A DNA stretch of 64,000 bases from Candidatus Poribacteria bacterium. Its GTDB lineage: Bacteria > Poribacteria > WGA-4E > WGA-3G. The notes beneath the pieces were generated by a model. That model ran no database searches. It worked only from the letters and a program-made list of their open reading frames with translations, and was not told where the DNA came from. Positions 1 through 64,000 of the stretch are shown piece after piece; within the stretch, counting starts at the first letter, position 1, and the number at the start of each line of letters is the position of its first letter. Location: assembly GCA_963663765.2 (NCBI GenBank), contig CAXXUA010000005.1, forward strand, positions 1,088,001 through 1,152,000, read 5' to 3'. Position numbers and translations under genes: made by a program.

Positions 1-9608: not shown

Positions 9609-9840
9609 TCTTTAGTCCCGTAGGGACGATATGTTTATAGAAACATATTATCTATCCCTCTTGAGTTCCGTAGGAACGACATAGAAAAATAAACATATCG
9701 TCCCTACCAAATCAACGCCAAATGCGCGTATGGCATTTGTCGGGACTAAAGAACTGGGGAGGGTATTCGTTTTCTATAAACATATCGTCCCTACCAAATC
9801 AACGCCAAATGCGCGTATGGCATTTGTCGGGACTAAAGAG
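9609..9840. repeat. Cluster of gtcccgtagggac-type REPs, two of them interrupted by 34-bp inserts
   Basis: Direct and inverted REP copies; identical inserts at 9708-9741 and 9795-9828. Confidence 0.85.
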
Positions 9841-10473
9841 CGATATTCATTTTTCAATAATCTAAAACTGATGCAGAAAGTTCGGTTAGGAAACCAAACC
9901 TGGGTATTAACTTTCAGTAAATCGCAAGAACAGAATACTCTTAAAACTAAATAACCCTGCTATGATAAAAAAATACTTCAACGAAAACCTGAAGTTATTT
10001 TTATTTATATAATCCTAACAATATCACAGAGCAATGGTAGATCAACACTATATACTCATTCAACTGAAGCACTCAAAAATGGCGAAGGTATTGAATTTAG
10101 GAAGGGCTTTTTAAAATTGTAGAAGCATGAACTTGAAAATCAAAATCATATTGTTTTACTATAGAAATTCCAGGTAGTTTACGAATCATACAGGTCTATA
10201 ACTCAGTTAATTTGGGAATTCTCAACACGTTTGATATAAAATGACACGGAGAACCTTGAAGGTGTAGCATCAAAATTACCGTCTTTCGGTAGATGTAGTT
10301 TCCAATACCTATAATCTTCAGATGGAGGACTAAATGTTGATATTTGTGCTTTAAATTGATGCTCCAAATCTGAGGCAAATTGTTTGAATACCTCTATTTC
10401 AGTTTCTCCTTTTTGTGACCACTCGCAAGTTTCCAGATTGTTTGTCTAAACCATTCTTCATCTTCCATCTTTA

Positions 10474-10618
10474 TATTATAGTAGATTTTAGAATTATTTT
10501 TACACTTTCAGGTGTAGGAGGGAACTCCGATTCCCGACTATCAAGGTGTTCAGTCGCGATTCGGAGATCGCTCCTACAGAAGAAGTGTAAACTTAATTGT
10601 ATATTTCACTATAAATAG
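10474..10618. repeat. MITE-like element with inverted GTAG-REP pair
   Basis: gtaggagggaactccgattcccgac ... gtcgcgattcggagatcgctcctac; the same REP types occur at 48010-48100. Confidence 0.6.
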
Positions 10619-10787
10619 TGAGATTTTGAGTTGTTCAATTGTATAGTCATGGATGTTTTTCATTGTTTTTACCTCATCATAGTTAAGTATCAACTTAGTT
10701 GCACAAGTAAGTATATAAAACCAAAATCCTTGTATAGAGTATCACGTTTTTGGCAGGTTTTGTCAACCCAAATAACAACTGAAGTTA

Positions 10788-12524
10788 CTAATTGCTTCCG
10801 ATCAAACGTTGTGCTTTCATCTTACGTCTACGTTTCGATTTAGGTTTATTCTGTTTTGTTGTTGTAACTTTCTGAATATTATCCTGTGGCTGTGTAATTT
10901 CTTTTTCTGCAAGAACCTTCCTCTGCTGTTCTGCTTCATATTCTGCGTAAGTACCTTCAAAAAACTGTGTGGTTGTTCCCTGTTTGGTCATATCAAAAAT
11001 TAGCAGTTTCGTAGCAAGCCGATTTAAAAGAAAGCGATCATGAGAAATGATAAATAGCGTAGCAGGATAATCAGTAAGTGCATTTTCAAGTGCTTCCCGT
11101 GCTGGAATGTCCAAGTGGTTAGTTGGTTCATCAAGCAGAAACACATTTGCTTTTTGCAACAGCAATTTTGCCAATTGAACACGACTCTGTTCACCACCAC
11201 TCAAGTTACCAACCTGTTTGAATACATCATCTCCTGAAAACAGAAACTTCGCTAAATAACTTCGTATTTCAAACTGTGTATAATCTGGACAGAGTTGCCA
11301 AACTTCATCAAGCACATCGTTTTCAGGATTTAGACCCTCCAACTCTTGATTATAGTAACCGAACTTAAGCGTAGGACCCACCCACAACTCACCTTGAGTC
11401 GCTGTTTCCTGTCCCAAAATCATTCTGAAAAGAGTCGTTTTTCCTGTGCCGTTTGGTCCGATAATTCCGACAACATCCCCACGATTTACTTCAAAACTTA
11501 AGTCCGTGAATAACACCTTCTCACCGAACTGTTTGCTAATATTTTGACATCGTAAAATGTCGTCTCCACCACGCGTTTCCTGCTGGAAATCAAGTTTTAC
11601 CGTAGGTGCATCTGGTTTCGGCTTCTCAACTAACGCTACATTGTCCAATCTTTTTCGCCTTCCTTGTGCTTCTCGAGTGCGCTGACCTGCAATGTTACGA
11701 TCAATAAACTCTTTCTCTTGTGCAAGGAATGCCTGTTGCATCTTATACGCACGACTATCAACGACTTTCTCAATATTCTTGACTTCCAAGTACTTGGAAT
11801 AGTTACCACGATATATGCTTATCTTGTTTGCAGCGAGTTCCCATACCTTTCTAACGACCGTATCTAAGAAATACCTATCGTGAGAAACAACAAGAACAGC
11901 CCCCTTATATTCAGTGTTCAAATAGTTTTCTAACCATTCAATCCCATTGATGTCAAGATGGTTTGTGGGTTCATCAAAGAGTAATAGATCAGGTTCTTCA
12001 AGAAGAAGTTTCGCTAATGTTGCCCTACTTTTTTGACCACCACTCAGGACACGTACAGGCAAATTGAAGTCCTGTTCACTAAAACCTAATCCCCCAAGTA
12101 CACGATTTATACGATGTTCATAATCGTAACCACCAAGCCGCTCATGCATTTCTTGAATACGAGCATATTCCTGCATGAGTTGAGGGTTATCCCTGGTATC
12201 CATCTCCTCAACTAACATCAGCATCTTATCTTCAAGTGCTAACTGTTCCTCAAATACCTTGAGCATTTCCTGACGTAGCGTACAAGCACGTTCTAACTCA
12301 GGTTCTTGGCTTAAATAGCCAATTCGTCGTCCCTTTGCCAAAACGATATCCCCTGTAAAATCTGTTAGGATGCCACACATTATTTTGAGTAAGGTGGTTT
12401 TCCCACATCCGTTACGACCAATTAAACCTATACGGTCTCCTGGAGCAATCGCAATTGAAATATCGTCCAGTATTATGTCTGGATCATAACGTTTTGTGAT
12501 GTTACTTAAGGTTACTAAAGACAT
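10788..12524 (-). CDS. ABC-F family ATP-binding protein (Uup/YheS-like)
   Basis: Two ABC domains (GRNGCGKTT, LSGGQ, DEPTNHLD; GPNGTGKTT, LSGGE) and no TM segments. The real start is probably ATG 12524 because the longer ORF runs into the inserted element. Confidence 0.95.
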   Translation of the reverse strand: MSLVTLSNITKRYDPDIILDDISIAIAPGDRIGLIGRNGCGKTTLLKIMCGILTDFTGDIVLAKGRRIGYLSQEPELERACTLRQEMLKVFEEQLALEDKMLMLVEEMDTRDNPQLMQEYARIQEMHERLGGYDYEHRINRVLGGLGFSEQDFNLPVRVLSGGQKSRATLAKLLLEEPDLLLFDEPTNHLDINGIEWLENYLNTEYKGAVLVVSHDRYFLDTVVRKVWELAANKISIYRGNYSKYLEVKNIEKVVDSRAYKMQQAFLAQEKEFIDRNIAGQRTREAQGRRKRLDNVALVEKPKPDAPTVKLDFQQETRGGDDILRCQNISKQFGEKVLFTDLSFEVNRGDVVGIIGPNGTGKTTLFRMILGQETATQGELWVGPTLKFGYYNQELEGLNPENDVLDEVWQLCPDYTQFEIRSYLAKFLFSGDDVFKQVGNLSGGEQSRVQLAKLLLQKANVFLLDEPTNHLDIPAREALENALTDYPATLFIISHDRFLLNRLATKLLIFDMTKQGTTTQFFEGTYAEYEAEQQRKVLAEKEITQPQDNIQKVTTTKQNKPKSKRRRKMKAQRLIGSN

Positions 12525-12561
12525 TTTTTGTAGGTTAAAATTACTATAGTTTGGATATTTT

Positions 12562-12808
12562 TCATCTTGTAGAAGTTGATTATTCAACAGAACGTCTATT
12601 TTTCTACGAGTTTCGTATATTTATGAAACTGGAGAAAATGCTGCACTCCAGCGGAGTGCTATGTTTATAGAAAACGGACTATCCATATTCTTCCGCTCCA
12701 GCGGAGTGCTGTGTGCGACTGCAACATACCGCTCCGCTGGAGCGGAAGAATGTAACTATGTGCATGCTATAAACATACCGCTCCGCTGGAGCGAAAGATT
12801 AAGCATTC
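12562..12808 (+). repeat. Repeat block A (gctccagcggag REP hairpins), left copy
   Basis: Near-identical direct copy at about 24230-24474. Confidence 0.9.
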
Positions 12809-12821
12809 AAACTATATTATA

Positions 12822-13170
12822 CTATAGTTTCCTTGTTTTCGTCCAAACATTTCGGGATCCAGTTGATCAATGAGAGGTTATCAATCCCAGTCCCTATCTG
12901 ATTTCAAAAGGGATCGAAAGGTCTTAAATTACGATACCCTACCTTTGAAACCCTCATCATAATTGGGCACCAGCATTTTCAAGGCATCTTTGGTGTCGGA
13001 AAAAGCGATAAAAATCTTAGTTTTTGTTTCTTTTTTCTTTGAAAGGTCCGTCCAAGTTCTGTGCTACCTTTTGAGGTGTTATTTTCTCAATGCGGGTATG
13101 GGTTTGTGTGCGCTCATAGTTGGTATGGTTTTCCACATTCATAGGACAAAAACAAGGTAGTTTGGACAGT
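12822..13170 (+). repeat. Repeat block B (~350-bp MITE with ccttgttttcgtcc / ggacaaaaacaagg inverted ends), left copy
   Basis: Near-identical direct copy at about 23878-24224. Confidence 0.9.
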
Positions 13171-14038
13171 TTTCGTGTTTTCGTTTGTAAATGTTTTTTA
13201 CACCTTTCGCACCGCAGGTGCTGCCAATATTGACAAAAGAATTCTTTTTCTATGAGTTTCAGACAGTGTTGTAACTCAACGAAAATATATCAGAGATCAA
13301 AGTGGCAGTCCCAGAGGGATGGAATGTGTATAGATCATTACCAGTCCCACTCCAAGCCTCAGAGGGTCGAAATGTGTTTTAGCACGAGATTCAAAATGAA
13401 AATGAAAAGCATCGCGCCTAAAAAAACTGTCCAAACTCACGATAGAAAAGATATTTGAATACCGTTCACAAACACTGCAGGAATTGCTGAACTAAACCAG
13501 TAGCGTAATCAGAATCAAATACACAAATTTGTCCAATCTTATCTGCCATCTCCAAACAATTTCAGCATATTTCACGATTTTTTGTCTAAATTCCACAAAA
13601 TATTCTATTTTTCTCAAAATTAACTTGATTTTTTTTGCATAAGATAATATAATCATATAAAGTCAGATTTATATTATAAACTATGCAATAATATACTTAA
13701 TGATATTATATGGTTATGATTAGGTGGCATTGTAATCCATCAAAAACAAAGATTTGCAGTCAGTCAGTTAATATATTCTTAATGTTATATAGATTATCTA
13801 TGTGTTGCATGATTTCTAACTTAAGATTTACATTGTTGACAATTTTTGGTTAAGGAAATTTATTTACAGAGAAAATCAACTATCATCAACTAAAGAAACA
13901 TCACTATTGTCTTTGCGAGTGTTACTGTCTTGTTTGGTATTCAAGTGAATGGGCACAAGACAGAATCCCCCTAATCATCCAGTAAATTATTAGAGATTAC
14001 ATCCCATATATGGATACAACAAATAAAGGAGAACGGAT

Positions 14039-14632
14039 ATGATGACATAGATAAGAGACTTTTGGCGCTCCTTTGTACTCGGTGTATTCGGTGGACTCGT
14101 GTTGCTCTACATCGGACTCTTTATTTATAATGGACTGACCCAGAGCAAAACACCAGAAGTACTAGATGACGGCACCCACAACACCACAAAACCACCTCCA
14201 CCCGGTGCAGCACCTGGCGGACACTGGCACGGAGACGAATGGCACGATACACCTCACGACACAACGCCAAAAATCAAACGCGCGCGTACCAAGACAAATA
14301 CCCGCCAAAACCTTGTGTTGAAGAACAGTGGTCCTCCGCTTCCCATCACTTGTGCCATTTTACCACACCCCACACCCCTGCCAACACATCTTCAGGCACG
14401 TCTCAACCGGATATATCAGGAAATGATTATCGCAGGTACCCGGTATGAGGTGGTGGGTGGCGAAAACGTTATCACAGTGGAAGCCTATGAAAGAGAATAT
14501 GAGGTTCTCGTTGGCGATATGTTACCAGAGGACGCTGTAGTCTTCCTTGAAACACACGGAATCTATAATCCTCTCATTTTAGACAAGAAAGGGAAAATGC
14601 GTCTGTCCTGTCTTTATCTGTCTTGTCTTTAA
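14039..14632 (+). pseudogene. Degraded membrane-anchored 'GHWHGDEWH' motif protein
   Basis: RBS and ATG at 14039 are followed by an in-frame TAG at codon 4; the frame then continues through a TM segment and PPPPG..GGHWHGDEWH and ends abruptly just before the WD40 gene. Confidence 0.6.
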
Positions 14633-14647
14633 AAGGAGAACACTATA

Positions 14648-16580
14648 ATGAAATCCAAATTATTTTTAATTTTAGTCGTTTTGTTTACGATGCTTACATT
14701 TATACCCAACACCTTTGCCCAAAATTCACCACACTGGCATCTACCCGAAGGAGCCGTCCTGCGGCTTGGTAAAAGCGTAATTTACAATATTGAATATTCT
14801 CCGGATGGCACGCGTTTTGCGGTGTCTAGTGCTCTCGGCATTTGGCTCTACGACGCACAAACGGGTGAGGAACTTGACCTACTCACAGGACAAAAGGGCA
14901 TCATCTTGTGGGATGATGCGGACACAGGACAACACCTTCGCCCCGCCACACACATTCTGGAGATCGCAGAGCCTGGAAGGGACACTACTGTCGCGTTAAG
15001 TCCGGATGGAAAAACAATCGCAAGTAGCAGTGAAGATGATTTGGAAAATGGTAGATACACTATCCATCTGTGGGATGTGGACACAGGAAAACTCATCCGC
15101 ACCATTAGACAGGATCAGGACACGGGTCGCCCACTACCTATTCGATTCCTAGAATTTAGCCCGGATGGCAAAAAACTCGCAAGCTTCTATCACTGGCACA
15201 GCATCTTCATGGGGTACATTCTGTGGGACGTGGACACAGGCAAAAGAACAATTCTCAGGGCACCGCATAGTATAACGCATGTGATATATGGGAGTGTAAC
15301 ATTCAGTCCAGATAGCAAAACAGTCGCAAGCGAGTATCCATATTCGGACATCTATATCTGGGATACGAACACAGGAAAAATTCTCCACACGCTCACAGGG
15401 CGTACGGGTAGTACGGTCGATAGCGTCGAATTTAGCCCGGATGGCAAAAAAATCGCAAGCGGCGATTCCGATGGCACCCTCAAATTTTGGGACGCAGAAA
15501 CGGGCGAACATATCCGCACAATCAGAGGGCATAGGAGAGATGTCAATAGCGTTGCGTTCAGCCCAGATGGAAAAAAAATCGCAAGCAGCAGTAATGACGG
15601 CACCCTCAAATTTTGGGACGCAGAAACGGGAGAACATATCCGCACAATCAGAGGGCATACAATTTTTATTGAGAGTATCGCATTCAGTCCGGATGGAAAA
15701 AAAATCGCAAGCGGCGGTTACGACGAAAACATCAGCTTGTGGGACGCAGACACAGGAGAACTGCTCCACACCCTCACTGGGCATACGGGTTCCGTCGATA
15801 GCGTTGCGTTCAGCCCAGATGGAAAAAAAATCGCAAGCGGCAGTGGGGACGACACCATCCGCTTGTGGAACGCACACACGGGCGAACATCTCCGCACAAT
15901 CAGAGGGTATACGAGATATGTCAATAGCGTTGCGTTCAGCCCAGATGGAAAAAAAATCGCAAGCGGCAGTGGGGACGATACCATCCGCTTGTGGAACGCA
16001 GACACGGGCGAGCAGCTCCGCACACTCATTGGACATACGAGTTCTGTCTATAGCGTTGCGTTCAGCCCAGATGGAAAAAAAAATCGCAAGCGGCAGTCGG
16101 GACGATACCATCCGCTTGTGGAACGCAGACACGGGCGAGCAGCTCCACACCCTCACTGGGTATACGAATGATGTCTATAGCGTTGCGTTCAGCCCAGATG
16201 GAAAAAAAATCGCAAGTGGCAGTGGGGACATCCGTTTGCGGGACGGTACCGTCCGCTTGTGGGACGCAGACACAGGACAACATCTCCGCACAATCACGGG
16301 GCATACGGATAATGTCAATAGCGTTGCGTTCAGCCCAGATGGAGAAAAAATCGCAAGCGGAAGTTGGGATGGCACGGTGCTTTTGTGGGATATTACACCT
16401 TTACCACTGACTGAAGATGTAAACATGGACGGTGTTGTCAATATTCAGGATTTGGTGATTGTGGCAAATGCGTTTGGCGAAGCGGCACCGGATCTCAACG
16501 GTGATGGGATTGTAAATATTCAGGACTTGGTCATTGTTGCACAAGCATTTGGGAATACGGTTGCTGCCACTGAAGAATAG
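14648..16580 (+). pseudogene. Secreted WD40-dockerin protein 1, frameshifted at an A9 tract
   Basis: ORFs 14648-16171 and the 3' part of 15441-16580 join if A9 at 16075-16083 is A8 as in sister repeats; body nearly identical to 21577-23640. Confidence 0.85.
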
Positions 16581-16804
16581 AAGCTAAATATATAATCAGT
16601 CCCTACAACAGCACCGTGTAGGTAAGGTAGTGCTTGCGTAACCTATAAACGTAAATTTATTAGAGCGTATCTCATAAATCCAATTATTGGATTGTCCTCT
16701 ATCGTTAATATTGTAAGGGCGGGGTTTCCCCGCCCGTTGTATCTAAAATATTTATTTATGAGATAGGGTCTACTACGTTCAAATAAGCAAAGGAAACCAC
16801 TCTT

Positions 16805-18964
16805 ATGAAACCCAAATTATTTTTGATTTTAGTCGTTTTGTTTACGATGCTTACATTTATACCCAACACCTTTGCCCAAAGTTCACCACACTGGCATCTA
16901 CCCGAAGGATCCGTCCTGCGGCTTGGTAAAGGCAGAGTAACGGATATAGCATATTCTCCGGATGGCACGCGTTTGGCAGTGGCAAGTCCTGTCGGAATTT
17001 GGATTTACGACGCAGAAACTGATGAAGAACTTGACCTACTCAGAGGAGAAACAGAACCATTCTACTATTCATCCGTTGCGTTCAGCCCGGATGGGACGAA
17101 AATTGTAGGCGGAGGTTCGAGGTCTAACATTGATATGTGGGATGCAGACACAGGAAAACTCATCCGCACTATCACACACTTTCCGAATCCCACAGCACCT
17201 GGAAGTACGATACTTAGCGTTGCGTTCAGTCCGGATGGCAAAAAAATCGTAAGTTGTAGTAAGACGCCGTTGTATTTAGCATTTAATGAAAGACGCGCAT
17301 ACGCTATCCGTCTGTGGGATGCAGACACAGGAAAACTCATCCGCACCTTTGGGCAGCATCAGTATAATGTCTCATACATCGCGTTCAGCCCGGACGGAAA
17401 AACAATCCTCAGTGGCGCTACTGGATTTCTTGAGCAAGACATCATCGTTCTATGGGATGTGGACACAGGCACACAACTCTTCACAATCTCAACGTATGAT
17501 GCTGCCTTCCCTGTGTCTGATTTGAGCCCTCGTGTAAAATTCAGTTCGGATGGCAAAAAAATCGCAAGTGGGGATATTAACGTTTATATATGGGATGTAA
17601 ACACAAGACAACGCCGCATGCTATCAGGACATACGAAATATGTGAGGAGTCTCGCGTTCAGCCCAGATAACAACATCATCTCAAGTGGCAATGACGATGG
17701 TACCATCCGCTTGTGGGACACAGACACGGGAGAACCTCTCCGCACTCTCATTGGACATTTAGGGACTGTTTCGGGAATCGTGTTCAGCCCGGATGGAAAA
17801 ATAATCATAAGCCGCAGTTATGACGGCACCCTTAGATTCTGGGATGTGGACACGGGACAACAGATCCGGATGATCACAGACCATGCAAATTCTATCAAGA
17901 GTATCGCATTCAGCCCAGATGGAAAAAAAATCGCAAGTGGAGGTCATGATAGGTCCATCCGTCTGTGGGATACAGACACAGGAAAACTTATCCGTATGCT
18001 CACTGGGCATGCAAGTGGTGTCCTCACCGTTGTGTTCAGCCCAGATGGAAAAAAAATCGCAAGCGGCAGTTTTGATAACACCCTACGCTTGTGGGACGCA
18101 GAAACGGGACAACATCTTCGTACGTTCACAGAGCATGTAGGTGATATCGATAGTGTTGCGTTCAACCCAGATGGAAAAATAATCGCAAGTGGCAGCAGTT
18201 CCGGCACCTTCCGCTTGTGGGAAACAGAAACGGGACAACACATCCGCACTCTAACAGGAAATACGGGAGGACATACGGGGCGTATCTATAGTGTTGCGTT
18301 CAACCCAGATGGAAAAATAATCGCAAGTGGGGTAAGTGTTCCGGATTTCTCCATTCGCTTGTGGGTAGCAGAAACAGGAAAACACATCCACACCCTCACA
18401 GGGCATACTAGTACTGTCAGAAGCGTTGCGTTCAGCCCGGATGGAAAAAAAATCCTAAGTGGTAGTTGGGACAGAACGCTTCGTTTGTGGGACGCAGAAA
18501 CGACAGAACATCTCCGCACTCTAACAGGACATACGGGGCCTGTCTATAGTGTTGCGTTCAACCCAGATGGAAAAACAATCGCAAGTGGCAGCAGCGACGG
18601 CACCCTCCGCTTATGGGATACAGAAACGGGACAACATCTTCGTACGTTCACAGGGCATGCAGGTGATAGCGATGGCTTAACGCACATCGGCGTTGATATC
18701 TATAACGTTGCGTTCAGCCCAGATGGAGAAAAAATCGCAAGTGGCAGGGGTGATGGCACGGTGCTTTTGTGGGACTTTGCCTCTTTACCCCTGACTGAAG
18801 ATGTAAACATGGACGGTGTTGTCAATATTCAGGATTTGGTGATTGTGGCAAATGCGTTTGGCGAAGCGGCACCGGATCTCAACGGTGATGGGATTGTAAA
18901 TATTCAGGACTTGGTCATTGTTGCACAAGCATTTGGGAATACGGTTGCTGCCACTGAAGAATAG
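16805..18964 (+). CDS. Secreted WD40 beta-propeller protein 2 with C-terminal dockerin-like domain
   Basis: Signal peptide (TFA-Q), many WD40 repeats, 'DVNMDGVVNIQDLV..DLNGDGIVNIQDLV'. Confidence 0.92.
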   Translation: MKPKLFLILVVLFTMLTFIPNTFAQSSPHWHLPEGSVLRLGKGRVTDIAYSPDGTRLAVASPVGIWIYDAETDEELDLLRGETEPFYYSSVAFSPDGTKIVGGGSRSNIDMWDADTGKLIRTITHFPNPTAPGSTILSVAFSPDGKKIVSCSKTPLYLAFNERRAYAIRLWDADTGKLIRTFGQHQYNVSYIAFSPDGKTILSGATGFLEQDIIVLWDVDTGTQLFTISTYDAAFPVSDLSPRVKFSSDGKKIASGDINVYIWDVNTRQRRMLSGHTKYVRSLAFSPDNNIISSGNDDGTIRLWDTDTGEPLRTLIGHLGTVSGIVFSPDGKIIISRSYDGTLRFWDVDTGQQIRMITDHANSIKSIAFSPDGKKIASGGHDRSIRLWDTDTGKLIRMLTGHASGVLTVVFSPDGKKIASGSFDNTLRLWDAETGQHLRTFTEHVGDIDSVAFNPDGKIIASGSSSGTFRLWETETGQHIRTLTGNTGGHTGRIYSVAFNPDGKIIASGVSVPDFSIRLWVAETGKHIHTLTGHTSTVRSVAFSPDGKKILSGSWDRTLRLWDAETTEHLRTLTGHTGPVYSVAFNPDGKTIASGSSDGTLRLWDTETGQHLRTFTGHAGDSDGLTHIGVDIYNVAFSPDGEKIASGRGDGTVLLWDFASLPLTEDVNMDGVVNIQDLVIVANAFGEAAPDLNGDGIVNIQDLVIVAQAFGNTVAATEE

Positions 18965-19235
18965 AAGCTAAATATATAATCAGTCCCTACAACAGCACCG
19001 TGTAGGTAAGGTAGTGCTTGCGTAACCTATAAACGTAAATTTATTAGAGCGTATCTCATAAATCCAATTGTTGGATTGTCCTCTATCGTTATTATCGTAG
19101 GGGCGGGGTTTCCCCGCCCGTTGTATCTAAAATATTTATTATCGTAGGGGCGGGGTTTCCCCGCCCGTTGTATCTAAAATATTTATTTATTAGATAGGGG
19201 CTACTACGTTCAAATAAGCAAAGGAGACCACTCTA

Positions 19236-21323
19236 ATGAAAATTTATTCATTTTTGTTTATAATCATTCTGGTTGTGTCACTTGCATTAACACTAAATTC
19301 CTATTCCCAAAGTTCATCGAACTGGCATCTACCCGAAGGAGCCGTCCTGCGGCTTGGTAAAGGCAGAGTAACGGATATAGCATATTCTCCGGATGGCACG
19401 CTTTTGGCAGTGGCAAGTCCTGTCGGAATTTGGATCTATGACGCAGAAACTGATGAAGAACTTGACCTGCTCATAGGACAAACAGGAACATCCTACTATT
19501 CATGCGTTACGTTCAGCCCGGATGGAACGAAAATTGTAGGCGGAGGCACGAGGTCTATCGATATGTGGAACACAGACACAAAACAACACATCCGCACCAT
19601 CTCACACATTCCGAATCTCACGGAGCCTGGGGGCACGGTATATAGCGTTGCATTCAGTCCGGATGGCAAAATCATTGCAAGTTCAGGGTTGCACGGCGAT
19701 CCAAGTAGATACGGACTCGCACACGCTATCCGTCTGTGGGATGTGGACACAGGACAACTCATCCGTACACTCATTGGGGTGCGTCTGAATTATCTCACAA
19801 TCTTAGACCTTGTATTCAGTCCGGACGGCAAAAAAATCGCAGGTCGCACTGGAAGAACCGACACTCCGCACGTCATTCTGTGGGATTTGGACACAGGCAC
19901 AGAAACCTATCTGTATTGGCAGTCCTTCTTTGTAGCATTCAGTCCAGATGGAAAAAAAATCGCAGGTGGCTATGGGCCCATTTTTATATGGAATATGGAC
20001 ACAGCACAACGCCGCTTGCTCTCAGGGAATTACGGTATGATCAATAGCGTAGCGTTTAGTCCGGATGGAAAAATAATCGCAGGTGCCAGTTATGATAAAA
20101 CCATCCGGTTGTGGGACGCAGATACGGAAGAACACATCCGCACCCTCACAGGACATAGGAGTTCTGTCCGTAGCGTTGCGTTCAGCCCAGATGGAAAAAA
20201 AATCGTGACCCACAGTTTATACGGCGAAATCAAGTTTTGGAATGTGAACACGGGACAACTTCTCCGGACAATTGCTGGCCATTCACCTATTATTCAGAGT
20301 ATCGCATTCAGCCTAGATGGTAATGTCATCGCAAGTGGCGGTGGCGACGAAACTATTCGCTTGTGGAAGACAGAAACAGGAGAACACATCCACACCCTAA
20401 CAGGACATACGGCGGGTGTCACCAGCGTCGCGTTCAGTCCAGATGAGAAAATAATCGCAAGCGGCAGTTATGATAACACCATCCGTTTGTGGGACGCAGA
20501 CACAGGAGAACACCTCCACACCCTCACTGGGCATACAAATGATGTTTATAGCGTTGCGTTCAGCCCAGATGGAAAAAAAATCGCAAGCGGCGGTTGGGAC
20601 AAAAACATCAGCTTGTGGAACGCAGACACGGGCGAGCAGCTCCGCACACTCACTGGGCATACGAGTTCTGTCTATAGCGTTGCGTTCAGCCCAGATGGAA
20701 AAAAAATCGTAAGTGGGGAAAGCTTTCCGGATTACACCATTCGCTTGTGGGACGCAGAAACGGGAGAACCACTTCGCACTTCCCTCACGGGGCATAGGAG
20801 TACTGTCTATAGTGTTGCGTTCAACCCAGATGGAAAAAAAATCGTAAGTAGTAGTCGGGACAAGACTATCTGCTTGTGGGACGCAGAAACGATAGAACAT
20901 CTCCGCACTCTAAAAGGACATACGAGGCCTGTCTATAGTGTTGCGTTCAACCCAGATGGAAAAAAAATCGTAAGTGGCAGCTGGGACGGCACCGTTCGAG
21001 TGTGGGATACAGTAACGGGACAACAGCTCCGCATGTTCACGGGGCATAGGAGTTATGTGGAAAGTGTTGCGTTCAGCCCAGATGGAGAAAAAATCGCAAG
21101 TGGCAGCGGTGATGGCACGGTGCTATTGTGGGATTTTGCCTCTTTACCCCTGACTGAAGATGTCAATTCAGATGGTGTAGTGAATATTTTGGATTTGGTT
21201 GCTGTTGCGAACGCTTTTGGAGAAGCGGCACCGGATCTCAACGGCGATGGGATTGTCAACATTTTAGACTTGGTGATTGTTGCACAAGCATTTGGGAATA
21301 CGGTTGCTGTCACTGATGAATAG
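19236..21323 (+). CDS. Secreted WD40 beta-propeller protein 3 with C-terminal dockerin-like domain
   Basis: Signal peptide, WD40 repeats, duplicated dockerin Ca-binding motif. Confidence 0.92.
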   Translation: MKIYSFLFIIILVVSLALTLNSYSQSSSNWHLPEGAVLRLGKGRVTDIAYSPDGTLLAVASPVGIWIYDAETDEELDLLIGQTGTSYYSCVTFSPDGTKIVGGGTRSIDMWNTDTKQHIRTISHIPNLTEPGGTVYSVAFSPDGKIIASSGLHGDPSRYGLAHAIRLWDVDTGQLIRTLIGVRLNYLTILDLVFSPDGKKIAGRTGRTDTPHVILWDLDTGTETYLYWQSFFVAFSPDGKKIAGGYGPIFIWNMDTAQRRLLSGNYGMINSVAFSPDGKIIAGASYDKTIRLWDADTEEHIRTLTGHRSSVRSVAFSPDGKKIVTHSLYGEIKFWNVNTGQLLRTIAGHSPIIQSIAFSLDGNVIASGGGDETIRLWKTETGEHIHTLTGHTAGVTSVAFSPDEKIIASGSYDNTIRLWDADTGEHLHTLTGHTNDVYSVAFSPDGKKIASGGWDKNISLWNADTGEQLRTLTGHTSSVYSVAFSPDGKKIVSGESFPDYTIRLWDAETGEPLRTSLTGHRSTVYSVAFNPDGKKIVSSSRDKTICLWDAETIEHLRTLKGHTRPVYSVAFNPDGKKIVSGSWDGTVRVWDTVTGQQLRMFTGHRSYVESVAFSPDGEKIASGSGDGTVLLWDFASLPLTEDVNSDGVVNILDLVAVANAFGEAAPDLNGDGIVNILDLVIVAQAFGNTVAVTDE

Positions 21324-21576
21324 CACGTTTGATGCCACACGAAAAGTTAGTGTGGTTTCCCGACAAATACCATACACGGATTTAGCGGGAAACCGCACTT
21401 GATGTGTCATTTAACGTGCAGGATATTTGTGACACATTCTTTAGATTGTTTGGATAGATAACATCAAAAACACAAACTACGTGATTCGCATGTACCGTGT
21501 CATCCGCGCATCAATCAATACGAGATGTGTAATGCAATTTCTTTGCTTACTATTATTCAAAAGGAGAAAATGCACC

Positions 21577-23640
21577 ATGAACACTAAATCATTATTGATA
21601 TTAACTATTTTATTTACATTACTTCTCTTTACATTCACCGCAGACACCTTTGCCCAAAATTCACCACACTGGCATCTACCCGAAGGAGCCGTCCTGCGGC
21701 TTGGTAAAAGCGTAATTTACAATATTGAATATTCTCCGGATGGCACGCGTTTTGCGGTGTCTAGTGCTCTCGGCATTTGGCTCTACGACGCACAAACGGG
21801 TGAGGAACTTGACCTACTCACAGGGCAAAAGGGCATCATCTTGTGGGATGATGCGGACACAGGACAACACCTGCGCCCCGCCACACACATTCTGGAGATC
21901 GCAGAGCCTGGAAGGGGCACTACTGTCGCGTTAAGTCCGGATGGAAAAACAATCGCAAGTAGCAGTGAAGATGATTTGGAAAATGGTAGATACACTATCC
22001 ATCTGTGGGATGTGGACACAGGAAAACTCATCCGCACCATTAGACAGGATCAGGACACGGGTCGCCCACTACCTATTCGATTCCTAGAATTTAGCCCGGA
22101 TGGCAAAAAACTCGCAAGCTTCTATCACTGGCACAGCATCTTCATGGGGTACATTCTGTGGGACGTGGACACAGGCAAAAGAACAATTCTCAGGGCACCG
22201 CATAGTATAACGCATGTGATATATGGGAGTGTAACATTCAGTCCAGATAGCAAAACAGTCGCAAGCGAGTATCCATATTCGGACATCTATATCTGGGATA
22301 CGAACACAGGAAAAATTCTCCACACGCTCACAGGGCGTACGGGTAGTACGGTCGATAGCGTCGAATTTAGCCCGGACGGCAAAAAAATCGCAAGCGGCGA
22401 TTCCGATGGCACCCTCAAATTTTGGGACGCAGACACGGGCGAACATATCCGCACAATCAGAGGGCATAGGAGAGATGTCAATAGCGTTGCGTTCAGCCCA
22501 GATGGAAAAAAAATCGCAAGCAGCAGTAATGACGGCACCCTCAAATTTTGGGACGCAGAAACGGGAGAACATATCCGCACAATCAGAGGGCATACAATTT
22601 TTATTGAGAGTATCGCATTCAGTCCGGATGGAAAAAAAATCGCAAGCGGCGGTTACGACGAAAACATCAGCTTGTGGGACGCAGACACAGGAGAACTGCT
22701 CCACACCCTCACTGGGCATACGGGTTCCGTCGATAGCGTTGCGTTCAGCCCAGATGGAAAAAAAATCGCAAGCGGCGGTAGGGACGACACCATCCGCTTG
22801 TGGAACGCACACACGGGCGAACATCTCCGCACAATCAGAGGGTATACGAGATATGTCAATAGCGTTGCGTTCAGCCCAGATGGAAAAAAAATCGCAAGCG
22901 GCAGTGGGGACGATACCATCCGCTTGTGGAACGCAGACACGGGCGAGCAGCTCCGCACACTCACTGGGCATACGGGTTCTGTCTATAGCGTTGCGTTCAG
23001 CCCAGATGGAAAAAAAATCGCAAGCGGCAGTGGGGGCGATACCATCCGCTTGTGGAACGCAGACACGGGCGAGCAGCTCCGCACACTCATTGGACATACG
23101 AGTTCTGTCTATAGCGTTGCGTTCAGCCCAGATGGAAAAAAAATCGCAAGCGGCAGTCGGGACGATACCATCCGCTTGTGGAACGCAGACACGGGCGAGC
23201 AGCTCCACACCCTCACTGGGTATACGAATGATGTCTATAGCGTTGCGTTCAGCCCAGATGGAAAAAAAATCGCAAGTGGCAGTGGAGACATCCGTTTGCG
23301 GGACGGTACCGTCCGCTTGTGGGACGCAGACACAGGACAACATCTCCGCACAATCACGGGGCATACGGATAATGTCAATAGCGTTGCGTTCAGCCCAGAT
23401 GGAGAAAAAATCGCAAGCGGAAGTTGGGATGGCACGGTGCTTTTGTGGGATATTACACCTTTACCACTGACTGAAGATGTAAACATGGACGGTGTTGTCA
23501 ATATTCAGGATTTGTTGATTGTGGCAAATGCGTTTGGCGAAGCGGCACCGGATCTCAACGGCGATGGGATTGTCAACATTTTAGACTTGATGATTGTTGC
23601 ACAAGCATTTGGGAATACGGTTGTTGTAACTGATGAATAG
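21577..23640 (+). CDS. Secreted WD40 beta-propeller protein 4 with C-terminal dockerin-like domain
   Basis: AAGGAG RBS then ATG 21577; signal peptide; one more 42-aa repeat than protein 1. Confidence 0.92.
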   Translation: MNTKSLLILTILFTLLLFTFTADTFAQNSPHWHLPEGAVLRLGKSVIYNIEYSPDGTRFAVSSALGIWLYDAQTGEELDLLTGQKGIILWDDADTGQHLRPATHILEIAEPGRGTTVALSPDGKTIASSSEDDLENGRYTIHLWDVDTGKLIRTIRQDQDTGRPLPIRFLEFSPDGKKLASFYHWHSIFMGYILWDVDTGKRTILRAPHSITHVIYGSVTFSPDSKTVASEYPYSDIYIWDTNTGKILHTLTGRTGSTVDSVEFSPDGKKIASGDSDGTLKFWDADTGEHIRTIRGHRRDVNSVAFSPDGKKIASSSNDGTLKFWDAETGEHIRTIRGHTIFIESIAFSPDGKKIASGGYDENISLWDADTGELLHTLTGHTGSVDSVAFSPDGKKIASGGRDDTIRLWNAHTGEHLRTIRGYTRYVNSVAFSPDGKKIASGSGDDTIRLWNADTGEQLRTLTGHTGSVYSVAFSPDGKKIASGSGGDTIRLWNADTGEQLRTLIGHTSSVYSVAFSPDGKKIASGSRDDTIRLWNADTGEQLHTLTGYTNDVYSVAFSPDGKKIASGSGDIRLRDGTVRLWDADTGQHLRTITGHTDNVNSVAFSPDGEKIASGSWDGTVLLWDITPLPLTEDVNMDGVVNIQDLLIVANAFGEAAPDLNGDGIVNILDLMIVAQAFGNTVVVTDE

Positions 23641-23877
23641 CACGTTTGATGCCACACGAAAAGTTAGTGTGGTTTCCCGACAAATACCATACACGGATTT
23701 AGCGGGAAACCGCACTTGATGTGTTATTTAACGTGCAGGTTATTTGTGACACATTCTTTAGATTGTTTGGATAGAAAACATCAAAAACACAAACTACGTG
23801 ATCCGCATGTACCGTGTCATCCGCGCATCAATCAACACGAGATGTGTAATGAAATTTCTTTGCTTACTATTACTATA

Positions 23878-24474
23878 CTATAGTTTCCTTGTTTTCGTCC
23901 AAACATTTCGGGATCCAGTTGATCAATGAGAGGTTATCAATCCCAGTCCCTATTTGATTTCAAAAGGGATCGAAAGGTCTCAAGTTACGATACCCTACCT
24001 TTGAAACCCTCATCATAACTGGACACCAACATTTTCAAGGCATCTTTGTTGTCGGAAAAAGCGATAAAAATCGTAGTTTTTGTTTCCTTTTTCTTTGAAA
24101 GGTCCGTCCAAGTTCTGTGCTACCTTTTGAGGTGTTATTTTCTCAATGCGGGTATGGGTTTGTGTGCGCTCATAGTTGGTATGATTTTCTACATTCATTG
24201 GACAAAAACAAGGTAGTTTGGACAATTTAGTCTTGTAGAAGTTGATTATTCAACAGAACGTCTATTTTTCTACGAGTTTCGTATATTTGTGAAACTGGAG
24301 AAAATGCTGCGCTCCAGCGGAGTGCTATGTTTATAGAAAACGGACTATCCATATTCTTGCGCTCCAGCGGAGTGCTATGTGCGGCTGCAACATACCGCTC
24401 CGCTGGAGCGCAAGAATGTAACTATGTGCATGCTATAAACATATCGCTCCGCTGGAGCGAAAGATTAAGCATTC
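23878..24474 (+). repeat. Repeat blocks B then A, right copies
   Basis: Direct copies of 12822-13170 and 12562-12808 in swapped order. Confidence 0.9.
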
Positions 24475-24705
24475 TAACTATAAGGGAATTGAATTTCAAA
24501 ACAATATGATGTCTCCGCGCAGCACGTTCAGGATTCTTGCACATACCGTTCCGCTGGAGCAAAGAAAGTTTCCGTTTTAGTCGTTGTGTCTTGATTTGGT
24601 AACATAAGCGGTGAACCAATTTCTTATCAATACATGTTTGAAAAAAAATGTCCAAACTATAGTAAAATTACTAATCTGTCAAAAATAAAGCAAAGCTTGC
24701 AGATT

Positions 24706-25629
24706 TTAGTTTATTGATTGCCAATTTGTAGCACGTATAATCATCTCATGATATGTATCTGCATGATGCACATCAGGATGCAAGATGTTGAACTGTCTAA
24801 ACCGCCAGAATGCTATAGCAATTGCTGCATAGTAGACATAGCAATCTAAACTGTCCCATTCAATGTCTGTCAAGGGACGTAACGTGTTATATGCATCAAA
24901 AAAACTGTGTAAAGAATTTAACTTCAACTCATGTTTATCAGTATAACAACACCCGATGATCGTCATGCCAACATCAATTAGAAATGTATCATGACATCCT
25001 TCCTCAAAGTCAAGTATCGCTACCATTTGGTCCTCATCAAAAAGGGTATTGTCTAAGAACACATCTCCGTGCAGCAGTCCTGTTGGAAGTGGTTTCTCTA
25101 ATTCAGGTACAATCCAATCAAGTTCTGATTGTAACCATATTACAAACGGATGGGTAGCAAATTCTGTAGTATGTACCTCTTTCAAAAAAGGTGTGATTTG
25201 TGCCATCCCCATCGGGAAACTTGGAAGTACATCAAGTGGTGGAATACAATGCAACTTTGCTAACGCTTCACCAATCAGTGATAATACACGCGGTGATGGT
25301 TTGGGTGTACTACCTGCTAAAAATGGATAGATCATTACGTAGTATTTTGAAGTTATATGGAGCACATCACCATTCTTCTTGATAATTGGGTACACTGTAG
25401 GGTAGGCATGTTCACGTAGATGTTCCAAGAGTGTGTTTTGTATCTGAAGTTCTTCAACACTTTTCTCATCACATATTTTCAAAAGATATACACCATCTGT
25501 TGTTGTCAATTTGTAGTTGCTGTTTCCAAATCCACCCGAAATTCCCTCACATTTGATCGGTATCCCGATTGCATAGTGTGATACTATATCCGCAAGTTCT
25601 TCAGTAGATGGGGTTGTGTATTGTGCCAT
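24706..25629 (-). CDS. thrB: Homoserine kinase type II (APH-like phosphotransferase)
   Basis: 'MAQYT', 'GISGGFGNSNY', 'LPTGLLHGDVFLDNTLF...ILDFE'. Confidence 0.8.
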   Translation of the reverse strand: MAQYTTPSTEELADIVSHYAIGIPIKCEGISGGFGNSNYKLTTTDGVYLLKICDEKSVEELQIQNTLLEHLREHAYPTVYPIIKKNGDVLHITSKYYVMIYPFLAGSTPKPSPRVLSLIGEALAKLHCIPPLDVLPSFPMGMAQITPFLKEVHTTEFATHPFVIWLQSELDWIVPELEKPLPTGLLHGDVFLDNTLFDEDQMVAILDFEEGCHDTFLIDVGMTIIGCCYTDKHELKLNSLHSFFDAYNTLRPLTDIEWDSLDCYVYYAAIAIAFWRFRQFNILHPDVHHADTYHEMIIRATNWQSIN

Positions 25630-25712
25630 GTGCAGTAATGAAGAGTATTACTATTATATTGCAAGCATACTCATGTATTTACAAAAAAAGATAATAGATC
25701 TAAAGTGTTTTA

Positions 25713-27020
25713 CTAATATTGTAGTAGATCTTCCCAATAACGTAAATGTATCTCTTTTATGTCTGTATTACGATTAAAATCTAATTGTAAATTCTTAGAA
25801 TAACTTTCAAGAAAGTTCTTGGGATTGCTTATCAAACGCAAGTAGTATTTTAACGTAGGAAGGATTCCGTTTACAATTACCTCACAACCATGCTGTGTGT
25901 GTATATTAGAAACTAATTCATCTACAGCGTCATTATTCTCCACATTTGGTTCAGCAGTAGTGAGCAGATAATAACGGCGAACAGGCATCTGTACAAACTT
26001 TTCATAAGCAACTTGGACAATTCTTGGGGAAATATGGATGTTATGTTTGATTTCAACAGCTTCAAAAAATTCTCCATTTTCATTTAAGACTTCAATATCT
26101 CCAATCCCACCAGATTTGATGTCAGATGTAGTATGACTTTTCAATGGAGCAAGAGTTTTTTCATGAAAACGTTCAATCGACATAAGCATCTCATACGCTG
26201 AATAAACTGCCAATACAGGAAGACGTGAAGCACCAGCAACACCATAACCAATTGAAAAATGCCGTCTTAATAGGTTTATTATTTTATCTATTGATATAAA
26301 CTCTGCTTGTTGTGACTTATCCAAGTCTACATTTGCGTTTTCAAATAAATCAAGATTCATCTTTGATCTATCCATCAAGTCAATCATAGCAAAAAATATA
26401 GCATAAAGATATTTTTTCGGATCAGCTTGGTTTTCTTCAATATCATTGAGAATTTGAAGAAAAGCGTTCTTCACAGATACGTTGCGAATCTTTCCGGGAA
26501 AATTAAGTGTAAATGGATGTGCTTGCTCAAGTGAACGCGTCAACCAACCACTACCTCCCTTCATGGCAAATCTCTGAAAGTTTTCTGCGATAAATGGTGT
26601 CACGTATGAAGTATCAAATCCTCTCCCTGAATATCCATCAAGCAATTCCTTCTTATGGTACCGGACATCTTGTGTAGGGGATTCAATCTTTTTCACCATA
26701 GGCGTCAATTTAAGAAAAAAGTGTTTGCATTTTCTCTTGTGGGAGGGGTTTTCAACCCCGATATGACAGAAGATGAACATAAAATCGGGGTTGAAAACCC
26801 CTCCCACAATACGTCAAAATCCTTAAATTGACGCTTATGGGGATTCAATCTTTTTCACCAAAGACGTAATCAGAACTGCGAAAACAGCCTTCTGAGATTC
26901 CGCTTTTTCGATGATTTTTTCAACCCAATTTCTTTGACTATCAGATAGTAATAGCAGAAGATTTGGCTTTGATTCTGCTAATTGATATGCATCTTCCAAT
27001 ATTGCACGTGCCTTGTTCAC
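25713..27020 (-). pseudogene. Type II restriction endonuclease interrupted by a MITE
   Basis: ORF 26835-27020 ends 'VKKIESP' and ORF 25713-26807 resumes 'VKKIESPTQD'; 'GDIEV...VEIKH' PD-(D/E)XK motif; abuts the MTase gene. Confidence 0.8.
26696..26840. mobile_element. 145-bp MITE with inverted GTGG-REP core and 17-bp target duplication
   Basis: TIRs ccataggcgtcaatttaag / cttaaattgacgcttatgg; ggattcaatctttttca at 26679-26695 and 26841-26857. Confidence 0.92.
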
Positions 27021-28090
27021 TATGTCCCCTCAAATAAATGTTGCAATGTAATCGGTGTGTTGTCAACACGTTGTCGAGCATCTTTACAGTACTCAGAATT
27101 AATTTCATAACCAATATAATGTCTACCAAGGTTCTTGCACGCAACAGCTGTTGATCCAGAACCCATAAACGGATCAAGTACTAAGGATCCCATAGGAGTC
27201 AATAGATGTAAAAATTCCTCCACTATTTCTGCTGGATAGATTGCGGGGTGTTTATTTCCTTTTAGTGTAGCAACAAGTGTCTCAATCACATCATGTGTTT
27301 CTATTAACTCATCCATCTTAATTACATCTCTTTTTAGTTTATTTCCATGTATCCGAATGATTGTAAATCCTTTATTTTTTAGTTGTGATGTACGGCCTCC
27401 CTCCTCCCCACCAAACGGCGCAGCATGGATGCCCCGAATTTTCATCCGAAAACTTTGTATTTTTCCACTCCTTACTTCTTGAATTACATCTGATAGTTCT
27501 AATCTTGCTACTAATTTCTCTTCTTTGCTTAAATCTGATTCTTCAATAAGTTTATAATATCGCTTCCCAATATTAGTTCCATTTTTTTTCTTAGGTGGCA
27601 TCGGTGAGTGGGTTTTTGCTAAGTATGCTTTGGGATTGTAAAAATATTTATCCGTTTTAACAAAATGAAAAAATGGTTCAGTACTGCTGACAAGACGCCG
27701 ACTGAACTGACGTGGCGTTGGATTTCTTTTAACCCATGTAATTTCATTAACAAGCTTAACTAACCTTGTCTCCGTTGCAGCAAGCGCGAAACGATATGGA
27801 ACTAATAGTAAATTGCTATCTATATATTTATCTCCTATATTGAATACTATATTACCATCATCTCTCACCACACGCACACATTCGCGAAAAAGTCTTAGTA
27901 ATGTGTCAATATAGTCATTGAAATGACTTTCATTCCCCATTCCTCCACCGTAATCGCGCTGTTGGAAATATGGAGGTGAGGTAATTACCAATTGAATACT
28001 ACTATCTGGTAAATGCTGGATAAGTTCCAGATTATCCCCACACAATATTTGGTCAATTGGTAAATTATCATCGGTATAGGACATACTCAT
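27020..28090 (-). CDS. Site-specific DNA methyltransferase (N4/N6, beta class)
   Basis: N-terminal 'ITSPPY', then 'HPAIYP' and C-terminal 'VLDPFMGSGST'. Confidence 0.95.
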   Translation of the reverse strand: MSMSYTDDNLPIDQILCGDNLELIQHLPDSSIQLVITSPPYFQQRDYGGGMGNESHFNDYIDTLLRLFRECVRVVRDDGNIVFNIGDKYIDSNLLLVPYRFALAATETRLVKLVNEITWVKRNPTPRQFSRRLVSSTEPFFHFVKTDKYFYNPKAYLAKTHSPMPPKKKNGTNIGKRYYKLIEESDLSKEEKLVARLELSDVIQEVRSGKIQSFRMKIRGIHAAPFGGEEGGRTSQLKNKGFTIIRIHGNKLKRDVIKMDELIETHDVIETLVATLKGNKHPAIYPAEIVEEFLHLLTPMGSLVLDPFMGSGSTAVACKNLGRHYIGYEINSEYCKDARQRVDNTPITLQHLFEGT

Positions 28091-28173
28091 ACTCCTTAAC
28101 TTCGGTTAACAACAGTATAAAATCGTAGTTTGTAATACGTGTAAGTTAGCATATGATGTAACGTGATACATTA

Positions 28174-28710
28174 CTACTTCGGTTCAGTGGGTTGAAACAA
28201 CGCTTGAAATTCAGGTTGGTCACGGACGATGTCAAAAACGGGTTCGGTAATTGCAGAGGAACGCACAGTGTCATCTATCCGAATTGCTTCTTGTAATGAT
28301 GCGATAGATCTCTCAATATCAACAATCCTTGAGATGCCCTTTACCGGGTCGGCAGCTCTATGTGAATACGCAACTGCAAGGTTATAATGTGCTTTACCGA
28401 AGTCTACATCCAGTTGTGTAGCACGTTCCCATGCTAATATTGCCTGATCCAGTTCACCCATATTCCCATAGACAGCACCGAGATTGAAATACGGAATTGC
28501 CCAACCCGGTTCATGTTGAATTGCCAATCGGAACTCAGTGGCAGCGCGAGCAAGTTCACCTTGTTTCGCATACGCCAAACCCCATTTGTAGTGAGATACT
28601 GATGCTTCATTCAGTTCTGTTGAGCCTCCATCTTTTGAATAGGGAATGCTCTTTAGACCGCAGCCGATGAGCAATGATATGATGCTGAATAATAAAATTA
28701 GTCTCATTTC
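28174..28710 (-). CDS. TPR-repeat lipoprotein
   Basis: Lipobox LLIGC; TPR motifs 'YFNLGAVY', 'AHYNLAVAY'. Confidence 0.85.
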   Translation of the reverse strand, partial: EMRLILLFSIISLLIGCGLKSIPYSKDGGSTELNEASVSHYKWGLAYAKQGELARAATEFRLAIQHEPGWAIPYFNLGAVYGNMGELDQAILAWERATQLDVDFGKAHYNLAVAYSHRAADPVKGISRIVDIERSIASLQEAIRIDDTVRSSAITEPVFDIVRDQPEFQALFQPTEPK

Positions 28711-29025
28711 TCTCTCCACATTTCTTGTAACACACTACCTAAAATTAGGTCACCTCTCGCCTGCGACACAAAAATGAAGTATTAACGATTGTTATAAAAC
28801 CTGTCCGAAATCCCAAAAACGAATTAATCCCGCACACTCATGTTTATAGTTTATCAGATTTTATGTTAGTTATTGTCAGTGTTTTTATTGTACCAGATAA
28901 TAATAGTCTAAATCAAGCAGTTTCCAAATCGTATTGCATAGAATTGTCATTATTTTAGCAAGGCGATCTGTCGTGTAACTCTAATCCGTGAAATCCGTGT
29001 AATCAGCGAAATCCGTGATTCCGTA

Positions 29026-29166
29026 CCATAGGCGGCAATTTAAGAAAAAGTGTTGGTGTTTCTCTTGTGGGAGGGGTTTGTAACCCCGATTTGAGAGGAA
29101 AAGCGCGTAAAATCGGGGTTACAAACCCCTCCCACAATGATGTATTTTGAAAATTGAACGTTTCTG
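29026..29166. mobile_element. Degenerate copy of the ccatagg MITE family
   Basis: Left TIR ccataggcggcaatttaag and gtgggaggggtttgtaacccc inverted pair; right end eroded. Confidence 0.75.
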
Positions 29167-29293
29167 TCCTATCAACTTTTTTCTATTGATGTCATTGCGT
29201 GTGTTGTGTATAATGTCCAAAGTTGTTCAAGAATCACTTCATTCCTTTGCAAAACAAACCCTTCATACATTTACCAGCAGGAGCATTGAAAGC

Positions 29294-30670
29294 ATGAACA
29301 GAAAAACTGATAAACCCAATGTCCTTTTTATTATGTCTGATCAGCATAGATACGATTACATGGAACACGCAGCGGATGCACCAGATGCGCTTAAAACCCC
29401 AAATTTACGACATTTAGCAGATTCAGGGGTGAATTTCACGCACTGCACGGTAAATGCACCTGTTTGCGCACCATCACGAATCGGTTTAGCATCTGGTATA
29501 CAACCATCACGTTTAGGTTCCCTTGGAAATGGCAGTTTTTATCCTACATCCATCCCAACATATTATCAACAACTGCGTGACCATGGATACCGTGTCGGAT
29601 GTGTAGGGAAACTTGACCTCGCCAAACCAGATGGATATAACGGACGCTACGGTGACCGACCCCGCGCTTACAACTGGGGATTCACACACCCAGAAGAATG
29701 TGAAGGAAAAATGCACGCTGGCAGATCGGCAACGCCAATTGGACCTTACACACACTATCTTGAAGAAAAAGGATTACTGCAAAAATTCCATCAAGACTAT
29801 AGGAAACGCAATTCTTCTGGCGGTTGGATAAAAAACGGATCTTATGATTCTGTTCTACCAACAGAAGACTTTGAAGATTCTTATATCGGCAGGCGCTCAA
29901 CAGAATTTATTGAGAATATACCAGATGATTTTCCATGGCACCTTTTTGTCAGTTTTGTTGGACCGCACGATCCATTCGATCCGCCGACAGAATACGGTGA
30001 TAAATATAGGAATGCCGACATGCCCAATCCTATATCAAATGACATGGAAGGCAAACCAGACTGGGTTAAAAAACGCACCGTAAATCTCACACCTGAAGAG
30101 ATTGCAATTACGCGTCGACAGTATTGCGCTGCAACTGAACTCATTGATGACCAGATTGGAAATATGTTGCATGCACTTGAAACACGCGGTATGCTTGAAA
30201 ACACTTATATAATCTATTCAAGTGACCACGGAGAAATGCTTGGAGATCATGGACTCTACACAAAGAGTCTGGCTTATGAAGCATCACTTCGCGTGCCACT
30301 TATCGTGACCGGACCTGACATAGAACCCAACCGAAGTTCCAACGAATTAGTGGAATTGAATGACATAAACCCAACTATATGCGACTTAGTTGATGTACCT
30401 GTGTTGGAAAACATTGATGGAAAATCAATCGTACCTGTGCTTCATGATGAAACACAAACACACCGCACTGAAACGGTCAGTCATCTGCAGAACTTTACTT
30501 CCATTCGCACGCAAACACATAAACTCATTGAAAGCAGAGACGGTTTTGTGGAATTGTATAACCTTGAAGACGATCCAGAAGAGTTGAACAATATTGCAGA
30601 AAAAGAACATGCTCTCGTGGCAGAATTACGTTCGCAGATGGAAAGTCGGTACGGACCATCTCTTGTGTAA
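29294..30670 (+). CDS. FGly-dependent sulfatase
   Basis: 'KPNVLFIMSDQHR', 'CAPSR', 'GPHDP', 'SSDHGEMLGDH'; ATG 29294 preferred. Confidence 0.95.
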   Translation: MNRKTDKPNVLFIMSDQHRYDYMEHAADAPDALKTPNLRHLADSGVNFTHCTVNAPVCAPSRIGLASGIQPSRLGSLGNGSFYPTSIPTYYQQLRDHGYRVGCVGKLDLAKPDGYNGRYGDRPRAYNWGFTHPEECEGKMHAGRSATPIGPYTHYLEEKGLLQKFHQDYRKRNSSGGWIKNGSYDSVLPTEDFEDSYIGRRSTEFIENIPDDFPWHLFVSFVGPHDPFDPPTEYGDKYRNADMPNPISNDMEGKPDWVKKRTVNLTPEEIAITRRQYCAATELIDDQIGNMLHALETRGMLENTYIIYSSDHGEMLGDHGLYTKSLAYEASLRVPLIVTGPDIEPNRSSNELVELNDINPTICDLVDVPVLENIDGKSIVPVLHDETQTHRTETVSHLQNFTSIRTQTHKLIESRDGFVELYNLEDDPEELNNIAEKEHALVAELRSQMESRYGPSLV

Positions 30671-30708
30671 CAGGTTGCTATGAGTTGTAACTACTCTTAA
30701 CAATACCA

Positions 30709-31356
30709 ATGATAACAGGCATAATCTTAGCTGGTGGAAAAAGCATACGGATGGGTGAGAACAAGGCATTGATGCGTCTTGGAAACGATACGCTCATCGG
30801 TCATGTAATAGAACGTGTTCGTCCTATCACCAATGAACTGCTGCTAATCACCAACTCTCCGAATGAATACGCATCTATTGGAATTACAATGCACGGTGAT
30901 ATTGTTCAGAATGCGGGTGCATTAGGAGGTATCCACGCTGGATTAACCTATGCTACACATGATACCGTCCTATGTGTTAGCTGCGACAGTCCTTTTATTG
31001 CAACTAACCTGCTTTCCTATCTTGTTTCTGCATTAGGGAAATATGATGCTGTGATGCCATATACACACCGCAATTCCAACGAGTATTCAATGACGAATCA
31101 TAAAGACCAACGACAGATAATCCTCCAAACACTTTGTGCAGCTTATTCCCAAAATTGCTTAGAAACAATTGAAGAACTGTTTAACGACTCTGATTATCGT
31201 GTACATGCACTTGCGGAACGCGCCAATGTCCTGAAAATTGCCCCTGACATCTGGCAAACTTATGATGCGGAGGGTTTGTCATTCTTTAACATCAATTCAC
31301 CCGAAGACTATGAAAAAGCAAAGGAAATTTACAAAACCTTACATGAAACAATTTAG
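30709..31356 (+). CDS. mobA: Molybdenum cofactor guanylyltransferase
   Basis: 'GIILAGGKSIRMGENKA', 'GALGGIHAGL', 'CDSPF', 'FFNINSPED'. Confidence 0.9.
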   Translation: MITGIILAGGKSIRMGENKALMRLGNDTLIGHVIERVRPITNELLLITNSPNEYASIGITMHGDIVQNAGALGGIHAGLTYATHDTVLCVSCDSPFIATNLLSYLVSALGKYDAVMPYTHRNSNEYSMTNHKDQRQIILQTLCAAYSQNCLETIEELFNDSDYRVHALAERANVLKIAPDIWQTYDAEGLSFFNINSPEDYEKAKEIYKTLHETI

Positions 31357-31382
31357 GGAACGGGCTGATCAATTCTAACATT

Positions 31383-32972
31383 CTAATTGTCTGAAATTAA
31401 TACCGACATACCATCCTTAATTAGATTTTGATTATCAACTATCACACGTGTTGTTTGTGCAAGAGGTGAACGAATCTCTACTTCGTTACCATAAACACCT
31501 GCAACATTTATCTCTTTGAGTCGCGCGACATTTTCCTCTATAACATAGACATGACCCTTGCCGTTCTGAATATACATCACTGCACGATGAGGTAGCAGCA
31601 ACACATCTTTCCGTTCACCCGTCTTGATTGATATTGTAATAGAAGTCCCAGGTTTCAATGCACTGTTAGTACCTGAAGTTGCAGGATCGCTGTCTATATA
31701 TGTCCTAATAGCATTTGCTATTGTTGCATGGACAAGCACACTGTTTTCTCCCTCTTTAACCGTAGGACTAATAAAGTCAATTGTAGCAAGAATATTCCCT
31801 ATACCTGACGCAGTTGAAACAAGCACCATATCACCAGTGTCTATTCGGCTAACGTCACTTACAGGGACATTCCAAACAGCCTTGAGTGTGTCAACCGCTA
31901 TGACAGTATACACCGGCACACCAGAGACAGCAGCAGATTTTGCATAGTCACCTAACTCCAAGTGACGATGCGCAACTACTCCATCAATTGGCGAAGTGAT
32001 AACCGCTTCATTTACCTGTTCGCGGGCAAGTTTCAACTGTTCCTCTGCTTCACTGACACCAGACTGCGCTATGGCAATCTCACGTTCCCACGCTTTTGCT
32101 TCAACAAGTTTTTGTGCTGTGACAAGGTTGGATTTCGCTTGAACAACCTTTGATGCTGACGCAGCGATTTCGCGTTCCCATCCCTTATTTTCAACTATCT
32201 TACGGGCTACCGCTAATTCTGCTTTCGTTTTTTCCACCGTCACTTGAGCGGTACCATCTTCAAACTGTTTTGCTGCAGCAACTGCTTCTTCATGACGACT
32301 TTGCACCAACTTGTATCGTGTTTCTGAGGTTTCAAACGCACTATCACTAATTAGTTCCTTTTTGTGCAGTTCCTTATCTCGTTCATAATCCGAAGTCGCT
32401 TTATCAAACTCCGTTTTCGCTCTCTCCAACCCTTGTTCCGCACTCACTTTTGAACGTTCAAGGTTTGCTTCTGCTGCTTTGAATGCAGATTCAGCCTGTA
32501 CAAGCTTGTTCCGTATACGCATTTCAGCGAGCGATTTAGTCTCTTCAAGTTTTGCTTCGGCATCTGCAACTGCTTCTTTCGCAGTAACCAGTTGCGTTTC
32601 AATACGCGTTTGCGCGTTTGCCTCCGTTGTGGTTAGTTGTGACTTTGCGACACTCAATGCTACTTCTGCTTTTATCGCATCAATACTAACTTGACTGGCA
32701 CTGCTTTGTGCAAGCACATCACCTTTTTTTACGGTTTGTCCTGCTTCTGCATTCAGTTCCACAATTTTTCCTGTGATGTTCGCATATACCTTGACCTCTG
32801 CACGAGGTTGCAAAAGTCCACTGTAACTCTTTTCGGACACAATGCTAACCTGTCGGGGTGTCTCAACATTGACGGAGATTGCCTGTTGTACATCTTGTGA
32901 AATCACATCAATGACGATAGCACAACATAAAAACAGTGTCATCGAAACTACAATAATATAAATCGCTTTCAA
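31383..32972 (-). CDS. RND-type efflux periplasmic adaptor (membrane fusion protein) with long coiled coil
   Basis: 'GKIVEL..EAGQTVKKGDVLA' and 'ITSPIDGVV' lipoyl halves flanking an extended helical hairpin. Confidence 0.85.
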   Translation of the reverse strand: MKAIYIIVVSMTLFLCCAIVIDVISQDVQQAISVNVETPRQVSIVSEKSYSGLLQPRAEVKVYANITGKIVELNAEAGQTVKKGDVLAQSSASQVSIDAIKAEVALSVAKSQLTTTEANAQTRIETQLVTAKEAVADAEAKLEETKSLAEMRIRNKLVQAESAFKAAEANLERSKVSAEQGLERAKTEFDKATSDYERDKELHKKELISDSAFETSETRYKLVQSRHEEAVAAAKQFEDGTAQVTVEKTKAELAVARKIVENKGWEREIAASASKVVQAKSNLVTAQKLVEAKAWEREIAIAQSGVSEAEEQLKLAREQVNEAVITSPIDGVVAHRHLELGDYAKSAAVSGVPVYTVIAVDTLKAVWNVPVSDVSRIDTGDMVLVSTASGIGNILATIDFISPTVKEGENSVLVHATIANAIRTYIDSDPATSGTNSALKPGTSITISIKTGERKDVLLLPHRAVMYIQNGKGHVYVIEENVARLKEINVAGVYGNEVEIRSPLAQTTRVIVDNQNLIKDGMSVLISDN

Positions 32973-33060
32973 TCCTGATACCTCCCTTCACAATAAAGAA
33001 AAGGGTTTCTACATCTACGGTAAGACATGCATCTCAATTACCGTTATCCAGCAGAAAACC

Positions 33061-33600
33061 CTATTCGGTCTTTAGTTTATCTTTGAAATCTTTTGAAAAC
33101 TTTTTCATTTTAGGATGAATCACGAATTGGCAGTAAGGTTGTGTGGGATTCATTTCAAAATAACTTTGGTGATAGTCTTCTGCAGGATAAAAAACATCTA
33201 TAGCAGTAATTTCAGTTACAATCGGGTCGTCCCATATCCCAGATTTATTCATCTTTGCTTTAGATTCTTCAGCGCTCCTTTGTTGTGTTTCAGAATGATA
33301 ATAAATTGCTGACCGATACTGCGTACCAACATCGTTGCCTTGACGGTTTAACGTGGTCGGATCGTGTGTTTGCCAAAAAACTTCCAGTAATTCTTCATAA
33401 GAGATTACATCTGGATCAAACTCAATCTGTGCCACCTCAGCGTGTCCTGTCGTTCCTGCGCATACTTCACGATAATTGGGATTGATAGTGTTACCACCAG
33501 TATAGCCTGAAACTACCTTGTGCACACCTTCTAACTGCTCAAAAACTGCTTCTACACACCAAAAACAACCCGCACCAAACGTTGCTGTTGCTAATTCCAT
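33061..33600 (-). CDS. msrA: Peptide methionine sulfoxide reductase A
   Basis: 'GCFWC', 'GHAE', 'HDPTTLNRQGND.GTQYRS', 'AEDYHQ'. Confidence 0.97.
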   Translation of the reverse strand: MELATATFGAGCFWCVEAVFEQLEGVHKVVSGYTGGNTINPNYREVCAGTTGHAEVAQIEFDPDVISYEELLEVFWQTHDPTTLNRQGNDVGTQYRSAIYYHSETQQRSAEESKAKMNKSGIWDDPIVTEITAIDVFYPAEDYHQSYFEMNPTQPYCQFVIHPKMKKFSKDFKDKLKTE

Positions 33601-33911
33601 TTTCTTATTTGCGGTTTCAACATGTCGTTGGAAACCACACTACTCCTTACATCCTAAAAAAATGCTGATAATTACATCATTTTCATCATAATTCATGATT
33701 AAATCAAGTAAACTGCGTAAGTCCTGTACGATTTTCCACTCTTTAGTCCCGTAGGGACGATATGTTTGTTCTAACCATGACATATAAACATATCGTCCCT
33801 AAAGAAGATTAATTTATTAATTCGGTAATAAATACTCTCACACGGTAGGTGGGGAATGCCATAAGGCATTCATACCGTTGATTTGGTGATTCCGTACACC
33901 AATCCGATTCA

Positions 33912-34343
33912 TCAACTCACAATCCGCTGCTGTTCAAGCACCTCAATTTTTCGGTTAAGCTCCTCAAGTCTTCTCTCAAAGTCCCTTTGTTGCCTACCTT
34001 GCATCACAGAGATAAACTGCGGAATCCCGATAGCAACAACTATCAACGCAATCAACCCATAAGTGATGTTGATCCCATATGTGACCCGTTTATCAACACT
34101 GTCAAAACGTTTATCAACACTGTCAAAACGTTTATCAACACTGTCAAAACGTTTATCAACACTGTCAAATCTGACATTCACATAATCCTTTATCCGTGTT
34201 TCCGAGTTTGCTATCTCTTCCTTGACGACATCGTTGACAATCAACCTGATTTTATCCAGGTCTTCGGTAGATAGCGAAACTTGGCTGAATGCTGGCACAG
34301 CAATAAGACTATATAAAATTGCAGTTAAACATAAAGTTCTCAT
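33912..34343 (-). CDS. Small exported/membrane coiled-coil protein with RFDSVDK heptad repeats
   Basis: Signal peptide, four 21-bp tandem repeats (~34088-34171), TM helix. Confidence 0.75.
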   Translation of the reverse strand: MRTLCLTAILYSLIAVPAFSQVSLSTEDLDKIRLIVNDVVKEEIANSETRIKDYVNVRFDSVDKRFDSVDKRFDSVDKRFDSVDKRVTYGINITYGLIALIVVAIGIPQFISVMQGRQQRDFERRLEELNRKIEVLEQQRIVS

Positions 34344-34533
34344 TTGCGTGGCTCCTTTATGTATAGTGTAGTCTATTTATATTTGTTTGTCAACATGAAC
34401 ATTTATGGCTTAGAAAACGCTTAGCATAAGTAAGATAACCAATTGCAGAAGTCTTATCCGCGTCATCCGCGATGCTGTACCCAATCCGCTTCATCTGCAA
34501 AATCCGCAATTCAGATAAAAACCAAGATCCATA

Positions 34534-35484
34534 TCACAAAAACATCTCCAAATCGGGATGAGGATCTAACATTTCCCGCAGACAAGTATCCCAATATAAC
34601 ACACAATACCGTATAAACTCGTCTGACCGATTATCTTGTTCAAGGTAATTCTCTATCCAGTCTAATAGACGTTGGCGAGGTGCAGCACGAATCTCACCAG
34701 CCTCTTCATCAAATACAACGTCTCGGAAATCACTCAATGTGTCAACCTCTAACTGCAAATCGGGTTGAAAATACAACGCCAAATTTGCCATTATACGGAG
34801 AGTAAGTAACTGAATTGGATCCACTGCGATGCTAAGCGGCGGGTCAACCGAAAAGACATCATCAAGCGGCAAGGCTTGAACATAATCCCAACGCGTCTCA
34901 ATATAATCCAACTGTTGACGAACAATCTCCATATCAGAAAGATGCGTGATGTTTCGCGGTTGATGTTTGTCCTTGATTGTTACCTGTGCTCTGCTGATAG
35001 TTGTTTTATAGGTAGACAACGCATCTAAAAATTCTGCTTCTGCATGATTATATATACGGATGCTATCAATATCAAGATGACTGATGGATTCCGGTGGTTG
35101 AATAAACGCATTTTCAAGAAGATATTCGGCTTTTTTCACCAGTTTATCAGTCAACGTATTGCCGATTTGGAAAAACTTGACGATCGGATTTGCAATAAGC
35201 ACACTCACCGCTTTGTCCAAATTACCCTTGCTGCCATATTCTAAACCGAGACTTGTAAGAGCAAAGGAAGTTCGAATTTGAGCACGAAGTTCCGATTGAT
35301 CGGAAAGATCAGATACCTTCATCGTAATCAGTTTATGTGCCAATACTGCAATATCCTCGGAGAGTGTTTCCGATTTATCAGTATCAATTTTACCAAGAGC
35401 ATCGCCATGTATTAAGGTCTGTGCTAAGAAAGACCTGCTATCAAGAACTGAATCGGCAACAAGGGAAAACTTATTCGTCGCCAT
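34534..35484 (-). CDS. Hypothetical protein, DUF6178 C-terminal-like
   Basis: 'TSLGLEY....D.A...L...P....FQIG' resembles the DUF6178 C-half; overlaps the upstream gene end. Confidence 0.5.
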   Translation of the reverse strand: MATNKFSLVADSVLDSRSFLAQTLIHGDALGKIDTDKSETLSEDIAVLAHKLITMKVSDLSDQSELRAQIRTSFALTSLGLEYGSKGNLDKAVSVLIANPIVKFFQIGNTLTDKLVKKAEYLLENAFIQPPESISHLDIDSIRIYNHAEAEFLDALSTYKTTISRAQVTIKDKHQPRNITHLSDMEIVRQQLDYIETRWDYVQALPLDDVFSVDPPLSIAVDPIQLLTLRIMANLALYFQPDLQLEVDTLSDFRDVVFDEEAGEIRAAPRQRLLDWIENYLEQDNRSDEFIRYCVLYWDTCLREMLDPHPDLEMFL

Positions 35485-36274
35485 TTTCTGCCTCGTCCTC
35501 AGCAAGTTCAAGCGCATCTAAATCAACATGTTCTTTCAGCTCAGATTCAGTGATCTTGATCCCAGTTTTCTCATCGCGCGCTTTCACCCGTTCATCTCTC
35601 TCAGCTTTCACCTTGTCTAACGCAGACGCTAATTCCTTATCTACATCCCCTTCTTTGTCAATAGCAAACATTTCACGGAGTAACTGATTGAAAAGGTCGT
35701 TATCTGCTTCCCAAATCGCATTGAGCACCGCTTTTGCTTGCTCATCCTTGCATTCAATTGATGCAGAATTCGGATCAATGATACCTTCATCAATGAGCAA
35801 TGCACTGAGTGCACCTTTCAACTTTACACGATTCTTGAGGAGACCAGCAAAAATACGTATATCCATCTGTCCGAGTAAACGACTGAGATCTTTTCTATCA
35901 CATTCAGACAACTCAAACAGCCACAGACTCACCGATTTTTCATCTAATTTGCCATCGTTCCAGAGGGCAATATCAATGATCTCCTCAAATTGTTCATTGG
36001 ACAAACACGGTAGTAATCCACACGCAAGACCGGTTCCAAGAAGCGTATCTAATACCTGTAACACATCTTCGGTGGGACTTTCCTGAATTAACTCAGTACA
36101 ATCCGGAACAAGATAGTATAATTCTTCACGCAATCTTGGGTTGCGGGTAGCACTGATTATATCAAGTTGTTGCTCTTTTTCGTAACTTTGGAAAAGTTGT
36201 TCAGCTTCACGTGTGGGTAACGACAATAATTTCTTGGCTTCTGATTGCGGGACAACCAATTTTCGGCTGTTCAT
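35471..36274 (-). CDS. Hypothetical protein, DUF6178 N-terminal-like
   Basis: 'LSNEQFEEIIDIALW..G.LD......WL' pattern; ATG 36274 follows a GGAGG RBS. Confidence 0.55.
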   Translation of the reverse strand: MNSRKLVVPQSEAKKLLSLPTREAEQLFQSYEKEQQLDIISATRNPRLREELYYLVPDCTELIQESPTEDVLQVLDTLLGTGLACGLLPCLSNEQFEEIIDIALWNDGKLDEKSVSLWLFELSECDRKDLSRLLGQMDIRIFAGLLKNRVKLKGALSALLIDEGIIDPNSASIECKDEQAKAVLNAIWEADNDLFNQLLREMFAIDKEGDVDKELASALDKVKAERDERVKARDEKTGIKITESELKEHVDLDALELAEDEAENGDE

Positions 36275-36396
36275 TCCAACCCTCCAGGTGGGCAATGCGA
36301 GGTGTCGCGTTTTATTGAAAATGACTATATATTTTTGTGTTTTTGGGTAATTCGGTTTGCTGTAGGTTGACATTACCACCCTACAGCAACAGTCTG

Positions 36397-36495
36397 CAAC
36401 GTATCTCATAAATGGTAAGAGGAGGTTTCTAACCCCGAATTACCAGACACACAATCCTATGAATTTGGACAAAATCGCATTTATGAGATACGTTG
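36397..36495. mobile_element. MITE-like element (cgtatctcataaat ends)
   Basis: Perfect TIR caacgtatctcataaat / atttatgagatacgttg; related copies in the WD40 spacers (~16663-16767, ~19027-19200). Confidence 0.75.
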
Positions 36496-36503
36496 TATCC
36501 AGT

Positions 36504-37268
36504 TTAGAAGTTGTTCCTGACAAAGTTCATGTTCTTAGCGGCTGACGCAATCGGGTCATCTTTCGCGGGGGTTTCCAAAACAAACCAACTATCATAACCA
36601 ATCGCACGGGCAGACTCAAATACAGCAGTAAAGTCAACATCTCCTTCACCAGCGTGGTTACCACCAGTGTCCTTGATGTGTATTTGCACGATTGAACTGC
36701 CTAAACTACGTATCTCTGATGCAGAATCGAAACCGAGACCCGTTGCATTACCCATATCATAATACACTCCGACATGTTTTGAACCAACTTGGTCAATAAT
36801 CTGTTGATGCTGATCCGCACTCAATGTGGATTCAATAGCAAGATAAACGTCGTGCTTTTCTGCAGTTTCTGCAGCAGCCTTCACACCATCAAGGAAGCGA
36901 GGTGCTGTGATATGCTCATCTTCGATCTTACCACCACCAAAAAACGGCACAAGGACAACATTTGTGCCTAATTTCGGGCATGTTTCCGAAAGATATTGCA
37001 ACTTCGCAATGCCTTCAGACCGAACACTATCTATTGGATTCATAAATGAATATGCTGTAAAACCCCCTGGGGAGAGCGATGAGACCTCAATATCAGCTTC
37101 TTCTGCAAGACTATTGACCTTATCAATACCACCTTCCTGCCAAAGTGTGTGCTGCCGATAATCTCTTCCCATACAGAGTTCTATACCATCAAAACCGATC
37201 TCTTTAGCCTTCTTAAACGATGCTTCAAACGGGACACGAAGCATACCGTCTCTAATACCTACTTTCAT
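36504..37268 (-). CDS. Sugar phosphate isomerase/epimerase (xylose-isomerase-like TIM barrel)
   Basis: 'GFDGIEL', 'LAIE', 'YYDMGN', 'IHIKD', 'LET'. Confidence 0.9.
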   Translation of the reverse strand: MKVGIRDGMLRVPFEASFKKAKEIGFDGIELCMGRDYRQHTLWQEGGIDKVNSLAEEADIEVSSLSPGGFTAYSFMNPIDSVRSEGIAKLQYLSETCPKLGTNVVLVPFFGGGKIEDEHITAPRFLDGVKAAAETAEKHDVYLAIESTLSADQHQQIIDQVGSKHVGVYYDMGNATGLGFDSASEIRSLGSSIVQIHIKDTGGNHAGEGDVDFTAVFESARAIGYDSWFVLETPAKDDPIASAAKNMNFVRNNF

Positions 37269-37539
37269 ATTTTCCCTCCTGTTGATTTTGAATTGTAACA
37301 TATTCAGTTGTCATTTTTCAAATTGAATTTTATATTTAAAAATTAGCAGTCAGACAACAGACAACAGACAACAGACAAGATTATACCAATTCAAATAAAT
37401 CTTGTCTCATTAAGGAATTCTACTGTTTACTGGCAGGGGGTTACTCTCTTCGGTAGGAGCGACCTCCCGGTCGCGACCGGGAGGTCGCTCCTACCAGATT
37501 TCCGCTGCTAATGAGACATTATCACATGAAAATGGTATT

Positions 37540-37629
37540 ATACCCAATTAACGTGAGTCGTCTTGCTAAGTGTGCGGTTAGGAAACCGCACCTACCGTTG
37601 GAAAAAGATAAATTACGTTAATTTGGTAT
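37540..37629. mobile_element. ~90-bp MITE (copy 3), abutting another REP-containing element at ~37382-37540
   Basis: Near-identical to 9002-9091. Confidence 0.85.
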
Positions 37630-37760
37630 TACTTATGCTGAATTCTAAAATAAATATCCTTGCATGATCTAATAATTATATTGACAGATTCACCTATAAC
37701 TTGTAAAGTATAACAAGTTAAAATAGGACTGCTACCATCACAATAAAGGAAAACAAACAC

Positions 37761-38231
37761 ATGAATGGTACCGAAAAAGTCATAAAACACTTAGAACTGA
37801 TACAAGTCGTAATCAACCGTATGGGTCTGAATAGTTTTCTGTTAAAAGGCGGAAGCATCGTATTTGTCATCACATCACAAGTCACTTATGTTTCACTGTT
37901 TTTCTTTGCTTTAAAAAAAGATTCAGTTGTACCCGAGGAAGCCTTCTATGTCCTTATTTTGAATGCTGGTATGCTGATAGTCCTAATTCTCGGATTTTGG
38001 ATTCTGGATGGATTCTTCCTCAGAAAGGAACGGTTGTTTCAATACCACTACGATGCAATCAGAAAACAGGACGATACCGATTTTAACATGAATGTCAGAA
38101 TTCACAAGACTATGCCAAAATGTAGTTGGAGATCGGTTGTTTTTTCTGCTACAACGTTGATATTTTATTTAATAGAAATCATCTTTATATCATTTCTACC
38201 TGCAATATTTTTAGTTGCGTTTCTATCATGA
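37761..38231 (+). CDS. Small multi-TM membrane protein
   Basis: 'KHLELIQVVINRMGLNSFLLKG...FWILDGFFLRKERLF..HYD'; RBS and upstream TTGACA at 37681. Confidence 0.7.
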   Translation: MNGTEKVIKHLELIQVVINRMGLNSFLLKGGSIVFVITSQVTYVSLFFFALKKDSVVPEEAFYVLILNAGMLIVLILGFWILDGFFLRKERLFQYHYDAIRKQDDTDFNMNVRIHKTMPKCSWRSVVFSATTLIFYLIEIIFISFLPAIFLVAFLS

Positions 38232-38268
38232 ATCTAACGTTTATTCGAAGAAACCAAAAATATTTTAC

Positions 38269-39597
38269 CTATTCACTGTACTCAGTTCTATCCGTATTCC
38301 CACCGTATTTCATCGCATAAACCAGCATGTTAGTCATAAACCGATAGACATCGGGTGAACGCCGCAGACGCAACATCGTACGGCTCGCAATTTCTGTCGT
38401 CTCCATCGCGCACATATAGTCTTTCCGATTGTAAATAACAGCTAACCGACCATCAATGATAATCCCCTTTTGATACCGAAATTGTGTGGGTTGTGCGTTA
38501 TTTTCATTCCCCCAGAACACATCACCCCCCTGTGGAGGTTTTGATAAGTTATAATGGATAGTATATATTTCATGCTCATGCGGTAGAATATCAAGTGGAT
38601 AGTCCGGAAAAATCTGTTGTAACTCATCGGCAACGATATTTGCGAATAGTCCGTGAAAACCGCAGTCATCAAAAAAGAGCATTCCCCCTTCAACAACAAT
38701 ATATTTCCGTAGTGCAGCACGTTCTGCTTGAGTGAACCCTTTCTGCAATGGACCATCTCTTGCAAGTCCACGTCCGGCAGTAATATCAGTATCGTGTCCT
38801 GTCATCACAATGAGGGGTGCATCCAAAATCTTTGGATCTGTCAAAGACAGCGCACCTCCAGCAAAATTCATATCAGAGCGAATTTGTGTGTACCTGTCCA
38901 TCCATTTCATGAGCGCAGGTAGTGCCGTTGGGTCTTGCCACCAATCAGAGAGTGAGTGTTTTAGCCTAATGATTCGGATATGACCACGAATGTTTTTGCC
39001 AGTACCCTTCAGAATCGCACCCAATTGTCTTGGCGGTAACATAATAGGATTTCGCAATTCAGTAGAAACATTGTCATTCATGTTGTTATCAGGCAAGTCC
39101 GTGTCAAGAAACTCACTAAATCCTTCTGTAGCATAAGTATTATGCTTAGGACTCACAACAAGAGGAGTTCGAGATTTTATCTTATCAGGTGTTGATGGCA
39201 CAGTCGGCACAACTATACCAGAACGCTGCAAAGGATTATTAGCACGTTGTGTGGACTCTATCTGGAAATTTGGGTTTGAATCAGCATCGGGATTTACCAA
39301 CTCTGTTTTGTATGTAGGGGACGTGTTCGGAACTGATGTGAAGGTTTTTGGTGCTTGAACGATTGATGGTATAGGAGTTTGCATGGGGTTAACTTGACGT
39401 TGGATTGTGTCACGTAATACTATTTCATTTGGACGTTTAGGGGTAAAATATTTTGGTCGGTATTTAGTAATTTCTACATCAATGGAATCCTCAGTAAATT
39501 TCCAATACTGTTCGGTAAAAAACAACCCGACAATTGCTGCCAAAATGAGATGAATTAACACTGATGCGATAACCGCATGAACACGTTTCTGTTTCAT
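38269..39597 (-). CDS. DUF4159-domain protein with N-terminal TM anchor
   Basis: 'SVLIHLIL' anchor, Pro-rich linker, 'MTGH...ERAALRKYI..GGMLFFDDC', 'DGRLAVIY'. Confidence 0.8.
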   Translation of the reverse strand: MKQKRVHAVIASVLIHLILAAIVGLFFTEQYWKFTEDSIDVEITKYRPKYFTPKRPNEIVLRDTIQRQVNPMQTPIPSIVQAPKTFTSVPNTSPTYKTELVNPDADSNPNFQIESTQRANNPLQRSGIVVPTVPSTPDKIKSRTPLVVSPKHNTYATEGFSEFLDTDLPDNNMNDNVSTELRNPIMLPPRQLGAILKGTGKNIRGHIRIIRLKHSLSDWWQDPTALPALMKWMDRYTQIRSDMNFAGGALSLTDPKILDAPLIVMTGHDTDITAGRGLARDGPLQKGFTQAERAALRKYIVVEGGMLFFDDCGFHGLFANIVADELQQIFPDYPLDILPHEHEIYTIHYNLSKPPQGGDVFWGNENNAQPTQFRYQKGIIIDGRLAVIYNRKDYMCAMETTEIASRTMLRLRRSPDVYRFMTNMLVYAMKYGGNTDRTEYSE

Positions 39598-39752
39598 TAT
39601 GGCATTCGTACCGTTGATTTCTTGATTTCTTTATTTCTTGATTTTGCACTGAAAACATAAACAATGCTGAAAATTACATCATTTTCAGCACAATTCTTGA
39701 TTAAATCATGAAAACTGCAAAACTCCTGCTTACAGGATTAGAGTTCGGAACA

Positions 39753-41060
39753 TCAAACCCTTTTACTATTCATCAGTTCCTCAATTGCATCAATTTCTTT
39801 TGGCACAACATCAGTTAGCACTTCACAACCCGATTCTGTGACAAGTATATCATCTTCAATGCGCACACCTATACCGAGGTATTTGGTAGGAACTTTCTTT
39901 GTACCTTCTGCAACGTAGAGGCCGGGTTCAATTGTCAAAACCATTCCAGGTTCAAAAGTTTTGTATTCACCCTCAGCATCGCGCACGCAATTAACATCAT
40001 GCACATCCAACCCAAGCATATGTCCAACACGATACATATAAAACTGTTTGTATGCTTCTTTCTTAATCAACTTTTTCGCTTTGCCTTTTAAAAGACCGAG
40101 ACTCAGCATGCCCTCTGTTAGCAACTCAATAGATTTTTGGTGCGGCTCATCAATAGATACACCCGGACGGATCGTATCAATAATAGCATAATGCGCATCA
40201 AGGACAATTTGATAAATCTCCCTTTGCGCATCAGTAAATGTGCCGTTAACGGGGAAAGTGCGGGTTACGTCTCCACAGTACCGTTGATATTCAGCACCGG
40301 CATCAATGAGAACAAGTGTGTTGTCTTTGATTTCGCAGTTGTTCGTGGTGTAATGAAGTGTCGTTGCATTTCCTCCACCTGCAACAATTGTGGGAAAAGC
40401 AGCACCGTTTGCACCACTGCTGCGAAAAGTTGCGTCTACAATCCCTTCTAACTCGTATTCGTACATCCCCGGTCGTGCTGCAACCATTGCAGCAATATGA
40501 CCATCTACTGTTATGTCTGTAGCCTGTCTGATTCGCTGCAATTCCTCCTCATTTTTTATCAACCGCATTTCACTCAAAATAGGGGAAGGATCAACAAGCG
40601 TATGGATACCTTTGCCTAATCGGATACGCGACCTCACAGATTGCTTAAAACGGCTAAGTAACGCATCATCTACATGCTTATTAGAACCGAGAGTGTAATA
40701 GAGACTTTCAGCATCCGCTAAATACTTACCTATCTTCTTATCAAACTTATTTATTGAATATGCCTTATCTGCACCATAGATGGCACAAGCATCCTTAACA
40801 CCGACTCGTTTTCCATTCCAGATTTCAGCTCTTTCATCTTTCGGCAGAACAAAAAGTATATACTTATGTTTAGGATGGTCAGGCGCAATCACACAAATTG
40901 ATTCCTGCTCATCAAAACCCGTAAGATAATAAAAATTCGGATCAGGACTATAAATATGTTCAGTGTCGTGATTACGCATGGTAACGGGAGCGTTTGCAAA
41001 TATCGCTACTCCACCAGAACCCATCTGTTCTATAAAGTCTTTGCGTATTTTTGTATGCAT
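39753..41060 (-). CDS. pepP: Xaa-Pro aminopeptidase
   Basis: 'NFYYLTGF', 'MRLIK', 'LIDAGAE...GDVTRTFP', 'GHMLGLDVHD', 'GVRIEDD'. Confidence 0.93.
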   Translation of the reverse strand: MHTKIRKDFIEQMGSGGVAIFANAPVTMRNHDTEHIYSPDPNFYYLTGFDEQESICVIAPDHPKHKYILFVLPKDERAEIWNGKRVGVKDACAIYGADKAYSINKFDKKIGKYLADAESLYYTLGSNKHVDDALLSRFKQSVRSRIRLGKGIHTLVDPSPILSEMRLIKNEEELQRIRQATDITVDGHIAAMVAARPGMYEYELEGIVDATFRSSGANGAAFPTIVAGGGNATTLHYTTNNCEIKDNTLVLIDAGAEYQRYCGDVTRTFPVNGTFTDAQREIYQIVLDAHYAIIDTIRPGVSIDEPHQKSIELLTEGMLSLGLLKGKAKKLIKKEAYKQFYMYRVGHMLGLDVHDVNCVRDAEGEYKTFEPGMVLTIEPGLYVAEGTKKVPTKYLGIGVRIEDDILVTESGCEVLTDVVPKEIDAIEELMNSKRV

Positions 41061-41229
41061 ATAATTCTTTCCTAAATATCAACATTACAAGGCACTCAAA
41101 GTCTATATTACACATTACAACCTATCTCAAAAATGGTAGTAGGAACTTCTAACCTATATTTACCATACACACGATCCGGCGAATTTGAACAAAATCGCAC
41201 TTATCATATACGATGTAGAATAATTGTGT

Positions 41230-42213
41230 TTAGATATAACTAATGGGAGTGCCAATTTTACCAATTAAACCGCCACTGGAGACCATCGGATAAACTGGAT
41301 GAGACCAAAATATTCCCTCTGCCGGACTGTGAACGACTTCTACGACCTGTCCAAACACATCACGAATCTCAGCTATCGGTTGACGTGCTTCCAATGGATC
41401 ATACAATTCGACTTTGTAATATACAAATCCACCTTTATTACTGAGGATAGATACAAATTTATTAACAACAATCTGTTTGTCAGGTAATTCAGGTTTTCCA
41501 TCAATGAATTTGTAGTGCTTAAGCACGTTAAGAACACCTTTGACACCTTTGTCGATGCTGGTAGAATCCCATCCGTGCGTACCACCAAGCTCGGGGTCAA
41601 TGGTCGGTATACCAATATCGGGTGCTGCTTGTGCCAGTTGTCCTCTCGGTCCTCTTTGATCCAAAATAAAACCTATACCGAAGACGCGTGCCAATGTAAG
41701 GCAAGCCTTGTGACTTTTATGTTTCTCTCCAACACGTACACGCACCTCATCTATCATCGGTTGCACACCACCTTGATGCAAGTCAATACAGTAGTCAGCT
41801 TGTCGAATTGCTTGCTCAAACAACTGATGCGCGATACGTTCACTTGATGTTCCATCAGAACGCCCAGGAAAACAACGGTTCATCTTTACGTTGTCAACTG
41901 GACTATACGCCTGTTTTGCATGGAAGGCATGCACATTGAGAACCGGGACTATAATAAGTCTACCACATAAGTCAGCGGGGTCAATCTGTTGTAAAATTTC
42001 GTGAACAACAGCAATCCCGTTTAACTCATTTCCATCACTTATCGCTTGAATATAGAGTGTTTTTCCCCGTTGCGTCCCATTGATAAGAACAATAGGCACA
42101 CGTATTGGTGTGCCGTCTGGGAGAATACCGATAGATAAATGTCCTTCGACTTGAGTACCAGGTTCTGCAACAATTGAACCAACGGACAGGTTGTTGGAGT
42201 TCGTTTTACGCAT
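41230..42213 (-). CDS. Succinylglutamate desuccinylase/aspartoacylase family protein
   Basis: 'SDGNELNG', 'MNRCFPG..DG..SER', 'IDLHQG', 'ELGG'. Confidence 0.85.
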   Translation of the reverse strand: MRKTNSNNLSVGSIVAEPGTQVEGHLSIGILPDGTPIRVPIVLINGTQRGKTLYIQAISDGNELNGIAVVHEILQQIDPADLCGRLIIVPVLNVHAFHAKQAYSPVDNVKMNRCFPGRSDGTSSERIAHQLFEQAIRQADYCIDLHQGGVQPMIDEVRVRVGEKHKSHKACLTLARVFGIGFILDQRGPRGQLAQAAPDIGIPTIDPELGGTHGWDSTSIDKGVKGVLNVLKHYKFIDGKPELPDKQIVVNKFVSILSNKGGFVYYKVELYDPLEARQPIAEIRDVFGQVVEVVHSPAEGIFWSHPVYPMVSSGGLIGKIGTPISYI

Positions 42214-42419
42214 TCGGTTGAGTCTCAATTTTCCTTCTATTCGACTAATTGCTTGCATTTTAATATAACAGAATTAACGAAAGGTGTCAAGTGGCAGGAT
42301 TATTTAGTTTTCGGTTTTTCTTGTATTATCTTCACAAATGTTAAATTTCCCGTGACGGCAGGTAGGGTTTCCTAACCGTACCATAAACGTCAATTTAAGG
42401 ATTTTGACCTCCTTGTGGG

Positions 42420-44076
42420 CTTTCTTTTACCCATAAGTTTTCAGCTATAGTGTCTATCAAGGTTGTTTAGCTGGTATTGTTTTGTCCAGCCGCTTGAAAG
42501 AGAGCATAGGTGGCAGCAATATCAGAAAGCCTTTTCCATCCTCGCCAGATAACAGTCACCCCCGGATTGCCATCGGACTTGCGTGCTAAAAATCCACCGA
42601 GTTTAGCAATCCAGACAACGACTTCAGACACTCTCGGTATTTTTTCGGGTAAAATTTGGGTCTTATGCGTTATACAGTAAAGTGCTTGCCATTCTATCTC
42701 TGTCAACACGCTCGTGCAATCTACATCCGGTGAGTGCCGATTGATGTGGGTCAGCCAGTAAAGTCGCCACGCAATTACACTCAGCAATGCGATATAGCGT
42801 TCAAGCCGGTCTTTGGTCTGCAAACGAACTGCCTCCGCCTTCATCCCAGATTTGAGCACTTTAAAATAAACTTCAATGTGCCAGCGTTGGCGATACCAGC
42901 TTATCCTTTCAACCGCATCGGCGAAGTCCGACACTTCTACATTTGTTATCAGAAGCCATTCCAAGGGCGTAGCACCCTCAGGCGGGTTTTTCTCTACTAC
43001 CCATACAAGATACACATCTACAGCAGGCAACTCTTGTGATCGTGATGCTTGTGAACGATGTGGTGGGCGAAGCGTCGCTGTTGTAAAATGGACACTCAAG
43101 GTCGCCTCACGAGCAGGTTGAGACGCACGCACTGGCACTTGTGCCGTAATCTCGCCAATAACAGGTTGACTTCTCACCAAATCACTCAGTTTACCGACAT
43201 CAGCAGCAACCACACGATCCTGAGCCGCGCGTATCACAAAAGGCAGTTCTTTTGCCTCTACGAAAAACTCGTAAATATCTGCTTCACGATCACACACACA
43301 AATCACCTCAACATCTGCTAATGTGTCTGAACGCAACGCTGATAATGCCTCAATCCATTTGTAGCTCTCTTTTTCTATGAGCGGTCTGAACTTAGGGGCA
43401 CTTTGAACGGAGGGTTCGCGAACCCAAACTTTATCTGTCAGACACCCTAACGGAAGACCCGCATCACTTACAATGAGGGTCGTGTGTTTGACAAGTCCCT
43501 GAATCTGTTGAGACTTGGTGCCGATTGAACCTAAACCCTCTGTTGCTGGGTGATCAGTGTAATTAAGAAAAGTCGTATCTTGTATCGCAAAAACACGACG
43601 ATTTTTACACATCCGTTCAAGTGTTCTTTCAAAATGCGGTTTGAATATCTTTTCCGATGAGACTTTTTCATTGTCAATTAAACGATAGGCTGCTTTCACT
43701 GACGCCCAATCGCCACACGCAGCGTTGATCGCCGAACCGGGTTGTGCCTCTAAAGCCTCCGCAATGCTGAGCAGCCGTTCATTGAGACGCATATCTCCCA
43801 AATCAAGACCTTCAAACTCTTGACGGCTCCAAGATGCAGATAACTCTTGATCGTTTTCAGGATTGTGTAAAGACATCATTCACTCCTATAGCATAAGCGT
43901 AATAAATGTTTATCGACTTTGTAAATATCACTTTTGAACATAACATATTTGCTTTTGCTATGCAAGGAATATTAGAACTGACTTGAAAACTATACCATCT
44001 TTACCAAAACAACAGACATAACTCAACAAAAAAGAAGATGTTTACTCAATACATCAAACTTATGGGTAAAAGTAAG
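42420..44076 (-). mobile_element. IS4-family (IS50/Tn5-like) insertion sequence, 1657 bp
   Basis: TIRs ctttcttttacccataagttt / aaacttatgggtaaaagtaag; 9-bp TSD CCTTGTGGG at 42411-42419 and 44077-44085. Confidence 0.95.
42467..43879 (-). CDS. IS4-family DDE transposase (Tn5-like)
   Basis: 'LGDMRLNERL', 'IQDTT', 'DREAD', 'YRQRWHIEVYFKVLKSG' (YREK), 'LGGFLARKSDGNPG..VIWRG'. Confidence 0.97.
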   Translation of the reverse strand: MMSLHNPENDQELSASWSRQEFEGLDLGDMRLNERLLSIAEALEAQPGSAINAACGDWASVKAAYRLIDNEKVSSEKIFKPHFERTLERMCKNRRVFAIQDTTFLNYTDHPATEGLGSIGTKSQQIQGLVKHTTLIVSDAGLPLGCLTDKVWVREPSVQSAPKFRPLIEKESYKWIEALSALRSDTLADVEVICVCDREADIYEFFVEAKELPFVIRAAQDRVVAADVGKLSDLVRSQPVIGEITAQVPVRASQPAREATLSVHFTTATLRPPHRSQASRSQELPAVDVYLVWVVEKNPPEGATPLEWLLITNVEVSDFADAVERISWYRQRWHIEVYFKVLKSGMKAEAVRLQTKDRLERYIALLSVIAWRLYWLTHINRHSPDVDCTSVLTEIEWQALYCITHKTQILPEKIPRVSEVVVWIAKLGGFLARKSDGNPGVTVIWRGWKRLSDIAATYALFQAAGQNNTS

Positions 44077-44274
44077 CCTTGTGGGAGGGGTTTCCAACCC
44101 CGATTTCTGAATCATGTATGTCGCGAAATGCACACATCAAAATCCCTTGATGAGGTAAATCCTGAAAATCCTGAAAATCTGGAAATCCTGGTTCAGACAA
44201 AAAAACAAAAATTCGCGTAATCCGAGATACAAACAAATGCAAAAAACCATACACAACCACAAACAAAAAGCCAC

Positions 44275-44304
44275 TTGACAAATCTTCAGAAAAAATGATA
44301 AAAT
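44275..44304 (+). promoter_or_regulatory. Sigma70-like promoter
   Basis: TTGACA, 18-bp spacer ending in TGn, TAAAAT upstream of 44336. Confidence 0.6.
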
Positions 44305-44335
44305 TAAATCCTAAACATAAAGAAAGGAAAACGAT

Positions 44336-45442
44336 ATGGCATCACAAAACGAGTTAAAGTCAATGTTAAACGCACCCATCGCTTTAGCACCAAACACATA
44401 CCTGCACTTCTATAACGGTGGGAAACTTCGCGCCGAATTTATGGGTGAACCCAATCCAAAAGATGATTATTACTCAGAAGAATGGATCTTTTCTACAAAT
44501 AGAGCAATCACACCCGGCAGAGATAACCCACCAGAAAAAGGGTTCAGTATCATACAACTCCCAAGTGGTGAAAAAATCTTACTAAAAAAACTGTTGGACG
44601 CATACCCTGAACAGACACTGGGCAGCGCACACATCGCAAAATTCGGCACCGATTTAGGTGTACTGCTCAAAATATTTGATGTCGGTGAAGGCGCACATAT
44701 ACCCATCCATTGGCACCCAAACCCTGACTTTGCAAAAGAACACCTCGATTCTCCATTCGGAAAAAATGAAGCATGGATACTCATCGGCACACGCCCAGGC
44801 GCAAAGGCATGGATCGGTTGGAAAGAACCAATGGACAAAACCGAATTTCGTAAATTGATGGACGCACAAGATATAGATACACTGCGAAGTCTCATGCACG
44901 TCGTGGAACCCAAAGTCGGAGAAGTCTATTTCTTACGCACACCAATCGTACACTCACTCGGTACAGGACTCTGTGTACTGGAACCACAAGAACCAACTGA
45001 TTGGAACATCCTCGCAGAATGGGAAGGTTTCCCTTTCGGTAAAGAAGATGGACACCTCGGTCTCGGTTGGGATTTAGCAGTAGACGCCGCTGAATTCGAT
45101 AAACTGGAATTGGATTATCTCAATAACTACATTCGGCGCACACCGGAACTTGTCCGAGCAGAAGGTGAAAACCGAGAAGACCGAATCGTTCCAGAGGAAG
45201 CATTAAAATACTTCGGATGTTCACGATTGACCGTCCGCTCAACACTCAGTATGCCTGCAGGAAAAGGGTTCTACGCACTCGTTACATTAGGTGGCGAAGG
45301 TGCACTACGAGGTGATTTTGAAGATGTCCCACTAAAACGCGGTAAATCCGTTTTCATTCCGCGTTGTCTGTCCAGTTATGACATCGTAAGCACAGGGGAT
45401 ACACCGATGGAAGTTATCTGTTGCTATCCACCAAACCTTTAG
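44336..45442 (+). CDS. Class I mannose-6-phosphate isomerase-like cupin
   Basis: 'SEEWI', 'LLKIFD....IPIHWHP', 'GKNEAW', 'VHSLG...EPQEPTD'. Confidence 0.85.
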   Translation: MASQNELKSMLNAPIALAPNTYLHFYNGGKLRAEFMGEPNPKDDYYSEEWIFSTNRAITPGRDNPPEKGFSIIQLPSGEKILLKKLLDAYPEQTLGSAHIAKFGTDLGVLLKIFDVGEGAHIPIHWHPNPDFAKEHLDSPFGKNEAWILIGTRPGAKAWIGWKEPMDKTEFRKLMDAQDIDTLRSLMHVVEPKVGEVYFLRTPIVHSLGTGLCVLEPQEPTDWNILAEWEGFPFGKEDGHLGLGWDLAVDAAEFDKLELDYLNNYIRRTPELVRAEGENREDRIVPEEALKYFGCSRLTVRSTLSMPAGKGFYALVTLGGEGALRGDFEDVPLKRGKSVFIPRCLSSYDIVSTGDTPMEVICCYPPNL

Positions 45443-45481
45443 TGTTCTACAGTATACTCAGATACACAACATTAGCATACA

Positions 45482-46741
45482 ATGTTAGACTTTAAACCTC
45501 CTAAACCTAATTTGTCGGTAATAAAGGTTGCCAGTGCAATCATGCCGTTATACAATCGGTTGTATCTGAAGGGGTTGACTTTAGATATTGATGCGGAGTC
45601 TATAGCTCGGTTAAAAGCAACTCAGGGATACTCCACGTTAATTTCTCCTAACCACGCGGCCTCTGCTGATCCGATAGTAATGTTTCTGTTGTCTAAACAT
45701 TTATCGCAGCCGTTTTACTATATGGCGGCAAGAGAAACTTATGGTAAGGGTGTATTTAAAGGGTTTCGGGGGTTTCTAATGCAACGTCTCGGAGTTTATT
45801 CGGTAGTTCGCGGTACTGCGGATAGAAATGCATTCAGAACAACCCGCCAAGTGTTATCTGAGGGAAGATGGCCACTTGTGATCTTTGGTGAAGGTGAAAT
45901 ATCGCAACAGAATGACACGGTGATGCGTTTTGAAAGGGGGGCTATCCAACTCTGTTTCTGGGCAATGGACGACATGAAGAAAGCAGAAATTGAAAAACCA
46001 CTTTATGTCGTCCCACTCGGTATCAAATATCGGTATACAAAAAATATGTGGAACGACATTGATTCTGCATTGACCGCATTGGAACGGAATATACTTCCAT
46101 CCAAAGCACGCACACCAGTAGAACGATACCAACGACTGAGACGTATCGGAATCGCTGTCCTGAAAACGCTTGCAGATGAATACCAATACAAAGTCGACCC
46201 ATCCGCTTCGCTCAACGAACATATTCAAGGACTAAAGGAACAGATACTATCACACGCAGAAAAAATAATGGGTATCCAGTCCGACAACGATGTCCTAACT
46301 CGTGTACGCTCCTTGAAAAATCTCGTTGATGCTGAAGTATATAGAGATGTTGAACAGATGACCGAGTATGAACGAAAAATACATGAAGAACAACTTCAGA
46401 AATTTCAACAATTCTATCCTGATTTGAATAGACTAATTAACTTCATCGCAATTTCCGATGGGTATGTCGCAGAAGAACATTCTCCAGAACGTTACCTTGA
46501 AGTTATATTTAGGTTGGAAAGAGAAGTTTTTGGAATAGCAAAGATGCAAGGACCGCGTGTTGCTTCAATCCGTGTTGGTGTCCCCAATAACCTCATGGAA
46601 CACTATGATGCATACAAATCACACAAAAAAGAGACTGTTGAGAAAATTACAACCGAACTTGAAACTGAAGTACAAAACTTGATTACAGATTTGTCATCAG
46701 AACATAATCTAACACAGGAAAGAAATGTAGAAAATGACTAA
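45482..46741 (+). CDS. PlsC-like 1-acyl-sn-glycerol-3-phosphate acyltransferase family protein
   Basis: 'PNHAASADP' (NHxxxxD), 'IFGEG', 'VVPLGIKY'. Confidence 0.85.
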   Translation: MLDFKPPKPNLSVIKVASAIMPLYNRLYLKGLTLDIDAESIARLKATQGYSTLISPNHAASADPIVMFLLSKHLSQPFYYMAARETYGKGVFKGFRGFLMQRLGVYSVVRGTADRNAFRTTRQVLSEGRWPLVIFGEGEISQQNDTVMRFERGAIQLCFWAMDDMKKAEIEKPLYVVPLGIKYRYTKNMWNDIDSALTALERNILPSKARTPVERYQRLRRIGIAVLKTLADEYQYKVDPSASLNEHIQGLKEQILSHAEKIMGIQSDNDVLTRVRSLKNLVDAEVYRDVEQMTEYERKIHEEQLQKFQQFYPDLNRLINFIAISDGYVAEEHSPERYLEVIFRLEREVFGIAKMQGPRVASIRVGVPNNLMEHYDAYKSHKKETVEKITTELETEVQNLITDLSSEHNLTQERNVEND

Positions 46742-46805
46742 GTTGATTGATGAGGTCTCTTAACCTCGTTATACAAAATGACTAACTTATTTTAAAATCT
46801 ACTTT

Positions 46806-46965
46806 ACAGGACTTACGCAGTTTTCATGATTTGATGAAGAATTATGACGAAAATGGTGTAATTTTCAGCATTTTTTCGGTTTCCAGCGCGCTTACAAAGC
46901 GCCAAATCAACGGTATGAATGCCATTTAGGCATTCACCGCCTACCGTTGGGTGCGTAAGTCCTGT
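46806..46965. mobile_element. MITE with acaggacttacgca ends
   Basis: 14-bp perfect TIR; related inverted half-copies at ~33660-33728 and ~39662-39730. Confidence 0.8.
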
Positions 46966-47006
46966 TTTTAATAAAGTTCTTATATAAATTCCTATAGGAG
47001 GAAAAC

Positions 47007-47921
47007 ATGCCAAAAAAATTGTCTATTGGAAGTTGGGCGTACGCATTTGGACCCTACGAAGAGAATCCTGTCCCATTTGACGATGTCGTCAAACGCCTCG
47101 GAGAGCTTGAGTTCGACGGTATTGAAATCGGGGCATTTAAACCACATATCGACATCAACGATTACCCGATGAAAAGTGACCGAGATGCTGTTAAAGGATT
47201 GATCAGCTACTATGGATTGGAAGTTTCTGGATTAGCAGCAGACTTCTGGTCACACGACGCTCCTGCATCTGACGAAGCACAAGAGGATGACAAATACTAT
47301 AAATTATTTAGACAAAACCTGCAACTTGCGCTCGATCTCGGTTCCCCTTCAATACGCGTAGATACTGTCACCGATGCCGAAACAGACGTTCCTGGCGTAG
47401 AACGAGAGAAAGCATGGGATCGGATTGTAACACTCTGGAGACGTTGCGCACAAGTCGCTGAAGACCACGGTGTACTAATGCTCTGGGAATTTGAACCAGG
47501 ATTCATGTTCAACAAACCGAGTGACATCATCAATCTACCAAAAGATGTGGATCACCCAAATTTCAAAGTCATGTTTGACACATGCCACGCACAGATGTGC
47601 GCAACAGTGGGCGCACGGCAGGTCGGAGAAAAGGAAACACTCGGTGAAAATGGCGTAATTGAACTCGCACGGCAACTCAAAGGAGAAATCGGGCATTTCC
47701 ACCTCATCGACTCCGACAACTCCCTACACGATGACCACACCAGCACACATGCACCCTTCGGAGACGGTGTCCTGGACTTTGACGCAATTATACCAGTCAT
47801 CATGGACGAAACAGGTTATGATGGTGAATGGTTCTCAATCGACCTCTGTTTCTGGCCCAATGCATGGGAAGTCACTGAAGATGCAAAGAAATTCCTAACA
47901 CCTTATTTGGAAAGATATTAA
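47007..47921 (+). CDS. Sugar phosphate isomerase/epimerase (TIM barrel)
   Basis: 'FDGIEI', 'WEFEPG', 'FDTCH', 'HFHLID'. Confidence 0.9.
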   Translation: MPKKLSIGSWAYAFGPYEENPVPFDDVVKRLGELEFDGIEIGAFKPHIDINDYPMKSDRDAVKGLISYYGLEVSGLAADFWSHDAPASDEAQEDDKYYKLFRQNLQLALDLGSPSIRVDTVTDAETDVPGVEREKAWDRIVTLWRRCAQVAEDHGVLMLWEFEPGFMFNKPSDIINLPKDVDHPNFKVMFDTCHAQMCATVGARQVGEKETLGENGVIELARQLKGEIGHFHLIDSDNSLHDDHTSTHAPFGDGVLDFDAIIPVIMDETGYDGEWFSIDLCFWPNAWEVTEDAKKFLTPYLERY

Positions 47922-47985
47922 GGCATTACCAAAACAGAAATGACGCGGTTTAATGAAGATTAACAAACTGATTCGGTAATTCTAT

Positions 47986-48138
47986 CTAGTGCTTAGTCAA
48001 CATACTATTGTAGGTCGCGATTCGGAGATCGTTCCTACAGAAGTCTTGTGTATTGTGTGTATTGTGTGTATTGTAGGAGGGAACTCCGATTCCCGACTAC
48101 TTTTTAGACCCATCAATAAACACTTGACTAAGCACTAG
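47986..48138. mobile_element. MITE with ctagtgcttagtcaa ends nested inside a larger inverted repeat (~47945-48196)
   Basis: Perfect 15-bp TIR; internal GTAG-REPs and a 9-bp microsatellite. Confidence 0.8.
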
Positions 48139-48226
48139 CCTACCGTGTGAGAAATATGTTTTTACCCAATTAATTTATTAATCTTCATCACACCGCGCCT
48201 ACAAAAGAAAATAATGAGTTACCGCA

Positions 48227-48649
48227 GTGAAAAAAGGGAAAAAACGAAAAAAACGGAAACGCGGTGCGGCTTCTCGCGCAGGGTTACGCAACAAAGAACA
48301 AGTCCAAAGAAGACTGCAACGGTTAAAGGACCTCAGAGAACAGAATTTGCATCACTACCAAAGCATACTTGAAAAGTATACGCTTTCATTGGAAGAAAAA
48401 GATTATTTAGAGTTAGAGTGGGTCATCGCTTTGCAACTCATCGTTGACTACGAAGATGCAACACCAGAAGCATTGCGTAATCTGGATATAGAAACATATA
48501 CCTCAATACATATTAGTGATTTAGTAATAGACAGGGATATTACTGAGAATTTTTATCGAGCAAGTTTTGATTTGGGAAATGCTTTGGGACTAGCCCTAAT
48601 TACAATTGACAAGAATGAAAACATAAACGGTGAAATGATCATCTATTAA
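48227..48649 (+). CDS. Hypothetical protein with basic N-terminus
   Basis: 140-aa ORF co-oriented with neighbours; no motif recognised. Confidence 0.55.
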   Translation: MKKGKKRKKRKRGAASRAGLRNKEQVQRRLQRLKDLREQNLHHYQSILEKYTLSLEEKDYLELEWVIALQLIVDYEDATPEALRNLDIETYTSIHISDLVIDRDITENFYRASFDLGNALGLALITIDKNENINGEMIIY

Positions 48650-48719
48650 AGATGATTCAAATAGAGAAAACGACAATAATTTTCTGTTTAGAAACAACTT
48701 AACACTCTTAGAGTAATCA

Positions 48720-49565
48720 ATGCTTAACTTGCCTTCATTAGATCACTTAATTGAACTCGCTTTTGCTGAGGACATCGGGATAGGTGATATTACTACAGAA
48801 GCAACAGTTCCTCCATTTCAACAGGCGGAAGGCACTTTCATTGCAAAAAGTGATGGTATTATTGCTGGTCTACCCGTTGTAGAACAGACCTTCAATAAAC
48901 TTGATTCCAAACTTGACTGCTGTGCTTTGGTCAGTGAAGGCGACTCAGTCGCTACCAATTCACCTATCGCGGAGATAAAAGGAAACGCAAAAAACATACT
49001 CATCGGTGAACGAACCGCACTGAACTTCCTACAACGCTTATCAGGTGTGGCTACATTAACATCGCAATTTGTCAATGCAGTTGCAGACTATGATGCAAAA
49101 ATAGTTGACACACGAAAGACAACACCCGGATGGCGGGCACTTCAAAAATATGCAGTCCGTGTCGGTGGTGGACATAATCACCGTTTTGGTCTTTATGACG
49201 GTATACTCATCAAAGATAATCACATCGTCGCAGCTGGAGGAATACACAATGCTGTGCTACGAGCACGGAATACCGCACCTCACACTGCAAAGATAGAAGT
49301 TGAAGTTGAAAACATGGAACAAGTCAAAGAAGCTCTTGAGGTTGGTGCAGACATCCTGCTACTTGACAACATGACAGTTGAGATGATGCAGCAGGTTGTT
49401 CAACACATTGGCAAACGCGCTATCACTGAAGCTTCCGGTGGAATCACTTTGGAACAGGTACAAGCTGTCGCTGCAACAGGTGTTGATCTTATCTCTGTCG
49501 GGGCTTTGACGCATTCTGCAATGCCGATGGATATTAGTCTTACGTTAATGCTTGTTGGAGTATAA
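48720..49565 (+). CDS. nadC: Nicotinate-nucleotide diphosphorylase (carboxylating)
   Basis: 'ED...GDITT', 'ERTALNFLQRLSG', 'DTRKTTPG', 'LIKDNH', 'LLDNM', 'EASGG'. Confidence 0.97.
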   Translation: MLNLPSLDHLIELAFAEDIGIGDITTEATVPPFQQAEGTFIAKSDGIIAGLPVVEQTFNKLDSKLDCCALVSEGDSVATNSPIAEIKGNAKNILIGERTALNFLQRLSGVATLTSQFVNAVADYDAKIVDTRKTTPGWRALQKYAVRVGGGHNHRFGLYDGILIKDNHIVAAGGIHNAVLRARNTAPHTAKIEVEVENMEQVKEALEVGADILLLDNMTVEMMQQVVQHIGKRAITEASGGITLEQVQAVAATGVDLISVGALTHSAMPMDISLTLMLVGV

Positions 49566-49621
49566 TATTCATGCTGAATACATTCCTTCACAACGCATAA
49601 AACAAGGAAAAACATATAATA

Positions 49622-50710
49622 ATGCAAGCACCAATGAGCCGCGATAATATGATTCGGGGTGCTATTCTATTTACGTTATTTACGTTAACTGGATTATTCC
49701 TAAGTTTTTTATGGAGTGATACACAAGATTTACAAAGCAGAGCCAAAGAATTACAGCAAGTTTTTCAGGAGATGCAGTATGAATTTTTACTTCTCGTGTT
49801 TGTGTTTACGCTCGTGGATTGGTTGTGTGCGGGTCTCCGATTCCACATTTTCATTATAATCGTAACTCCAACAATGAAATTCCGCGATAGCTTTCGTGCT
49901 ATTTTAGCTACAATCTGTGTATCTGCTATCACGCCATTTCAAACAGGCGGTGTCGGTCATCTATATATATATTCTCGTGCTGGCGCGCCACTATCAGGCG
50001 CAATAACAGCAGGTATCGCTGCATTTCTCTCTACTATGGTCGTTTTAATCCTCTCTGCTGTTGCAATATTGATGATAGATCCAAATCCAAATATCATGCC
50101 AGCAGAAACAACTTTGTTCAGTTTATTTAGTTTTCTGATATTTGGGATAGTATTTTTAGTCTTCGTTCTATTACTTTTAAAACCAGAAATTGTTCTCCGA
50201 TTTTTTCACTGGTTATGTGAACATATAGGGAGAAGATTTTCCTCCATCACACCTTTCTTAGAACGTGCAAAGTCAAAAGTAGAACAAATTACCACTGAAC
50301 ACAAAACATTTGCCATAACGCTGCTGCGCAACCATAAATGGACATGCGGGTTCAGTTTATTCCTTACTTGTGCGTTCATCGGAGCAAGAATCGTGGGAGG
50401 ATACTACGTATTAAAAGCATTTGGTACAGACGCTTCCCTATGGGACCTGTGTGTCGTTGAAATGTTATATAACTTTGGTGTTCTGTTTGCACCAACACCT
50501 GGGGCAAGCGGATTCGCAGAGGTGGGAAAAAACTTATTGATGAAAAATCTTCTCACTGCGAAATATATTACTCCTTTTGTTCTCCTGACGCGATTTTTCA
50601 CCATCTATATTGCTGTCGTGATTGGAGGTATTATAATCGCTATGCAAATTGCAAAGGACTTAAGAAAGGGTAAAGAGAAGTTAGCTAAAAACGCTATACA
50701 ACAAACGTAA
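49622..50710 (+). CDS. Lysylphosphatidylglycerol synthase TM / flippase-like membrane protein (UPF0104)
   Basis: 'ITPFQTGG', 'PTPGASGFAE', multiple TM helices. Confidence 0.85.
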   Translation: MQAPMSRDNMIRGAILFTLFTLTGLFLSFLWSDTQDLQSRAKELQQVFQEMQYEFLLLVFVFTLVDWLCAGLRFHIFIIIVTPTMKFRDSFRAILATICVSAITPFQTGGVGHLYIYSRAGAPLSGAITAGIAAFLSTMVVLILSAVAILMIDPNPNIMPAETTLFSLFSFLIFGIVFLVFVLLLLKPEIVLRFFHWLCEHIGRRFSSITPFLERAKSKVEQITTEHKTFAITLLRNHKWTCGFSLFLTCAFIGARIVGGYYVLKAFGTDASLWDLCVVEMLYNFGVLFAPTPGASGFAEVGKNLLMKNLLTAKYITPFVLLTRFFTIYIAVVIGGIIIAMQIAKDLRKGKEKLAKNAIQQT

Positions 50711-50776
50711 GTTTAGAGATAATAGACATCATAATGATGTAATCTAACTTGTAGGTCAGACTGAGCGAAGCGAAAC

Positions 50777-50955
50777 CCATAGGTGTCAACTTAAGAAAAA
50801 AGTGTTGGCATATTCTCTTGTGGGAGGGGTTTTTAACCCCGATTTGAGTGGAAATGAACATAAAATCCAAATCAACGTCAGAAGCGCGTTTGGCTTCTGA
50901 CGGGGTTGAAAACCCCTCCCACAAGAGGTCAAATTCCTTAAGTTGTCACCTCTGG
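50777..50955. mobile_element. ccatagg-family MITE inserted in a REP and carrying a 34-bp micro-insert
   Basis: TIRs ccataggtgtcaacttaag / cttaagttgtcacctctgg; flanks actgagcgaagcgaaac / gttgagcgaagcaaaac (14/17 match). Confidence 0.85.
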
Positions 50956-51100
50956 GTTGAGCGAAGCAAAACCCGACTTTTACCAATGAATAAGCAATAC
51001 AGGTCTGGTTCGTTCCTCAACCCGACCTACAAGATAAGCAAGGACAGACCAATAAGTGCCTAATTACTTACATATTTCACCATAATCTGAAAGGAGAATC

Positions 51101-52018
51101 ATGGCTAACAAAATTGAAAAAGTTGATCCCAAAACAACAAAACTCGGTTGGATCGGAACAGGAGTCATGGGTAGATGGATGTGTCAACACCTAATGGATC
51201 TCGGTTACGACATGACTGTTTATAACCGCACACAATCAAAGGCACTACCTCTCATTGAGGAGGGCGCGAATTGGGCAGATTCACCACATGACGTGGCTGC
51301 TGTATCAGATGTCGTCTTTACGATTGTCGGATTCCCACCAGACGTTCGCGAAGTATACCTTGGCGCTGAAGGTATCTTGAAAGGGACAAAAGCGGGTAGC
51401 ATAATCGTTGATATGACAACAACTGAACCCTCCCTTGCACAAGAAATCTACGAGAAAGCCAAAAAGCAGAATGTCTCATCTGTGGATGCACCTGTTTCGG
51501 GGGGTGATGTCGGTGCACGCGAGGCACGTCTCTCAATCATGGTCGGAGGTGATGACGCAGCGGTGCAAACTGTTATGCCGCTCTTCTCTGCTATGGGTAA
51601 GAACATTGTGCATCAAGGGGGTGCAGGCGCAGGTCAACATACCAAAATGTGTAATCAAATTACCATCTCTGGCACAATGATTGGTGTCTGTGAGGGGTTA
51701 ATCTATGGACACAAAGCGGGTTTGGACTTAGAAACGATGCTATCTTCAATCAGTGGAGGTGCAGCAGCATGTTGGTCGTTGGATAACTTGGCACCGCGTG
51801 TTCTCAAGCGAGACTTTGACCCCGGTTTCTTTGTTGAACATTTCATCAAAGATATGAGCATCGCATTAGATGAGGCACGAAATATGAACCTAAGCCTACC
51901 CGGACTCGCTTTAGTTCATCAACTCTATACTGCCGTGCAAGCACAAGGACACGGACGTTTAGGCACACAAGCCTTGCTCCTTGCATTAGAACAAATGTCC
52001 GGCACTGAAGTAAATTAA
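51101..52018 (+). CDS. 3-hydroxyisobutyrate dehydrogenase / tartronate semialdehyde reductase family oxidoreductase
   Basis: 'GWIGTGVMG', '[10 protein letters not shown]', '[11 protein letters not shown]', '[11 protein letters not shown]'. Confidence 0.92.
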
Positions 52019-52302
52019 CCTAAGTAGTTACTTATGTAGCACAATCTGGAGTGTAAAAATATTTTAGCGTGTATTGAGAGAAGGTGTAACGTATTTGTCA
52101 TTTGTCTAAACAAGGATTTCCAGATTAGCAGATTTTCAGGATTACCGTGATGGGTGTTGTGTTTGTTTGAACTGTGTTTTTCTGAACAATGATTTCCAAA
52201 TTAACGGTATGAATGCTATAGAGCATTAGCATTACCTACCTACAAAGCGCACCTACCGTGTGCAAGTCCTGATAAAACTACAAATGCTTCCGGAGAATAT
52301 AA

Positions 52303-54201
52303 ATGATAAAACTGACACGTTTACTCACAATACTTGTACTCCTATACACATCCACTCTTTTCGCACAAGAACAGGAGGTTAAGTCTAACAAATTTCTACC
52401 CGAAAATGCCATTAGCCGACTGGGGAGAGGAAAGATCTATAATATGGACTATTCTCCTGACAACTCGCAACTTGCAGTTGGAACGACGATGGGGATATGG
52501 ATTTATGACGCGACCAACCTGCAACCCCTTCGCCTCATCACAAAACATAAATATATGATCACCGCAGTTGATTATAGCAAAGATGGCAACACGCTCGCAA
52601 CTGCAGATATTCTCGGATACGTTCATCTATGGGATACAAAAACTGGACAACACAAATTGGAGATAAAGATTAAGAAAAGTCTACATTGTCTGTGCTTTAA
52701 TACACTTGGAGATACGATCGCAATAGGAGATAAAACTGGAGGTATCCATTTATATGACACACAAATCGGCACACTAAAGAAAAAGATGTTTTCGAGAGGC
52801 GGTGGCTATATGTCTCGTGGAGGCTTTCGTCTTACTTTCAGTCCTGATGGAACCATGCTCGCAAGCGCAACGGAAAACACCATCACGTTGTGGCATCCCG
52901 AGAGTAGTAGTAGAGAAATCCATACGATGACAACCGAGAATAACTCTATTAGAGGCGATTTGGTCTTTAGTCCAGATGGAAAAAGATTGGTTTGTTCCAC
53001 ATGGAAAGGTAATGCCTATTTTTGGGACACATTTACAGGTGAACAGAAACAGCATTTGAAAAGTGGAATTTCTTTTCCAATCAGTACTAGTTTTAGTCCA
53101 ATCAGCATTGATTTTAGTTCTGATGGAAAGCTAATCGCCTTTGGTGACAGTGGTGGGAAAATCCATCTGTGGAATATGAATAAAAGTGAAATCTGGAAAA
53201 CACTGACTGGACACAGAGTGCCGGTACTCGCAGCCTATTTTGATGTGAATAAGCGTACTATCGTAAGTACCAGTCGGAGGAACATACTTCGTCATGACAT
53301 CAATTCTGGTAGACAGATCGGAAGAATAAACGAACATCGTGGTTTATATCCAAGTTTTGCTGTCAGTCCCGACGGCAAGACTATCGCAACACTAAACACT
53401 GACTTCTACGTACACTATTGGGATGCAACCACTGGAGAGTTCAAGTCAGAAGAACGCATTAGAAATCTCCACGATTTTGCGAATGATATGATGTACAGTT
53501 TCGATGGAAAGACACTCATTTTTGTGGGTTTTAGAGGATTTATCTATCTATTGAATGTAAAGACAGCTAAGTTAGAACGAACGATACGTGCACATATAGA
53601 TGACGTATTATGTATTGATCAAACTTCCGATAGTAAAATCCTTGTCAGCGGCGGACAGGACAAAACTGTTGGTATTTGGAATGCGGATACAGGGGAGGCA
53701 TTGTTCAAACTTCATGGTCATACAGATGAGGTAAGATGTGTCGCTGTGAGTCCAGACAACAAAATCGCAGCAAGCGGAAGTTCAGATCAGACTGTTATCT
53801 TATGGGACATCAACACAGGAGATGAGATAGACTCGTTGCCAAAACATACTGATGGTGTGTCAAGTGTCACCTTTAGTCCGGATGGCAAAACTCTCGTGAC
53901 GACTGACGAGTCGGATACAATCTATCTGTGGGAAGTCCAAACAGGTGAAAAGATACGAACACTCACCGGAGATAGTTCAGGTGTGGTGAGTGTCGTCTTC
54001 AGTGCTGATGGAAAATCCATAGCAACGGGGAGTCAGGAAGGCACTATAAAGGTGTATGACTTTGAAACCGGTGAGACTCAGCATACATTCAATGGGAATA
54101 ACAAGGGCATTGATATTGTTGACTTCACATCGGATGAGAATGTGCTTGTGAGTCGTAGTTATGGTGGTGCCATATTTTTGTGGAATGTTAATGAGGAATA
54201 G
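52303..54201 (+). CDS. Secreted WD40 repeat protein (diverged repeats, no dockerin)
   Basis: Signal peptide, 'LPENAISRLGRG', WD40 repeats. Confidence 0.9.
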   Translation: MIKLTRLLTILVLLYTSTLFAQEQEVKSNKFLPENAISRLGRGKIYNMDYSPDNSQLAVGTTMGIWIYDATNLQPLRLITKHKYMITAVDYSKDGNTLATADILGYVHLWDTKTGQHKLEIKIKKSLHCLCFNTLGDTIAIGDKTGGIHLYDTQIGTLKKKMFSRGGGYMSRGGFRLTFSPDGTMLASATENTITLWHPESSSREIHTMTTENNSIRGDLVFSPDGKRLVCSTWKGNAYFWDTFTGEQKQHLKSGISFPISTSFSPISIDFSSDGKLIAFGDSGGKIHLWNMNKSEIWKTLTGHRVPVLAAYFDVNKRTIVSTSRRNILRHDINSGRQIGRINEHRGLYPSFAVSPDGKTIATLNTDFYVHYWDATTGEFKSEERIRNLHDFANDMMYSFDGKTLIFVGFRGFIYLLNVKTAKLERTIRAHIDDVLCIDQTSDSKILVSGGQDKTVGIWNADTGEALFKLHGHTDEVRCVAVSPDNKIAASGSSDQTVILWDINTGDEIDSLPKHTDGVSSVTFSPDGKTLVTTDESDTIYLWEVQTGEKIRTLTGDSSGVVSVVFSADGKSIATGSQEGTIKVYDFETGETQHTFNGNNKGIDIVDFTSDENVLVSRSYGGAIFLWNVNEE

Positions 54202-54299
54202 GATTATCAGACTTGAGATTTTGGTTTGGGTTGAGGCAGGAAACCCTTATGTATCAATTTAGGGGAATTACAATCCTCTGACAAGAAAGGAGAAAGAAC

Positions 54300-55121
54300 A
54301 TGTTTTTACGTAATATTTTGCTACCGGTCTCTGTTTTCCTCGTGGTAATCTGTCTGGTGCGTCCCGGCTTCCGAAGCGAGACAGACGCGGAAACAACCTC
54401 TGCGTGTCCCCTTGACGCAGCAGAAAAACTTATCACAGCCGAAAACTATTATGAAGCAATTCTTGCATTGAAACCGCTCTTAATGCGTGATACCAAAAGC
54501 AAGGAACAAGAAGAAGCCCTCTGGCTGGCTCACACGCTTTTGATGAAAATAGAAAACCACTTGGGAGACGACGAAGATCATAAAATAGAAATTCTGAATC
54601 AATTGGGTGCGAATTTTGATAACATTGAGATCAACTTCGGTTATAGATACGGTTTCCTACGACGGTTGATAGATGCCTATCCGAATACCCCGAAACAACC
54701 CATCGTTGAATACGCACTCATACAATCGGGATACCCTGTGCCACGAGATATTGATAAAACGCTTTCAGCACTGCACGCTTATATTGAGAAATATGAGAAA
54801 ACGGGACGGGCTGAAGTTTACATGGTATATCTTGATATTGCTCATATTCATCACGGACTTTGGGCGGCGATCACCTTTCATGATCATCCCTATGTTAGCA
54901 TGTTTGGTGGTTTTGGGAGTGGAGACACTGAAAAAGACAAAAAGCTTGCAGACTCATATAGAGAGATTGCCCTCAAGTATTACGCGAAGTTTCATATCAA
55001 CCCACATGGACTCACAGATAACTTTGATAATGAAAACTTTGATTTCAGTGATGAAACAGGGTATCAACTTTTGAAGCGGAACGCAGAATTTGGTTGGGAA
55101 TTTATTCTTTATGGATGTTAA
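54300..55121 (+). CDS. Hypothetical exported helical protein
   Basis: AAGGAG RBS, hydrophobic N-terminus, 273-aa ORF. Confidence 0.7.
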   Translation: MFLRNILLPVSVFLVVICLVRPGFRSETDAETTSACPLDAAEKLITAENYYEAILALKPLLMRDTKSKEQEEALWLAHTLLMKIENHLGDDEDHKIEILNQLGANFDNIEINFGYRYGFLRRLIDAYPNTPKQPIVEYALIQSGYPVPRDIDKTLSALHAYIEKYEKTGRAEVYMVYLDIAHIHHGLWAAITFHDHPYVSMFGGFGSGDTEKDKKLADSYREIALKYYAKFHINPHGLTDNFDNENFDFSDETGYQLLKRNAEFGWEFILYGC

Positions 55122-55319
55122 GGATGGATGTTAAGGTCTGTTTTCTGAATCGCGGGGTTTTCTGAATATCGGATTACACGGATTTCACAGATAAGATACC
55201 TGCATGAAGTAATATTGCATAGAAAAGGCATCATATAAGAAAGACAGCCTACTGCTGGGTTCTTATCCGCGTAATCCGATATTCTGTAAGCATTGATTCA
55301 GAGTGTTATGAGGAATATC

Positions 55320-56195
55320 ATGATAACAAACACTATTTGGCTATAACAACATTTTTGCTGTTATTCGCTTCTGCACCAATCACCCTTGCCCAAGATTTTG
55401 TACAATGGCATTTACCCGAAGGAGCAAAAGCGCGTCTGGGGAAAGGTATGGTAGGTCAAGTTAGATATACCCCAGATGGCACAAAATTGGCAGCGGCAAG
55501 TAGTATTGGGATTCAGCTTTACGACACACAGACCGGTGAAGTACTTGCATTGTTCGCGGCACATGCAGATGCTTTCGGTTGCATTACTTTTAGTCCTCTG
55601 GGTGGGAAACTGCTTGCCAGTGGGGGCAAGAAGGGTCCCATCTATCTTTGGCATGTTGAGACAGGTCGTCACCTGCAAACGCTTGAAGGACATACAGATT
55701 GGGTGAGTAGTGTCGTGTTCAGTCCCAATGGGACACTGCTTGCCAGTGGGGGGTGCGGACGGTTCCATCTACCTTTGGCATGTTGAGACAGGTCAACTCT
55801 TGCGAACGCTTGAAGGACATACAGATGAAGTTTATAGTGTGGCATTTAGTCCCGATGGTAAGGTACTCGCGAGCGGAGGTGAAGTCGGCACCTGGGGTAA
55901 AGATGGTTTTATCCATTTCTGGGATGTGCAAACAGGTCGACAGATTGGATCGCTTGATGGAAATATAAGAAATGTTGGTGATGTATCTTTTCATCCTAAT
56001 GGTAAGGTGCTTGCGAGTGGAAGTCATGACAAAACTATCCGATTATGGGATGTTGAAACCGGCAAATTTCTCCGCACGTTTGTGGGACATACTTGGTATG
56101 TCAAAAGTGTCTCTTTTAGTCCGGATCGGACTACGCTTGCAAGTGGAAGTGCTGACGGCACAATGCTATTATGGGACGTATCAAAAAAAGAATGA
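55320..56195 (+). pseudogene. Short secreted WD40 protein, frameshifted
   Basis: ORFs 55337-55786 and 55710-56195 join if G6 at 55748-55753 is G5. The RBS-linked ATG at 55320 is also one base out of frame with the signal peptide. Confidence 0.75.
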
Positions 56196-56406
56196 AGCAT
56201 TTTGTACGCGGGTGTGTGCGGAATCGCGGAGGACACGGAGTGACTTCTGAATCGCGGAAGACACACAGAAGACAGCATACTGAGATCGTATTGCTTAGAA
56301 TAAACGTCATATAAGCAATGCGATTTATCGCAGGTGTCTTATCCGCGTTTTCCGCGTAATCTGAGTAATCAGAGATTCCGTACTCCAAGAACTACAAAAA
56401 TATGTG

Positions 56407-57513
56407 TTAATATCTCAAACGCATAGGAGCAATGAAACACACATGTCCATCTTCACCTAACGGTTTTATGGTAAGGAAAGTAAATTCTCCTGCGAACTCA
56501 AGTACCAGAGATTCTGCTTCAATATGTGAAAATATCTCTGCTAACCTTTGAGCATCCAAACCGATCCGCACATTGCCGGTACAAGATTCTACTGCAACCG
56601 TCTCATGTGCCTCACCGAGTTCGGGGGTCTCGGTTGAAATCTTAATTACTTCTGGGTCTATCTCCAAAGAGATAGCAAAGTTCTTCGGATTTGATAGTAA
56701 AGAGACGCGACGTGTCGCACCTAAAATGGCATCCCTTGATACAATCGCACGACCATCATAGGATTCGGGTATAAGCGACTGGTAACGCATATCATATTCA
56801 CCTTCAACCAAGCGAGTCATCAACATGGAATTCTCATCGGAAAATAGTATTTGATTTTTGAGCAGGATAATCTTTACTTCATCGGAGTTCGCAAAGGTTC
56901 GCAGAATCTCACGCACTGCCCTCAACGGCACAATAAAACCATTCACTTCTTCAGATGTTTTGAGGTGAGGACCGTGTGCTAAAGCAAGGTAATGCGTATC
57001 CATCGCAACCACTTCTGTTCTATCCTCAAGGAGGTTAAAAAATAGGCCGTTCAGTTGGTATCTGAATTCTTCTGAAGATGCTGCAAACGATGTTCTATGG
57101 ATAACAGTGCATAATGTTTCGCCATCAATCGTTACACCTTCTCCATCAGCAGAGGGTAAATCTGGAAAATCTTCATCGGAAAGTCCAATCATCTTGTAGA
57201 TACCATCACCGCACGCGATCTCAATTCTGTGATTCTGTGTTGTAACAAAGTCAATCGGTTTATTATCGGGTAATTCTCGGACGATGTCTGTTAGTTTTTT
57301 AGCAGAGACGGTGACCGCACCTTCCTCTTTGATAGTTCCAACAACCTTGACTCTAATACCAACCTCCAGATCAGTGGCAGCACATTCTATATTGCCATCT
57401 TGTGCCCGGATTAGGACGTTGGCAAGAATAGGTAAGGTATTACGACCACTCGCTGCACCCTGCACCGTCTGAAGAGAATGTAATAATTCATCTTTTTCAA
57501 AAGCAAGTTCCAT
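56407..57513 (-). CDS. dnaN: DNA polymerase III beta sliding clamp, diverged paralog
   Basis: 'TLPILANVL', 'ATDLEVGI', 'FAASSEE.RY.LNG', 'RLVEG', 'PMRL'. Confidence 0.92.
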   Translation of the reverse strand: MELAFEKDELLHSLQTVQGAASGRNTLPILANVLIRAQDGNIECAATDLEVGIRVKVVGTIKEEGAVTVSAKKLTDIVRELPDNKPIDFVTTQNHRIEIACGDGIYKMIGLSDEDFPDLPSADGEGVTIDGETLCTVIHRTSFAASSEEFRYQLNGLFFNLLEDRTEVVAMDTHYLALAHGPHLKTSEEVNGFIVPLRAVREILRTFANSDEVKIILLKNQILFSDENSMLMTRLVEGEYDMRYQSLIPESYDGRAIVSRDAILGATRRVSLLSNPKNFAISLEIDPEVIKISTETPELGEAHETVAVESCTGNVRIGLDAQRLAEIFSHIEAESLVLEFAGEFTFLTIKPLGEDGHVCFIAPMRLRY

Positions 57514-57564
57514 TTCATCAACTCCTATGCAAAAATATATGTGTCATTTATCCAGACAAAAAAC

Positions 57565-58686
57565 TTAGGATTGTCCTGTTGTAGATGTTTCTAAACGCAT
57601 CGGCATGATAAAACATAGATGGTCATCATCACCTTCTGGCTTTACAATCAGAGGTGTAACTCCATCTGTGTACTCAAATAATAAAGATTCCGTTTCAATA
57701 TGTGTCAATACATCTATAAGCACACGCGCATCAAGTCCAATTAGAACATTCCCATCACCGGACTCAATAGAAATCGTTTCATGTGCTTCACCCAGTTCAG
57801 GTGTGTTCGCTGATATCCGAATTTGTTCCGCATCTATCTCTAAACGGATGAGAAAATTCTTGGGATCTGACAACAAAGCAACCCGACGCGATGCACGCAA
57901 AATTGTGTCCTTTGATACTACCGTACGCCCTTCAGATGACTCACGAAACAGTTTTTGATAGGGTGGATAATCGCCTTCCACCAAACGTGTCATAAAGGTC
58001 GTGCTTTCATCGGTAAGTATGAGTTGATTTTTTAGATGTGAAATTCTTACTTCAGGAGAACCAGCAAAGATACGTGAGATCTCCTTGACTGCCTTTAGTG
58101 GAACAATAAACCCGCTGGAATCTTCAGATGTTCTAATAGGTTCACAATGTACTAAAGCGAGTTGTCTTGCACCGTCTGTTCCAACGACTTCCGTTTTGTT
58201 TTCTATGAGATTAAAAAATAGCCCATTCAGAGTATATCGGACCTCTTCGGTGGATGCTGCAAATTCTGTTCTATGAATAACAGAGCATAACGTGTCACCG
58301 TTGATCGCTATGCCTTGTCCATCAGCAGAGGGGAGTTCCGGAAAATCTTGATCCGACAACCCAATAATCTTGTAGACACCATCTCCACAAGTAAGTTCAA
58401 CCCGATCATTTGCAGTTGTAACGAGTTCTATGGTTTCATTTGGTAGTTCACGGACGATGTCTGCCAGTTTTTTGGCGGAGACAGTAATTGAGCCCTCTTC
58501 CTTGATAACGCCAATAACATTCATTTTGATGCCGACTTCCAAGTCAGTCGCAGCACATTCAATTTTCCCATCTTGTGCGCGAATTAGGACGTTGGCGAGA
58601 ATCGGCAGCGTGTTTCGTCCGCCTGCGACCCCTTGTACCGTTTGAAGTGCGTGTAAAAGTTCATCTTTTTCAAAAGCAAGTTCCAT
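57565..58686 (-). CDS. dnaN: DNA polymerase III beta sliding clamp
   Basis: 'TLPILANVL', 'ATDLE', 'GTDG', 'RLVEGDYPPY', 'IMPMRL'. Confidence 0.95.
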   Translation of the reverse strand: MELAFEKDELLHALQTVQGVAGGRNTLPILANVLIRAQDGKIECAATDLEVGIKMNVIGVIKEEGSITVSAKKLADIVRELPNETIELVTTANDRVELTCGDGVYKIIGLSDQDFPELPSADGQGIAINGDTLCSVIHRTEFAASTEEVRYTLNGLFFNLIENKTEVVGTDGARQLALVHCEPIRTSEDSSGFIVPLKAVKEISRIFAGSPEVRISHLKNQLILTDESTTFMTRLVEGDYPPYQKLFRESSEGRTVVSKDTILRASRRVALLSDPKNFLIRLEIDAEQIRISANTPELGEAHETISIESGDGNVLIGLDARVLIDVLTHIETESLLFEYTDGVTPLIVKPEGDDDHLCFIMPMRLETSTTGQS

Positions 58687-58964
58687 TCCATAAGCTCCTA
58701 TCTATTGTAATATCAAAATTTAGTAATAACATTAATATATTAGATTCTTATCCAAGTCTTCCTTGTATGTAATAAAAAAGCGGATATTGGAATTTCCGCT
58801 AAAATCCGAAGAAACAACATATCAGAATCGTGTCGGGTTCGTTATAAAAATTAGTTGAAATGCTGTGTCAGGGTAATCAAGTTCAATTGGGACGGTTAGA
58901 ATGGGTTGTGTAATATACAGAAGCAAAACATGCAGGCACTACATACCCTTATCTCGTTTTCACC

Positions 58965-58993
58965 TTGACAGACTTCTGATTGTTTAGTATAAC
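58965..58993 (+). promoter_or_regulatory. Sigma70-like promoter
   Basis: TTGACA, 17-bp spacer, TATAAC upstream of 59093. Confidence 0.55.
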
Positions 58994-59092
58994 ATAATGT
59001 AGAAAATATATCCATTCTTTTTGATATATTACCTTCAGTTGTTACAGACATAATAACCTTGTCTGCGACCTTACCATTACCTTCCTACTATA

Positions 59093-61024
59093 ATGCGTCA
59101 AACGAACTATCAAACATCGTTACCTATAGCAAAACGTGCAGTTTTAATTGGTACATTGCTCATCATTGGCAATAGTTACTGGATAGCCTATATTGAGATG
59201 ATATGGCACACTGCACATCTGACGACAGTTGCTATGTCTGTAAATGTCATGTTTGGCATATTCATGATCACGATGTTAAACATGGGTATACGGAGTTTTG
59301 CCCCCAGGGCTGCCCTCACACAACGCGACCTGATTGTTGTATATAGCATGCTGGCTGTCGGTAGTGCTTTTTCTGGGCATGACTGTATTCCGAGACTGAT
59401 GGGATTGATCCCCTATGCTTTTCGCTTTGCAACTGCAGAGAATGATTGGGAGGCGTTGTTATTTCACCACCTGCCTGAATGGCTCATTGTTAAACATCCG
59501 AAAACAGTCACAGATTTCTATGAAGGTAACGTCAACTTTTTTACTGGTGGATATGTGCAATATTGGATTGTTCCTATTCTATCTTGGTCGGCAGTAATTT
59601 TCTTGTTGATGCTCATCTTCCTTTGTCTCACCTCATTGATACGCAAACAGTGGATTGAGAACGAAAAACTTGCGTACCCGATCATACAGATTCCACTTGA
59701 AATCACTACAAACCGTGGCATATTCAAAAAACGGCTGCTATGGATAGGTTTCGGTATAGCGATGGGTATAAATCTCCTCAATGGACTACATTTCTTTTTT
59801 CCAATATTGCCAGAAATACCTGTGAAAAAATATAACCTTAATATCTATTTCACACAGAAACCTTGGAATGCCATCGGCAATACACCGCTTCGGTTTCACC
59901 CATATCTGATAGGCTTTTCGTTTATTCTTCCGTTGGATTTAGCGTTCTCATGCACGTTTTTCTATTTCATGAAAAAAGCACAACTCATATTTGGAAGTGC
60001 GACAGGTGTGTCAAAGGTACCGGGATATCCTTTCTTAGGGGAACAGGGTGCGGGTGCGTTGCTTGCACTTGTGGCTATAGCAGGTTGGCATGGGAGAAAA
60101 CATATTGCAGCAGTGTTTTCACAGACAATTCGACGGAATAGTACCTATTCACAAACCGAGGCAATCTCCTACCGTAGCACAATAATTATACTTGGATTAT
60201 CGTTGCTTTTACTTGCTATCTTGTGCATTCGGGGTGGGATGTCGTTATGGGCATTTTCTGTTTTCATTGGCATCTACCTTACAATTGTTATCGGTCTAAC
60301 CCGAATGCGTGCCGAACTCGGTCCACCGATACATGCAATCGGTTATCTGACACCACAATATATGATGATTTCACTACTGGGTACACGCCGTTTACGCGCG
60401 GGCAATCTCACGATGTTGTCCTTGATGAACTGGCTTAGCGGTGCAAGTTATGCCTCTTTTCGCACGCATCCGATGCCTGATCAGTTGGAATCTTTCAAAC
60501 TGGCAGAACGTACGGGGGTACGCAACCGTACGATGTTCGCAGTTTTAGTAATTGCAAGTTTGGTTGGCATTTTGTCAAGTCTAATTCTGTACCCTTATGC
60601 GATTTATAGTGAAGGTGTTGCAGCAGGTTCAGAACAGATCCATGCAGGTGGTGCGGACACATATAACTTTCTATCATCATGGCTAATAAATCCAAAACCG
60701 ATGGACCTATTAGCAACCACTGTACTTGGCGGAACGTTTGCAGCGAATTTAGGTATCATGTTTCTGCGTTCGCGCTTTGTATGGTGTCCGTTGCATCCTG
60801 CGGGTTATGTTATCGGTGTTGCTCCCGGTACTACAGACATCATTTGGTTCCCACTGCTGATCGCAATGGTAACCAAGTGGATTATTTTACGAAATGGGGG
60901 TATAAAAGCGTATCGTCGTGCAATACCGTTCTTCATCGGGTTGGTCTTAGGAGAAGCGTTGATGGGATGTTTCTGGCCATTATTGAGTCTTATATTGCGC
61001 TCTGCGGTTTATAGTTGGATATAG
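59093..61024 (+). CDS. DUF6785/DUF6784-type polytopic membrane protein (putative peptide transporter)
   Basis: 'RKQWIENEKLAYPI', 'RMRAELG', 'WCPLHPAGY', 'GGIKAYRRAIPFFIGLVLGE'; many TM helices. Confidence 0.75.
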   Translation: MRQTNYQTSLPIAKRAVLIGTLLIIGNSYWIAYIEMIWHTAHLTTVAMSVNVMFGIFMITMLNMGIRSFAPRAALTQRDLIVVYSMLAVGSAFSGHDCIPRLMGLIPYAFRFATAENDWEALLFHHLPEWLIVKHPKTVTDFYEGNVNFFTGGYVQYWIVPILSWSAVIFLLMLIFLCLTSLIRKQWIENEKLAYPIIQIPLEITTNRGIFKKRLLWIGFGIAMGINLLNGLHFFFPILPEIPVKKYNLNIYFTQKPWNAIGNTPLRFHPYLIGFSFILPLDLAFSCTFFYFMKKAQLIFGSATGVSKVPGYPFLGEQGAGALLALVAIAGWHGRKHIAAVFSQTIRRNSTYSQTEAISYRSTIIILGLSLLLLAILCIRGGMSLWAFSVFIGIYLTIVIGLTRMRAELGPPIHAIGYLTPQYMMISLLGTRRLRAGNLTMLSLMNWLSGASYASFRTHPMPDQLESFKLAERTGVRNRTMFAVLVIASLVGILSSLILYPYAIYSEGVAAGSEQIHAGGADTYNFLSSWLINPKPMDLLATTVLGGTFAANLGIMFLRSRFVWCPLHPAGYVIGVAPGTTDIIWFPLLIAMVTKWIILRNGGIKAYRRAIPFFIGLVLGEALMGCFWPLLSLILRSAVYSWI

Positions 61025-61088
61025 TTCCTGTATATATGGATGTCCATGACAAACGGGTGTGTAAAGTCTTGGTTTATGTCTGAACCAG

Positions 61089-61773
61089 GGGTGTGTAAAG
61101 TTTTTGCACAAACTGCACATTCTCCATTGTAGAGCGAAATCAAGAAATCAACGGTATGAATGCCTTTTGGCATTCCCCGGGTATGAATGCCATTTAGGCA
61201 TTCCCCAGGTCTCTGTACCCCGCCGCAACTGATTAAATGAGAGATTGCGGGCACAGAGACCCATAGGTGTCAATATAAGGAAATATTGTTAATATCAACC
61301 ATACTCTTCAGTCCCGTAGGGACGATATGTTTATAGAAAACAAGTACCCTTCCCAGTTCTTTAGTCCCGTAGGGACGATATGTTTATAGAAAACAAGTAC
61401 CCTTCCCAGTTCTTTAGTCCCGTAGGGACGATATGTTTATAGAAAACAAGTACCCTTCCCAGTTCTTTAGTCCCGTAGGGACGATATGTTTATAGAAAAC
61501 AAGTACCCTTCCCAGTTCTTTAGTCCCGTAGGGACGATATGTTTATAGAAAACAAGTACCCTTCCCAGTTCTTTAGTCCCGTAGGGACGATATGTTTATA
61601 GAAAACAAGTACCCTTCCCAGTTCTTTAGTCCCGTAGGGACGATATGTTTATTCTTCTATGTCGTTCCTACGGAACTCAAGAGAGGGTGATTACACCTAT
61701 CTATAAACATTGCGTCCCTACGGGACTAAAGAGAACAAAAGTTTGTACCTCTGTGCAAAAACTTTACACACCC
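61089..61773. mobile_element. 685-bp MITE with IS256-like ends enclosing a REP tandem array
   Basis: Perfect 22-bp TIR gggtgtgtaaagtttttgcaca / tgtgcaaaaactttacacaccc; 8-bp TSD TGAACCAG at 61081-61088 and 61774-61781. Confidence 0.9.
61310..61651 (+). repeat. Tandem array of 53-bp REP-like units (6 full + 1 partial)
   Basis: agtcccgtagggacgatatgtttatagaaaacaagtacccttcccagttcttt starts at 61310, 61363, 61416, 61469, 61522, 61575, 61628. Confidence 0.95.
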
Positions 61774-61829
61774 TGAACCAGGATTTTCATAGACAAACAA
61801 CACTCTCACATGCTATAATGTGACAAATT

Positions 61830-62708
61830 ATGAAGGAGATGGTTTTAATGACACATTCAATAACATTTCGATACTTGTTAATCATCCTGTTCGTATCAGG
61901 AGTTATTGTTATACAAGCACACGCATCAGACGTAACGGTCGGGTTGTTAGCAGAAAGTAACCAACTCGGTGAAGTAGAAGAAGCTGCCTACGATTGGGCA
62001 AGCGATACTTATCAATCCACAATCATCATTGCAGATGAAAATGGTAGTTTCAAGAACAGAGGTGGCAACGCGCAGAGTTTGGATAACTACGCAGTGTTGT
62101 GGTTGTTCTATACAGAAATGAACGCATTACCAGCAGCTTTTCTGTCGGATGCCACAAAATCCGAGATTCTTGATTATGTTGAAGCTGGTGGAAGTCTATT
62201 TTTATCTGCTCTTGGGCTACGGTATGTCGCGGACCTTGGTGTTGAAGAAGGTGGTACACCGCGTAATGTTTCTCCACTCGGTAAAATTCCTCCTGAAATC
62301 GGTATCATACCCACTGATGAAGCGAAAGACCATCCGGTGTATGAAGGTTTTGATACCAGTGGTCCGATTTTCCTAACCAGCATGGATCAACCCGGAAACA
62401 GTGCCGATTTTCATAATTTCGGCGGTACAGAACCAAGCGGTACAGTTCTTGGCACAAAGACACGCGGCGGTGGCGCAGGTGCTGGTGAACGTCCCTTTGT
62501 TGAATACGAAGTACAAACTGGAAGAATCATTGTGCTTGGACATCATAACGGAGTTTATACCGATACTAATTCCGAGGAAAGTGATAATCTTAGGAAACTC
62601 ACTGAGAATGTGCTAAATTATCTCGGTGAAAACTCCGAATTTTTTGCTGTTGAACCCGAAGGAAAATTGACCACTACGTGGGGAAATTTGAAGTCAGTAC
62701 TGAATTAG
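61830..62708 (+). CDS. Secreted protein (DUF4960/GATase-like fold) with C-terminal 'AVEP.GKL.TTWG.LK' motif
   Basis: Signal peptide (AHA-S), 'YVEAGGSLFLS', conserved tail; start may be 61848. Confidence 0.7.
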   Translation: MKEMVLMTHSITFRYLLIILFVSGVIVIQAHASDVTVGLLAESNQLGEVEEAAYDWASDTYQSTIIIADENGSFKNRGGNAQSLDNYAVLWLFYTEMNALPAAFLSDATKSEILDYVEAGGSLFLSALGLRYVADLGVEEGGTPRNVSPLGKIPPEIGIIPTDEAKDHPVYEGFDTSGPIFLTSMDQPGNSADFHNFGGTEPSGTVLGTKTRGGGAGAGERPFVEYEVQTGRIIVLGHHNGVYTDTNSEESDNLRKLTENVLNYLGENSEFFAVEPEGKLTTTWGNLKSVLN

Positions 62709-62735
62709 ATCATTCAAGAATTATTTTTATAGATC

Positions 62736-62766
62736 AACCTGTAGTGATCTATTGCTACAGGTTTTC
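62736..62766. terminator. Hairpin terminator between convergent genes
   Basis: aacctgtag...ctacaggtt stem followed by a T-rich tract. Confidence 0.65.
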
Positions 62767-62772
62767 TTTGTA

Positions 62773-63015
62773 TTATGTATCCAAAAAGTCATTGTTTGGT
62801 GATGAGTTACCAACCGATGGATTTAGACGTGAGTGGTGCATTACCCAATAGATTGCGGCTGCAAATACACCCCCTATAACCGTTGCTAAAACCCAAATTA
62901 TAGGAGATACAAAAGAAGGGGTTCCTATACGTCTGGTATCTTGATATATGCCTTTCGCAAAAGAAATATGAACTATAATAGTAATAATAAGAATAAAAAA
63001 CACAGAAAAATCCAT
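62773..63015 (-). CDS. Small two-TM membrane protein
   Basis: GGAGG RBS; 'IWVLATVIGGVFAAAIYWVMH'. Confidence 0.7.
   Translation of the reverse strand: MDFSVFFILIITIIVHISFAKGIYQDTRRIGTPSFVSPIIWVLATVIGGVFAAAIYWVMHHSRLNPSVGNSSPNNDFLDT

Positions 63016-64000: not shown

Follow-up and report, generated by a model that had tools for sequence, protein, structure and literature searches.

A probable mobile composite at the kinase/ABC-F junction

Positions 12544-24662 of the window (the whole 64,000-nucleotide stretch of Candidatus Poribacteria DNA that was analysed) probably represent a 12.1-kb non-autonomous composite transposon of an IS701-like superfamily, moved in trans and having two sister MITEs of type A as its arms. 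The element is 12,119 bp long and carries a 14-bp inverted repeat at both ends. The preliminary description had placed the ends at 12544 and 24662 between identical 8-mers; a repeat search of the window returned the outer repeats and the flanking 8-mers together as one inverted repeat (I15), and this claim also withstood the chance controls given below. The ends and the flanking genes are as follows.

12536-12543, no strand: left copy of the 8-bp target-site duplication TAAAATTA (repeat listing I15, chance controls)
24663-24670, no strand: right copy of the duplication TAAAATTA (repeat listing)
12544-12557, plus strand: outer left terminal inverted repeat CTATAGTTTGGATA, 13/14 identical to the repeat of a 1,533-bp IS
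24649-24662: outer right terminal repeat TGTCCAAACTATAG, equal to the repeat of the 1,533-bp IS at 14/14 positions
10788-12524, minus strand: ABC-F ATPase gene (EttA/Uup-like), the flank downstream of the insertion (Pfam ABC_tran twice, ABC_tran_Xtn)
24706-25629, minus strand: homoserine-kinase-like APH-family kinase gene ('thrB'), the flank upstream of the insertion (Pfam APH)

A perfect 8-mer was common to 3 of 1204 unrelated left/right end pairs (0.25%). Among 1301 convergent repeat-like pairs lying 2.5-60 kb apart, a perfect flank repeat of 8-10 bp was seen once, and this single case was the window element itself. When exact 9-mer end pairs 2.5-40 kb apart were considered, 2 of 36 had a perfect 8-10-bp flank repeat, namely the window element and a second element on contig C13; with shifted flanks the count was 0 of 36.

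The ABC-F gene scored 452 bits against the NCBIfam model ribo_prot_ABC_F (cut-off 380). The other flanking gene, earlier named thrB, is a homoserine-kinase-like member of the APH family whose scores against the NCBIfam homoserine kinase models (158 and 133 bits) are below the cut-offs of 271 and 256. After excision of 12544-24670 in silico, the kinase stop (24706) and the ABC-F ATG (12524) were separated by 54 bp, in agreement with the short spacer of about 55 bp predicted before. The empty junction that relatives had been expected to show was also found: of the 19 congeneric loci compared in Candidatus Poribacteria, 17 have the kinase gene followed, without cargo, by the ABC-F gene at a distance of 39-248 bp (39-76 bp in 11 of these 17). 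In G016, which is the closest relative, only one TAATTTTTA-type site lies directly upstream of ABC-F. These empty sites come from congeneric relatives; none was found in the same species, nor was a lone MITE. Because the two genes are adjacent in so many congeneric loci, the window element is a derived insertion that interrupts a junction preserved in relatives. The same empty sites refute the idea that the WD40-dockerin genes are ancestral at the locus and that two MITEs inserted independently on either side of them, to which we give practically no credence. MITEs of this superfamily are indeed numerous and TAAAATTA-like targets are preferred, but neither arm has a duplication pair of its own, and the identity of the two 8-mers would have to be one of the rare chance matches counted above.

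Hairpin-rich, terminator-like MITE sequence now lies between the kinase and ABC-F genes, two housekeeping genes that are neighbours with the same orientation in most of the genus, and the insertion therefore probably alters the transcription of ABC-F.

Cargo, autonomous partner and a second composite

The cargo consists of a gene remnant and four secreted, signal-peptide-bearing WD40 beta-propeller-dockerin genes, one of them frameshifted.

14099-14632, plus strand: truncated 5' gene remnant; the C13 paralog has 504 aa, and about 3 kb is missing after 14587
14648-16580, plus strand: WD40-dockerin gene 1, with a frameshift in a nine-A run near 16073-16081
16805-18964, plus strand: WD40-dockerin gene 2, 719 aa, with a signal-peptide-like N-terminus
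19236-21323, plus strand: WD40-dockerin gene 3, 695 aa
21577-23640, plus strand: WD40-dockerin gene 4; probable ATG at 21577, ORF open from a GTG at 21481, Dockerin_1 E = 2.1e-12
23641-23872, plus strand: Y, the conserved 232-bp 3' flank of dockerin genes (sequence matches)

The remnant at 14099-14632 had no Pfam or NCBIfam match. Gene 2 has a DNA paralog of 97.6% identity at C6:290690-292865, and further copies of Y were found at 21324-21555, C13:41331-41562 and C6:294773-295004. Apart from the WD40 genes and the ORFs that overlap them on one strand or the other, the element contains a single ORF of at least 80 aa, which is 177 aa long. Pfam matches in the interior were to WD40 and dockerin only. 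The description of the region as a MITE-ended insertion carrying a WD40-dockerin array stands. No transposase or integrase was found inside the element in the ORF list or by Pfam, and tblastn of the element with two transposases encoded elsewhere in the genome gave a best E of 0.95; the earlier statement that no such ORF is present was thereby borne out. No tRNA was found within window positions 8000-30000. An integrase-type genomic island did not fit, there being no integrase or recombinase ORF and no tRNA, and the ends being inverted repeats of a DDE-type element.

It had been proposed to search the genome for an autonomous IS with the same ends and for other flanked cargo, and both exist. 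Two intact 1,533-bp IS copies (C6:107581-109113 and C15:456583-458115) have the same 14-bp repeat as the element and are flanked by 9-bp duplications. Their single ORF encodes a 429-aa transposase with Pfam DDE_5 and DDE_Tnp_1 matches above the cut-offs; against NCBIfam NF049999 (transpos_IS701_3) it reached 169.9 bits, 0.1 bit under the cut-off of 170, and against NF033540 126.8 bits (cut-off 150). Members of the IS701 family are about 1.4-1.55 kb long, have one ORF and make duplications of 4-5 bp (ISfinder values). The IS and MITEs described here have direct repeats of 8-10 bp, which shrink to 4-6 bp once the TA found next to the terminal repeat in nearly all cases is assigned to the element itself.

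MITEs with the ends of this IS form a superfamily in which 8 of 22 short repeat pairs had perfect 8-10-bp duplications, all of them AT-rich and of the form T...TA, one being also TAAAATTA. Its A-type and C-type elements are small (298-702 bp) and non-coding, have terminal inverted repeats and target duplications, occur in dozens of copies and have only their ends, about 18-19 terminal bp, in common with the IS. The 14-mer gave 140 matches in the genome when up to two mismatches were allowed, many of them by chance. The 16-mer end was present in 38 of 40 genomes of the genus (reversed control, 0), and judging from these matches the IS701-like IS/MITE superfamily is widespread in this Candidatus Poribacteria genus.

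The other flanked cargo lies at C13:39126-50002. This second large composite, 10.9 kb in length, has a perfect 10-bp duplication and carries a dockerin-gene cluster to which, by sequence similarity, the cargo of the window element is related; the C-X and Y segments are 96% identical between the two. Its two ends come from different MITEs, the left one of C type, and both terminal repeats are split today. In G016 the flanking sequences adjoin each other around one copy of the target, which is a clean empty site. The C13 composite thus shows that such large units do transpose whole.

Arms, internal MITEs and the order of events

The internal order is A-B...B-A with all copies in direct orientation, which confirms the A-B-[cargo]-B-A arrangement noticed at the outset. 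The A copies (12560-12816 and 24226-24482, repeat D18) are 96% identical and the B copies (12815-13114 and 23871-24170, repeat D17) 97%; BLAST lengthened the B matches to about 13170 and 24226. The arms and internal MITEs were resolved as follows.

12544-12816, plus strand: left arm, a truncated A-type MITE of variant A*, left repeat intact, its own right repeat absent (D18, derived characters)
12822-13445, plus strand: C-type MITE of the same repeat superfamily, left repeat split by B, right repeat damaged by a 4-bp insertion
12831-13157, plus strand: B-left, a 327-bp IS1380-like MITE in the left repeat of the C-type MITE; 6-bp duplication TAGTTT at 12825-12830 and 13158-13163
23887-24213, plus strand: B-right, a second IS1380-like MITE, which splits the right arm's left repeat; TAGTTT at 23881-23886 and 24214-24219
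24214-24662, plus strand: right arm, a full A* MITE with the inner part of the split left repeat, the A body, a unique 75-bp spacer, the tail and an intact right repeat

It is very unlikely that the A/B duplication, or the entire insertion, is an assembly artefact of misjoined repeats. The genome is repeat-rich, and the contigs that we checked are short-read contigs, none of those listed covering the whole region; nevertheless, Logan contigs of three runs from two studies (X2, X3 and X4, one of which may be the assembly's source sample) spanned both outer junctions without a single difference, at 11900-12576/12588 and 24601-25300. Divergence of 3-4% between the two A copies, and equally between the two B copies, shows that they are not collapsed or copied reads, and the contig itself is 1.8 Mb long.

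The two A arms have common derived characters that are absent from five other A-type MITEs, and they are each other's closest relatives (96% identity, as against at most 88% for the next best A copy in the genome). In the C-type MITE, positions 24-262 of X_left match C2:83129 and C5:1314779. There is no duplication at the junction of the left arm with the C-type MITE (12817-12821), where about 5 nt are absent from the right arm. Only the outer repeat of the right arm is intact, because B splits its inner repeat; as the left arm is truncated, the outermost ends are therefore the only intact and correctly oriented pair. Several features of a MITE-bounded composite are found here together: two copies of the same MITE flanking cargo, ends matching an IS, a duplication of the family's length, no transposase and an empty site.

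Genome-wide, 12 of 13 B junctions lay inside the 14-bp repeat, with B's own TAGTTT duplication; the frequency of TAGTTTG sites by itself would predict about 5%. B adjoined at least four kinds of host MITE. It has a target specificity and an autonomous partner of its own, IS-B, whose transposase scored below the curated cut-offs (NF033539, 114.6 against 180 bits; Pfam DDE_Tnp_1_4, 32 against 34.7); we call IS-B IS1380-like only, since the cut-off of the IS1380 family model was not reached. Because each B separates the two parts of a 14-bp repeat and has a TAGTTT duplication of its own, it is an insertion into a pre-existing repeat. Two internal repeats were hit, hence the symmetric A-B...B-A pattern, and from this structure the B blocks appear to be passengers from a separate IS1380-like element, not part of the vehicle.

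The preliminary description had also considered a B-cargo-B circle, formed by recombination between B repeats and integrated into a resident A-type MITE. The direct, nearly identical B copies do bracket the cargo, and the related cargo on C13 likewise has B on both sides, but this suggestion foundered on the separate origin of B just described, and we consider it very improbable: integration into A would leave A unduplicated, the homology on C13 extends out as far as the host MITE's outer end, and the duplication there is of the IS701-like type.

The main rival deserves more weight, although we think it distinctly less probable than transposition of the loaded unit. According to it, a lone A* MITE landed at the junction and made the TAAAATTA duplication, 11.7 kb was loaded there, either because a C13-type composite inserted within it and A sequences then recombined, or through a recombination event that had one homologous and one illegitimate joint, and nothing has moved since. 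Several observations fit this history. The outer repeats and the non-duplicated parts sum to one ordinary A-type MITE of about 450 bp, and the A* variant was found nowhere else in the genome. The right B/A joint lies within sequence common to A-type MITEs, and the left joint at 12817-12821 looks illegitimate. The first 22 or so nucleotides of the arms differ at about five positions, compared with 3-4% over the remainder, and the interior from 12822 resembles the C13 composite with its C-type left end. On the other hand, loading in place requires a 257-bp duplication of A for which there is no simple mechanism, and plain nested insertion with duplication fits poorly because the sequence left of the C-type end lacks colinearity with A* of the right arm. 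The C13 element, moreover, argues for transposition of the whole unit.

We found no second copy of the window element, with the same two arms and other flanks; therefore the movement of the loaded 12.1 kb as one unit is inferred by analogy with the C13 composite. The earlier proposal that such units move genes around the genome is accordingly upheld by C13, but for the window element it holds by this analogy. Under transposition as a composite, the 429-aa DDE transposase of the 1,533-bp IS would have acted in trans on the two outermost ends, and the whole unit would have gone into an AT-rich T...TA target in the 54-bp kinase/ABC-F spacer, a step that would have duplicated TAAAATTA. The B MITEs belong to an element that targets TAGTTT within the 14-bp repeat with specificity for both site and orientation, and they have disabled the internal ends. 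If B preceded the move of the C13 element, a split end must still work there; the tree of the B copies speaks neither for nor against that order.

Known composites and the spread of repeat-protein genes

Classical IS-bounded composite transposons (Tn9, Tn10, Tn5) have sister copies as arms, use only their outermost ends and are flanked by a duplication. The window element resembles them in all three respects, but its arms lack a transposase; one of them is truncated, and a foreign MITE interrupts one end of the other. Plant Pack-MULEs and cargo-carrying MITEs are likewise non-autonomous elements with host gene sequence between terminal repeats; they occur in eukaryotes, as a rule pick up gene fragments, and rely on transposases of other superfamilies.

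The closest counterparts are bacterial. TIME-COMPs resemble composite transposons and have Tn3-derived MITEs at their boundaries (Szuplewska et al. 2014, PMC4133298; PMC13367494). As there, two transposase-less miniature elements flank the cargo, movement would be in trans by a related autonomous element, and the target is AT-rich with a short duplication. In contrast, the parent here is an IS701-like DDE IS and not Tn3, the ends are 14 bp instead of 38 bp, the duplication is 8-10 bp instead of 5-6 bp, and the units measure 11-12 kb, compared with 262-3892 bp for the non-autonomous elements captured in that work. Their mobility was captured experimentally, while ours is deduced for a chromosomal element of an uncultured symbiont. 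In Acinetobacter, an integron is reported to lie between two copies of a 439-bp MITE (PMC3934969), and as in the window a multi-kb gene array between two copies of one MITE was inserted as a unit; that array carries resistance genes on a plasmid, whereas here genes for secreted repeat proteins are on the chromosome. The type of vehicle, the MITE-bounded composite, is thus already known; the family and the host are new.

A literature search combining Poribacteria, dockerin and WD40 found no paper. The pairing of 'Poribacteria' with 'dockerin' led only to work on salt lakes, and that of 'IS701', 'MITE' and 'target site duplication' only to work on the Thermus mobilome.

It is possible, and we offer it tentatively, that IS-B and MITE B are site-specific hyperparasites that split the IS701-like 14-bp repeat and so lock MITEs and composites after landing, in a load-move-lock system that may have spread secreted dockerin/WD40 clusters to new sites in Poribacteria chromosomes. 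Sponge symbionts such as Poribacteria have large families of eukaryote-like repeat proteins, WD40 domains reportedly being highly abundant (PMC3909097), and how such families spread within symbiont genomes is poorly documented. The two 11-12-kb insertions in this genome, both flanked by a target duplication and both matched by an empty site in a sister species, provide a concrete vehicle for this spread: composites that lack a transposase and whose ends are those of a resident IS.

Ends and insertion site of the element

The ends of the 12,119-bp element (12544-24662), its flanking 8-mers and its A-B...B-A order were all confirmed in the sequence as the preliminary description had given them. 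Both internal repeat pairs are direct.

Features of the element and its flanking genes
10788-12524, minus strand, flanking ABC-F ATPase gene
12536-12543, left 8-bp direct repeat TAAAATTA, followed by the outer left 14-bp repeat
12544-12557, outer left 14-bp terminal repeat CTATAGTTTGGATA
12560-12816 and 24226-24482, block A, direct repeat pair, 96% identity
12815 to ~13170 and 23871 to ~24226, block B, direct repeat pair, 97% identity
12831-13157, B-left core, 327 bp, own terminal repeats, start CCTTG
23887-24213, B-right core, 327 bp, own terminal repeats, start CCTTG
24649-24662, outer right 14-bp terminal repeat TGTCCAAACTATAG
24663-24670, right 8-bp direct repeat TAAAATTA, directly after the outer right repeat
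24706-25629, minus strand, flanking homoserine-kinase-like gene of the APH family

As chance controls, a perfect 8-mer was shared by 3 of 1204 unrelated end pairs, a perfect flank repeat of 8-10 bp occurred in one of 1301 convergent repeat-like pairs spaced 2.5-60 kb, and exact 9-mer end pairs spaced 2.5-40 kb carried a flank repeat in 2 of 36 cases (shifted-flank control, 0 of 36). From these three controls it is clear that the identity of the 8-mers at the two ends is not explained by chance.

The kinase had been labelled thrB; it is indeed homoserine-kinase-like, but it is an APH-family kinase that falls below the NCBIfam thrB cut-offs. Forty relatives were searched and the kinase was found in 24, all of the same genus. 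In 17 of the 19 loci fetched, the kinase gene was followed by the ABC-F gene after 39-248 bp (39-76 bp in 11 of the 17), and deletion of 12544-24670 from the window leaves a 54-bp spacer. In G016, the closest relative, whose kinase and ABC-F are 84% and 94% identical, one TAATTTTTA-type site lies immediately upstream of ABC-F. These empty sites refute the alternative that the cargo genes are ancestral and that MITEs inserted independently on either side of them. The two other loci were rejected as either empty or filled sites, both being rearrangements: the ABC-F gene lies at 23 kb distance and inverted in G022, and on a different contig from the kinase in G012. G022 has a MITE of 304 bp with the element's ends (5437-5740 of locus L038, G022:C1:2946000-2956778), located downstream of the kinase at a distance of about 2.6 kb, and the kinase/ABC-F junction may be a target or breakpoint used more than once.

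Spacers of 191-248 bp separate the two genes in 6 of the 17 adjacent relatives. Hairpin inserts are present in four of these long spacers (L005, L006, L013 and L020); those of L005, L006 and L013 begin with GTAGGAGC. Two counts of promoter-like sites gave 10 (shuffled sequences, 7.4 ± 3.1) and 8 (shuffled sequences, 3.5 ± 1.8), an excess too small for an outward promoter of ABC-F to be claimed.

An artefact of assembly is unlikely: three runs, belonging to two studies, yielded contigs that cover each outer junction with 0 differences, and the copies within a repeat pair diverge at 3-4% of positions. The preliminary description had also proposed looking for reads across the empty site; no joint of 12543 to 24671 was among 15 of the 134 joints in the contigs of four runs, and a metagenome scan with the kinase protein gave a single locus at 75% identity and so no allele of the same species. 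One run, X1 (a 2016 sponge metagenome), represents a divergent strain and gave no information at the junctions. Its cargo contigs (13693-14054 and 19640-20200) are 99-100% identical to the window, whereas its flanking-gene contigs differ by ~4% on the ABC-F side (25/624; 11906-12529) and by ~6% on the kinase side (24/406; 24895-25300). Either strains are mixed in this sample, or the element is younger than the strains or was exchanged between them.

The IS701-like family and the origin of the A and B repeats

Many elements with the 14-bp end are present in the genome, among them two copies of an autonomous IS of the kind that the preliminary description had proposed to search for, each of 1,533 bp with perfect 14-bp terminal repeats, a 9-bp duplication and one 429-aa ORF.

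Autonomous IS copies elsewhere in the genome
C6:107581-109113, IS701-like IS, 1,533 bp
C15:456583-458115, IS701-like IS, 1,533 bp
C5:409529-411086 (L036), IS-B, 1,558 bp, autonomous partner of B, same ends as B
C13:39129-40686, IS-B, 1,558 bp, autonomous partner of B, same ends as B

The 429-aa protein has Pfam hits to DDE_5 and DDE_Tnp_1 and scores 169.9 bits against the NCBIfam IS701_3 cut-off of 170; its 654 relatives at E <=1e-10 are largely unnamed metagenomic proteins. The short elements divide by subterminal sequence into A-, C- and D-types and have only the ~18-19 terminal bp in common with the IS. Perfect direct repeats flanked 8 of 22 candidate short pairs (8 bp in three, 9 bp in four and 10 bp in one); all are AT-rich with an initial T and a final TA, and TAAAATTA recurs as one of them. 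When the adjoining TA is counted with the element, the net duplication becomes 4-6 bp, which we take to be nearer to that of IS701-family elements. Of 40 genomes of the genus, 38 have the 16-mer end, at 1-336 copies each; the reversed control occurs in none.

At 96% identity the two A blocks match each other better than any other A copy in the genome, the runner-up reaching at most 88%. In an alignment with five other A-type MITEs, the two blocks alone possess certain derived characters, including the beginning of a unique spacer. The arms are thus sister copies of one MITE variant, A*, like those of classical composite transposons. The left A ends 20 nt into the unique spacer, without a right end of its own, and the right A continues via its tail to the outer right repeat. 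The arms differ by a compensatory pair, C:G versus G:C (12693/12745 versus 24359/24411), in the 28-nt hairpin of the MITE, which hints that the hairpin is maintained.

B is a different MITE, inserted within a 14-bp repeat of the IS701-like family, with a 6-bp TAGTTT duplication and the repeat halves on both sides. Ten full copies and three pieces were found, all in the same orientation to the split repeat, and at least four kinds of host end adjoin them (A-type left, A-type right, C-type left and D-type left). The transposase of IS-B is a 471-aa IS1380-like protein (114.6 bits; cut-off 180). The genome contains 4,680 copies of TAGTTT and 978 of TAGTTTG; only 47 sites, ~5% of those with TAGTTTG, lie in the repeat context, as do 12 of the 13 B-type junctions, so that about a quarter of the exact 14-bp repeats (12/47) are occupied by a B-type insertion. 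An alignment of the 13 copies and pieces was star-like within the subgroup, and inherited and independent insertions were not separable by it.

In the window, the left repeat that B-left interrupts belongs to a C-type MITE (12822-13445), and the one that B-right interrupts belongs to the right A arm. Because each insertion hit an internal repeat, the A-B...B-A symmetry is a by-product of target choice by B. The same anatomy, namely B's own ends, its TAGTTT duplication and the split repeat halves, contradicts the earlier suggestion that a B-cargo-B circle recombined into a resident A MITE.

Cargo and a second composite on contig C13

The ORFs of at least 80 aa inside the element are four WD40 genes, ORFs overlapping these on either strand and one 177-aa ORF. 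The ORF listing, Pfam and tblastn with the two transposases from elsewhere in the genome (best E = 0.95) found no transposase inside it, as had been claimed, and no tRNA was found there. By Pfam, the cargo encodes WD40 beta-propellers and a C-terminal type I dockerin, and all four WD40 genes have a signal-peptide-like start. WD40-dockerin gene 1 carries a frameshift in a stretch of nine A residues (16073-16081) that counts only eight in the sister repeat units. Either the gene is a true pseudogene or the assembly has a homopolymer error here. The genome has hundreds of WD40 regions (467 N-terminal tblastn loci, 44 dockerin hits), for which reason a genome-wide analysis of WD40 gene/MITE association was dropped. 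Close paralogs of the cargo occur at three loci only: the window, C13 and C6.

The segments adjoining the cargo, a C-type MITE plus X (12966-14587) and Y (23641-23872), recur at 96% identity on C13. They are part of a second composite of 10,877 bp with related dockerin genes (C13:39126-50002, L002 3126-14002, read from 50002 down to 39126), lying between perfect 10-bp direct repeats, TATAAAATTA. Both of its terminal repeats are split, one by B and the other by IS-B. Its cargo comprises a 504-aa gene with no assigned family, whose truncated start is the 177-aa ORF of the window, and genes for a 564-aa dockerin protein and a 737-aa WD40-dockerin protein. The genes flanking it are neighbours in G016 and in a further relative, G003, and in G016 the flanking sequence runs on without interruption, the target being present once at the exact spot. 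The duplication pairs a left end, which belongs to a C-type MITE, with a right end that belongs to another element, a combination for which transposition of the unit as a whole is the only explanation.

Later invaders of the C13 composite are a 1.26-kb IS (11 genome copies), IS-B and a cluster of short, highly repeated elements, for which each 100-bp bin has 250-366 BLAST hits across the genome. A hairpin of the type found in the relatives' spacers adjoins it (C13:50050-50110). The C6 locus (290690-299319, L037) combines a gene 2 paralog (97.6%) and a gene 4 relative (87.6%) plus Y with two interspersed A-type MITEs in the opposite orientation; the one MITE checked had no matching duplication. 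A further partial match to X (81-89%) lies outside the window at C5:1354055-1355939.

Mode of movement and comparison with known systems

The B insertions leave the outermost end pair of the window element as the sole intact pair. The IS transposase would act in trans on this pair, and 12544-24662 would move as a unit; this is our favoured reading, held with moderate confidence. The main alternative, loading of a resident A* MITE with cargo in situ, we consider rather unlikely. It fits the finding of A* at the window site alone, the outer ends and unduplicated parts, which together make one ordinary MITE, and the left internal junction (12817-12821), which looks illegitimate. It offers no simple mechanism for the 257-bp duplication of A, the junction sequence is at odds with nested insertion, and C13 provides a case of whole-unit movement. 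As origins of that junction we tried a nested-insertion duplication, microhomology with the B-right flank and a short complete MITE, 'A-short', with an end-like motif as its terminus; none gave a clean fit.

MITE-bounded composite units are already known. The TIME-COMPs of Pseudomonas were captured experimentally (PMC4133298), and an Acinetobacter integron lies between paired 439-bp MITEs (PMC3934969); the window element would be a composite unit of the same MITE-bounded kind. The non-autonomous elements described in the first of these papers measure 262-3892 bp, whereas the window and C13 elements reach 11-12 kb. New here are this size, the IS701-like parent family, the cargo of secreted WD40/dockerin genes, the uncultured sponge symbiont as host and a second, IS1380-like element that targets the terminal repeat of the first family.
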